The notes below the pieces were generated by a model. It saw only the letters and a list, made by a program, of their open reading frames with translations, made no database searches and was not told the DNA's origin. Below, piece by piece: positions 1 through 64,000 of a stretch of 64,000 bases of DNA. Each line of letters starts with the position of its first letter. Within the stretch, counting starts at the first letter, position 1. This stretch comes from Octopus vulgaris (lineage: Eukaryota): contig OX597814.1 in assembly GCA_951406725.2 (NCBI GenBank), positions 98,022,001 through 98,086,000 of the forward strand, given 5' to 3'. Position numbers and translations under genes: made by a program.

Positions 1-40
1 TCGCATTTACTATGTTAGATAAAGCATATATGTTTCTATA

Positions 41-66
41 CATACATACATGCATGCATGCATACA

Positions 67-98
<32 letters not shown>

Positions 99-118
99 CA
101 TACATACATACATACATA
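41..118. repeat. (ACAT)n microsatellite
   Basis: Direct reading. Confidence 0.95.
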
Positions 119-176
119 AACACACAATCGACGATTACACAGTTATGACAGTTTGCTAAAGTACATAAGTTCTTAC

Positions 177-346
177 TGCAAGTGTTGGAGTGACAGCACT
201 CGTTCCTTTGCCGCCTAATCCATGGTAACGTAAATCCAGTTTGTTATCTTCCATGTGACGCAAGAAGTAGCTAATGGGTGTCGCACCAAGTCTCTTACAG
301 CGAGTAATATAGGCCGAACGTCCTGAATGGTCATATGGTGGTTTAA
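177..346 (-). CDS. LRRC74: Exon of LRRC74A/B-like leucine-rich-repeat protein (third coding exon seen; gene continues left of window)
   Basis: Acceptor ccattatag|TT, donor GCA|gtaaga; 170 nt, phase 1 to 0. Translates (I)KPPYDHSGRSAYITRCKRLGATPISYFLRHMEDNKLDLRYHGLGGKGTSAVTPTLA, resembling the LRRC74 pre-LRR motif (Y..AC...GVVPVSYFIRNM....NLNHHGLGP.GT.A.A.AL) as recalled. Confidence 0.85.
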
Positions 347-360
347 CTATAATGGTCCAA

Positions 361-396
<36 letters not shown>

Positions 397-599
397 GTTG
401 TGGTTATTTACGTATTAAGGGAATTTAAATCAATAAAATAATCACTACCAACATACAGTTTCTGAACTAAACTATATCAAGAATGTCTTTTAACATGTGC
501 TAATTAATAATTGAAATGCTATCCTGGCCGCAAAATGTTCGTGAAAATTATTTTATAACTGAATTCTTGTACATTAAAAATAGTCAAGCAATCAGTATA

Positions 600-1860
600 A
601 CTGGGGTTTTTTCTATTAGTTAAGTCTGGAGTAAATGAGAATGCCCAAGTTTTTTTCCAGGTTCTTCGAGGCAACTGAGATCGATGCCGGTTGAACCATT
701 GCAAGTGGTCGGCTGCGGGAGACAACACGAGTGAAATAATAAGAGACGAGTGAAATAGGAGTGCTTGAATGAGAGTGGCATGCAACTAACTACCTCTGAG
801 AAGTGGCCACTGCAGAGGCGGTAGAAAAGACTAAGAGAGGACGCAGCACGTTTGTTAACCATATAGTGAAGAGTGTTTGTAAACGACTTCATGTCAGCCG
901 GTCAAGTGGCCTTTCTTTTGATGGAGTCTTGGGTGTCTGTGTGTAGTAGCTGTACTGTCCTAGATAGAGCAGTGCTCTATTGTAGGTTTTATAAAGAGTT
1001 CATACTTGATGGGTGAAGGTTTGGAAATTTTCTGGCTGTGATTAGAATAACCAGTCTTTGAAACATAGTCTTTACTATGCCGGAGGTGTATGCTCGCCAT
1101 AAAATATCCTCAGTGATGGCGAGGATCTCTCATTTAAAACGACAGTGTAAGATTAGTCACGTACTCATCACGATTCGAGGCAGATATTTGATATGTATTT
1201 GATATGTATTCTCAGTGTACGCTGTGATTGTATCTTTCTTTCCTTGTTAAAGGAGACAAGATTTGTTATGATCCCACTGGAGGAGGTTTTCTTGGAGACT
1301 GTAAATTTGCCACGCGTGGATGACATTTGGGTGCAGAAGGTTAGGGAGGAATGAAGGGATGTATCATCTGCGTAGGAGTGGTTGTTGTTGGAGATGATGG
1401 CGAGTAGGTCATTTATGTATAGGTGGAAGTGTGTGGGTGATAAAACCGAGCCTTGGGTACACTGAAATTCATCACCATTTTGCGATCTCTGGAAGCCACC
1501 AATCAAAGAGACGAAAGACGGATGGAGCTCAAAGGCAGGTAGCGGTGTGTATTTGATACTGTCTAAAGTTTCGTTGGTGTCGGAGCAAAAATATTTTCCA
1601 TAACATTTCTCTTGAGCAAGGGCTCAGTGGTGAGTGACATATAAATGTAGGCCTCCAGTAGATTTGACTAAATGAAAGCCATATTGCTTGTCATCAAAGA
1701 TGGAGTGAGGTGTTGATAACAGACTCATTCGGGAGCGACGGTTTGCAGTTTCTGGATTTAAAGTAGATGAAGCAGAAGAAGGTAAGAGTTGTAGAGTTTG
1801 TTTCTTGATCAAACATTGGTGAGCAGGTTGCACTCATTTATTTCGAGTCTTTTGTTAATC
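600..1860 (-). mobile_element. Degraded CR1/L2-group LINE ORF2 3' part (RT)
   Basis: Fragments DKQYGF, QGSVLSPTHFHLYINDL, SYADDTSL and C-terminal KRAASSLSLFYR; many stops and frameshifts. Confidence 0.8.
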
Positions 1861-2102
1861 ATACGATTTTATGTAGGTAGACATACTTGATGGCCTGACC
1901 CAAGGAGGTTAGAAACATTGAAACAAAGATTCTACTGAGTAGTATCTTAATAGATAATTATATTTCAGACACTAAGCAATATAAGCGAAGGTTCATCAGG
2001 TTACTTCACTCTTGTTTAGTCCTAGATCAACTCTGATCGAAACCTATGGCCAAAAATATTCCACCTGTGACCACCCAGTTTGTTTTTGAAATAAGACTAC
2101 AT

Positions 2103-2523
2103 AGGCGCGGGAGTGGCTGTGTGGTAAGTAGCTTGTTTACCAACCACATGGTTCCGGGTTCAGTCTCACTGCGTGGCACCTTGGGCAAGTGACTTCTACT
2201 ATAGCCTCGGGCCGACCAAAGCCTTGTGAGTGGATTTGGTAGACGGAAACTGAAAGAAGCCCGTCGTATATATGTATATATATATATGCGTGTGTGGGTT
2301 TGTGTGTCTGTGCTTGTCCCCCTAGCAGTGCTTGACAACCGATGCTGGTGTGTTTATGTCCCCGTTACTTAGCGGTTCGGCAAAAGAGACTGACAGAATA
2401 AGTACTGGGCTTACAAAAGAATAAGTCCCGGGGACGAGTTGCTCGATTAAAGGCGGTGCTCCAGCATGGCCGCAGTCAAATGACTGAAACAAGTAAAAGA
2501 GTAAAAGAGAAAAGAGTAAAGAG
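2103..2523 (+). mobile_element. SINE family A (tRNA-derived head, CORE-like ccttgggcaagt block, internal TA/TG microsatellite, CR1-like tail)
   Basis: A box tggctgtgtggt, B box ggttcagtc; near-identical to 49149-49562; ends ccagcatggccgcagtcaaatgactgaaac(aagtaaaaga)n. Confidence 0.9.
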
Positions 2524-3464
2524 TATTATATTATGTGTTCTTTCCTTATATAAGTCGGGTTCACATTTGACAGATACAGTTTCTCTCTGAGACGTAACAT
2601 AATTAGCAACTGCTCTTTACAATCAATGAAGCGATGTGTGTAAAGGCAATCTATTGTGCTTATATTTGCCACTGTAATCATGCTACCATAATTAATGCAT
2701 TTTTACGATTGACGTTAAGTGTAGTGGATGATAGAAACGATAGAGCGACGGATTAATTGCTTTGCGCGATTTAGTTACGTTCTGAGTTCAAATCCCACCG
2801 ATATAGATTTAATCAGAAGACCTTCGAAGGTCTATAAAATAAGTACCAGCTAAGTAACGGAGCCGACTACATCAATGAAATTACTTTTGGCCCCATGTCA
2901 AAATAGAAAAAAAACAAAACAAAACATTATTGAATTATCTGGATAGGGATTTCTAGCATTGGCCAAAAGTCATTCAGTTGGACACAGTCGATTATATTGA
3001 ATCCGAATTTAACTGGTTTAATTTAATTTCATCGACACCAGGAAGATGGAAGTCTAAATCATTCTCGGCTGAATTTGAACTCGGAATATAAAGAGCCGCA
3101 ACGTAATACCACAAAACATTTTGTAAGTCACTTTACCAAATTTGCCAATTCAATACAGGTACAACACTGATTTTCCGGGACCTTTGCTTCGAAGGCCTTT
3201 CCAGATTACTGATTTTTCCACACCAGGGTTGGTCACCTTGGTCAGCACACTCGCATTTAAAAATATTAAATTTACTTAAATAATTAAATGAAATACAGGT
3301 ATCTGTATATTAATGTAAATTAGAGCGGATTTTAAGAGATCCCTGACATTTAGTCTCTAGAAGGTCGTGCTTGCATTAACATATGTTACGCCCATTTACT
3401 ATATATTAATTATTATTGATCCTATGCAATATATTGATTTTATATTTGATTTCAAATTTTGGCA

Positions 3465-3657
3465 CAAGGCCAACAATTTCGGGGAAGGGAGAAAGTCGAT
3501 TAGATCGACCTCAGTGCTCAATTGGTACTTATTTTATGGACTCCAACAGGATGAAAGGCAAAGTCGACCTCGGCGGAATTTGAACTCAGAAGGTGGACGA
3601 AATGCCGCAAAGCATTTCACCCGGCGTGATAACGTTTCTGCTAGCTTGCAGCCTTAG
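3465..3657 (-). mobile_element. SINE family B (older tail type)
   Basis: Contains reverse complement of gagttcaaattccgccgaggtcgactttgcctttcatcc and aagtacca; tail ccttgtgccaaaatttgaa. Confidence 0.85.
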
Positions 3658-3738
3658 GCTGTATATTAATTATCATTGTTACTGATCTCATTTTCTTGTT
3701 CCTGCAATAAGCAACATGAAGAGAAATGAACAGAAATA

Positions 3739-4632
3739 TATTTGGCCATCTCATAAATAATGTTTTTTTTTAATACTTTTATTTTTCAAAATTAAGATAG
3801 ACAAAGTTCTATTTTTAATATAAAATATACTCTCCATTTTTTACAATGCTCTTCCATCAATCTAGTAGACTTGCAAGACCCCTCCTAAAAATCACCTTGT
3901 CCGTGACAAAAAATACTCCTCCAGTACTTTTCTGACCTCGTCTACAGAATTCATATTTTTCCGTCCAAATGATTTTGAAGACTGTGGAATAAATGATAAT
4001 CAGATGGAGCAATGTCCGGCGAATATGATGGGTGGGGCATCGTTGCCCATTCAAACTTCTCCAGCCTTTGGAATGTCATCCTCGCTGTATGTGGCCGAGC
4101 ATTATCCTGATGGAAGAACACCTTTCATCGTTTTTCTTCTAGCGCTAACTTGAAAGACTGGTTGAATGGCCAAATCCAAGCTTTTCTGCTAGTTTCTCCA
4201 TAGGATTTTGTTCAATCAGGGTTTGCAGGACGTCCTCGTCGAGCTCTACAGATCTTCTAGGACGAAGATCGTCTTCTAGGCCGTAGTTTCAGGCTCGGAA
4301 TTTCTGGAACCACCGTTGACACTAACTTACGCTTATTGTCCGATTCCCATATACTGCATTAATATTCCTTGCGCTTTCCGTTGCATTGTTGCCTTTATTG
4401 AACTCATAAAGCAAAATATATCAAATATGTTCCTTTATAACTTCTATTATAGCTTTGGAAAAATAACTGTTAAAATCGAACTGCACTCTTCAAAACTTGC
4501 ACTAAGAATAAAGACAAGGTAAAATGACTACCTGCATTTATAGCAAGCTGATGCAGGTAGTTTATCTTGACCCCCTCCGACTTTTAGTTCATGTAAATGA
4601 AAAAACCTCATTATTTATGGGATGACCCAATA
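3739..4632 (-). mobile_element. Internally deleted mariner (DD34D-type) transposon
   Basis: HQDNARPH ... PHPSYSPDIAPSDYHLF and N-terminal RWFQKFR..LEDD.RP remnants; imperfect TIRs related to tattgggtcatcccataaataatg at both ends. Confidence 0.88.
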
Positions 4633-5029
4633 TATTAATTCCCGTCTGGATGGTTGGTATGAAAATTAATTAGTGGAACTTGTGCATGAATACAATGTTG
4701 TAAGTGGACCTATATAATTGTTCTATTACTGAAATTCTTTAAAGAACGCAATTAAATTTGATTGATAAGATACTGAATTAATTTAAAGCTGTATGTTTGC
4801 TGATATATGGAAGACTGCAAAATGGCAAAATCGTGCGTGTCGGATATAATGAGATGCCTTGAGGTATTCGTTTTGATCCTCTATTCTTTGAGGTCAAATT
4901 CCGCCAAGGTCAACACGTTGGGAACTATAAATATAATACAGTTCAGTACTAGGGGCGATTCGTCTCTTTCTCTTTGGATTGTATTTGCAATTCAAGTGTC
5001 CAGCCTCGTCATATGTTATCATGTTGATT

Positions 5030-5412
5030 CGACCTGAGAATTTTGGTAAGGGTACACATGTCTATGGAATATTCAGCCGCTTACATGTTAAATTCATGTT
5101 ATTTAACATCATCCTTCAGTGTGGTTGAACAACCAATCCCAAATAATCGGGATTCACAGAACAGGTTGTACTATTCATCCTTTTAATCACTGAATACAAA
5201 ACGTGTCCCATGAGACCTCTCTTCGGGTGAATTACTCGAGTCACTATCTCGAGTGACGCCAGTCCGCCAAAAGGTTTCACATTTACAGCTAAGTATATAT
5301 AGCAACGTGAAATGAAGTTGTTCAAGAAAACAACGCACAACTGGTCTGGGAATCGAAACCATGATCTCGCGATCGTGTGTGCAACACCCTAACCATTAGG
5401 CCAAGCGCCTCC
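5030..5412 (-). mobile_element. SINE family C (tRNA head, gtgttcttgagcaag-type core)
   Basis: Head ggaggcgcttggcctaatggttaggg...ggtttcgattccc shared with 19858, 37595, 42635 and 46886 copies. Confidence 0.75.
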
Positions 5413-5783
5413 ACACATTATTGGATGGCTGTTGACTCTCATGAGTTCTTCCGTCCTTTAACAGTTTTTGTTTTTTGTCTCGCAAGATGTTTATTTAATG
5501 ATCCACCTCACCAAGCAACATGTACTGGGTTACATGTTACCAGTAGCGCTCGGGAACTATCTAACAATTGAATGCTCATCATCGAAACCAGTGGAGGGCT
5601 ATTATGACCCTGGAAAACGTTTGATATATAGTTCGAAGGATAATTTCTTTCAGTTCATTAGCATTTTATTATTTATTTTGTAATCCTTAAAATGACTTTT
5701 TGATAAAACCAGATTGTTTTAGAGACTTCAAGTTCTAAGAATTACAGTTTTTAAATAACAAATAAAAATGCAAAAAATCTTAC

Positions 5784-5979
5784 TTTCAGAGTTTAAGTCA
5801 GTATCCCACAATGCATCATCAAAAATATCCAAACCAAGAACATCGCTCTCCGATGTTAATTCTTTCACGTGATCAGAACCACTTTCACTTTCTGATTCCC
5901 CGGGTTTCTTTGAAGACATGCTTTGTTCCGAAGTTAAATTTGCTAATCGTGTCTTTCTCACACCAATTCTACTTAGGGG
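5784..5979 (-). CDS. LRRC74: Exon of LRRC74-like gene (acidic region ending WDTDLNSE)
   Basis: Strong polypyrimidine acceptor ttttttttcttcag|CCC, donor AAA|gtaaga; 196 nt, phase 0 to 1, in frame with the 346-177 exon; DTDL motif resembles the ETDLE segment upstream of the LRRC74 repeats. Confidence 0.8.
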
Positions 5980-6289
5980 CTGAAGAAAAAAAAACAAAAA
6001 CCGCAAACAATAAGTTATAGATCTATGACATACATAAATAAACAACAAAACATTGAGAACGTCTGTCATGTTTATAAAAAATATGGAAGATATCGGTTCG
6101 AGTCCTACGGATAGACTTCTGCCTTTTCTATGCAATGGGTTTTTAAACTGATACTTACACACTATAATCTATAGTTTTTCCTACATCGAATTCAACCGTT
6201 AAAAAGTAAACAAAAGAAAAACCGAATTATTTCACGTTCTCTAGAAGTATCTAAATTCTTATGACGTCAATATGTAAATTTAGATTAAG

Positions 6290-6480
6290 GTAGCACGCCG
6301 AACAAAATGCTAAGTGGCTTTCGTCTGTCTTTACGTTCTGTGTTCAAATTCTGCCGAGGTCGACTTTGCCTTTCATCCTTCCGTGGTCGATAAAATAAGT
6401 ACCAGTTGATCACTGGCATTTATGTAATCGACTTAACCCTTTCCCTGAAATCACTGGTCTTGTGCCAAAATTTTCAACCA
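6290..6480 (+). mobile_element. SINE family B (older tail type)
   Basis: gttcaaattctgccgaggtcgactttgcctttcatcc core. Confidence 0.85.
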
Positions 6481-8526
6481 ATAGTTAATTTTGTAATAGT
6501 AATCGTTAATTAACCCCCAGACATTAAAACAATTAAACTGCAATTTTCTACAAATCATTAGAGAGTATGAATATGCATATAGAAATATATCTGGACTAAA
6601 TATCGAATTCTGTTCCTGTCAGGGTTGTCTCAGTTTTCTTTTCCTTCGGACTACATAAAAGATATGTTAAGTAACTCAATTATTCTCCGATTCCTTTCAA
6701 GATAGCCATGAAAAATAAAGAGATAACGAGGGACACAGATAGTTATTTATAAACCTCAATTAAGTAATTGATTGAAAGATAAGTCGGTTTCTAATAACAA
6801 TATATTAATATTGATTTCTAACATAGACGTAAGACCAAACCATTTTGGTGGATTGTCGATTATATAAAATCGCAGGAATTGATAGATCCTTATTATATCA
6901 GCTTTTGGAAGATGAAAAGCAAAGATGACAGCAGTTAGAATTGAAATCAGGATGTAAAGACCCTTAGCAAAACACCACAAATCTTTTTCCCCAAATCAAA
7001 CCGTTTCTCCCATATATAGTATATTGAATTTTTGTAATATAGAACTTATCTAGAGAGAAGTGTTGTCGATTATACAGACTCCAGTACTTGTATGATAGTT
7101 ATTTTATTAACTCCGGAAGGATGAAAGGCAAAATTGATCTGGGCAACATTTTAATTCTGTGCGCTTAACATCAGCAGATTTGGAAGTAAGAGATGAAATT
7201 AATTTATAATAGAAAGATAAGTTGGGAGGTTTGTATAATTTGATTAAAATAATCTTTTCGATTGCAGGACTTATACTTAACTCTGGTTTTTATAGAATTA
7301 AATGAATGACGGATAACTCAGGATACCAGGATTCGGAGACAAGTAGGATCAAATTTACATCACTCAAAGACGCGGGAGTTTCTCTTCTACAGTCTCCACC
7401 ATCTGAAGTATCAAAGTTATTGAAGGATCACTCTATTCATTTAAGTAGGAGATTTGTTTTTACATAGAAAATGTTGATAGTGACCTCGTAGTTTCGTCGG
7501 TCTTGAGTTTGTCAGACCCTCTGAAGGAGCCTCAATCTGCGAAACATTGAGGTCGCTATCATCATTTCCTCCATACGTATGTATGTATGATATATATGGG
7601 GTTGTATATATATGTTATCTTAACAATATATGGTAACACTTAAAAGTAAAAAAACCTATCAAGAATCACTCCTTCGATAACCCTAAAAAAAATCACAAAA
7701 AATATACTGACACCATTATTTTCTTTACTTATTAATGTTTTGTTGGTTTCCTGTAACATATCTTTGACTTTATGCCCTACTGAACACGTTATTTTCACAA
7801 AAGACAGTATAGATTATACTGTTTTATTAGCAAAAACTTGCTAAACTTTATTGCTATTTTAGGAAAACCAAGATATTTATCGAATATTGTACATTTCAAG
7901 TGAAAAAATAAACTAAAAAACAAAAACAAAGCCAAATAACATTATTGCTCTAGTTCATTATAACTATTCTATTTTAAGAAAATTCTGAAATTTGCTTGCT
8001 TTGTTTTGTTATATTGTTCATATAATTTTGTTTGTAACGTAGATGATACAACGAAAAAGATAACTTTGTTAAAACACTCACGAGAAATTTGCTTACCTTG
8101 TTACAAGTTCTCCTTGTAGTCAAAACTATTATTTGCAATCTACTATGTTACCAAATGCAATTATATTGTAATGTTTCCAGAGAGATAATACGAAATAAAA
8201 TTCTCCGGAAAAACTGAATCCTGATGTAAGGAGGTTTTAATATTTCATATCGCTCGTCGAGCTTGAATATGCGTCATCAATACGCTTTGTCTGAAATGCG
8301 TATAGCGGTAGGAAGTAGCTCAATTTTCCCCCACGAAACAATAACAATAATGTAGTTATTTATACACGAGCAATTGGCTTGTTGGTTAGATGTGTTTCGA
8401 AGAAGGAAAAATAAATCTATCAATATGTTTCAATGAGAATGTTGGCTGAAGCATAATTTATTGGCCATATTTGACAATTACGACCCGATTAAGCAGAAAG
8501 ACGGTAGGTTGTTGCTACAACTCTAG

Positions 8527-8574
8527 ATGATGATGATGGTGAAGATGATGATGATGGTGAAGATGATGATGATG

Positions 8575-8632
<58 letters not shown>

Positions 8633-8657
8633 TAATAATAATAAGAATAATAATAGT
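8527..8657. repeat. (GAT)n/(AAT)n compound microsatellite
   Basis: Direct reading. Confidence 0.95.
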
Positions 8658-9259
8658 AGGATAGTTGTAACCTTATATAAGTAAGAAAGAATAACAACAT
8701 ATATCGATCAGTTCCAGCTCACGAATCAATAACGTTAATAAGACATTTATAGCCTACACGACATTATCCATTCTAAAAGCCTGTTGACATTTAAGAGGGA
8801 GGATGAAAAATCAATTAAAACCACACATGCACAGTTGATTGTCGGTGTACATTAGGTCGTGATTTTGTTTATATTTCTACTTAATAATGTTTATCTTAAG
8901 TGGCTTGTATTTTCATTTGGCAGTTGTTTAAAATCATAACTTTTATAGATTGCTGTCATTAGGCATCATACAATCACAGTTAAAAATATATTTCCGATAT
9001 GCATGTACACGCACGACCTCTCATACATGAAATCCCGGAGAAAGACACACTTGAAACGTTAAACACGCTAAAATTTCAAAATCATTGTATTTCATGAATG
9101 TTGCTTTATAATATCTGTCAGGAGAGAGAGGCAGTATTTCTGCAATGTGCCACCTATAGAGAAAATAGAGAGAAGACTGATTTGTCGGATCAGCAAGCTG
9201 TTTCATTGCACCCCACCAAGATGGCTACACTGCAAATCATGTTTATATATATATATATA

Positions 9260-9460
9260 CGCCATGATAGATCGTTAGCCACTACACACATTTTTTTCTC
9301 TCCTTGTTTCTCTCCTTGTTTTTTTCTGTGTCCCTTTCTGAAGAAGAGCGTAGGCTCGAAACGTAAAGAACTTTTTCGATTCTTGAGCGTTATACTAATA
9401 CATCTGTTTGTTTTGTACACCACCTGTCTTCGTCTTTTGTTCTTTTCGTAAACTCTCCCT
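9260..9460 (+). mobile_element. Solo terminal segment (pLTR-like) of the Penelope family at 43879-46627, between (TA)n runs
   Basis: Aligns by eye to the reverse complement of 43880-44085, including the hammerhead motif. Confidence 0.82.
9334..9369 (+). ncRNA. Minimal type I hammerhead ribozyme (PLE type)
   Basis: cttt CTGAAGA a GAGC gtag GCTC GAAA CG TA aaga; palindromic ACGT stem III, weak stem I. Confidence 0.72.
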
Positions 9461-9495
9461 ATATATATATATATATATATATATATCAAACATTG

Positions 9496-9559
<64 letters not shown>

Positions 9560-10013
9560 GAAATATTGCTATTTCAAATGAGACAGCGTAACAGTTCACC
9601 TTTGCTTAGAACACCTTGTAAATCTATGTATGTCTTTCAATCAAGTATTAAACATCATTTGTTCTCCAATTTTTGTTTGGTATGTTATTTTGCGACATTA
9701 ACAGAGTATATATTCAAGGATCAGAATAAAAGTGGTCATTCGGTTGAAATAAAAATTTTTATTGTTACATCATACATAATCTGTATATGCGTTTCACTAG
9801 CGTCTACAAGTATATATGCGGTAATCATGACATAGACGGTTTTACAACCACTCTATACACCAGATCATCAGAAAAACATAGGAATGTACTCCGTTGTTAG
9901 TTACTAAGTCAGTAGATACCAAAAGTGAACTTCGAGCACATTCATTAGAATGTTCTACATATAACAGCAAAAAAAAAGAAAGAACATTCTCTCTTATTTT
10001 ATAAGTGAAAGAG

Positions 10014-10017
<4 letters not shown>

Positions 10018-10092
<75 letters not shown>
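10018..10092. repeat. (AG)n microsatellite
   Basis: Direct reading. Confidence 0.95.
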
Positions 10093-10096
<4 letters not shown>

Positions 10097-10580
10097 ATTG
10101 GTTCTGAATGCAGTCAGGATGTCTGCTTCGAGAGGAAAAATTTGTCTCATAAAGTTACTAAGTTACAGTAAGTATCAAATTGTTACTAATACGTCTCTAA
10201 AAATTCATTTATTGAAATGTATACACAGTAGTTGGCACATTCGTTAAAATAATGCATGCTACAGGCAAAATAAAACAGAGTGATTAAACTATGTCTTACG
10301 TGTTTTGAAATATAATTAAAACCATTTAAATACATTTTATAGAAAGCAAAACAGTATTTGCTTATAATGATCTCGATAGAGATTTGATATCTTTCACATA
10401 GTTATCCGTGGAGACCGGCAATTGACGATAAACAGCATTACGATTGGCGGATATTTTCAAGCAGTAAAAGATTAAAATATAGCTGATACATGAAATAATA
10501 TGTACTCTTAACATGATATTAATCATAGGCTATGTCAGAGGTTGTTATATTTAAAAAGATATTAATATGACAACTAGATA

Positions 10581-11195
10581 AGGTGGCGAGCTGGCAGAAT
10601 CGTTAGCACATCGGGCGAAATGCTTAGCAGTATTTCGTCTGCGTTACGTTGTGAGTTCAAATTCCGCCGAGGTCGACTTTGCCTTTCATCCTTTCGGGGT
10701 CGATAAATTAAGTACCAGTTACGCACTGGGGTCGATGTAATCGACTTAATACCTATGTCTGTCCTTGTTTGTTCCCTCTGTGTTTAGCCCCTTGTGGGTA
10801 ATAAAGAAATAGGTATTTCGTCTGCCGCTACGTTCTGAATTCAAATTCCGCCGAGGTCGACTTTGCCTTTCATCCTTTCGGGGTCGATTAAATAAGTACC
10901 AGTTACGCACTGGGGTCGATATAATCGACTTAATCCCTTTGTCTGTCCTTGTTTGTTCCCTCTGTGTTTAGCCTCTTGTGGGTAGTAAAGATATAAGAAT
11001 CGTTAGCACGCCAAGCTAAATGCTTTGCGGTATTTCGCTCGTTTTTATGTTCTGGGCTCAAATCCCGCCGAAGACGACTTTGCCTTTCGTCCTGTCCGGG
11101 ATCGAGAAGATAAGTACCAATTGAGCACAGGAGTCGATGTAATCGACTTAACCTCTCCTCCGAAATGGCTGGTCTTGTTCTAAAATTTGAAACCG
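10581..11195 (+). mobile_element. SINE family B head-to-tail array (2 young units plus 1 older unit)
   Basis: Units start at 10581, ~10812 (ggtatttcgtc) and ~10997 (agaatcgttagc). Confidence 0.9.
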
Positions 11196-12236
11196 ATATA
11201 ATAACTAGATAAAACATTTAGTACAATTACTAAATAATTAGTTACTATGGTCACAAGTAAGCATTGCCAGTAGTTGGCAAAATCAATGTTGACAGTCAGC
11301 TGTAGATATGAACGAAGCATCTCTACTACTGAAAAGTTCTTCAAGTAGTCGTCACCGAATACGTTTCACCAAATCTCGTCAGGAATCCATGTTTGTCATT
11401 AGCTTTGGTGGGTTATCAATTTCATGTTGCGTGTCTCTACCAATTAATGCAATTGAGTAGTTTTCTCCTTTGGTTAGGGAGTAGAAGTCTCCAAAATATA
11501 GCATCTGATATTGTTTGGTGTTCAGCACGATAGCAGTGGCCTGAGCGAACTCTATCCTGCGATGAGCCACAATAAGAAAGATGGGTTGAATGTGTTCGTT
11601 AAATTCATCATTAGTTTTGTGCTCACACCATAATATGAATTCATTGAAACGCTAACATGTACTTAATTACATAAACCCAAACAAAACAGGAAAACATTAA
11701 CTGATAACACAAAAACGTGGAAACTGATAGTGATCTATATTGGCCAAAATTATGCAGTGATAAAACAACCGAAAGAACCAGCTGGCTTTCGATAACCTCA
11801 ATCGGTCTAGCATTCAAATAAACAACAAAGGGAAGCCTTTTTTTAAAAAGGAAGAAATAACATTAAACCTACGACTATAACGATTGACCTATGAGACATT
11901 TAGAGAGTGAATACAAGTACTGATCAAGTGCTTAAACAGAGGCTATAAGCGTTGATTAATTGTAGTTTAGTTTGTGAATGCGAGTTGAGTCGCTACGTCA
12001 GTGAAAACAATATATACTGAATGAGCAAACAACGCCTTAAGTTAAAGAGTAACTAATAAATGAATATATCTTGTAGGAACAAAGGAATGAGAATAGTTTA
12101 TCCTCTGTGGGTTTAAAAAAGGGTTCAGTTCCAAAATCTGAGTAAATTACCGAATTTGACTTGTACCTGAAGAAAGCCGGCTGTGGGGTACAACATCCAA
12201 AACATGTGAACATAACAATCGAACGAGTCCCTTGTC

Positions 12237-12319
<83 letters not shown>

Positions 12320-12436
12320 ATAATACTATATTTGTTCTACGTCCTCGCATTGTTGTGTTTTTTTGTGCTTTCTTGTTTGGATTAACTATATATATACATA
12401 TATATATATATTATACATTTGTACGCATGCATGCAG

Positions 12437-13070
12437 TAGGTTGAAAAGTTCATAAGATTACTATCAAAGAGTGACGCTAGTGCTGTGAGATCTTGCAAGC
12501 ATTAATTTCAACCCTTCTTATAAGAATTGCATTGTTTTGTTCCAGGTAAACTGTCATCTGACTATTCAAAAGAAAGTCCCAGAAGTGACTAGTAGCGACT
12601 TCTCTTGAAAGTGGACAAAATTTGGCATCGTGGTGTTCTCAGGTACCTGCAGAAAAAAGGATTAGCCCCCAAAGACTTTCATGCTGACATGGCGGCTACA
12701 GTAGAGGATGATGCTCTAACTTTATCAACAGTACAAGAGTGGGCAGATGAATTTAGGAGGAGAAGTGAGGGTCTTGAAGATGACCCAACGTCTGGATGTA
12801 CTGCAACGGTCACCACCGAAGAAAATATTGTGTTCACCACATGGTGATGAATGACAGGCAACTGACAATAAACCAAATAGCCAATGCTATTAGCATATCT
12901 CGTGAAAGAGTAGAGAATATTCTGCGCAATGCACTTGGTATGACGAAGGTTTCTGCTCAGTAGCTGCCACGTCTTCTAACATCTGATCAAATGTACATCA
13001 GGCTGATCATATCACGGGAAAATCTGATATTGTTTGAGGCATAGCTAGCTAGTTTCGTTGAACGTTTCTT
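12437..13070 (+). mobile_element. Mariner transposase 5' fragment
   Basis: HTH region STVQEWADEFRR..LEDDPTSG, then LGMTKVSAQ*LPRLL (WVPHEL-type motif); truncated. Confidence 0.85.
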
Positions 13071-13390
13071 CGACTCGAATTACGAAACGAAGGACAGTTT
13101 TGTTCAGAGAGTACACAAAATTCAAAATGACCTGTCCACCACGTTGACCTTTTAAATTTGTAATTGTTTCCAGATTTATATACGGATTATCATGCTTTAA
13201 ACATCGGAGATTACGAACAAGAAAAAAAAATCTTGAAAATTTTAACCTTCGTTTCTTTTTCTTCCTTCAGTTTCTTTCCTGGAACTGACAATAATTTCTA
13301 CAATCTTTGAAAATTTGTCTATGCCTTCATGGATAAATGCACACACAATTATACACATAGGGGTAAATGCACACACAATTATACACATAG

Positions 13391-13790
13391 GGGTAGATAT
13401 GGCTGTACGGTTAAGAAGCACACTTTGTAACTACATGGTCTTGGGTTCAATCCAACTGCGCAGACCCTTGAGTAAGTGTCATCCACTACAGCTCCGGAAG
13501 GACTAACGCCTTTTGAGTAAATTTGGTAGAAAAAACACTGCGAGGGAGCCCGTCGTGTGTGTGAGTATGTGTGTGTGTGTTTGTGACTGTGTTTCTTGTC
13601 CTCGTTTGCTGTTTGACAACCAGTGTTGCTTTGTTTACATTCCCGAAGTTTGGCGATCTGACAAAAGAAACCGAAAGGATAAGAAGCACCAGACTAAAAA
13701 ATTTAGAACCGAGATCGATTTGTTGTATTAAACCCTACAATGTGATGTTCCAGCATGGCCGCAGTCCAATAACCGAAACAAGTAAAAGAT
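13391..13790 (+). mobile_element. SINE family A (diverged)
   Basis: Same head, core and tail as 2103-2523. Confidence 0.82.
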
Positions 13791-14161
13791 GTACTTGTTT
13801 ACAAATACTCATACATAGATAATTATATTTGCAAAGTAACACGTACACGCACATCCACAAAATTATTGCAGATGATAAGTTGTGTCTTGAGAGAGAGCCC
13901 AGTCTGCACTTTCTAGCGTGTTGATCATCTACTTAGAGATTCCCTTATTTAAATCGTTGTGTTCTCCACCACCATAGCCGCTGCCGTCGTCAATTTTCTG
14001 TAAAAATAACCATCAACACGCGTTAACAAAATAAATAAAATGTATATATGTTTGGATTTGTGACTGTGACGGGCAAAAAAGACATGTTACGCCACTAAAT
14101 CTTTTACTTTATGTATCTGGGTTTGTATTTTTGCCTGTCCGTGGTCGTTTGCATACGTTTC

Positions 14162-14764
14162 TTATTTCTTTACTGCCCACAAGGGGATACACACAGAGGG
14201 GACAAACAAGGAGAGACAAACGGATTAAGTCGATTATATCGACCCCAGTGCGTAACTGATACTTATTTAATCGACCCCGAAAGGATGAAAGGCAAAGTCG
14301 ACCTCGGCGGAATTTGAACTCAGAACGGAGTGGCAGACGAAATACCTATTTCTTTACTACCCTCAAGGGGCTAAACACAGAGGGGACAAACAAGGACAGA
14401 CAGACGGATTGAGTCGATTATATCGACCCCAGTGCGTAACTAGTACTTAATTTATCGATCCCGAAAGGATGAATGGCAAAGTCGACCTCGGCGGAATTTG
14501 AACTCAGACGGTAGCGGCAGACGAAATACCTATTTCTTTACTACCCACAAGGGGCTAAACACAGAGGGGACAAACAAGGACAGACAAACGGAATAAGTCG
14601 ATTACATCGCCCCCAGTGCGTAACTTTGTACTTATTTAATCGACTCCGAAAGGATGAAAGGCAAAGTCGACCTCGGCGGAATTTGAACTCAGAACGTAAC
14701 GGCAGACGAAACACCGCTAAGCATTTCGCCCGGCGTGCTAACGTTTCTGCCAGTTCGTCGCCTT
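14162..14764 (-). mobile_element. SINE family B trimer (~183 bp period)
   Basis: Unit ends at ~14162, ~14346, ~14529; single full head at 14764; tttgcatacgtttc repeated in both flanks. Confidence 0.9.
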
Positions 14765-15429
14765 GTTACGTTTCTGTCTTTGCATACGTTTCTGTCTTTA
14801 CAAATGTATTTTTTGCTCGAGTGTGTATTGTATTTGCCTCTCACTTTTCGTCCCTCGATCATCTTCCATGCATATTAAAGAATTATTGCTTGTACTTGTT
14901 TTTGTTAGATCTTAATTAGTAAAAAAAGTAAAATGATATACTGTACCTATGCTGACAGGTTTATGTACGTCTTTATGTATGCACAATCACCATTAGAATT
15001 GACAAGGTCCGAAGCATCAACAATAGCATCTACTTGAGGTTAATTTGTGATATTTGCTTTGTGTTTTGTAATATTTGCGTTCCCATTACGTTTTATGATA
15101 TATTTTAAGCAGTGAATTCATGTAAATCTATATTATGACGTTATAAATGACAGTGTGTGTGCGTACGTACATATATATACATATCTATCTGTCTGTCTGT
15201 ATTTCTGTCTCTCTCACGCGCAAACTGGACTCTCCTACCCTTCACAAGAGATGACACAGGTGGTAATAAATACATATACGGTTTCTTGCTACGTTTATTC
15301 TTATATTTGGGTAAATGTAAATCCATTTATAATGACAAGTGATTGGTAATGTATGCATGTATGCGAGTGTGCGCATGCACACACACACACATACACACAC
15401 GTATGCCCACACATACATGCACTATCAAT

Positions 15430-16640
15430 ATCAAAATACCTCCTCATGAAGACCCTAGATTTTAATAGGCAATTCACCAAAATCATAGACGTCGATATCA
15501 ATCATCATAAACGTTGGAAAGTCAACCCTAATCCACGATGATTCATACTGGGTAAAAAGTGAAGGTGACCTACTGTTCGGCGTATCTATAGGGCGCTACG
15601 ACGGGGCTGAGATCGCTGACCATGTCGAGTTATTTATGCTGGATACTCTAAGGAAGCGCACTTTCTCCCATACTTCGGCCCTGTATAAGGATGATGGCCT
15701 GGCAATTTCAAGCTAAATAAACTGTCATATCATAGACATGTTCAGGAAGGGTTTCTTTTATTCTTTTACTTGTTTCAGTCATTTGACTGCGGCCATGCTG
15801 GAGCACAGCCTTTTAGTCGAGGAAATCGACCCCAGGACTTATTCTTTGTAAGTCTAGTACTTATCCTATCGGTCTCTTTTGCCGAACCGCTAAGTTACGG
15901 GGACGTAAACACACCAGCATCGGTTGTAAAGCAATGTTGGAGGGGGGGGACAAACACAGACACACAAACACACGCGCAAATATATATATACATATATACG
16001 ATGGGCTTATTTCAGTTTCCGTCTACCAAATCACAAGGCTTTGGTCGGACCGAGGCTATAGTAGAAGACACTTGCCCAAGATGCCACGTAGTAGGACTGA
16101 ACCCGGTACCATGTGGTTCGTAAGCAAGCTACTTACCACACATCCGCTCCTGATAAAGATACGTACCACACAGCCACTCCATCTGATAAAGATGTTCAAT
16201 GAATTTGGCTTATCTATAACAGTTAGCACCGATTTGACAGAGGTCAACTTCCTGGACACAGTCCTAGTTCTGAGGAAGGAAAAGTACCACCCATACAGAA
16301 ATACCATTGAAGAAATTGATTATATTCATTGAAATCCCAATATCCCTCAGCTAGAATTAGAAACCTAGTCACAGGCATATGTAGAAGAATAGCTAATCTC
16401 TCAGCGGTGTTCAACAGAGCTGCACCCTACTATAACGATGCATTAGGGAGGAGTGGTTTTACTGATAAGTGAGTATGTATGGAGGGTGCCCTGCCCCATC
16501 CCCTGAACCAGAAAAGAGTCAAAAAGAGAAAAATAATTTCGTCCAGTCCTCCATTCAATCTAAAAAAACCCAACTAACATAATTAGGACTTTCCTGATGC
16601 TAATTAAAAATACATTTCTCTTGAAAAATGCTTTACGTAC
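15430..16640 (+). mobile_element. Degraded Penelope-like RT (probably Naiad-type), split by a SINE
   Basis: WVKSEGDLLFGVSIGRYDGAEIADHVELFML...LYKDDGLA, resuming after the SINE as LIKMFNEFGLSITVSTDLTEVNFLD...YHPYR and KRKII...PPF. Confidence 0.78.
15756..16149 (-). mobile_element. SINE family A inserted into PLE remnant
   Basis: Reverse complement of the family A sequence. Confidence 0.9.
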
Positions 16641-16734
16641 TAAAAACTCATATATTATTTGTGCATGTACATATATATCGGTATGCATAAATATATATAT
16701 ATATGTATCTGCGTGTATGTATGCTTATATACAC

Positions 16735-16838
16735 ATACATACATACATACATACATACATACATACATACATACATACATACATACATACATACACACAC
16801 ATACATACATACATACATACATACATACATACATACAT

Positions 16839-16891
<53 letters not shown>

Positions 16892-16900
16892 CAACACACG
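16735..16900. repeat. (ACAT)n/(CA)n/(TA)n compound microsatellite
   Basis: Direct reading. Confidence 0.95.
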
Positions 16901-17243
16901 CACACACATATGGTAATTGCAATGTAGTATAAACTGAATAATTGGGTTCCAAATAGTTCTTTTCTTTAAAAATCGAACATACATAAGCTATTTGAATTAT
17001 GTGATCGGTTTCGAAACCCAGCTTGAGCAACTTCAAGCTTTATACATGATACAGCTGGAAACAACTTGAGATAGACCAATAAAAAATTTAAATAATGTGT
17101 GTGTATGTGTGTAAGTGTATGCATACACACACACACACACTTACACACACATGCACGCACGCACATACACACACGTAACCCCTCCACACACACACAAATA
17201 TCTATGTGGGTTGCCTAATCAAAAAGAGTCTTGAAAGTACAGA

Positions 17244-17320
<77 letters not shown>

Positions 17321-17585
17321 TATATACATATATATATAATGTATAGTTTGTAACGTAGATATAAGACCTAAAATTTGTGGAAGGGGCTTAATATTTCCTC
17401 TCCCAAATTTCCTCCCTCCTAATACTTCACTGATATCGTATCTTATCGGCTCCGAAAATATACGGGAGGCAAAGTTAATCTTAGCTAAGATTGGCTTTTC
17501 AAATGTTGGGATTTGTTACTAAATCCACTGTAATAATTCTGTCAATCATCAAAATTAATACATGCATAAAATAGTTATAAGCATA

Positions 17586-17655
<70 letters not shown>

Positions 17656-17719
17656 ACACACATACACAAATACACAAATACATACTTATTGGTGTCATTC
17701 TTGATAAAAGACATCTTTT

Positions 17720-17930
17720 CTACTATAGGCAGTATGGCATAAAATTCTGGAGGATTGAGCTAGTCGATACCATCGACCTTAATACGCAACTGGTTCCTTA
17801 TTTTATCGATCTCGAAAGGACAAAAGACAAAGTCGACTCCGGCGGCATTTGAACTCAGAACTTAAAGACGGACGAAATACCGCTAAGCGATTTCTCCAGC
17901 GTGCTAACGTTTCTGCCTGCTCATCGCTTT
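17720..17930 (-). mobile_element. SINE family B (older tail type)
   Basis: aaagtcgactccggcggcatttgaactcagaac core. Confidence 0.82.
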
Positions 17931-18059
17931 ATTCTTGTTAAATGATATCAAAATGAAGAAAAAAAACCCCAAGGACTTTGTACTATTTTCACGACTTTTC
18001 TCCAGTGTTTTCGACCCTGGTCTATCTTTTTGTTTCTCTCTAGTCAGATTACCGATTTT

Positions 18060-18315
18060 TCAGCTCTGATTCCGTATCCTGCCTCACTGAAGGAAGTTCT
18101 TCTCCCAGGTCTTGTTGGTTTTGAATTGTCATCGATGTCTCTGTAATTTTGCTTAAATCTACATAGGGGCGTTAGGAAGAGGTGGTCCTCACAAGATTGG
18201 CCTCTATCTTTTGATCTGTCCAGCAAGAGAGACCTTACAAGAGCTTGTGCTGTGCTAGCATAGTTCTCATGGTCGTTAACGCATACAAGCTACCACACTA
18301 CAACAAAGACTGGAC
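18060..18315 (-). mobile_element. Possible RTE-clade LINE 5' region remnant
   Basis: gagaccttacaagagc...gctagcatagttctcatggtcgttaacgcatacaagctaccacactacaac resembles the reverse complement of RTE 5' UTRs as recalled; highly diverged. Confidence 0.4.
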
Positions 18316-18511
18316 CTTGTGGTGTATGTAGTCATAGTTGTGAGTGTGTTCTTCACAGTTAAGGGATGGTAATTTAGCGCTCTTGGGCCATGTTATACAT
18401 TTTGACAGAAGCGGATTTTTGATGATAAACATAGCTTAAAGACAGAAGCCACGAAACCAGAGTTAGCTTATATAAGTTAACACGTGTCATTTTAAAATAA
18501 AATGATATAAA

Positions 18512-18551
<40 letters not shown>

Positions 18552-18924
18552 ACACACACACACACACACACACACATACACACACACACACACACACAGG
18601 AGTAATGTTTGTTAGGCATTTTGTATAAAATAATCTCTAATTCAGTGTTGATATAGGAAATCCCCATTGAGTCAAGATCAACGGCTAATCTAAAGAAAGA
18701 AATACCACAGATAGGTAATTACTTTTGCTGAGGTGACGGTCAATTAATTTCGAGGAACTTCAACTCACGACTCATGGCCCGATTGTGGAACAAGTTATCT
18801 TTCCTTCAAGTAACACGTATCTAAATAATTACCGAATGTAACTTTACTGTCACTAATTTCCTTCACGTAACATTCAACCAAAATATCAGCATAATCGCAT
18901 TATAAAGCAAGCAACCACCCACCC

Positions 18925-18958
18925 ACCCAAAACCCAACCAACCAATCAACCAATCAAC

Positions 18959-19001
<43 letters not shown>

Positions 19002-19353
19002 CCAACCAACCAACCAACCAACCAACCAACCAACCAACCAACCAGCCAACCAACCAACCAACCAGCCAACCAGCCAGCCAACCAACCAACCAACCAGCCA
19101 ACCAATCAACCAACCAACCGACCGACCAACCAACCAACCAGCCAACCAACCAACCAGCCAGCCAACCACCCACCCACCCAACCAGCCAACCAACCAACCA
19201 ACCAACCAACCAACCAACCAACCAACCAACCAACCAACCAACCAACCAACCAACCAACCAACCAACCAACCAAACCAACCAACCAACCAACCAACCAACC
19301 AACCAACCAACCAACCAACCAACCAACCAACCAACCAACCAACCAGCCAACCA
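18925..19353. repeat. ~430 bp (AACC)n/(AAGC)n tetranucleotide array
   Basis: Direct reading; explains the WLVG-repeat ORFs. Confidence 0.97.
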
Positions 19354-19509
19354 GTCACTTCATAAACTGCTTTTGAAACCCCGAGAAATATAACTAACAA
19401 CTTTGTTAAAGACACTTCCTTTTTTAAATAGTCAAACTTTCTACAAACGAACAAATATTGCGTGAGAATGCAGCTTACTATAATGACACCTTTATAAAAC
19501 TTGGATACC

Positions 19510-19730
19510 ATTGGTTTCAATTTCTGGCGCAACGCCAGCAGTTTGGGGTGAGAGGATAAGTCGATTACATCGACCCCCAGTGCTCAACTGGTACTTATTT
19601 TATCAACCTTGAAAGGATGAAAGGCAAAGTCTACCTCGGTGGAATTTGAACTCAGAAATGTAAAGACGGACAAGATGCCGCTCAGCATTCTGCCCGGCGT
19701 GCTAACGATTCTACCAGCTCGCTGCCTTAA
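19510..19730 (-). mobile_element. SINE family B (older tail type)
   Basis: Full head gcagcgagctggtagaatcgttagcacgccggg plus core. Confidence 0.88.
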
Positions 19731-19857
19731 ACTCTTGGAGACTATTAAAAAAAAAACCCCAAAACCCCCAAAACAAAAACAAACATATATTGAAGGCAAC
19801 GAGAAAACCACTAACAATAGTAAAAATAGAAATATGTATGGCTTTATATGTATAAGT

Positions 19858-20107
19858 GGAGACGCGTGGATTAGTGGTTAGGGTGTCAGCATCATGATTG
19901 AAAGATTGTGGTTTCGATTCCTGGACCGGGCAACGCGTTGTGTTCTTGAGCAAAACACTTCATTTCATGTTCCTCCAGTCCACTCAGCTGGCAAAAATGA
20001 GTAACGCTGCGATGGACTGGCGTCCCGTCCAGCTGGGGAACACATGCGCCATTGAAACCGGGAAACCGGGCCCTTGAGCCTGGCTAGGCTTTAAAAGGGC
20101 GCATTTA
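19858..20107 (+). mobile_element. SINE family C
   Basis: tRNA head (tggattagtggtt, ggtttcgattcc), gtgttcttgagcaaaacact and ctgcgatggactggcgtcccgtccag blocks. Confidence 0.85.
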
Positions 20108-20165
20108 TTTTTTTTATTTATATATATATAAACATAACTATCTCTCAGACACACGCGCGCGCGCG

Positions 20166-20234
<69 letters not shown>

Positions 20235-20730
20235 CGTTATTTTCAGGAAGTGGCAGAGTAATCACCATTCGAACTTTACTGGTATTTATACATACCGGCG
20301 TTATAGCAAATGCTTTTAAACCATCGAAAAATACAAAGACCAACCGAATATTCGAGAAATTTTTTACTTGAATGTGATCTATTTTCAGAATCAAACTTCA
20401 TTTATTAAATTCAGAGGGGGGCTATAATAATAGCAGCGAACGGCTATAGGTGTTTAAGTGTGTTTGAACTTAACAAGAAAAAAATTCATGGCAAACACTA
20501 ATAACATACCGTATTATTTTCTTATTGCAACATCAGCGAGTCACAACTTGTCGACACAACTTTCCTTACCGCATTTCCCAATCAATCCACCATTCCTTTA
20601 CTTGAAAAAAACCTTTAACATCATTTACACCAAGGGAGTTTACATTAATCAAAAGCAATAACGAAAATACAAATGCATTCATGAATACATAAACAAATAA
20701 CAAAAATGTTTTTTAATTAATTTAGCTTAC

Positions 20731-21096
20731 TTTTCGGCTCGTATTATCCTGACGTAAACCTGATCTGTTTAGAATCAACATAGTTTCTTTTGATATGTCT
20801 TCTTTCTTCCCCGATCGCAGGACTACAGGTTGACTCGGAGGTAAAAGACTACTGGATTCTCTTAGCAAAGGTATACCATTAGGTCTTTGACAGGCGGTGT
20901 TTTCTGATTTTTCAGTTGGTGTGACGCTCGTGGGAACAGTGTCTTGGCTTTTGGATTCGATTTGGCTTTTAGATTTTTCTTTGATGCTGGTTCTGCGCTC
21001 GGCTGGCTTCGACAAACCATGTGCCGGACACATTTGCCCATGTCTATGAGTAACGTGCTTTGGTTGTAATTTTTTAATAATGCTGCCGCAAGACAT
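20731..21096 (-). CDS. LRRC74: Probable first coding exon of LRRC74-like gene (low-complexity N-terminus); exon starts at 21142 with 46 nt 5'UTR
   Basis: Acceptor atttttcag| at 21142, in-frame stop before ATG 21096, 366 nt open to AAA|gtaagc donor (phase 0), matching the phase-0 start of the 5979 exon. Linkage is inferred from phase only. Confidence 0.62.
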
Positions 21097-21527
21097 TCTT
21101 TGTTGTTATAAAAGTTCTCCAGGTTTATAGTATTTCAAATATCTGAAAAATATGGATTTGGAAAATATATATATTGTACAGGATTTCAAAACGAAACTGT
21201 GTGGCACGTAAACTGCTCTTCAAAACTATAAAGCCAGAGCGCTGTCAGCTTTTTTTCTGGTGAACTACACTATCCAGATTAATGAAACTCATTTCTAGAT
21301 AGGAAATGGAATAGAAGAAGGCATTGCAATATTCAAATTTATTGAAATCCAAGAATAAATTAGACAATAATTCAAAGACACATACTTAGCCAGAAACCAC
21401 CAGTTCAAAACTATAACGGCAGGTTGAATAATGTTGCAAAAATTATGCAAAACAGGGAAATTATAATATATTTTAATATTTTCATGCAATACATATTTCA
21501 ATGATATTCTTATGCAATAAATATATA

Positions 21528-21938
21528 TTTTATTGCCCACAAGGGGCTAAACATAGAGGGAACAAACGAGGACAGAAAAAGGGATTAAGTCGATTACATC
21601 GACCCCAGTGTGAAAGTGGTACTTTATTTATCGACCCCGAAAGAATGAAAGGCAAAGCCGACCTCGGCGGAATTTGAACTCAGAACGTAACGGCAGACGA
21701 AATACCTATTTCTTTACTACCCACAAGGGGCTAAACACAGAGAGGACAAACAAGGACAGACAAATGGATTAAGTCGATTATATCGACCCCAGTGCGTAGC
21801 TGGTACTTATTTAATCGACCCCAAAAGGATGAAAGGCAAAGTCGTCTCGGCGGCATTTGAACTCAGAACGTAGCGGCAGACGAAATACCGCTGAGCATTT
21901 CGCCCGGCGTGCTAACGACTCTGCCAGCTCACCGCCTT
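21528..21938 (-). mobile_element. SINE family B dimer with ~16 bp TSD
   Basis: Two units; ttct(t/c)atgcaataaat at ~21507 and ~21940. Confidence 0.9.
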
Positions 21939-21944
21939 GTTCTC

Positions 21945-22850
21945 ATGCAATAAATGGTGTGTTTGATCACCACCTTTCTGAATTACTTCAAAGGCACACG
22001 ATTTCATACTCTCAATCAACTTCTGCAGCAGATCAAGTAGAAGCTCTTCTCAGGCCTCCTTTATTGCCGTTTCAAGTTCATCAACAGACGAATGCTGCTT
22101 GCCTTCACTGTACACAACATTCGTGAGATATCCCTAGGCATTCTCTATAGGATTACAGTCGGGACAATTTGTTGGCCCTGGCAATGGCATGGAGGAAATC
22201 CAAAGTTGTCTTTGCTTTATGAATAGGAGCATTGTCTTGTTGAAATAAGACGTTCTCGCCATGGAGCCTTCTTCCTTCTTCGTCAATGTGAGCCCCGTCC
22301 AACACATTGATGTATCGTGCAACATTGAAACGGCCATCTTCGATGACAAGTAGCAGCTCCTCGTTAGTAGATATTGCTCCCCACACTATAAGACCTCCTC
22401 CGCTGTTCTGCTACTTGGAATAAGTAGAATTTTGTATACATTTATCTGACCAGTAATACTTATAACTGTGGGGCCATCCAAATTCCATTTTTTTTCTCAT
22501 TAGAGAACAGAAGGCTGGTCCGTTCACCATCCTACGTCTGATGCTTCCGAGCAAACTACAATCTGACAGCTTTGTGGGAAGAAGACACTAACGGTGATTG
22601 TCGAGGATCCTACTGCCTTGAAGAGCAGCGTAACTCTGACAATAGCCCTTTCATCCCTCTCTGATGTAGTCTTGGGACGTCCACTAGCACGAACCCTCTT
22701 GTAGCCATCAGGATCTTTCAGAAAATTGTCCGCTGGCGTTCTGCTTCGCCGAATCTTCTCGGCAATCTTCTGGTTACTCACTCCTTCCGCTTTCAGTGCA
22801 AGAATCTTCTCTTGCTCAATTTCGGAAAGCTTTGTAGCTTTAGGTATATT
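21945..22850 (-). mobile_element. Degraded Tc1-like transposase
   Basis: SGRPKTTSERDERAI, FSNEKKWNLDGP, VWGAIS, FQQDNAPIH, PDCNPIENA. Confidence 0.88.
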
Positions 22851-23839
22851 GTAAATGTAATTTGGATCACGGAGAATACAATTGAGTCGGATATTTCCCG
22901 GAAAAATCTGGAAAGAAATGAAAGTGTACCAGAGGTTTCATAGTTTTCAAGTGTTGATATGCTAGGAAAAATTGGAAAATCAGGTGATGTAATGTAATAA
23001 TAAAGGTACAAAGTTTACATTTTAAAGTATTGACGAAATACCCATTTACAATATATTATGCCTCTTGGTTTACTTAAATACAGAGCTAAATTTTAAAATA
23101 ACTTAAAAAACATGACTTTATAGTTTTGAATAGTAGTTTAAGTAGGAAAAACAGATGAGATGTAAGAAAGTCCTGTCGCATTGCATGAAGGGAAAGAAAA
23201 CAAATGCTTCTTTATCTTAAGGGACATTAATTAATTTAATCAGGATATTTCCCTTCATTATTGTTAAAACAATTCCATCCATTTGTCAAATTGCTGATCC
23301 CTCGGGCGGAAAATACTTCAGGTTTTGAAGCAAAGAAACTCTCCATACAATTTTTAACCACTTTATAATTAATATATTGTTTTTCCTGTAAATAATGTTG
23401 CAATGATCTGAAAAGTTAACAGTTAGATGTAGCAAGGTTAGGAGAGTAAGGAGAATGTGGCAAGATTTACATATTTAGGGCCATAAACTTTTCCTTGGTG
23501 ACTAGGGAAATATGTAGTTATGTAACTACATATTTCCCTAGTCTCCAAGACAGTGCTTTATAGGTGCGAAACGAATGATCCCTCTCTGACCGGCCATAAC
23601 AAACAAACACACACACATACTGATACGTATGTATGTTTGTATGTATATACGTACGTACATATGTATGTATACGTTGGGGTGTATTTTTGAATTTGTGCTT
23701 GTATCCCACTACTGCTTGATAACTGGTGTTAGTTTGTTTACGTCCGCGTAAGTTTATTTACAATGTAAAGAGATAAGAAATGATTTATCTTCATTATAAA
23801 CACCAAAGTAATGTAAATATCATAATTCTATTTAGACAA

Positions 23840-24300
23840 CAAATTAACGAGTATTAACATCTTGTATCAGTATTGGCAAATCTACGTATGCTGTCAGTAC
23901 TTCATAAGTTTATTTAAAACGTGGTTAGGGATATTTTTAGTTTCCTTCAAGACACAGACTTACCATAAGAGTTAATTCTATAATTTGCTCTTTTTAGTAA
24001 AGCTGATTAACGTCTTTTTATTTCAGTACAAAGATAAATTTTTATCAATTAAACTAAGCAAAAATTCCACCTCGTTTAGACTGCAACTCGTAAAATCGTA
24101 AATTTATTTAGAAAGAAACGTGACAGGAAATAGTTTATGGCTAATTTTATTTAGTAAAGCTAATTAACGCCTTTTTATCGCATTTAGTGAAATTTTATTT
24201 CGCAACCATATTAACATAAATCCACGTCGTTTACACTGTGCTTCGTAAGTTTTCTTACGAAGGAACGTGATAGGAAATATTTTAATTTTTCCTTTAGACA
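23840..24300. repeat. Diverged ~155 bp tandem repeat (2-3 copies)
   Basis: tagtaaagct.attaacg and aacgtg..agg.aata blocks recur near 23995 and 24152, partially near 23845. Confidence 0.6.
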
Positions 24301-24889
24301 GACGTCATGTAGGCAAAATCCTATATTTCATTTCCTTCAACTAAAAAAAGGTAGCATTTAATATCAACAGAAGCAAACCCTTGAAGTTTATACAGATTTC
24401 CTTAAGTTTATTTGCAAAGAAATCTGAAATATTTAAACTTTTCCTTATAGAGACCTAAGATTTATACATCACATCTCGTTTTATTATTCGACCTTGCTTC
24501 ATTCTCTCATAACAACTCCACTGTAAATTGCTTTGGAAACTACGTACAACTAGTCAAGAGTAATTAGAAAAAATTATCTTAACTGTTCAACTTTCACCCC
24601 CAAATTGCTATAACTTCTTTTCCTCTTGAGCAAGCTGACTTTATTGTAGCAAATGGAAGAAATATGTTTATTTCTAATGGCATGGAATATGACCTGATAA
24701 TCTGCTTGTATAGGCTTTGAAGAGCTATGGCTTCTATAGATCAATAGTGCAAACGGAAAGAAAAAAAGATGTAATGATTGCATCACATAATTCTGCAGGA
24801 CAATGTAATATAGCATGATAAGGCTAGCGCAAAGAGATTAGCAACGAAGTTTAGGCAGAATCTAGCCCTAACCCTAACCCTAAAGATCA

Positions 24890-25612
24890 GAACAGAGAAA
24901 CCAACGCCGGTCTGAGGATGATGTCAATAAAGCACAAATGACCTTTAATGGCTGCAACACCACTTCTCATAGCAATAATAGAGAAGTTGCCACTGCGAAA
25001 TAAGGACGTAAAGGAAAACCACACAGAAAAGACAATTATAAGGAAGACCATAGAAACAAGATAGATAGATACCAAGACTAAAAACAAAAGGAATAAAAAT
25101 TAAAATACTAAAGAAAAAACCCAATAATAAAGACAAGAAAACTCAAATCGAAACCCGAATCATCTATAGATTCTATGTAAAATATGTCTACTAGCATTGA
25201 AAGAAGATAGGGACAAAATGCCGCTTCGTTGACCTTAAGTGCAGATAGAGGAGAAATCAAGCTAATAATTGTTCTCCAATTCACTCAAAAAGCAGAAAAC
25301 AAAATACATCCGTGAAAGCCTACAACTTGCAAAGAACACTACCAGCAGTAAATATGATACAATGTATATCATCTGTACTCACCAAATACAATATGAAGAT
25401 GCATTGCAAGCTGCTGTCGTCCAACAAAAAGATTTTGTTAAATGTGGTACAAAAGATAGTGCACCAGTTGTCATGATTACAAACGAAATTGAGTCAAAGC
25501 CATGCGTACCTAGATACAAGGTTACCACAAGTAATAGACCCACAATGGTCTCAATTGCCGGCAAACCAAACTTCATGACAATTCTACTATCAAATGCAAG
25601 GGCCAAAATTTC
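24890..25612 (+). mobile_element. Degraded LINE 5' part (ORF1 with decayed CCCH-like finger, start of APE endonuclease)
   Basis: IYRFYVKYVY*H*KKIGTKCRFV resembles a CCCH finger; ends MTILLSNARA, typical of an APE domain start. Confidence 0.5.
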
Positions 25613-25649
25613 ACACACACACACACACACACAAATATATATGTATACA

Positions 25650-26926
25650 TAAAGGGTGCGACGGGTAAATTGTCGCTATTTTATATTTTTAATTTCGCAC
25701 ATGATCATTGTTTGCTTTTGATTCTGTCGACTACAAAGCATAGTAGGTTCAATTGGGCACAGTTTGTGAGAAAAACAGCACTATGACGCAATTGACTCTG
25801 CCAAAAATTTGGAAACGGTATGCTGTAACGCTTGGCATTTGCGCCGGAAGCTCCAATACGAACATTTCAGAGTGTTTGGGTGTCAATCTGAGAACTGTGT
25901 AGAGGATTCGGAAAGAATTGGATGAGTCCAATAGTGATTACGAAGGTACAGCAGCTCAGAAAACTCACTCTGATCGTTCTGATTAAAAAAAAAAAGAACT
26001 CCTGAATTTGTTGGTGAGATTCCAGGCCATGATTGACAACAATTCTTCCAAGTCAATCAGGTCTATCTCCAGAGACATGGGAGTGTCTGAGTTTCTTATC
26101 AGGCAGGTAGTGTATCAAGACATTCGGTATTCTTCATAAAAAATTAGAAAGGGCTCATTTGTATCCCAAGCCATCAAGCATAAAAGGAAAGAACGTGCTG
26201 CAAAGCGTTTGAACAAATTCAAGCTTCCTCTCTAACCGAAAATGTTTTGACTTTTCTCAGACGAGAAAAAATTCTGCCAGGATCAGATGGCAAACACTCA
26301 GAACAACGGTTGGCTTGCCGTGTCTCCAAAACATGTACCAAGAGTGATAAAAATCAAACATCCAGTCAACATCATGGTGTTTGGAGTGATCACTAGTGAT
26401 GGCGACGTTATGCCCCTATTCAACTTCTTACACGGCCTTAAACTCAACACGGAGGCCTACATCCAGTGCCTGGAGGAGGTAGTGCTGCCCTGGGTGAAGA
26501 GGGTGGCTGCTGGAAGACCCTATGTCTAGCAACAGGACTCTTCACCATGCCACACAAGCAGGAGAACCCAGTCATGGTTGTCAGACAATTTCTGCGACCA
26601 CATCACCACTAATATCTAGCCACCTAACTCCCAGACTAAATCCTCTTGAGTATTATGCGTGGGGCGCAGTTGAGCGAGAGACTAACAAAGCTCCTTGTAA
26701 CACCAAAGAGGAACTGAGGCAAGGATTATAGCAGTATTCACCAACTTAAACATGGAAACCGTTCAAAAGAGATGCAGAAGATTCTGAAGTCGTCTGGAGG
26801 CCGTGGTCGAAGGCGATGGTAAATTTATTGAATAAATTTACTCTTTAGTATTTCAAGATGTTTTTATGTAATTTTGGTAAATATATCTACATAATTTAGA
26901 CGACAATTTATTCCTCGAACCTTCTA
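25650..26926 (+). mobile_element. Full-length inactive maT/DD37D-like Tc1-mariner transposon
   Basis: FSDEKKF, MVFGVITSDG, QQDSSPCH, PPNSPD.NPLEYY with 37-residue spacing; imperfect TIRs containing taaattgtcg, TA flanks. Confidence 0.88.
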
Positions 26927-26946
26927 TACACACACACACGCACGCG

Positions 26947-27050
<104 letters not shown>

Positions 27051-27757
27051 CACGCTGTAGCTTCCAGTCAATAAGCAAATATTAAAACGGGACCAGTGCA
27101 CTGATTTGTCCCAGGGTCTATAACGTTGCTAAGACTGCTTTGAGGGGATCCAACATGGTTTGCTACGCTACCGTGCTATGCTGTTGTACACTATACTGTA
27201 ATGTATTATTCTATAATGATCAAATGGATGAAACGATTGGCTAACAGACAAAGAAAACAGTCTACTTTGTCAGTCCATAACCGTGAGTTCATAACCGTGT
27301 TTTTCTATACATGAGGCAGGTGATAAGCTTAAAAGATTATCAACTCAGTTACTTGAGATATTCACATTATCTATTTTACAAGTATGAAAATGGAATACGA
27401 TATTGTATCATAATAATATTTTAAAATTACATGTTTTTTAATTGTTTGTACAATCGTGCTTGTGTTTTTTTCTGTTTTTTTTTTAAGCAATACAGTACTC
27501 ATTTCTGTGATTCTATACCATTTAATAAGTGTAAATGGTACAGAATCACAGAAGGTAAATCTTCGCTTTCGCAAACTAACGAATGACTGGTCAGTTTTAC
27601 AATAGAGCTGCTGTTTACACTACGAACTAAACCAAGCGTGGCACTTAAATAACTCCTAGGTAGACTCGATCATTCAGATTAAATTGGTTTTGTCGGAGGT
27701 ACAATATACTGTTGTTAACTAGTTGTCAGGTACCCAATCAACTTAGCAACACTCGTG

Positions 27758-27799
<42 letters not shown>

Positions 27800-27934
27800 A
27801 CCTCATACACATACACACACACACACATATGTATATAAACACTGTACATTCATATATGTATAAACACAATACATATATATACACACACACACATTTATAT
27901 ATATGTGTATATATATATTTATATATTTAAAAAA

Positions 27935-29063
<1,129 letters not shown>

Positions 29064-29071
29064 CACATACA

Positions 29072-29284
29072 TTCTTTTCTTTTATTCTTTTACTTGTTTC
29101 AGTCATTTGACTGCGGCCATGCTGTAGCCCCGCCTTTAGTCGAAGAAATCGACCCAAGGACTTATTCTTTGTAATCTTAGTACTTATTCTGTCGGTCTCT
29201 TTTGTCGAACCGTTACGTTTCGAGGACGTAAACATGCTAACATCGATTGTCAAGCGATGGTAGGGGGACAAACACACACACACA

Positions 29285-29335
<51 letters not shown>

Positions 29336-29425
29336 ACGACGCGCTTCTTTCAGTTTCCGAATATCAAATCCACTCCCAAGGCTTTAGAAGAGGCTATAGA
29401 GGCTATAGAAGACACTTACTCGAGT
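29072..29425 (-). mobile_element. SINE family A (5' truncated)
   Basis: Family A body and tail. Confidence 0.85.
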
Positions 29426-29491
29426 AGCCTTTATATATATACATATATATATGTAAGCACTGTATATACAAACACACATATATAAACATAC

Positions 29492-29547
<56 letters not shown>

Positions 29548-29655
29548 GCACATACATACATATATACATATATACATATATATCTACATACATATATATA
29601 CATATGCATATACATCTATATATATATATATATATATACATATACAAATATATAC

Positions 29656-29688
<33 letters not shown>

Positions 29689-30404
29689 GATAGATAGATT
29701 GATAGATAGATACATATATATATACACATACATATGTACATATACATATATATACATATTGTATATACATATATATACTGTATAATCAAAATATGCAACA
29801 AGAAGTAATGCAGTACGATCGTTTCATGTAACTCCATTTAATTGAACAATGCAATAATTAAATCAATTTAAAATGTAGAGCAATATTCAGCTGCACAAAG
29901 ACATAGAATTTGATCAAAATAGAACAGATGTACACATTAGTATAATTATACCTAAAATCTCCAAGAAGTTAAGGAGATAGACAAAGAACATGTTGTCTCT
30001 ACTTCAGCATAGAAGTTACTAAAATTATCAAGAAGACTCTGCCTGCTAGTGATTTTTTGTCTTAATGGGGTCAGTTTTAATTTATAGACTAGTTTATCAA
30101 ATCCCTTGTATATCTAAGGCTGAGATAAAAAATCTACATCGTGGATTTTTCAGGCTAATATATGTAAATTTATATCGCCTACTCCTCAGTATAACCGGGC
30201 TTCTGCGGCCGATAGATTTTAATTATTTGTGCGTGAGTTTTGGAACGTAACACCCGTGATACTCGAGGGATTACTGTATTGTGATTAATGACACTGAAAA
30301 TATAAATAAATGAGGCTAATTTAATGTGCTAATAATTTTAATGAATCAAGTATCGATTTGATACTTACTGTATACCTATTTATACCTCACTGTATATATA
30401 TATA

Positions 30405-30606
30405 TTTCGTTTTTGGATTTGGTTTGCAAGATTCCTTATGTAAGTTCGTGTGTTGAAGCATATTCTATTGTGTCTTAAGGAGAGTCATTCTCTTTTGGTG
30501 CCTTAATGATTTTAAGAAAATAAAATCGAAATAAGTGGAAATTTTACTGGTGAGTGTGTTAAATTATAAGGCACCAAAAGAGAATGACTCTCCCCAGACA
30601 CAACAG

Positions 30607-30608
<2 letters not shown>
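30405..30608. repeat. Fold-back repeat (~50 bp inverted arms), related to 57470-57810
   Basis: ggagagtcattctcttttggtgcctta / taaggcaccaaaagagaatgactctcc. Confidence 0.8.
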
Positions 30609-30638
<30 letters not shown>

Positions 30639-30646
30639 AATGTATA

Positions 30647-30713
<67 letters not shown>

Positions 30714-30836
30714 CATATATGTTTGTCATATATTTTAGCGATATATTATATAGTATCGATTTTTGTGTTTCTTAAATGGCTTATAAACACCTCCACGCTA
30801 ATTGTTTTCGTTTCATATATATATAGTACATCTCCG

Positions 30837-30895
<59 letters not shown>

Positions 30896-30976
30896 CATGT
30901 ATATATTTATATATACATACATATACATACATATTCATACATACGTATATACATATACATATATACACACACACAC

Positions 30977-31012
<36 letters not shown>

Positions 31013-31586
31013 GAACATGCGTGTATATGCACACACACACACACGCACATGGTGAAAATATAAATAAAACGAAGACGAGGTAAAAGACAAACAAACAAAT
31101 GTATATTAGGTTTATGCTCAGGAAATTGGAGAAATTCGAAGGAATATATATATAAATATATGCTACATAAATAAAAGTATCTGTTTGTATGTAAGTGGCT
31201 GACACTTTTTCTAATCGACGCTGCTAAAGTATAGTTTACAATTCTATAATACATGGGATAATTCAGTAGATAGAATTAATTTCTAACTGAGGTACAAGGC
31301 CACATATTTTGGATGTCTTTAACAGTTAATTATATCGATCCAGTACTTGATTAGTTCTTACTGAACCGGCTTCGACTTTACCGTTCCTACTGAGCCGGAT
31401 TTCCAGAGGTTGGGACTGGTGTTACCTGCGCCCCGACCAGGAATGCTAGATTGTATTTCATGGGCTACGTCAAAGAGTGGGGAAAAATATACTTCACTGA
31501 AATCGCTTTTCAGAATGAAATAATTTACTGTTAAAAAGAACAAACAAACTAAGCACAAGAACTTTACTATTTCACACGTGGTTCAA

Positions 31587-31986
31587 TCTCTCTCTATATA
31601 AAGCTGATGTTGTCTGTATATGGCAGGTTCCGTATATGGTAGCCTTCAACTAACACTATATCCTCCGAGACCCTACGGCGCAAGTTGACCAAAATTGAGA
31701 GTATGATAGAAGACGGCTTGCTCTTCCTTCCGTAGAAGAAAAAATTCAAATCGGACCATGTTAACACCAAAAATTATTTACATCAAAAAGGTGCTTTTTT
31801 TCTATGAAAATCTCTATTTTTTACGATTTTTTTGACTGCTGTGTCGCCATTTTTCGGTGTATTTCAACCAGAAAAATGTTCACTTAAAGAGAATAACAAG
31901 CTACATAATGCAAAATTTTTACTTTTCAAAAATTCTAATTCTAAAGGGTCGAAACAAAGTCGAGCAACGCCGAGCGATACTGCTAG
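31587..31986 (+). mobile_element. Non-autonomous Helitron
   Basis: A|TCTCTCTCTATATAAAG 5' end, subterminal imperfect hairpin gtcgagcaacgccgagc, 3' CTAG|T. Confidence 0.78.
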
Positions 31987-32211
31987 TTTTAAAATAAATA
32001 TTAAAGTTTTTTTCATTTTTATCTTCAAATTTGATAATACTTTTGTTGGTGTTTGCAAAAATTAATCAAACATTTTCTTGTGGTGCAAGATATGAAAAAT
32101 GGTTAGGAATCACTTGACAGAGTCTTGTGATACAAAAAGAAAGGAAAGAAAATTAAAGAGTTTCACTGGTATATGAAGCACACACGTAATCGGTTGATAT
32201 GTCGAGCAACT

Positions 32212-32284
32212 GATTCCATAGTGTAGTCGTAATCACGTCTGCCTAACACACAGAAGGTTGTGAGTTCGATTCTCGCTGGAACCT
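32212..32284 (+). tRNA. tRNA-Val(AAC)-like gene or pseudogene
   Basis: gattcca/tggaacc acceptor (1 mismatch), D arm gtgtagtcgtaatcac, anticodon arm tctgc ctAACac acaga (1 mismatch), T arm gtgag ttcgatt ctcgc, TTTT just downstream. Confidence 0.8.
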
Positions 32285-32294
32285 GATTTTGAAT

Positions 32295-32466
32295 TAAGAC
32301 GGAGAACTGGCAGAATCGTTACCGTGCCAGAAAAAAAATGTTTACCGGCATTTCTTCTTACTTTATGTTTCATCCTTTCGAGATCGGTAAAATAAGTACT
32401 GAAGTCGATGTAATTGACTTATCCCCTTCCCCGAAATTGCTGGCCTTGTGTCAAGATTCGAAACCA
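32295..32466 (+). mobile_element. SINE family B (internally deleted)
   Basis: ctggcagaatcgtta head, tttcatcctttcgagatcggtaaaataagtac core. Confidence 0.75.
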
Positions 32467-32694
32467 GTTGGGTGATATACCTAAATTCAACACTGCTTAT
32501 ATGTGAGTGAAAAGATTACAGTTATGTCAAGAGAGATTTTATTTAAAAAGCAATAAACAGGATATTCTAACAACATTTCATAGTAACAAAATAGAAATCG
32601 AAAAGAATTACTGAAAATATATGAAATTAAATGAAAGAGAAAAAAAAACGACAAAAAACAATATTTGTAAACTTATATTTGTAAATAAATATTC

Positions 32695-32868
32695 TTTCGT
32701 TTCCGGTATTGGTTTGCGGCCGGAAACCATCGCCTTAAAGGGTTTACTCGGACAAATCGACTCCAGTAGTTTTTCTTCTTAAGTCTGACTCTTATTTCAT
32801 TGGTTTATTTTACTGAACCTCTAAGTTACGGGAACGTGAACAAATCAATACCGTTTGTCAAGCTGTAA

Positions 32869-32943
<75 letters not shown>

Positions 32944-33098
32944 GGATTTCTATACAGTTTCTGTCTATCAAATTGATTCACAGGACATTGGTCATCTCAG
33001 TTCCATAGCAGAAGACACTTTTCCAAAGTGGCATGCAGTGAGACTGAACCTGAAATCAACTCGTTGCAAAGTGAACTTCTTAACTATACAGCCATGCC
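32695..33098 (-). mobile_element. SINE family A (diverged)
   Basis: gaacctctaagttacggg and gaagacacttttccaaagtgg blocks. Confidence 0.75.
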
Positions 33099-34084
33099 TA
33101 ACTAGACCAGATTAAGAGAGGAAAAGAAAACAAACAAAAATCCTGCAACCCAAAACGAAACAACAACAAAAAAAGCATAATTACTTACACCGAAACTGGT
33201 TTTGAATTGATTCAATAAGAGATATATATTTAATCCAACGCAGAACATGATCAAAATTCCTATAAGTGTTTTCGCCAGAGGAAAGATATGTCTGTAATGC
33301 TAGTTGACTGAAGGGAAGAAAGGTAATATCAGTAATGCTGCCTTACTGAAAGAATAAATACTAGAGCGGTGACAAATTACAGAATATATGCTGTAACATG
33401 CTACTACACAAATATAATAGAAAAAAACAAACAAACCGCAAACAAATATTAACGTCACCTGAATAACGACTTGTCAAAATGAGATCTTCAGCGATTACGA
33501 GGTGAGCTGTTAATATGAAGTTATTTCTTGGCCGTTGCTTGTCGATTAAAAGGTAAGCTTCCAGTGACCCGAATTCGTGATCCGGTTTCCTGTCCCGGTT
33601 AAAGCTATTTCGCGCCCGTTACGACGATAACTGTATTGGGAAAGGCATCAACATCACTTAATGAGATGGTGGTGATTTTGCTTTTGTAAGCATTACCTTA
33701 ACTTTTGTTTGATGATTTTTATATTAGAGAGAGAGGGAGAGAGGGAGAGAGAGAGGGAGAGAGGGAGAGAGAGAGGGCAGAGAGAGGGGGAAAGGTAGGG
33801 AGGTGGTGGAAATTAAAGTTTTTCATATACCTACTTCTCTTACAATCCAAGTAGGGAAATGCTCCTTAGGACCTTTGGCAATTTCCACCAGTTGAGTCGA
33901 TAAGTAAGCTAGTATACCGTTTCAGCTTTAGGAATGGCACGTTTTGGCATAACCATTTTGGCGCCGCCTACATCGTTGATTTTGTTTTAAACCAAATCTA
34001 AACGGAACAAAGCTTCACTGCCACAACTTTATATGGATTCACTAATATATAAGATTGATACTTAAGCGACTCAGATGGTTAAGA

Positions 34085-34560
34085 ATAGTAATGTTTATAT
34101 GCCACAAAATGTGACAGTCCTATAAAGGACGATGTTACTGTTGTTTTAGCCCCAGGAAAACATCTTTTCCAGCTGGCTATCGACACAGAGTTTGTGTCCG
34201 TATAGCATTTACAAAGGAGGTCAGCCTTATGTGATACTCACAGACCTAGGTTTCTGAATGTTATCCATCTTCAGTGTGAGACCACCATAAGCTAGTGATG
34301 AAAGCTTCCTCTATTTGAAAATACTGTCTTTTTTTAAGCGACACACAGTCGATGGGCTTGTATAGAGAAAAACAACTCATTTTAAATCTCTGAGCGAGAG
34401 ATATACAGTAACAATACAGGATAGTAATGTTTATATGCCAACAGAATGTGGCAGTCCCTTAAAGAACGATGCTACTGTTGTTTTAGCCCCAGGAAAACAT
34501 CTTTTCCAGTTGGCTATCTACACAATTTGTGTCCATATAGCATTTGCAAGGGAAGTTTGC
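34085..34560 (-). mobile_element. Retrozyme-like partial tandem repeat (336 bp period, ~1.4 copies)
   Basis: 34085-34222 repeats at 34421-34557; unit contains an intact HHR and several hairpins. Confidence 0.78.
34237..34280 (-). ncRNA. Intact minimal type I hammerhead ribozyme
   Basis: CTCACA CTGAAGA TGGA taaca TTCA GAAA CCTAGG TC TGTGAG: perfect 6 bp stem I, complete core, palindromic stem III, GUC site. Confidence 0.92.
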
Positions 34561-35099
34561 TGTTACTGTATATAGTCTTGCTTACTTAACCACTGTAAAA
34601 CTTCTGCAAAAGCAATATAAGGTGGAGTTTTGGAATGGCTAATCCTTCGAAGCCCTTTGCCCCAAAGGGAAGGTGAAAAATGTTTCTTCTCTTTATTTTT
34701 TTTTTTTAGTATTCCTTACGCTTGTATTTATTTATCCTCATCATCATTTCTTTATATCGTTTAAGATTGAATCAAATATTAACAAATTAATTTCAGAAAG
34801 ATAACTTGAAATAGAAAACTCAACCAGTCATGAATATATATAATTATTATAGCTCTCATAGACACAAACTTGTACTTATTTAGCCATCTAAATGGAGGAA
34901 GTTTCTTAACCATCTTAGTTGCTTAAGTATCAATCTTATATATTAAGTACCTGATTTAAGCCGCTCAAGCGGCTCGCAGTAGATCTTTGTTATCGTTTGC
35001 TTTGGGCTTAAAAGTTCAAAGTGGACTAAACATTTCATATCTCACCAAACAGATAACAACACCTTATGTGGATGAAGACTTTCTTTAGCCTGGGGTTCC

Positions 35100-35487
35100 G
35101 GTTTTTCTCTCTTTCCTATCCACTGTCTTCGGCACTTGACATTTTTATGGAGAGCCTATTTCTCATCATCAGTCACTATTCGGTCCCAAAAAAGGTTCAT
35201 TCATGAGATGTGAGAGAAAAGAAGCACACGCGATTAGACTCCGTTGTCTTGCCTGTATTGAACTTATAAAGCAAAATATGCCGAATATACTCCTTTGTTA
35301 AGTCCATTTTAGCTTGGAAAAGATAACTGTTAAAATTGAACTGTACTCTTCAAAACTTGCACTAAGAATAAGTACAAGGTAAAATTACTACCTGATTTTA
35401 TAGTAAGCTGATACAGGTAGTTTATCCTGCCCCCCTCTGACATTTAATTTAAGCAATTGAAGAAACAGCATTATCTATGGGATGACC

Positions 35488-35489
<2 letters not shown>
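35100..35489 (-). mobile_element. Mariner 5' end, same family as 3739-4632
   Basis: TIR tggtcatcccatagataatg; MDLTKEYIRHILLYKFN start; matches 4400-4630. Confidence 0.85.
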
Positions 35490-35565
<76 letters not shown>

Positions 35566-35681
35566 TCATATATATAAATATATAAATACACATATACATA
35601 TATACATATATATATGCATATATATACATATATAAACATACACATATATATGCATACATATATGCATACACATATACATTT

Positions 35682-35720
<39 letters not shown>

Positions 35721-35841
35721 TATATACATATATCTGTACATATTATATACATAGATATATAATTATATATATACGTGTATATATATATATATATATATGC
35801 ATCCTATATATATATACATCCTATATATATATATACATCCC

Positions 35842-38008
35842 AGATGTCACACTATTAACCCGGTTATCGAACTCGAACTCGATGTGTGACGCACTCATAG
35901 TACATCTAAAGCAACTTGATGTAGTGATATGCACTCTATATCGCCCACCTGATGCTTCAAATCATGATGGAAAATTTGAGGAAAGCCTCAGTGCGATAAA
36001 GGAAGTATTCACAGAAATGGATCGACGTACTATTTTATTCCTGATGGATGACTTCCATCTCCCCAACGTCAGGTCGCCTGAAGGCAATATAACCCCAGGA
36101 ATGACGCACAAAGAGCGAAATCAAACAGAATCTCTACTTGATCTTACGAAAATGCTATTCATAGAGCAGATCATACTCTCTCCAACCAGGCACAAAAATA
36201 TCCTGGACGTCTGTTTTAGAAACAATATGGAAAGTATTCACAATGTAAATACATCATCGACAATATTCTCAGACCATAACATGATAGAACTGACAATGTG
36301 TGGCCTGGAATTAACTAAAGATAAACTCTGCACAGATGTCCCAGAGAAGGGAGCCAATTCACTCAAAAACACCATTCCCCGAGACAAGAGAATACTCATG
36401 CGGCGGAGAATAAAGATCTCGAATCGTTTAAATAAACATCTTAATGACAGTGTGAAAATCCACCTGGCGAAATTAAACTCAAAATCTCCCATGAAAAAGA
36501 AAGAGAAGAAAGAGAAACCTGGGCAGTCAAAAATGTAAAAAGAAATCCTAAAGCCTTCTACACGTTGGCAAATGAGTCTGCCTCAGTACGCTATAAGATA
36601 AGGCCACCATTTGGTAAAAACGGCTCACTAACTGCAGACCCACGAAAAATAAGTGAATCACTAATAAACAATTCCGAAGTGTTTTCACTTCACTGGAAAA
36701 TATGCAAATAAACAAACCGAAGGAGCTTTTCAATGTAATGAATCTATTCGGAAAAGAGGCAACCATCGATTACATCAACATAACAGAAGAGGATGTAATA
36801 TCAGCCATTGATGAGATGAAATCAAACTCACCAACACGCCCAGGTGGACTACCAGCTGTTCTCTTAAAGACATGTAAAAAGGCCCTTGGAAAACCATTGC
36901 AGATAGTCTTTCATAGTTTCGTTGCATGTGGTACACTTCCCAACATGCTTAAAGAGGGTATAATATGGCCTGTCCCTAAAGGAGGGAGCAGAGCTGATGT
37001 TAAAATCTACAGGCCAATCTCTCTGACCTCGCATGTTAACAAGACAATGGAACGCATTGTCAGAAAAAGGCTGATCACTTTCCTAGAAGAAAACCTCACA
37101 AACACGCAACATGGCTTCCGTCCAGGGAGGAGCTGCCTCACACAGTTGCTGCAGCACTTTGACTGGGTATTGAAGCAACAGCTAAACCAGTCAGCTGTAG
37201 ACGTGATAATCCTCGACTTTGCCAAAACTTTCGACAAGGTTGATCAAGGCATGATATATATATATATATATATATTTGAGGAGACCCCCTTCGGTCATGA
37301 ATAACCATGGGATTGCACCTAGAAAGTTACCCTCCAATTCACAAGTCCGGGCAAGGTTGTTTGTGGAAGGCCAGCAGTCGCCCATGCATACCAGCCTCCC
37401 CTCTCCATGCTACCGATGTTATCCAAGGGAAAGGCAAAGGCCGATACAGCTTGGCACCAGTGATGTCGCAACTCATTTCTACAGCTGAGGTAACTGGAGC
37501 AACGTGAAATAAAGTGTCTTGCTCAAGAACACAACACGCAGCCAGGTCCGGGAATCGAACTTACAACCTCATGATCGTAAGCGCGACGCTCTAACATGTG
37601 GAAAATAATGGAGGGTCTGGCATCAATTGTGGGAATTGAAATCTATAACAACCCCCGAACTGGACGGCACTGCACAATACCAAAGGCCCCGTCATCTCCA
37701 TCGAGGATACGAACCTAATATTGTAATAGTTTGGGATTCAAGGGACCACAACTTTTTAATAACCTACCACAGAACATCAGAACATCAGGGATCTGCAAGG
37801 TATAGAATATTAGTCTTCAAAAAACGCCTAGAAACTTTTTGTCTGCAATTCCAGATGAACCCACATGGTGGCAGGAGGCACAAAGAAGAGCGGCAACGTC
37901 CAACTCGCTACTTCACCAGAAGCAATACTGGAAAACTTCCCGGACGCAGTAAAGGGCTTGCACCAGCATGGCCTCAGCCTCTGGCTGAAACCCATAAAAG
38001 ATAAAAAA
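35842..38008 (+). mobile_element. CR1-group LINE ORF2 (APE C-terminal half, RT N-terminal half, 3' tail); RT core deleted
   Basis: LYRPP, SPTRHKNILD, FSDHN; YRPISLTS, QHGFRPGRSC, LDFAKTFDKV; resumes at ~37596 with GPQLFN and PDEP. Confidence 0.92.
37275..37595 (-). mobile_element. SINE family C variant at the LINE deletion junction
   Basis: gttcgattcccggacc...gtgttcttgagcaagacact; head start missing. Confidence 0.85.
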
Positions 38009-38626
38009 TAAATATTTATACGTATATTTAATCTTTTATGTGCTTCAGCCAGGTGGCCGTGGTCATGCTGGAGCACCACCATGATTTTTCACGCTTTATT
38101 TGTGTACCCTCTCCACAATCCTTCCGTGGTTCCTCTCTTCCGACTAATGCGATCCCATCAAAATTGTCGATGGCCCATCTGGTGTATGATGGAATTTAAC
38201 ACTGCTGCCCCTCAACTGTGCCTCATATCGAGCCATTAGTTCGTCTGGTATTGTAGTATTGTGCGAATGAGTATAAGTTTAAAAACGGTGTCTAACTTGT
38301 CCAGATGTGGCCTGACGAGTTCACAGGAGCGGATGAGCTCTTTCTTTATTCGTTCTATCTGCGCCTATATATACGTATCAATCTCACGTCATAAAGAAAG
38401 TTGTAACACGGTCGAGATGGCAACCTGGAAGGACACAGAAATAGACCTATACCGCAGGGCTTGGGTTGCTGCCAAAAATTATCCACCCAATAATGTGATT
38501 ACTGCAGCCTTGAAAAACGATGGATTCAACAGGACCGAATCCATCTTTTAAATAAAGCATATTACTCTACCTCTGGTATTTGAGCACTCTTTTTTCCACC
38601 TTGTTTCACATTTATGTGCTTTCTCC

Positions 38627-38657
<31 letters not shown>

Positions 38658-38662
<5 letters not shown>

Positions 38663-38912
38663 TCACCATACTAATATGGCAGTCTATAAATAAAAGACTA
38701 AAGCTGTCGCTGATTAGATCCAAGAGGCCACCGCCTCTAGCTAGCTATATGACACACGAACCTGCGCCCATTACAACCTTCGAACAGGGGAGGTCAGCCG
38801 CTTCACCTTGCTAGTCAGACATCTGCAGACATGTTTCAGGGTTGTTGCACTTTATCAATGCAACATAGTCAGAACCAGCAGGTGTCGTTACTGACCGTCT
38901 GTTCGAAGATTT
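38658..38912 (-). mobile_element. HHR-bearing repeat ending in (TA)n (second copy at 53111-53310)
   Basis: 38658-38853 is the reverse complement of 53111-53308 with few differences. Confidence 0.85.
38824..38862 (-). ncRNA. Decayed type I hammerhead ribozyme
   Basis: TGCA tTGATaA AGtG caacaa CCCT GAAA CATG TC TGCA; the 53111 copy has stem II AGGG/CCCT. Confidence 0.7.
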
Positions 38913-39220
38913 TATTTACCTAGTTACAGTGGAATACATCCACTTGTTTTCAATAATAGAAATATTAAAATTACTAAGTCTCTCTAAAGGAGCCTCCATT
39001 GAGTGGATGTAGAGGTTTTCAAACGTAAACTTGACCTCTGGCTCACCGAGATCCCGGATGAGTCAATATCTAAGCAAGAAATTCAAAAGAGGGCAGTAAC
39101 ATCAAACTCTACTCTTCACCAAAAACCGCTCCGAAAAAGGTGGAAAGTGGAAAGATGATCACAATGGCGGTGTTCCAGCATGGCCACAGTCATTGGACTG
39201 AAATATATAAAAGAATAAAA

Positions 39221-39274
<54 letters not shown>

Positions 39275-39437
39275 GTGTATATATATGTGTGTGTAGGCAC
39301 GTGTGTATGTGTGTGTGTTGGTGTGCGTGCGTGTATATATGTGTGTATATAGTATTTGTGTGTTCTAGGACACGCCATATATTATTCATATATAAGTACA
39401 TTAAAGGCGAAGTATATATATATATAATATATATATA

Positions 39438-39507
39438 TAGACTGCAGTTTCGCCTATTTCAGCAATAAAAATAATATTTATTTACTCAGGTAGGCTCTTC
39501 AGTAAGA
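39438..39507 (-). ncRNA. Type I hammerhead ribozyme, copy truncated at the cleavage site
   Basis: Same core as 39839-39911 but followed by (TA)n immediately after GTC. Confidence 0.85.
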
Positions 39508-39838
39508 TTCCTGTTATTATGGGAAGCGCACATCAATAGAGGCACATGCGTCTATTAAATTGCTCGTTCTAAACTATTCAAATCACTGCGCAGACTCAGA
39601 ACGTACCCGACAAAATAGGGTTTTCTGGTATATCGTCTAACGCTCAAAAATTTATCGAGAAAATACGTAAACAAAGTCAAATGCGATACAATAAAATTAA
39701 TTATTATCGCTGGTGTTCTAGGACACGCCATATATTATTCATATATAAGTACATTAAAAGGCGAAGTGTGTACTAGATACACAAAAGCTGGATAAATTTA
39801 ATGAGATGAAAATTAAAAACTTTTACAAACTTAGTTCT

Positions 39839-39911
39839 TCTTAGACTGCAGTTTCGCCTATTTCAGCAATAAAAATAATATTTATTTACTCAGGTAGGCT
39901 CTTCAGTAAGA
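39839..39911 (-). ncRNA. Intact type I hammerhead ribozyme
   Basis: TCTTA CTGAAGA GCCTA [34 nt AT-rich loop] TAGGC GAAA CTGCAG TC TAAGA. Confidence 0.92.
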
Positions 39912-40087
39912 TTCCTGTTATTATGGGAAGCGCACATCAATAGAGGCACATGCGTCTATTAAATTGCTCTTTCTAAACTATTCAAATCACTGCGCAGACT
40001 CAGAACGTACCCGACAAAATAGGGTTTTCTGGTATATCGTCTAACGCTCAAAAATTTATCGAGAAAATACGTAAACAAAGTCAAATG

Positions 40088-40151
<64 letters not shown>

Positions 40152-40155
<4 letters not shown>

Positions 40156-40892
40156 GTAACAGAAAAGGAGAATTTCAGTTGTCCCCACGTGGTGGATTGT
40201 AATGTATATAAGAAAATAAAAACGGATAATACGCACACTTACATGGTTATTGTATAATTTTTAATGTATCGACCGGTTTCGCAATCGCTATTCATGATAC
40301 AATGTTTAATTTATATGAAAATACATTTTTCTTAAGAAGAAAATGGGTCCATGTTGTTTCTAATGAAATTCACGAGTGAATGATTTTACAAGTGGACAAG
40401 TAAAGGGAGGTAATTGGTTGTTATTATTGTTATTGTTGTGTGTAAGGGAGATAACTGTTCAGGTATACAGAAAAAGAAACAGGTTTAAAAAAAAGGGGCC
40501 TTGTTTAGTAGTGGATTTATGTACAATGATGTAATATGTAAAAATATACAAATTGGTTATGCGTGCTTATTAAGACGCGTTTTGTACTTTTCAATGAAGA
40601 AAGTTTCTTTATTTAAGCGTTCTAGTTGAGAGATTGTGTCTTTGCACTGGTAGAAAGGGAAGACTGTAAAATTTGGTTTGATGTTACCTACACATTTTTC
40701 TATGTGTTCACTAAGAGGAATTTGTCTGTATTGCGGGAAACAGATTTGCTCCTTATGTAGAGTGATTCTCTTCCTCAAAGTTAAACTCGTTTGTCCAATG
40801 TACTGATGACTGCAACCCGAGCAGGTTATTACATAAATTAGGTTCTCAGAGGCACAGGTGAAACTAGTTTTAATTGTGAACCTCTGTCCTTG

Positions 40893-40893
<1 letters not shown>
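40152..40893 (-). mobile_element. Penelope-like element 3' fragment (GIY-YIG endonuclease plus tail) between (TA)n runs
   Basis: FTCASENLIYVITCSGCSHQYIGQTSLTLRKRITLH...RLNKETFFI...LN. Confidence 0.9.
40266..40300 (-). ncRNA. Variant or decayed minimal hammerhead in PLE tail
   Basis: GTATC aTGAAtA GC gatt GC GAAA CCGG TC GATAC: stems intact, two core changes. Confidence 0.68.
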
Positions 40894-40984
<91 letters not shown>

Positions 40985-41717
40985 GAACGAAGTGAGACAA
41001 ACGCAGATAGCAATTAGGAATTAACATCTACTTTAATGTTGGACAAGGCTGAGATCGTCTATTTTAGAGCAAAAATAAAACTTTAGCAATCGAATGATCG
41101 CTCGAGCATATCACACACACGCAAAAAAATTATTATACAATGTTACTAATACCATCAACAATAACTACAACAATCACAACGACGACGACAACAACAACAA
41201 GCAACAACTCTATCAATCATCATCATCGTCATCATCCTCATCAATCATCATCATCATCATCATCATACATACATACATACAGCCAACAAAATTTCTCGCC
41301 AGAATGTTAACTGCCCACTTAGTGCTAGACGAAATGTGGCTAAGCTATTTTGAAAAAAAAAAAAACAAATGAAGAAAAATCAAAAACAAACGATTGCTGT
41401 GAGAATAGTGGAGTACCGGAATAATTTGAAGCATAAATTAACTTGTTTGAAACACGGACATGTTGGAATCGTGCCACGTATAAAACTACACTGTTCCCCC
41501 CAGACTATTCTTCATAAACAACGCTCCACTCATAAATAAATTACTTACTCAACAACACGATAAAGAACAACATCAAATGACGACAAGCAAATTGCTTCTT
41601 AGTTCGCCAAGTCTATGCAGAGCCTAAGATTACCGAGAAATTGAAACTTCTCGAAAATGGCGCTGCACGTATGTCATTCATGTTGCATACTCTTTTAAAT
41701 TTATATCTACACGACAT

Positions 41718-42137
41718 CTTTTTCTTGTTTCAGCCATTAGACTGTGGTCATGCTGGGGCACCGTCTTGAAGAATTTCATTCGAATGAATCGATCCCGGTA
41801 CCATTTTAAAGCCTGCTACTTATTCTATCGATCTCTATTGCCGAACCACTAGGTTAGTGAGACGTAAGCACACCTACAATGGTTGTCAAGCAGCAGTGGA
41901 GACATGCACATACGCGTAGACACACACGCGCGCGCGCGCGCACACACACACACACACATATATATACGATGGGCTTCTTTCAGTTTCTGTCTACCAAATC
42001 CACTGACAGCTCTTTAATCGGCCCGAGGTTGAGGCTATAAAAGAAGACACTTGTCTAAGATGCCACGCAGTGTGTCTGAACTCGGAATCGTGTGTTTGAG
42101 AAGTAAGCTTTTTACCACACAGCTACGCCTGTGCCTA
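41718..42137 (-). mobile_element. SINE family A
   Basis: Full head to tail similarity. Confidence 0.85.
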
Positions 42138-42479
42138 ATTGGCCACACCTACACAAAAAATAGACACTAACTCAATATCCCCACTATTACACACCACTGC
42201 ACAACCATATCGATAGTTAACTTGGCCAATATTTCCCAAACTTCTTAGCTTCAGGTACCCTAGAAATAATTACCACAATAATCGTTTTCGTAGCTTTATT
42301 AATCTTTGTCTTTCATAAGTTAAATAATCTGACAATGGTAGTCTCTCGTTGTCCCAGTAAGACGGTTCAGCAATTTTTTGCTGAACAACCTGCAGAAGTG
42401 ATTTGTTTATAGTCATCAAATGTTTTTTGCTGTACATTAGCTCTTTCCCTCCACCAAATCGATGTTGGCTGAACAAGTG

Positions 42480-42635
42480 CACGGTGTACTACATCTCCAG
42501 GTGTCGAAGTAATCGCAGAGCAACGCGAGATGAAGTGTTTTGCCCACTAAGACAACGCACCTCCCGGTTCAGGAATTGAAACCACAATCTTGTGACCGTG
42601 AACAAAACACCCTAATTACTAGGCAATGCGCCTTT
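42480..42635 (-). mobile_element. SINE family C head
   Basis: ggcgcattgcctagtaattagggtg...ggtttcaattcc. Confidence 0.7.
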
Positions 42636-43143
42636 AACATTAAATATCCTAAGGTATGCTTTACATACATGTTTTCTCATAACTGGTTTATTATGTCTTT
42701 ATTAATATTTGTCTTTTGTAAAGTTAAATTTCTTAAGGTAAAGGTTGCATATATACTTTCTAATAACTGATTTAAGCAAGAAATAAAATGTACCTCGTCG
42801 TTCAGCCAGCTCTCTATCTAAATGCCATTAAACTTCTCGATCGGAGCTGACCTGGGATTACACAGCAATAAAAACAACGAAAAACACAAAAGCCTGCACT
42901 CCACATCATCGTAGTTTGGGTATAAATTTTCACGTATACCAACCTCTCTCTCAACATCAGGAAATAGCACACTGGCATGACAAAGGTTATTTGCGGTAGG
43001 CAGTGAATATACTCTTGAGGTCCTCCACCTCTTCATTAACAGGAATGATAAGCTTGAGGAAATTTTGCAACTCTTCACAGCTGTGCTTCTACCCGAACAT
43101 CAGCTCGCAGTTTGTTGGAGCAGCAAATTCATGTCTTCATAAT

Positions 43144-43182
<39 letters not shown>

Positions 43183-43377
43183 AAACCAGTCAAAAAGTTA
43201 CCATTAATTTCTTATCAGTTATATGTCATACCCAGGAACATTCTATTCTACGATATGAAAGTTTAACTGCTCAAATTCCCTTTCAGAGTGTTCTTTTCTT
43301 CTGACTTATGGATAAGTAACCAATAAACTGAATATATATATATCAATATTAGTATTATACTTTTCTAGTTATTTATA

Positions 43378-43509
43378 TCTTTTGACGAGGCCTTTGGTTA
43401 TTTAAACATAGAAGTATAATTTTTAATGCCTAGAACTATATTACACTGGCATCTACGGGCAATATAAGTTGAATTGCCTCTTGACCATAGGTTGAAACAG
43501 CTGTAAGGA
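43378..43509 (+). ncRNA. Type I hammerhead-like motif with ~105 nt stem II domain
   Basis: TCTT tTGACGA GGCCTtTGGT...ACCAtAGGTT GAAA CAGCTG TA AGGA; C3 changed to U. Confidence 0.65.
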
Positions 43510-43835
43510 GCAGTTTATTTGTATTATTTTTATTATTATATTACATATTGATGTATATTGTTTTGTTCGATTTTGATGTTCCCATTTGTATAATTATAAA
43601 TAATGTGAAATCCGTAAGTTGATGATCGAAATGAATTTGTTTCTCCATTTTCTTATTTGTATTATGAATTTACTGTAAAAATATTTTTTACCTTCACCCA
43701 TTCAATACAATAAATGAATTAATTGCATTGCAATTAAAAGCATTTATGTATTTAGTATGTGGGTACCTTACCAGCAGTATATTGGATAACTGATATCCCA
43801 TAGTGGGTTACTTTCATAACCCCTATCTTACTTTG

Positions 43836-43878
<43 letters not shown>

Positions 43879-43879
<1 letters not shown>

Positions 43880-44246
43880 CGGGAAGCTTTATGAAAATAA
43901 ACAAAAGACGAAGGCAGGTGGAAAACAAACGAACAATTGTATTAGTATGGCGCTCAGGAAATATAAATAAAACAAGTCTTTAACGTTTCGAGCCTACGCT
44001 CTTCAACAGAAAGATACACAGAGAGAGAAAAACACAGAAAGAAGGAGAGAAAAAAATGCGTGCAGTAGCTAACGAATCAACATGGCGATCTGATTTTGGC
44101 CAGAGGTCAAAGATCAAACATGAGACGCGAGAGCGAAATAAGGGGAGATAATAGGGTTGATAAAAGGGTTGGGGGACCAGCTAATAGGGCGTAGGAGGGG
44201 TCTGGATGTGTGTATGTATAGGGTTGGTGTATGTATTAGTATGTAT

Positions 44247-44281
<35 letters not shown>

Positions 44282-46627
44282 AGAGAGTATTAGTGCGTAG
44301 GATTGGTCTGGACGTGCGTATGTATGGGGTTGGTGTATGTATTAGTATGTATTAGTATGTATTAGTACGTATTGGTATGTATAAGTGTGTGTGTGTGTGT
44401 ATGAGAGAGTATAAGTGCGTATGCGGGGTCTGGACGTGTGTATGTATTAGTATGTACTAGTATGTATTAGTAAGTACTAGTATGTATTAGTACGTATTAG
44501 TATGTATTAGTTGGTGTGTGTATTAGTATGGCACATCATATGTGATGTGATGTGTAAAGTCATGTGGTGTAGTGAGGAGAAGAGGGGGAGGGGGAGAAGA
44601 GGGGGAGAGAAGGGGAGGGGAAGAAGAGGGGGGAGAGGGGGAAGAGGAGAGGATGGGGGAGGAGGGGGATGAAGGAGGAAAGAGGGAGAGGGGGAGAGAG
44701 AAGGGGAGAGAGGGAGTGAGGGAGAAGAGGGAAGGGGAAGAGGGAGGGAGAAAGAGGGAAGAAGGGAAGGGGAGTAGGGGTGAAAGGATGAAGGACTGAA
44801 GAAGTAGGGGTCGGGGGGAAAGGATAGGTGAGGAGGGGGGAGAGGGGGGTTAGATGAGGAGGGGGAGAGTTGAGACCAAATGGCGTATAAGAGCGAAGAG
44901 AGAAGATTAATTCCTGTTCACGGCGCAAACGGGAATCCGGATGGCCTCTGTGTAAGGACAAACCGAACACAGATAGGTGTTGCAAGGAGTGACCGGTGGA
45001 GCGGAAATGGCGTGAGACCGGTGTGTCGTTCGCAAGGTGGATGTCACGAAGGTGTTCCGCGAACCGGTCAGCCAAGCGGCGTCCCGTTTGTCCGATGTAC
45101 AAGGAATTGCAGAGAGAGCAAGAGATGCAATAGATAATATTGCTGGAGGTGCAGGTGAAGGAGTGGATGATGGGATAGGGTCGATGGTGGGTGCTAGTGA
45201 GGCGGGTGGTGTTGGAGAGGTAAGGGCAAGTGCGGCAACGTGGGCGGGAGCAGGGGAACGAGCCGGGTTGGGAGGTAGGGTCAGGGAAGGAGCTATGGAC
45301 CAAAAGGTCTCGAAGGTTGTGGGCTCGTTTGAAAGAGGGAGGGGTCGGTTAGGGAAGAGGTGTGAAGTGGACGGGTCGGACTGGAGATGACGGAAAGCTC
45401 GAAGAATGGTGCGTTGGAGACGTAGGGTCGTGGGGTGGTAAGTGAGGGGAAAAGGGAGGCGGGAGACTACAGGGCGGGTTCGGGGAGAGAGAGCAGATAC
45501 ACGGTCCACGGACCGTGCTCTGGCAAGGGCGGTGTGGATAGTGGTGAGGGGGTATCCACGTAGGGTGAAGTGGTGAGCCATACGTTGAGACTGAGTCTCA
45601 AAGTCATGGTCGTCACTACAGAGCCTACGTAGACGGAGGAATTGGGAATAGGGGATGGAAAGCTTGGTGTGTTCTGGGTGGGAGGAAGAGAAGTTGAGGT
45701 ATGAGTGTGAGTCTGTGTGTTTGTAGTGAATGGAGGTGGTAAGAGTGGAGTGAAGAATGCTAACCGAAATGTCGAGGAAGGAGACAGAGGTGTTGGAGAT
45801 AGTGGAAGTGAAGTGGAGGGCTGGATGGAAAGATTGGACGAAAGAGAAGAAGGAATCTAGATGTTCGCGGGAGAGTGAGGTGGCACCGATAATGTCGTCA
45901 ATGTAACGACCATATAGTTCAGGAGTGGGACCAGTGAAATTAGAGAATATTTGGGCCTCAACATAGCCAACGAACAGGTTCGCATAGTTGGGGCCCATTC
46001 GCGTTCCCATGGCCACTCCCGAGACCTGATGGTAGAACTCGCCCGCGAACGAGAAGCAGTTCAGAGTAAGGACAAGTTCGGCCAGACGAATGAGTGTGGA
46101 GGTGTCAGGTACAGGGTTAGAGCGGAGGTCAAGAAAGTGTCGAAGGGCCTGCAGTCCTTCGTGGTGAGGGATAACAGTATAGAGGCTTTGGATGTCCATA
46201 GTAAAAAGGATTTTGGAGGAGCCGGGAGGAAAGGAGAAAGAGTTGAAAAGCCGGAGAGCATGGTTGGTATCGTGGATGTGGGAGGGAAGAGATGCCACTA
46301 GGGGGGCAAGGACACGGTCGAGGTATTTAGAGATGAGCTCCGTGGGGCAGTTACAGGCGGAGACGATGGGGCGGCCAGGGTTGTTGGGTTTGTGGATTTT
46401 GGGGAGGAAGTAAATGGTGGGGGTACGTGGGGTTCGCACAATTAGGTTGGATGCGGTGCGGGGGAGACGGGAGGACGAGATGAGGTCTTGGACAGTAGAG
46501 GATACCGTCTGTTGGTAGCTACGTGTGGGGTTAGAGGGCAGAGGGGAATAGAAGGAGGTGTCATTGAGTTGGCGGAAAGCCTCGGCCCTATAGAGGTCCG
46601 CGCGCCACATCACTACAGCTCCACCCT
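43879..46627 (-). mobile_element. Near-intact 5'-truncated Penelope-like element (Neptune-like): RT plus Cys linker plus GIY-YIG, HHR-bearing tail
   Basis: ORF 46613-44907 (FLPKIHK, GRPIVS, MDIQSLYT, GVAMGTRMGP, RYIDDI, FLD) and ORF 45303-44560 (CSRPRCRTC, IIYCISC..C..LYIGQT) joined by one frameshift near 45340; (TA)n on both sides. Confidence 0.96.
43977..44014 (-). ncRNA. Minimal type I hammerhead in PLE tail (CUGUUGA core variant)
   Basis: TCTTT CTGtTGA a GAGC gtag GCTC GAAA CG TT AAAGA. Confidence 0.78.
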
Positions 46628-46669
46628 TATATATATGTGTGTATGTATAAATATATATATAAATATATC

Positions 46670-46886
46670 ACATGATCCCGTGACCGCCAGACTGTTGTTA
46701 TACATCACTGATCACAATGAACTTTGCATCACCTTAGCCAACTTCCCCCATTAATCGAAAGAGGGACTTGAGCAACGCGAAATGAAATGTTTTACTCAAA
46801 AACACAACGCGCCGCCCGGTCTGGGAATCGAACCCACGATCTAGTGATCGCGAGTGCGACAGCCTAACCATTAGGCTATGCGCCTA
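46670..46886 (-). mobile_element. SINE family C
   Basis: ggcgcatagcctaatggttagg...gggttcgattccc head. Confidence 0.8.
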
Positions 46887-46910
46887 CACACACAAGCGCG
46901 CGCACTTATT

Positions 46911-46941
<31 letters not shown>

Positions 46942-48204
46942 GTGTGTGTGTGTGAGTGTGTGTGTGTCTCAAAGAAAGCCCTGACACATCTATCTACAAT
47001 ATCTCTTTACGAAAAGCTGGTGAGAAAATTCCATTCGAAATCAGTTAAAACATCCAGAAAAACTTATTGAAATCTCACACTACTTGTATCTTACTCTAAT
47101 GGTAGATTGCATATGTACTTGAAGATTATTGACACTTGATTACGTCATTATGCGTAACAGACCTAATCCTTTGTCTGGTTTAATAGTAGCCGCTTGTCTT
47201 TGTTTGCATTTGACAGTGTAGATTATTGCAAACATTAGTGCAAGTCTCCGGTCCGAGGGTAACTCGATATTTTAATGAACGTTGAGTCATACTGGAGCAA
47301 CCTATGATTCACAGAGCCAACTACAGAGACTTCTACTTGGTCGATCGACATCTAGAAATAGCAACCAAATCTCCCACATATCACACAGTACCGACTTAGA
47401 AAAAGTACGCAGTGAATGATGTAGCCCTGGAAGCATTTATGCTAGGGAAAAAGGACGGGGAAGACAGCTATGAAATACGCATGATCATAGTTTTGTTCGT
47501 CTGGAAGATATTTAGGGTTAAACAACAACGACTCATGAGTCACGGTTATCTCTCCTCGGTGGTTGCGCAAATGTCATGAACACGGCCTGTCTCTTATCTG
47601 ACTAAATTTTTAAGCATTTCAACGAATGTTGTAATGTTCAGGCAAAGAACAGTATTCATGTGACAGTATTCAACAAAATTAATGAGTAGAAAGGAAATAT
47701 AAAGCTTTTCTAAAATCTGGAGAATAAATGCAGTTTAACGTATGGTATGCAACTGTCACTATCAAAATTCTATAAATGGATCTTTTTTCTAATTGGAAAC
47801 AAGTCTTTATTTATAGAATGAATTAACACAAAGAAAAGAAAACAGCCAATTCACACACATACACACTCACATATGTATGTGTGTATGTATATATATATAT
47901 ATATATATAGATATATATATATATATATATACTTTACACACGCACACACACACACACACACAAGCATATATATAAGCGTGTGCACATACACAAACAAAAG
48001 ATGTCAAATTGAATGCTTAGCAGTATTCAGTCTCTCTCCACCTTGAATTCAAATCCCAAGCTGATCATCTCTTCCTCACACCCTTTCGGGGCTCATAGAT
48101 AAAGTAACAATTCAGGTTGCAGGATTGTTGGAATGCTTAAGAATCGGAGATGCCTTATAGAATCCATTTTGAGTTCAAATTCCGCTTCCTGTTATGGTGT
48201 GTGT

Positions 48205-49135
48205 CATCTGATTGGGCAGATACCAGCACGCATAAACAGATAATTTGTTTGATGATTTCTATCAAGAAGAGTCCGCGGTCTTGTTAGGTTCATTTGTTCG
48301 ATGGGATAGATTTAACTGAGGAGACACACAATAAGGTCGAAACCCTGTGGACTCTCAAACTCCCGTTACATCGGTGAATCGCATGTACTTCGAACATAGA
48401 ACGGGAGGAGCTGTTCTCTGAAGGTGAAGAACAAAAGCGATTAGATATTCACTTTCGAATCTACTAGAACGTATTAACAATGGATAAGTTATTGTTTGGA
48501 TGTCTGCTATTTTGTGTATACCCCACGAATAAGGTACTACTTAAGAAGAATGGTCCCGGTGCGCGCACTCGCGCATTCGCGCACTCGCGCATTCGCGCAC
48601 TCGCGCATTCGCGCACTCGCGCATTCGCGCAGTCGCGCATTCGCGCACTCGCGCACTCGCGTACTCGCGCATCCGCGCTAGCTAGTCGTGAGTAGTCGAT
48701 CCTTACTTTGTGTTTTTGTTTTATTTACTTTGCTTAAAAAAATTATTTACTTTCAGTAAAAAAATTATTTATTTTGAGTTTTATTTACTTTGCTAGGTAG
48801 TCGTTGTAGGATCGACTAGTCACGACTAGCTAGCGCGGATGTAGTACCATGAATCATAATCTGTTTGGCAGACATCCGTACGCATCAGCAAATAATTTGT
48901 TTACAGATTTTTATATAATTAGGAATCCGTATTCTTGTTAGATATATCGGTCAGACAGGGTACGTTTAACTGCCGAGACACACAATAAGGTCGAAATACC
49001 ACGTTGTCGCAAAATCCCCTCGCACCGATGAATCGCATGTTTTATGAAAAGCAGATCGTCTAAAGAGAGGAAGTGTTTTATGACGGAAAACACCAGCGAT
49101 TAGATATTCACATTCAAATCTGCCAGGACGTTTCA
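48205..49135 (+). repeat. Old direct repeat pair (~270 bp alignable) with hammerhead cores, split by a MITE
   Basis: tttaactg..gagacacacaataaggtcgaaa, tgaatcgcatg and agcgattagatattcac recur about 654 bp apart. Confidence 0.8.
48533..48848. mobile_element. MITE with inverted arms and an internal (CGCGCAYT)n array
   Basis: Ends ggtactac/gtagtacc; catccgcgctagctagtcgtga at 48670 inverts at ~48820-48841; 8-mer array 48562-48670. Confidence 0.75.
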
Positions 49136-49148
49136 AGAACGAACACAT

Positions 49149-49562
49149 AGGCGCAGGAGTGGCTGTGTGGTAAGTAGCTTGCTAACCAACCACATGGTTC
49201 CGGGTTCAGTCCCACTGCGTGGCATCTTGGGCAAGTGTCTTCTGCTATAGCACCGGGCCGACCAATGCCTTGTGAGTGGATTTGGTAGACGGAAACTGAA
49301 AGAAGCCTGTCGTATATATGTATATATATATATGTGTGTGTTTGTGTGTCTGTGTTTGACCCCCTAGCATCGCTTGACAACCGATGCTGGTGTGTTTACG
49401 TCCCCGTCACTTAGCAGTTCGGCAAAAAAGAGACCGATAGAATAAGTACTGGGCTTACAAAGAATAAGTCCCGGGGTCGAGTTGCTCGATTAAAGGCGGT
49501 GCTCCAGCATGGCCGCAGTCAAATGACTGAAACAATTAAAAGAGAGAGAAAGAGAAAGAGAA
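49149..49562 (+). mobile_element. SINE family A (young, full length)
   Basis: Near-identical to 2103-2523. Confidence 0.92.
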
Positions 49563-50475
49563 TACGTTATTACATGTAATTATTTGTTTATAGTTCAAAT
49601 ATATTTTTCAGTTTTGTAGTTCAAGTAAGTATATATTTGGAATTTATCTTTATTCATAAAAAAATAAAGAATATAAATAACAAATCCAGATGACACAACA
49701 AAGGGATCTTTGACTCAATGAGAAACCAGATACGTATGACAAGCAAATAACTTAGGACCAATACGAAATCGTATTTCTCATTAAACTTGGAAAACCCGAG
49801 AAGACTATATGATAACAGTCTAATGTACTGATTTAAGATATATAAAAAAAATAGCAATAAAGATAATTCTGGGTCCTTTTGTATAACATGGCAGTTTGAA
49901 CAAGTGTCTTCTTTTGTAGTCTCGGATTGACCGTTGTATTACGAGTGGAATTTGGTTGGCTGAAACTCTGTAGAAGTCCGTAGTGTACATACATACATAC
50001 ATACATACATACATACATACATACATACATACATACGTACGTACGTACATACAAAGATACATACATACGTACTACATACGTACGTACATACATACATACA
50101 TGCATGCATGCATACATACCTACATACATACATGCATACGTACGCGTGTGTGTGTGCGTGAATGCGTAAACCTTGCTTGAAACTAGTATTGTGTTCCTTC
50201 ATATCCCGTAACGTAGCGGGTTCGATAATGATAGAGAAGATCGATAAAATACATATCAGAGTATTTGATCGATCATATCGATCAAATTGGGGTCGTTGTG
50301 ATGGACTAGATCATTGAAGGCGGTGTACTAGTGAAGGAATAAAAGAATATATCGATTTCTTGCATGGGCAAAAGGCCACGAATTTTGGACCAGGTGGTGG
50401 AGATGGTGGTGGTGAAAGATGCGTTGGAAGGAAAGAAGGAAGAAGGAAGGAAGGAAGGAAAGGAAGCAGGAAGAA

Positions 50476-50520
<45 letters not shown>

Positions 50521-51031
50521 GTATGGAGGGGATAAAGAAGAAGAGCAGCAGGAGATAAGGAGAGGAAGGAGGCAATAAGGAAGAGAAATGGAGATGGCAG
50601 GGGAGGATTGGAGAAGGAGGAGGTAGACAAATATTGTCGGTTTTACTGAACCCAATATTTGAATGATACTTTATTAAAACAACTTCCGGAAGAATAAAAG
50701 CCAAAGGTGATCGTGATAGGATTCGAAATCATAACATGAAGAGTTGTAACGCTAAGTTTTCCAAAATATCTTGTTTGTCATTCTTGATGGATATACATTA
50801 AGTAGATGCGAAGGGAAAACTTTAAAGATGCGTTTTCAAGGTTTTATTCCATGTGTCAAGTAATGTAGAGTGGAATGGTTTCGCACGAAGCATATTTTCC
50901 ATCTGTTAGTATAACAACATGAAAAGAGTTGCACGAAGTGAATAGCGAATTAAAAATCATCTAAAAACATAAGCCAAATAAAGATGGGATTAAACATATA
51001 AAAAAGATATTGAAATCTTAGGCAGTATTCT

Positions 51032-51079
<48 letters not shown>

Positions 51080-51114
51080 CTTTAATTATATTTCATGACA
51101 GTAATTAATTTTTT

Positions 51115-51238
51115 CTACTCTAGGCACAAGGCCCGAAATTTTTGGGCAGTCAGTCGATTAAGTACCAGTTGCGTACTGGTACTTAATTTACCGACCCCGA
51201 AAGGATGAAAGGCAAAGTCGACCTTGGCGGGATTTGAA
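51115..51238 (-). mobile_element. SINE family B fragment
   Basis: gaaaggatgaaaggcaaagtcgacc core. Confidence 0.8.
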
Positions 51239-51298
51239 TGACAGTAATTTATTGGTAAAGATATGAATGCACTTGTATATGTGTGTGTGTATGTGTAT

Positions 51299-51764
51299 GT
51301 GCGAGTGGCTGTGTGGTAAGTGGCTTGCTTATCAACCACATGGTTCCACGTTCAGTCCCACTGCGTGGCACTTTGGGCAAGTGCTTTCTACTATAGCTTC
51401 GGGCTGACCAAAGTCTTGTGAGTGGATTTGGTAGACGGAAACCGAAAGAAGTCTGTTGTGCATATATATATATAATATGTGACAATTATTCGGAAGCCAT
51501 GATAAAACTCCGATTTTCGGATGTCAGGGCGGAAACCCACGCCGGCAACTCTTCAGCTATCGGGCCCGATAACTGAAGAGTTGCCGGCGTGGGTTTCCGC
51601 CCCGACATCCGAAAATCGGAGTTTTACCATGGCTACCGAATAATTGTCACATACTATATTTACAGATTCCTCAATTTACATAATATCGAATTCCTTTCAT
51701 TCTTTTGTTGTCTTGCCATTTCTATCAATATATACATGCACACACACACACACACACACATATG

Positions 51765-51817
<53 letters not shown>

Positions 51818-51975
51818 ATGTATGTATGTTTATGTGTCTGTGTTTGTCCCCCACCCCACCACCATCACTTGACAACCAATGTTGGCGTGTTTACCTTCCT
51901 GTAACTTAGCAGTTCGGCAAAAGAAATCGATAAAATAAGTACTAGGCTTACAGAGAGTAAGTTCTGGGGTCGATT

Positions 51976-51976
<1 letters not shown>
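51299..51976 (+). mobile_element. SINE family A interrupted in its internal (TA) run by a palindrome
   Basis: Head 51299-51470, tail resumes near 51800. Confidence 0.82.
51476..51653. repeat. 178 bp near-perfect palindrome made of two head-to-head hammerhead-like motifs
   Basis: Centre GGG|CCC at 51564/51565; about 4 mismatches between arms; each arm GATAR CTGAAGA ... GAAA atcggag TT TTAYC. Confidence 0.9.
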
Positions 51977-52069
<93 letters not shown>

Positions 52070-52085
52070 GGCATATATGTATATA

Positions 52086-52780
52086 CTAGCTGACGTACAC
52101 GGTAATTCCCGCGAAAGCGAGATTTATCCCTTGGTTCCGTTCTCATAATTGTTTCAGTAATCTAATAACTACAATACAAAGTATGTAGCCCTTAAATCGG
52201 TTGTTGTGCATTTACAGAGAGTACGGAACTATCCTACACAGGATCTTGTTTTTATGAATTCCTAATAAGTTATGTTTACCCAAATGGTGAAGTCAGTTAT
52301 GTAATAACATGAAATTAGTTACTCGATAGTAAGAATTTAAATAAAGTATCCCCGAAAAGGGCTTTAATGCGTTCCTAGATTATATAGAATTAGGAGGAAA
52401 TACTAACGAGGTATGTATACTAAAATCGTGAAGCATATTACGTAATAACAGTCTAATCAGATATGAGATAATAACAACTTAAAGTAAATAACTCTGAAAA
52501 GGGCTTTTGTGCGTTCCCAGAGAATATTACCCTCCACGGCGCTAGTGTTGGTATATTCATGAATAAGTCACTAACCGAAATAAGTGGATCTATTGTTTAG
52601 GAAAATACTATTTACTTGTTTAAGTACTGCTTAGTATTGTTTAGGAAAATACTATTTACTTGTACTGGATAAATTGCGAAAATAACAGTTCAAATACTAA
52701 GAAATAAGCATACTCGGTTTCATTTTTGCCAAATAATTTAGTAACATGAATGAGTTATTTCCCTTGGCTATATATAAGGA
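52086..52780 (-). mobile_element. Non-autonomous Helitron
   Basis: Minus strand A|TCCTTATATATAG ... cgcgggaattaccgtg hairpin ... CTAG|T. Confidence 0.72.
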
Positions 52781-52916
52781 TCCCTTCCAGGGGCGAATGG
52801 GTCATTTCCCTTGGTTTTGAAAATAAAATGTATTAGATATAAAGAAGGATCTCTCCAGGGGTTCTATTATCGATTTTATGAAGTCATAAATTGAAACTGA
52901 TTTGAAAATCGGAAAT

Positions 52917-52960
52917 CCACCTGACGAATGTCATTTGAAGACATGAAACAATTGTAGTGG
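52917..52960 (+). ncRNA. Intact minimal type I hammerhead ribozyme
   Basis: CCAC CTGACGA ATGTC atttgaa GACAT GAAA CAATTG TA GTGG. Confidence 0.9.
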
Positions 52961-53044
52961 CGGTTTATTTACTTTTTATTAAAATTTTATGTATTGATTA
53001 AGTCTTTCCTTGTTTGTTTTGCAAAATAGTGGTTTTGTCTCGAA

Positions 53045-53110
<66 letters not shown>

Positions 53111-53114
<4 letters not shown>

Positions 53115-53310
53115 GGCAACAACCCTGAAACATGTCTCCAGATGTCTGACTAGCAAGGTGAAGCGGCTGACCTCCCCTGTTCGAAGGTTGTAATGGACGC
53201 AGGTTCGTGTGTCATATAGCTAGCTAGAGGCGATGGCCTCTTGGAGCTAATCAGCGACAGCTTTAGTCTTATATTTATAAGACTGCCATATTAGTATGGC
53301 GATAACTATT
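53111..53310 (+). mobile_element. 5'-truncated copy of the 38658 HHR repeat between (TA)n runs
   Basis: Starts aaAGGGcaacaaCCCTGAAACATGTC (stem II onward). Confidence 0.85.
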
Positions 53311-53322
53311 AATATATATATG

Positions 53323-53375
<53 letters not shown>

Positions 53376-53524
53376 ATATATGCACACATACACACATATA
53401 TATTCCCATACTTGTCTAGGCTACTTTTCAATTTTTGTATTATTTTATATTATATTATATTTTGCAATGTTGTAAAAATATTATATTTCACAAAATATAA
53501 TATGATATAAATTAATATAATATA

Positions 53525-53561
<37 letters not shown>

Positions 53562-53563
<2 letters not shown>

Positions 53564-53806
53564 CTTTTACTGGTTTCAGTCCAGGGCTGAGTAATGCTGG
53601 TGCACCATCTGTAGTAACTTGGTGTTGTTTGTGGTATTGTTTTTGGTGAAGCAGCGAGTTGGACGGAGCTGCTCTTCTTCGCGTCTCCTGCCGCGATGTA
53701 GGTTCATCTGGTATCTCAGATAGAAACTTGTCCAGGCGTTCCTTGAAAACTTCCACATCAACACTGTAAGGTTGTCTGGCAGGATGTTGAACAATTGTGG
53801 GCCCAT
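53562..53806 (-). mobile_element. CR1-group LINE 3' end
   Basis: GPQLFNILP, VFKERLDKFLSEIPDEP...SNSLLHQ; tail ggtgcaccagcattactcagccctggactgaaacc. Confidence 0.88.
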
Positions 53807-54444
53807 TTATTTATGTGTGCATATGTGTACGTTTATATAGATTTATTCCATGTTTAACGTTGTGTATAAGAAAGTGTAGCTGTGTGACAGTTTTGTCACA
53901 TACACACACACACGGCTGCACACATATAGAAACACAAGCACATACACATCCTGGACGCCTTCCCCACTCATATACATACCATTTCGCATTCACCTTTCCC
54001 TATTGAGACATGTGCAGTCATGTTTTCCTCACTCAGTCTGCAATCACTTGGATATCAAAATAATTTACAATTAAATCATTTGGTGGTGGAGGACTTCAGA
54101 TCATTAAATATATAGCTTTTACTGTTTTTAACTTGTTTTGGCATTTATCTACCAACTCTGAACGCATAGAGACTCAAACTACCTTCTGAATTTTGTACTG
54201 TTTTCAAATCTTTGAGGCCAGAAAGAAGAGAGAGAAGAGTATTTTGCCCGACTTGAAAGACTGACAAGTGTTTAACTATATACCTTCGTTCCCTCGCGCA
54301 TTTATGCTAATCGTTTTGCGCAGTGTCTCATTAATTAATGTTGTTGAAAAAAAAAGTTACGAACTGTTTTAGTACAACTGTTTTAGTATTATTTCATATT
54401 ATATTATGTTTTGCAATGTTGTAAAATTTTTTAAAAAAATGTCA

Positions 54445-54667
54445 TTGAAACAGGCTCCCGTGGCTTTTATGGGTTTTTCCACGAGTAACCCTTCGAAGCG
54501 CCTCCCCTTATTGGGAGTTTTAATTGTTACTTATATTTAGTTGTTATCCTGCTTTTGTACACGGATTTTTTTCAAACGGACAAACCCCTTTGTAACTTTC
54601 GTCCTGTGTTTTGTCCCTTTATATTTTAATTGATTTTTGTTAGCCCTTGTGGCCAATAAACGAATTA
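54445..54667 (+). mobile_element. Probable 3' UTR of an L1/Tx1-type element
   Basis: Ends tttgtccc...tagcccttgtggccaataaacgaat, like the 60788 element and the SINE B tail. Confidence 0.55.
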
Positions 54668-54680
54668 ATTATTATCATCA

Positions 54681-54712
<32 letters not shown>

Positions 54713-54715
<3 letters not shown>

Positions 54716-56839
54716 TAGTTTTATTTTTATAGCGTGCTTTCACTTCACTACCGAGCGCAGCTCTGTGTGCCTTGGGTATGTGCTGTGATTTGTTGTGATG
54801 CTCTGATGGTTATTGTATGGAAAGTGTTCTGCGTAGGATGTGTGCAGTGCCTAGTAGTGCAATTTTCTGTATGTTATATGTGTTTGTAAGTCCTGGTGTT
54901 TTTGTTATGTATTTGTCTGAATATTTTTTTATCATGCCTAATGCACCTACTATGATAGAAATTGTTTCTGTTTTCAGGTTCCACATTCGTGTTACCTCTA
55001 TTTCCAGGTCTTTGTATTTTGAGAGTTTCTCCATTTCTTTTAGAGACACGTTGTCATCTGCCGGTATTGATACATCAATTAGAAAGCATTTTTTTCTTCA
55101 TGATCTCTGACAACTATATCTTGTCTGTTGGCCTTAATTTCTCTATCTGTGTGTATCGGCATATCCCAGAGTATGGTTGCTTTCTCGTTTTCTGTGACCT
55201 TTTCTGGTGTGTGCCTATACCATCTTTTTTCTGTTGTTATTCCATAATGTTGGCATAGCTTCCAATGTATGTAGGTTCCAACTCTGTCATGTCCGTGAAT
55301 ATATTCCTTCTTAGCCAGGACTGGGCAGCTAGAGATAATATGATTTATTGTTTCTTGTCCATCTCCACATATTCTGCAGTTACTTGTAATATTTCTTTTC
55401 ATTACATGTTTTTGGTAATTTCTGGTGGGGAGGCTTTGGTCTTGTGCTGCAATTAAAAATCCCTCTGTTTCTGCTTTGAGTCCTGAGCTTCTCAACCATT
55501 GCTGGGATTTTTCTTTGTCTATTTCTTTTGCGTTTAGTTTAGTGCAGTATTTACCATAAAGGGGCTTTTCTTGCCATCGTTTTATCATGGCTCGTTGCTG
55601 TTCTATTTTTAGTTTGGATTTCATTTGTTTTATAGCTTTTGTTGTTTCTTCATCATCTTCTTCTTCTTCTTTGTGTTTATTAGATGGTATGATTTCTTGT
55701 TTGTATTTGTCGGCTTCCTTAAATACTGAGAACAGTTTTTTGTTTTGCTCGTGTTTTGCTGCTATCTGGATCAGTTTTCCTTCCTTCTGAAGTAGGTATT
55801 TTTGCAGTCCTATGGTGGTTATTTTATAGTAGTTTTCCAGCTGTATAAGGCCTCTACCACCTTCTATACGTTGTATATATAGTCTTTCTATGTCAGATTT
55901 TGGGTGATGCATCCTAGATCCTGTCAGTATTTTTCTTGTTTTCCTATCTATTTTGGACAGTTCATTTCGTGTCCAGTTAAGGATATTGTAGCTGTAACTT
56001 ATAACTGGGACAGCTAAAGTGTTGATACCTATTATCTTGTTTTTAGCATTGAGCTCTGTTTTTAGTATTGATCTAACTCGTCTATAATATTCTTTTTTTA
56101 TTTTCTCTTTCATTTGTGTGTGTTGTGTCTTATCTAGTTCATGGATTCCTAAGTATTTGTAAGTTTGGCTTTGGTCTAATTCTTTTATTTCATCGGTTTT
56201 ATCTAGTGTGATGTTGTTACTCTTAACTAGTTTTCCTCTTTTCATGGTTACTTTGGCGCATTTTTCTAATCCAAATTTCATATATATTTCTTTGGTAAAT
56301 CCATGAACTGTCTTTAATAGTGTTTCCAGCTGTTTGTCATTTGCAGCGTATAGTTTTAGGTCATCCATATATAAAAGGTGGCTGATCGTTTTGCCGTAAC
56401 ATTTATATCCGCATCCAGTTCTATTTAGCATATCAGATAGAGGTGACAGTGCCAAGCAGAAAAGGAGTGGAGAGAGCGTGTCTCCCTGGAATATTCCTCT
56501 TCTAATGGGGATGTCTTTGGTTTTCATGAGTCTCTCTTTTGTTTGGAGGTGTAGGACTGTTTGCCATTTATTCATAGAGTGCTCTATGAATTTTATGATT
56601 GTTGGTGCTACTTTGTTAATGGCTAGTGTTTCGAGGATCCATGTGTGGGGGATGCTATCAAACGCCTTTTTGTAGTCAATCCAGGCCATACTGAGGCCTT
56701 TCTTCTTTCTGTGGCTGTCTTCAGTTACGGCTTTATTAATCATTAGTTGATCTTTACAGCCATATGAGCCTTTGCGGCATCCTTACTGCTCTTCTGGGAA
56801 CAGTTTATTTTCGTCCAGGTGCTTGTTCAGCCTTTGCGA

Positions 56840-56840
<1 letters not shown>
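54713..56840 (-). mobile_element. 5'-truncated R4/Dong-clade non-LTR retrotransposon (RT, CCHC, restriction-like endonuclease) in (TAA)n
   Basis: IDYKKAFDS, GIFQGDTLSP, YMDD, CRIC...H...C, ILWD..IHTD..IKANRQD, EKLSKYKDL; one frameshift in a homopolymer near 55090; (ATT)n at 54682-54712 and 56840-56889. Confidence 0.95.
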
Positions 56841-56888
<48 letters not shown>

Positions 56889-56889
56889 G

Positions 56890-57230
56890 AGTGAGAGAGC
56901 AGTTCATGCCATCAAAGTGACACTGGGGTAAAATATACGAAGCCCAATATACCCATCATGACTACCCGTCTGATAAGGGCACACCAGGCACATGTATCAC
57001 AACCATATGTGCGCGACATGGTGATCTCATATCAAGATAAACAGCACATGACCTTGCAGGTGGGGCCCAGTTAGAATTTTCTTCAGGTTGAGTAGCCCAT
57101 CCCGCTCAAGCGGTCCCTGAATAAGGGTTGTTTAAGGATGTTGAAAGAACTACCCATATTTCCAGAGGTGAATTATTCAAACCCCAAAGAATCCCTTTCA
57201 ACACATGGCTATGATGCTCCCCCACTACTA
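56890..57230 (-). mobile_element. Unclassified GC-richer repeat ending in the same (TAA)n tract
   Basis: Sharp composition boundary at the (ATT)n; no ORF; orientation inferred. Confidence 0.45.
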
Positions 57231-57469
57231 TTCATTGTTTGAGACACACTCAAGAGGTTCCATTGTTACATAAAAATTTAAGAAACACAATTGGGTACTT
57301 CTTGGAAAATATGCGTAAGAATCTTAAAGATTAACAAATCCTGCGTGAGAATAGTCTAAGAGTACTGACAGAACCTAGTTTTCTTTTTAATAGAAAATAA
57401 GTAACTTATATATCTCCTTTCAGTTTACCAATTTACTCTTGGGATACATTTCTTAAATGTCATATTTTA

Positions 57470-57812
57470 ATTTGGTTTTTGTATTTGGGTTGCAGGATTC
57501 ATGATGTGAACTTGCGTGTTGAAACATATTCTGTTGTATCTCGGATGGGTCATTATAGTAATCATAAACACACGCACTGATTCTGTTTCACTTCTATTTT
57601 CTTTGTCTGTTAGTTAACCATTTAACCTCGTGAATAATGACGAAAAGACGATCTAGCTGATTGAGTGACCGAACGATTAATCAAACAATTGATTAGTCAA
57701 TTGGTTAAATAGTTAACCAATAGTCAAATAAAACTTTAAAAAAGTGAAATAGAAACTGGTGTGTGTGCTTATGGTTGACATTATGACTCTCCCGAGATAC
57801 AACAGAATAATA
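57470..57812. repeat. Fold-back repeat related to 30405-30608
   Basis: tattctgttgtatctcgg...gtcat / atgactctcccgagatacaacagaata, plus inner gttaaccatttaacc / ggttaaatagttaac. Confidence 0.72.
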
Positions 57813-59249
57813 TATTTAATTTTATAGCTAAGTTTGTCGAATTCTTTAGCTTTTCACTTCACTTCTTCCCAGCAATATAGTAATTTAATTAGACCCTGTT
57901 AATTATTAAATTGCTGTTATCTTTTTCGCCATGGACAGTGACGTCAAGCTAATGGCTATCTGCTAGTCTGCTTGTATGCTAACGTTCAACAAGCTCTTTG
58001 TATCGTTGTCTTTTAGATATGCATCGGTCTGTCACAGATCATTTTTCGTCAAAGTCTATATATAGAGTAGTTTTGCTGTGTTTTTATATTACTAAATATA
58101 TTTGGTGGGAACTAGCTAATAATGGCCATACTGATAGAATGTAATATATTATTTCAGAAAATATCTCCTTAAAGTGAAACTGGTCTATATTATAAGAATT
58201 ATTGATATTTCCCTCGATGTTCCTCGTTTAGATGACGTCTTCCTGTATGGCAAATGTTTTTGTTGCTCCATTCAGATTGGATTTGTATACCTTAATACCT
58301 TAGCCAGAGTCGCTTAAAAAAGAATTATGTGTGGGACAATCGCTTTACACATATGGGAGTAACCTTGATGATTGTTCATCCTAGGGAGCATATGTATCAG
58401 TAATATATTCTCCCCCCCCTTTTTCTTGCTTTTGTCTTAGCTTTAGTTGTTAGCTTTTCGAAATCTAACCAGATTTATTTAGAGAATTTTTTTTTATATG
58501 ATAAGTAAGTACTACCTTTCGTGCGAGCTTAATCAGCAAGGGTACAGAGTAAGCTTTCAGGTTGTAGACAACAGCGATACCTATCACCTTAAACAGCTCC
58601 TTGAAACTCAATGATCTGCAATCACCTTTTATTGAGATATAGTAATGTCCAGTCACTGAATGTTAAATCTATTATGTAATATGTGCTTATGTGATATTTA
58701 AAAGGCAATTCCTTGTACTATGGTGTTATAGCGGTGATTCGAAACCGAATCCCTAGATACACGATCAGTCATCACGAGCAAGCCACCATAGTTTCACGTG
58801 ATCGGTCTATTATTTTACCAGCCAGACGACTCAGGAAGACTGCTAAGATAGATGACGTAGATAGATGATCAGGAACCTCTGTCGCCACCAAATAACAATT
58901 GTTTTCAAATACGTTGGATAAGCCGCATGTAGCCGTATTAATAGCTTGCCGTATACTCAGAACAGTATATCTCTCCCAATATGTATTATCTTGTAAAACA
59001 TTCACCGGCGTTAATGTTTTTCGTCCTCAAATCAAGGAAACGAGTTAAGTGCCGACCGAAACAACAACAACAGCAACAATTGCAAAGGAAGCAAAAAAAA
59101 AAAAAAAAGAAAATTTTGAAAGGCTATCTCCGCTGCGACCGTCACCACCACCTCAACAGGCGAAATTTTTCTACTAGTGCAAATAAATAACATCAAAGCA
59201 ACCACCAGCAATAACACGAAGACAGGCATTTCGATATGCAGCGCAGGTG

Positions 59250-59920
59250 CAAGTAACAACACACAGTCAGACAGCTGCAAGCTGCAAAAGGCATTTCTTT
59301 TGGAAAGCGCTACAAAAAATATCGAAAAATTCGATCTAAACCAAGACAATTTAAAATGATCAGACAAGTTGTAAAAAAGAAAAAAGAAGACAGGTAATTC
59401 TAAACTTTCAAGCCAACGTGATAAAAACACACACACACACAAAGATGCATATACCTCTCCATCATCAATACATCGAAACAAAACTGCGAGGAGTGGAAAA
59501 TGCAAATGAGGCTCAAATACAAATGTCCCTTGGGCGTATGTAGGAAAGTAAAACCCATATCGAACGAGGTAAAAATAAACAAAATAAAACACGGTACAGT
59601 TGAAGTGAGATCCAAAACAAGCAAAAGCAAGATTCCTTTTCACATTATCAAAAAATAAGGAACTCTGCTTAATACTAACATATCGCGGCCAGCGCCTGGC
59701 AAAAATTAGAATTATAAACGTACCGCCAGAAATAACCATCACCTAGTTGGTGGCGGCCGTCTTGGCCGATACAAAGGATGATGTAACAACCCCGGAGGTC
59801 AATAAAAAACAAAGCAAAACTGATAAGGGATATGTATGGAACTAATTATACAAATAAATCCCAAAAACATACCTGACCTGATCAGTCTCCCAGATACAAC
59901 TATAAAAATAGAAACGTTCT
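59250..59920 (+). pseudogene. Decayed ORF1 homologous to the 60788-62620 element
   Basis: TYRGQRLAKIRIINVPPEITIT*LVAAVLADTKDDV aligns with SYCGRRAVRMRINRISPEFNMERLLAAVLFNCKDGV; KNIPDLISLPD aligns with YNIPEELVYPD. Confidence 0.72.
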
Positions 59921-60640
59921 CCTATTCTTAATAATATTTTTTACTGACTATATTTTACATGCAGCGGCAATACACATAAGTTTGGAATGACAACAAGATT
60001 TCTTTTTAAGATATATACATTATTTATTTTACATATTTTACAATCATGTTTGATGTTGGAAGTTTGTAAGTGTTCGCATGTTTTTGTGTCTGTGTGTTCG
60101 TTAGGCGTAAAAAGGTACTGACCAGTGAAAAGACGATGGGATTTGATTCACAGTTAATGTTGTTGGTATCGGCTTGGCAACAGGTAATAACAGATGGCTT
60201 AAGGTAGTTCTTAGAAGAAACTAGAACCCAAGAACAGATAATTGATTTACCGTTTATGAGGTACACTATAAGAGTCCCATATCAAGATATTGCATGTCGC
60301 AGTTGAGATTAATTGAATCACTCGTTGTGTTTATCTTTCTCTTGATATGAATATACTTCCAGACATGTTACTGTAGCCGTTTTCTTCGTGGCGAGAATTT
60401 CACCTAACCGCTATAGTTGAATCTGTAGTTGTCTCGTGTACAATTTAAATCTTCGATGTTTGTCGATTGGTTCTTGCTGCTTCTTCATTATTTTCTGCTT
60501 GGTTATTTTTCTCTAGTTATAGATATCTTGTAACCGTTTTCTTCATGGTGATATTTCACATTAACAGTATGAGAGGTATCTGTAACATCTTGTATTAATG
60601 GTGGTCGCCTGCCTCGAAACTGGAACTTGGTCGAGTATTC

Positions 60641-60787
60641 TGTGTGGTCAGAGACTTAGTTCTTAAAAGAACTAAAAACCTAAGACGAGCTGTGTGGTCA
60701 GAGGTTTAGCTCTGAGAAGAACTAAAAACCTAAGACGAGCTCTGTGTGGTCAGAGGTTCGCCCTGAGAAGGACTGGAAACCTAAGAT
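60641..60787. repeat. Three ~50 bp tandem units
   Basis: tgtgtggtcagag...aacctaaga x3. Confidence 0.9.
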
Positions 60788-62620
60788 ATTTCTTTATTAC
60801 CCACAAAGGGGCCACGAAGAGGGGGACATTACAAGACGGGACATGGGGTACATAAAGTAAAAATAAAATATGAAGTAAAGATGAATTATATGTAATGAGA
60901 TGGAACGGCTTACGAACCCCCAACTCGCAGTTCCGTTTAAAATACAATTGTACATTTCACAATTACATATATTCCAGTTCAAAATACAATTTTACAGTTA
61001 CATATATTCCAGTTCAAAATACAATAATTTTACAATTTACATTTTAACATTACATATATTCCTGTTCAAAATACAACTTTACATTTTACAATTTTACAAT
61101 TAACAATTTTACTTTTTAACCTTACATATATTCTAATTCTTTTATATTGGACGTTCGTCCGTCATATATTCTAATAGGTCCATATGGTCTATTACATTTG
61201 GTAAATTGTCATACCGTACATAATGCGTTATATGAATAGCATTAAATATCTTTTTTAATTTTGTGTATGTTTCTTTTTCTATAATTGCGCCTTTTACATC
61301 GTCACCATACAGTTTTGGGTTCACCTTCACCCTGACCAACCCTTTCCTACCTGCAAGTCTCTTTTCCACTTCTGTATTCTTGATATACATCACAACTACT
61401 CTCAGGTTTTTTCCTGTAGGCCTTCTTCCATATTTACACGATTCCAACTGCTCGTTCACTCTTGTCTCCCATTCTTGTTCAAACTCTGTCCTTGGCCGCT
61501 CTCTCGCCTTCTCTTTTACTTCCTGTTCTTTGCATGTTCTCTCTTCTTTTTCTTCTGTTATCTTGCTTTTGATTTTTTTCTTTTTTAGAACTTTCGGTGG
61601 TGATTCCACCCTTGTTCTCTTCCTATCTTCTGTTCTTTCCTCCTCTGCACTTGCTCGTTCTTCTCCCGTATCCTCATTTAGCTGCTCCTCCATTCTGTGC
61701 CTCCTCTGCTTTCGCTTCCTCCTGCACTTCTCCCTCCTCTACACACGCATCTTTACACTCCTCTATTACAGCCTCCGGTGCTTTTGTTTTTTCCCGCGGG
61801 CACACATCCTTCATGTGGCCCCTCGATTTACAATTATAGCAGATTGGGGTCTTCCCTCTACCACAACTCTAAGCCGTGTCTCATCAGGGTAGACCAACTC
61901 CTCCGGGATGTTGTACAGGTCTCGCACGGTTATGTGTGCCAGAACCTGCACCGTATATCCCCACCACTTAACCTCTGCTGACTTCTCCACCTTCAACACC
62001 TCCACACCATCCTTGCAGTTGAAAAGCACTGCCGCCAGCAACCTCTCCATATTAAATTCGGGCGAAATTCTATTAATTCTCATCCTCACTGCCCTCCTTC
62101 CGCAGTAACTTGGTAGTAAAGTCCACTTATCCGATTTCAAAATTCTTGTTGCATTCTTTTTTGCTTCATTTTCTGTTTCAAAATATACCACCACCGTGGC
62201 ATATTTCCTTCCTCTTTTGAAAAATGTGGGTTCACCCTCAATTTCCTTCAGACACTTTTCTACTTCTTCCATTTCTGCTACTTCAATTTTTTTCGACTCC
62301 ACACACCATGTCCTGTACGTTATCGTACGCTTCTCCGCGTTGCTTTCTTCCTCCTCGGACGGTGTGACTCTCACGCAGTCACCCTCCCTCTTCAAACTGT
62401 CGAAATACTTTTGTAAAGTCTTCTGTTCGACCGCCACTTCCTCCATTTCCAGTTCACTGGCAACTAGGCCTCTGCCTGCCGCTCGCGCGTAAGTCTGCTC
62501 TTGCATTTTCAAGAATCTCAAGAAAAAAAAACTATTCCACGTCCTCCAACGAACTCGAACTCACAACCTCTTCACAATGACGCACTCGAAATAAACACAC
62601 CAGAATAACTCCAAATAACT
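60788..62620 (-). mobile_element. ORF1-only (HAL1-like) L1/Tx1-related retroelement
   Basis: ORFs 62521-61811 and 61693-61142 are bridged by an out-of-frame ICYNCKSRGHMKDVCP zinc knuckle; no endonuclease or RT follows; ~350 bp 3' UTR ends gcccctttgtgggtAATAAAgaaat. The 5' boundary is approximate. Confidence 0.78.
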
Positions 62621-62699
62621 TACTCAAAGGCTGGAAACGAAAGACGAATATTTTTCTGAGAAACCTTGTTTTATAAGCTTCACCCGGCTCCCAGTGAAC

Positions 62700-63100
62700 T
62701 TCAGAAATGGAAAGCTGGGCTGCTTGGACTATGGCGCGAAAATAAGTCGAGACATTTTGCGCCAAGTTATAACCAGCGGTGCGAGCGTAGTAGAGACCAA
62801 CGTGTCAGCCAATCGAATTAGTGTTTACATCAATGTTGAACTAGCCAAAGCTGTTTGTAATCTCGACCGAGGTCATTCTATATACTCTTCTCAAACAGTG
62901 AAGATAGCACTGAGAGACGATATTGCTACACAACCATCTGTTTGTGACAGTGGAAAGGAGAAAGCCTGTATCACATATGCAGAACTATGATCCATTTAAA
63001 AGTTCTCTTCCTTCAAAGAGTTATAAAGGAAACAAGACATTCACTTTTACCAATGTCACAAATACAGCGCCAACAATCCCATACAGTGGAGAAACTCTCT
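62700..63100 (+). pseudogene. Highly decayed ORF1 relative
   Basis: LFVTVERRKPV.HICRTMIHLK resembles LRVVVEGRP.ICYNCKSRGHMK. Confidence 0.45.
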
Positions 63101-64000
63101 AGCAGTAACAGTCACAGAAACTCCAACAACAGCAACGAGGCTCCAAATACAACATCAACATCAGTGGCAGGAACATCAACAACACGAAGACACCCATCTC
63201 TTCTACAAAAACTACGACACTGCTAACAGGAACAATTTTAATAACTCCCGCCTAATACCACAGGACATGCCCCTCTTCACTTCGGATCATTTTGGCATGT
63301 CGTGTCATATAGATGACCAGAAAGAAGAATGGAAGACTGTCCCGATAAGAAGAGAAAGAATATAAGAAATAAACTTGTCCATACACAAACATACAAACTG
63401 ACTGGAGAAAACTAAAAGCAACATGTCCTGCAGCAATATCAACATCAATTTCACTTCGAGGACCATCATCATCACCAGAGAACTACCATCACCACAAACG
63501 ACACAAAAAACAAACAAACAAAAAACCACAAATGTAACGCAATTCACACTCATAATATCAAGAACAACACTCGCACATTGAATAAAACTTCGACCACAGA
63601 CACAAGTAATAAAAAAAAAGTTTAATAGAATGTACGCACCAATAAACAAACGTTACGAGCAATGGTTAAAAGTTATAACATGCCAACTTACTTTCAAATT
63701 CAAGAAACATAGAACACAGTGAAGACAAACTATCCTGATGAACCAAACCTTTTCTTTTACCATACAACCATTGTATGATTCATAGTCGCTCGATATTTTG
63801 TACACATTTGGTGTGGTGTACTAGAAGACTTGTGAGGAAAGAAAAGGTCTACAAGACATGTCAACCTAACTGCATATTGATGAATGGTTAGCTAGGAGTT
63901 GTATTATTTGGTCTGGTTACATACTGCCCCACCTCTAAAAATCCAATCACAATGTTCAGATTTTATTAATATGTTTATTTACAAATTGAGGATCCTTTCG

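Follow-up and report, generated by a model that had tools for sequence, protein, structure and literature searches.

A 472-nt tandem repeat with a hammerhead ribozyme motif, on the minus strand of the octopus genome, raises the question of whether it is an active retrozyme that gives rise to circular RNA, a piece of a coding retroelement, or the decayed remains of a copied insertion. The repeat occupies positions 34085-34556 of the window, by which we mean the whole 64,000-nt stretch of DNA that was analysed (G000:C1:98022001-98086000; the genome comprises 2.8 Gb in 227 contigs). The reading that we favor, with a probability of roughly 80%, is that 1.4 units of a 354-nt non-coding family, with a hammerhead predicted to self-cleave, were inserted here and have since decayed, and that they were probably copied by a Neptune-type Penelope reverse transcriptase/endonuclease, most likely from circular RNA.

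Anatomy of the locus and its hammerhead

The element consists of 1.4 units of a 336-nt non-coding repeat; its direct repeats are spaced 335-337 nt apart, and the partial unit overlaps the full one with 91% identity across 134 nt. The original prediction had described a 336-bp unit in about 1.4 tandem copies. The repeat and its extent were as described; the length, however, is that of a damaged 354-nt unit, which has lost 15 nt at 34223/34224 and a little more through small deletions. The accompanying claim that there is no open reading frame was borne out (the longest stop-free frame has 65 codons and the longest ATG frame 39). Non-coding, 336 or 354 nt long, and with a GC content of 39% in the 336-nt unit of the window and 42% in the 354-nt family unit, the repeat falls within the range given for retrozymes (non-coding, 150-450 nt, less than 50% GC). 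Its features are as follows.

34085-34420, minus strand: full unit, 336 nt long where the family has 354 nt; the main fixed 3' end of the family corresponds to 34085
34421-34556, minus strand: 5'-truncated partial unit (family positions 217-354), without a hammerhead, repeating the last 136 nt of the full unit
34237-34280, minus strand: type I hammerhead, recognized by sequence, descriptor match and covariation
34224-34297, minus strand: extended helix I arm that encloses the hammerhead and is damaged on its outer side by the 15-nt deletion
34101-34141, minus strand: 3'-terminal structured region directly before the fixed 3' end, with double changes in 4/8 and 2/5 pairs
34360-34420, minus strand: first ~60 nt of the unit, equivalent to the "tail" past the main 3' end in other copies
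34560-34573, plus strand: 14 nt of the unit (family positions 8-21) in inverted orientation, at the 5' junction
34043-34085, no strand assigned: 43-nt inverted copy of unique flank, abutting the 3' end of the element
34903-34945, no strand assigned: second arm of the 43-nt inverted repeat, 348 nt past the 5' end of the element

The 3'-terminal structured region holds one strand of a long-range helix (34141-34134), whose partner strand (34412-34405) lies within the first ~60 nt of the unit, together with two hairpins (34130-34117 and 34115-34101). The 14-nt inverted piece probably represents an inverted arm of minimal length, and the rest of the window contains no further 14-mer of the unit. 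The 43-nt inverted repeat has no further occurrence outside this locus, which rules it out as the end of a MITE, and inverted flank duplications were found at only 2 of 70 family loci (one of them low-complexity) as compared to 1.9% in the control. We cannot explain it beyond a rearrangement at or before insertion. (Microsatellites are abundant in the window, which also contains a tRNA-like Rfam match at 32212-32284 on the plus strand and LINE fragments with reverse transcriptase and endonuclease domains at 35636-37304 and 55079-56782.)

The hammerhead is built from helix I (34280-34275 paired with 34242-34237), a core strand at 34274-34268, helix II at 34267-34255, GAAA at 34254-34251, a palindromic helix III at 34251-34244 and C17 at 34243, which places the predicted cut between 34243 and 34242. 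Consistent with the original prediction of a type I hammerhead on the minus strand with a cut at this very position, all core letters (CUGANGA, GAAA and NUH, in type I order) are present, and a hammerhead descriptor gave three matches in the window against none in 20 block-shuffled windows. The third match (52911-52960, plus strand) has a 4-bp helix I and a palindromic helix III. In the flanks of loci L064, L068, L069, L097 and L117 lie further hammerhead motifs, whose 8-nt helix III palindromes differ and whose helix II loops are long; they suggest that many more families of this kind exist.

The word "perfect" that had been applied to this hammerhead is too strong. Helix III is a short 8-nt palindrome that forms only 2-3 bp, a dimer type; such palindromic helices are described as needing a second copy and as a feature of Penelope hammerheads (PMC4209133). 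There is no G10.1-C11.1 pair; at the base of helix II stands U-A, the product of CpG-type decay of an ancestral C.A mismatch that most family copies still have. Moreover, the Rfam hammerhead models gave no match at the locus even at E<=10, whether the whole window or a 551-nt stretch was searched. Folding of the motif alone was no better than that of shuffles (z -0.85). The open-core fold makes up ~0.05% of the modelled ensemble, and the catalytic fold is not the modelled minimum in either monomer or dimer; the double hammerhead was modelled at -264.0 kcal/mol, as compared to -257.0 kcal/mol for two single ones (a modelled gain of 7 kcal/mol) and -268.6 kcal/mol without constraint. Note that the locus carries one hammerhead and not two in tandem, and because the ribozyme is single, no monomer can be released from it by double cleavage.

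A family of decayed, folded units

In a first genome search, 40 scored candidates gave 41 places, with identities to the window of 76-85% throughout. Searches of the octopus genome itself gave 60 loci (4 duplicates were dropped and 56 kept), and the addition of 14 new ones (16 of a further 30 were already present) made a set of 70 loci that is biased towards the shape of the window copy. From 29 full units we derived the family unit of 354 nt. Copies differ from this consensus by 8-14% (20% at CpG and 8.9% elsewhere). A 22-nt family motif has 65 exact matches in the genome, against none for the reversed control, and its presence at 17 of 84 sampled sites scales to ~320 copies, which is likely a lower bound. 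(The 3980 first-look candidates, like run depth, were not used as a copy number since they include related families.) The family thus comprises at least ~300 copies, ~9% decayed. A sister family with a 358-nt unit (L123:5078-5320 and L159-L188; 2644 first-look candidates) is 69% identical and colinear along the whole unit, is ~5-8% decayed, and has the same two 3' ends. Seven of the 70 family loci span two cut sites and so have two hammerheads in tandem (L017, L019 and L028 are loci of this two-hammerhead kind), and none has three. Long arrays are absent: none of 65 arms picked by the motif, and 1 of the 70 loci, exceeds two units, the maximum being ~2.1. The hammerhead core is intact in 27/53 arms and, in a separate count, in 36/65 sampled passes.

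To ask which pairings have been kept, we aligned 23 of the 29 family units (6 with large deletions or second copies were left out) with 5 sister units. Double changes were present in 32 of 71 proposed pairs, as compared to 18.7 in shuffles (0/500 reached this), and 89% of alignment cells were paired, as compared to 31-44% when the structure was slid along the alignment; note that both controls flatter the structure, since it was drawn from the same sequences and relatedness inflates the shuffle control. Covariation extends over the ribozyme helices and the centre of the palindrome, three hairpins that precede the 3' end, and the long-range helix, which brackets the unit junction and is also recovered by RNAalifold. 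Within the ribozyme, double changes occur in 3/6 pairs of helix I, 3/4 of helix II and 3/4 of helix III, the last only as a palindrome, whose centre is UA in 18, CG in 4 and AU in 3 of the 28 units. Both sister families retain the C.A mismatch at the base of helix II. Of two further hairpins that had been proposed, gtcct/aggac is real and covaries in 2/5 pairs; gctat..atagc is also real, but its inner 6 pairs are without a double change. The family consensus folds with z -8.2 and the unit of the window with z -3.35 relative to shuffles. These compensatory changes, read from aligned copies, support the ribozyme and the folding of the whole unit.

The window copy differs from the consensus by 4.7% and 7.6% outside CpG, and its full unit has 29 substitutions in addition to the 15-nt deletion. 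Contigs of two sequencing runs (X17 and X18) bridge both junctions, and those of X18 differ by 21 of 297 and 42 of ~500 letters. Because the X18 junction contigs are 7-9% diverged, the insertion predates that split. No empty site was found: the insertion is present in each of the two runs with coverage of the locus. Thus the locus is a fossil, with a single ribozyme and shared with a lineage that is 7-9% diverged, and since it is old and decayed and has one ribozyme, it should give neither a unit-length nor a circular RNA. Family-like contigs occur in three runs that are guessed to be RNA; no starts, ends or strand are visible in them. The original retrozyme reading is supported for the family, which has a short non-coding unit, a constrained hammerhead and dispersed copies spread by retrotransposition, but not for this locus.

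A second hammerhead family lies at 39370-40090 on the minus strand of the window. It has a 404-nt unit and two hammerheads in tandem, which Rfam RF00163 matches below its cut-off at 39838-39912 and 39433-39508; its copies are 98-100% identical, multi-unit arrays occur on contigs C6, C11 and C19, and its profile has weak similarity (E 1e-5) to that of the 354-nt family. Judged by these properties, 39370-40090 would be a younger and far better candidate for an active retrozyme than 34085-34556.

Insertion ends, enzyme and template

The 3' ends of the 65 motif-picked arms lie at positions 343-3 in 34 cases, at 42-67 in 15 and elsewhere in 16, so that 49 arms end at one of two fixed sites ~60 nt apart (positions ~354 and ~60), and the 5' ends are scattered. 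Among the 104 arms of the 70-locus set, 73 end at the fixed sites, as compared to 12% expected. An inverted arm is adjacent in 27/70 loci, and inverted arms share the same two end sites in 19 of 23 cases. Dinucleotide repeats adjoin 38 of the 70 loci, the targets being TA repeats. Arms longer than one unit number 22 of 65. Target-site duplications were not enriched (3/70, with one clean 12-nt case, against 2.3% in swapped flanks). Truncation at the 5' end, partial tandem duplication, an inverted 5' arm, a terminal tail and microsatellite targets are the reported features of Penelope elements (PMC8557442), and the family displays each of them. Because of the two fixed 3' ends, the variable 5' truncation, the inverted arms and the TA-repeat targets, the insertions look Penelope-made. 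Circular permutation of the genomic copies had been named as a check; the copies are not randomly permuted, with 3' ends at two fixed sites in the Penelope pattern.

Coding Penelope elements of this genome have the cysteine linker of the Neptune type, a clade feature (PMC8557442), and some have intact 781-codon frames or identical copies. One coding Neptune-type family shares this pair of ends: in 23 of 29 copies they are ~50-57 nt apart. A member of this family has its 3' end in the window at 40160-40892 (minus strand, with GIY-YIG); a hammerhead-like motif, whose helix III is a palindrome and whose first core strand is non-canonical, is present in 6 of 8 copies inspected. A young Penelope-like element with reverse transcriptase and GIY-YIG-like frames occupies 44560-46667, also on the minus strand; among its 150 scored genome matches, most have 100% identity over the endonuclease part.

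A coding parent of the repeat was sought among the top-scoring candidates and in up to 1.5 kb of flank. No reverse transcriptase or endonuclease abuts family copies in sets of 70, 29 or 62 loci (overlapping sets; 0.8-1.5 kb of flank; one fragment lies 800 nt away in the set of 62), and nowhere in the sampled loci is a frame with reverse transcriptase plus GIY-YIG joined to the repeat. Likewise, a profile of both families run against 128 Penelope loci of the best-scoring families identified independent neighbours only and no similar coding 3' end. The original prediction would have been undone had the unit always been the end of a coding Penelope-like element; this was not so in any copy examined. 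A match at L123, 1.3 kb behind a Neptune frame, was considered as a parent and rejected, since that element, in 40 copies, stops 600 nt short of the match; it is a neighbouring sister-family copy. (At L124:3928-4500, a 287-nt tandem repeat directly follows the stop codon of a Neptune-type frame.) One locus in 30 of the sister family, L182 (G000:C10:61410474-61413708, positions 883-1735), does join the two kinds of sequence: a Neptune reverse transcriptase fragment, with 61% protein identity to L121 (a locus with an intact 781-codon Neptune frame), is fused on the same strand to a 1.2-unit sister-family arm, between TA repeats and without downstream continuation. The simplest reading is a template switch by a Neptune enzyme, and insertion into an old fragment followed by a deletion is possible.

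The cut site, which sits half a unit from the start points, bears on the template. Of the 65 arms, 61 run through it; 20 go on across the unit junction, where ends do not pile up, and 4 reach beyond a second cut site. The other 4 arms start exactly at the cut and represent three events (two clean truncations, one of them duplicated, and one internal deletion), against an expectation of ~0.3 ends per position; note that positions 124-125 hold as many apparent ends as the cut site. This weak pile-up is suggestive of stops on cleaved templates. Because so many arms pass both the cut site and the junction, the usual template would have been continuous, either a circle or an uncut multimer, and a circle is slightly favored because no three-unit master was seen. 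Non-consensus letters are shared by overlapping arms in 2.0% of cases within a locus (53 direct pairs) and in 0.7% between loci, as a single template would give. Reverse transcription around a circle, as originally suggested, thus fits these patterns, but an uncut multimer, though less probable, would also fit them. If the main reading is correct, we think the template was a little more probably a circle than anything else, with an uncut multimer a good deal less probable and jumps between linear RNAs rather unlikely.

Proposed history, alternatives and significance

According to the reading that we favor, rare loci with two hammerheads would be transcribed and the RNA cut as a double hammerhead held together by the helix III palindrome, giving a monomer that begins at family position 181; this monomer would then, as the literature leads us to suppose, be ligated to a circle. 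A Penelope protein would recognize the far, folded side of the unit and nick a TA-rich target, and DNA synthesis would begin at positions ~354 or ~60, where the fixed ends themselves are observed. Synthesis would cross the cut site and the unit junction and stop at scattered points, often with a second inverted arm, a pattern that is present in the copies. The copy in the window stopped after 1.4 rounds, and is now old, 5-8% decayed and left with one ribozyme.

An improbable alternative is that the unit is only the pseudo-LTR (a 3' end plus a 5' start) of a coding Penelope family that was not sampled. Insertions of coding Penelope elements have the same anatomy, the palindromic helix III is that of Penelope hammerheads (PMC4209133), Penelope endonuclease matches are abundant in the genome, and a survey of vertebrates reports that 24 of 57 frog retrozyme families resemble known repeats, nearly all of them Penelope ends (bioRxiv 10.64898/2026.07.22.740005). 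The unit is closed, however: its 5' start reaches the hammerhead within ~150 nt, arms that extend beyond position 1 enter the previous unit, the two families are colinear over the whole unit at 69%, and the overlapping sets of 70, 29 and 62 loci, drawn from top-scoring candidates with up to 1.5 kb of flank, have no abutting reverse transcriptase or endonuclease.

We regard it as very improbable that the locus is an active retrozyme making a ~336-nt circular RNA, or that its core has been kept for a host function. In favor, its core letters are all intact, as they are in just 36 of 65 sampled passes, and folding of its unit remains better than that of shuffles (z -3.35). Against this, chance leaves roughly half of all copies with an intact core, and the locus has a single hammerhead, the 29 substitutions and 15-nt deletion, and an insertion older than the 7-9% split. 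There is equally little to recommend the view that the partial second copy came from duplicating a satellite-like monomer in place, or from its unequal crossover, with reverse transcription never going beyond one unit. Satellite-like amplification has been proposed for retrozyme arrays (bioRxiv 10.64898/2026.07.22.740005), but here the same unit junction recurs in 20 of 65 unrelated loci, the 3' ends are fixed while the 5' ends are scattered, and the two parts of the window copy share no non-consensus letter. The main reading, a Penelope-copied insertion, accordingly places the locus as a real but ordinary member of the non-LTR retrozyme, or non-autonomous Penelope, class.

Metazoan non-LTR retrozymes, described in coral, mussel and axolotl (Cervera and de la Pena 2020, PMC7229834), are likewise short (350-390 bp in mussel), GC-poor and non-coding, with a type I hammerhead and strong self-pairing; dimer-dependent ribozymes are reported in axolotl, and a circle-based cycle with Penelope as the likely mobilizer was proposed in that study. 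The octopus family differs in reaching at most ~2.1 units, in being old and decayed, in its C.A mismatch, and in being known here from its sequence alone. The survey of Li, Clavereau and Pollet (2026, bioRxiv 10.64898/2026.07.22.740005), which covers 31 vertebrates and 4 other animals, proposes, on the basis of co-occurrence and sequence similarity, that animal retrozymes derive from Penelope pseudo-LTRs and use Penelope enzymes, and it reports cleavage in 1 of 9 tested dimers. In the octopus, by comparison, the link to Penelope comes from insertion ends and one chimera, without a similar coding parent. Since an "active" element requires two hammerheads in the survey's definition, monomeric offspring being common, the locus in the window would not be called active. 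With Neptune-type Penelope-like elements (PMC8557442, PMC4209133) the family shares 5' truncation, partial tandem copies, an inverted 5' arm, a tail, microsatellite targets and a palindromic helix III, and it differs from them in having no reading frame, a ~60-nt tail as compared to the reported 30-40, and a closed 354-nt unit. We found no description of cephalopod retrozymes in the literature, though the supplements of PMC7229834 and of the preprint may list such families; the squid genome paper counts 235 Rfam hammerhead loci and, in the part that concerns us, does no more than count them. Modestly new, then, are the covariation of the whole unit across two sister families, breakpoints that coincide with the cut site, and the fusion with Neptune.

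We entertain a more specific scenario only tentatively, as one that has somewhat worse than even odds. The family may be a fossil record of rolling-circle reverse transcription by Neptune, in which a 354-nt circle, cut by the ribozyme and re-ligated, was recognized by a conserved multi-branch fold that lies opposite the ribozyme, with copying from two fixed internal starts. Ends exactly at the cut site would then mark cleaved, unligated RNA, a germ-line trace of a ribozyme with an unusual C.A pair, and L182 would record a switch from the parasite RNA to the enzyme's own messenger.

The locus itself is an ordinary one, a dead copy of a known kind. That Penelope mobilizes retrozymes through RNA circles has been proposed in print, and the cited papers contain no direct test of it. 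The insertion ends of this family are a natural read-out of the process, with starts that are fixed, synthesis that reads through the ribozyme site, a handful of stops exactly there and one Neptune fusion, and they point to a covarying RNA fold as a candidate recognition signal.
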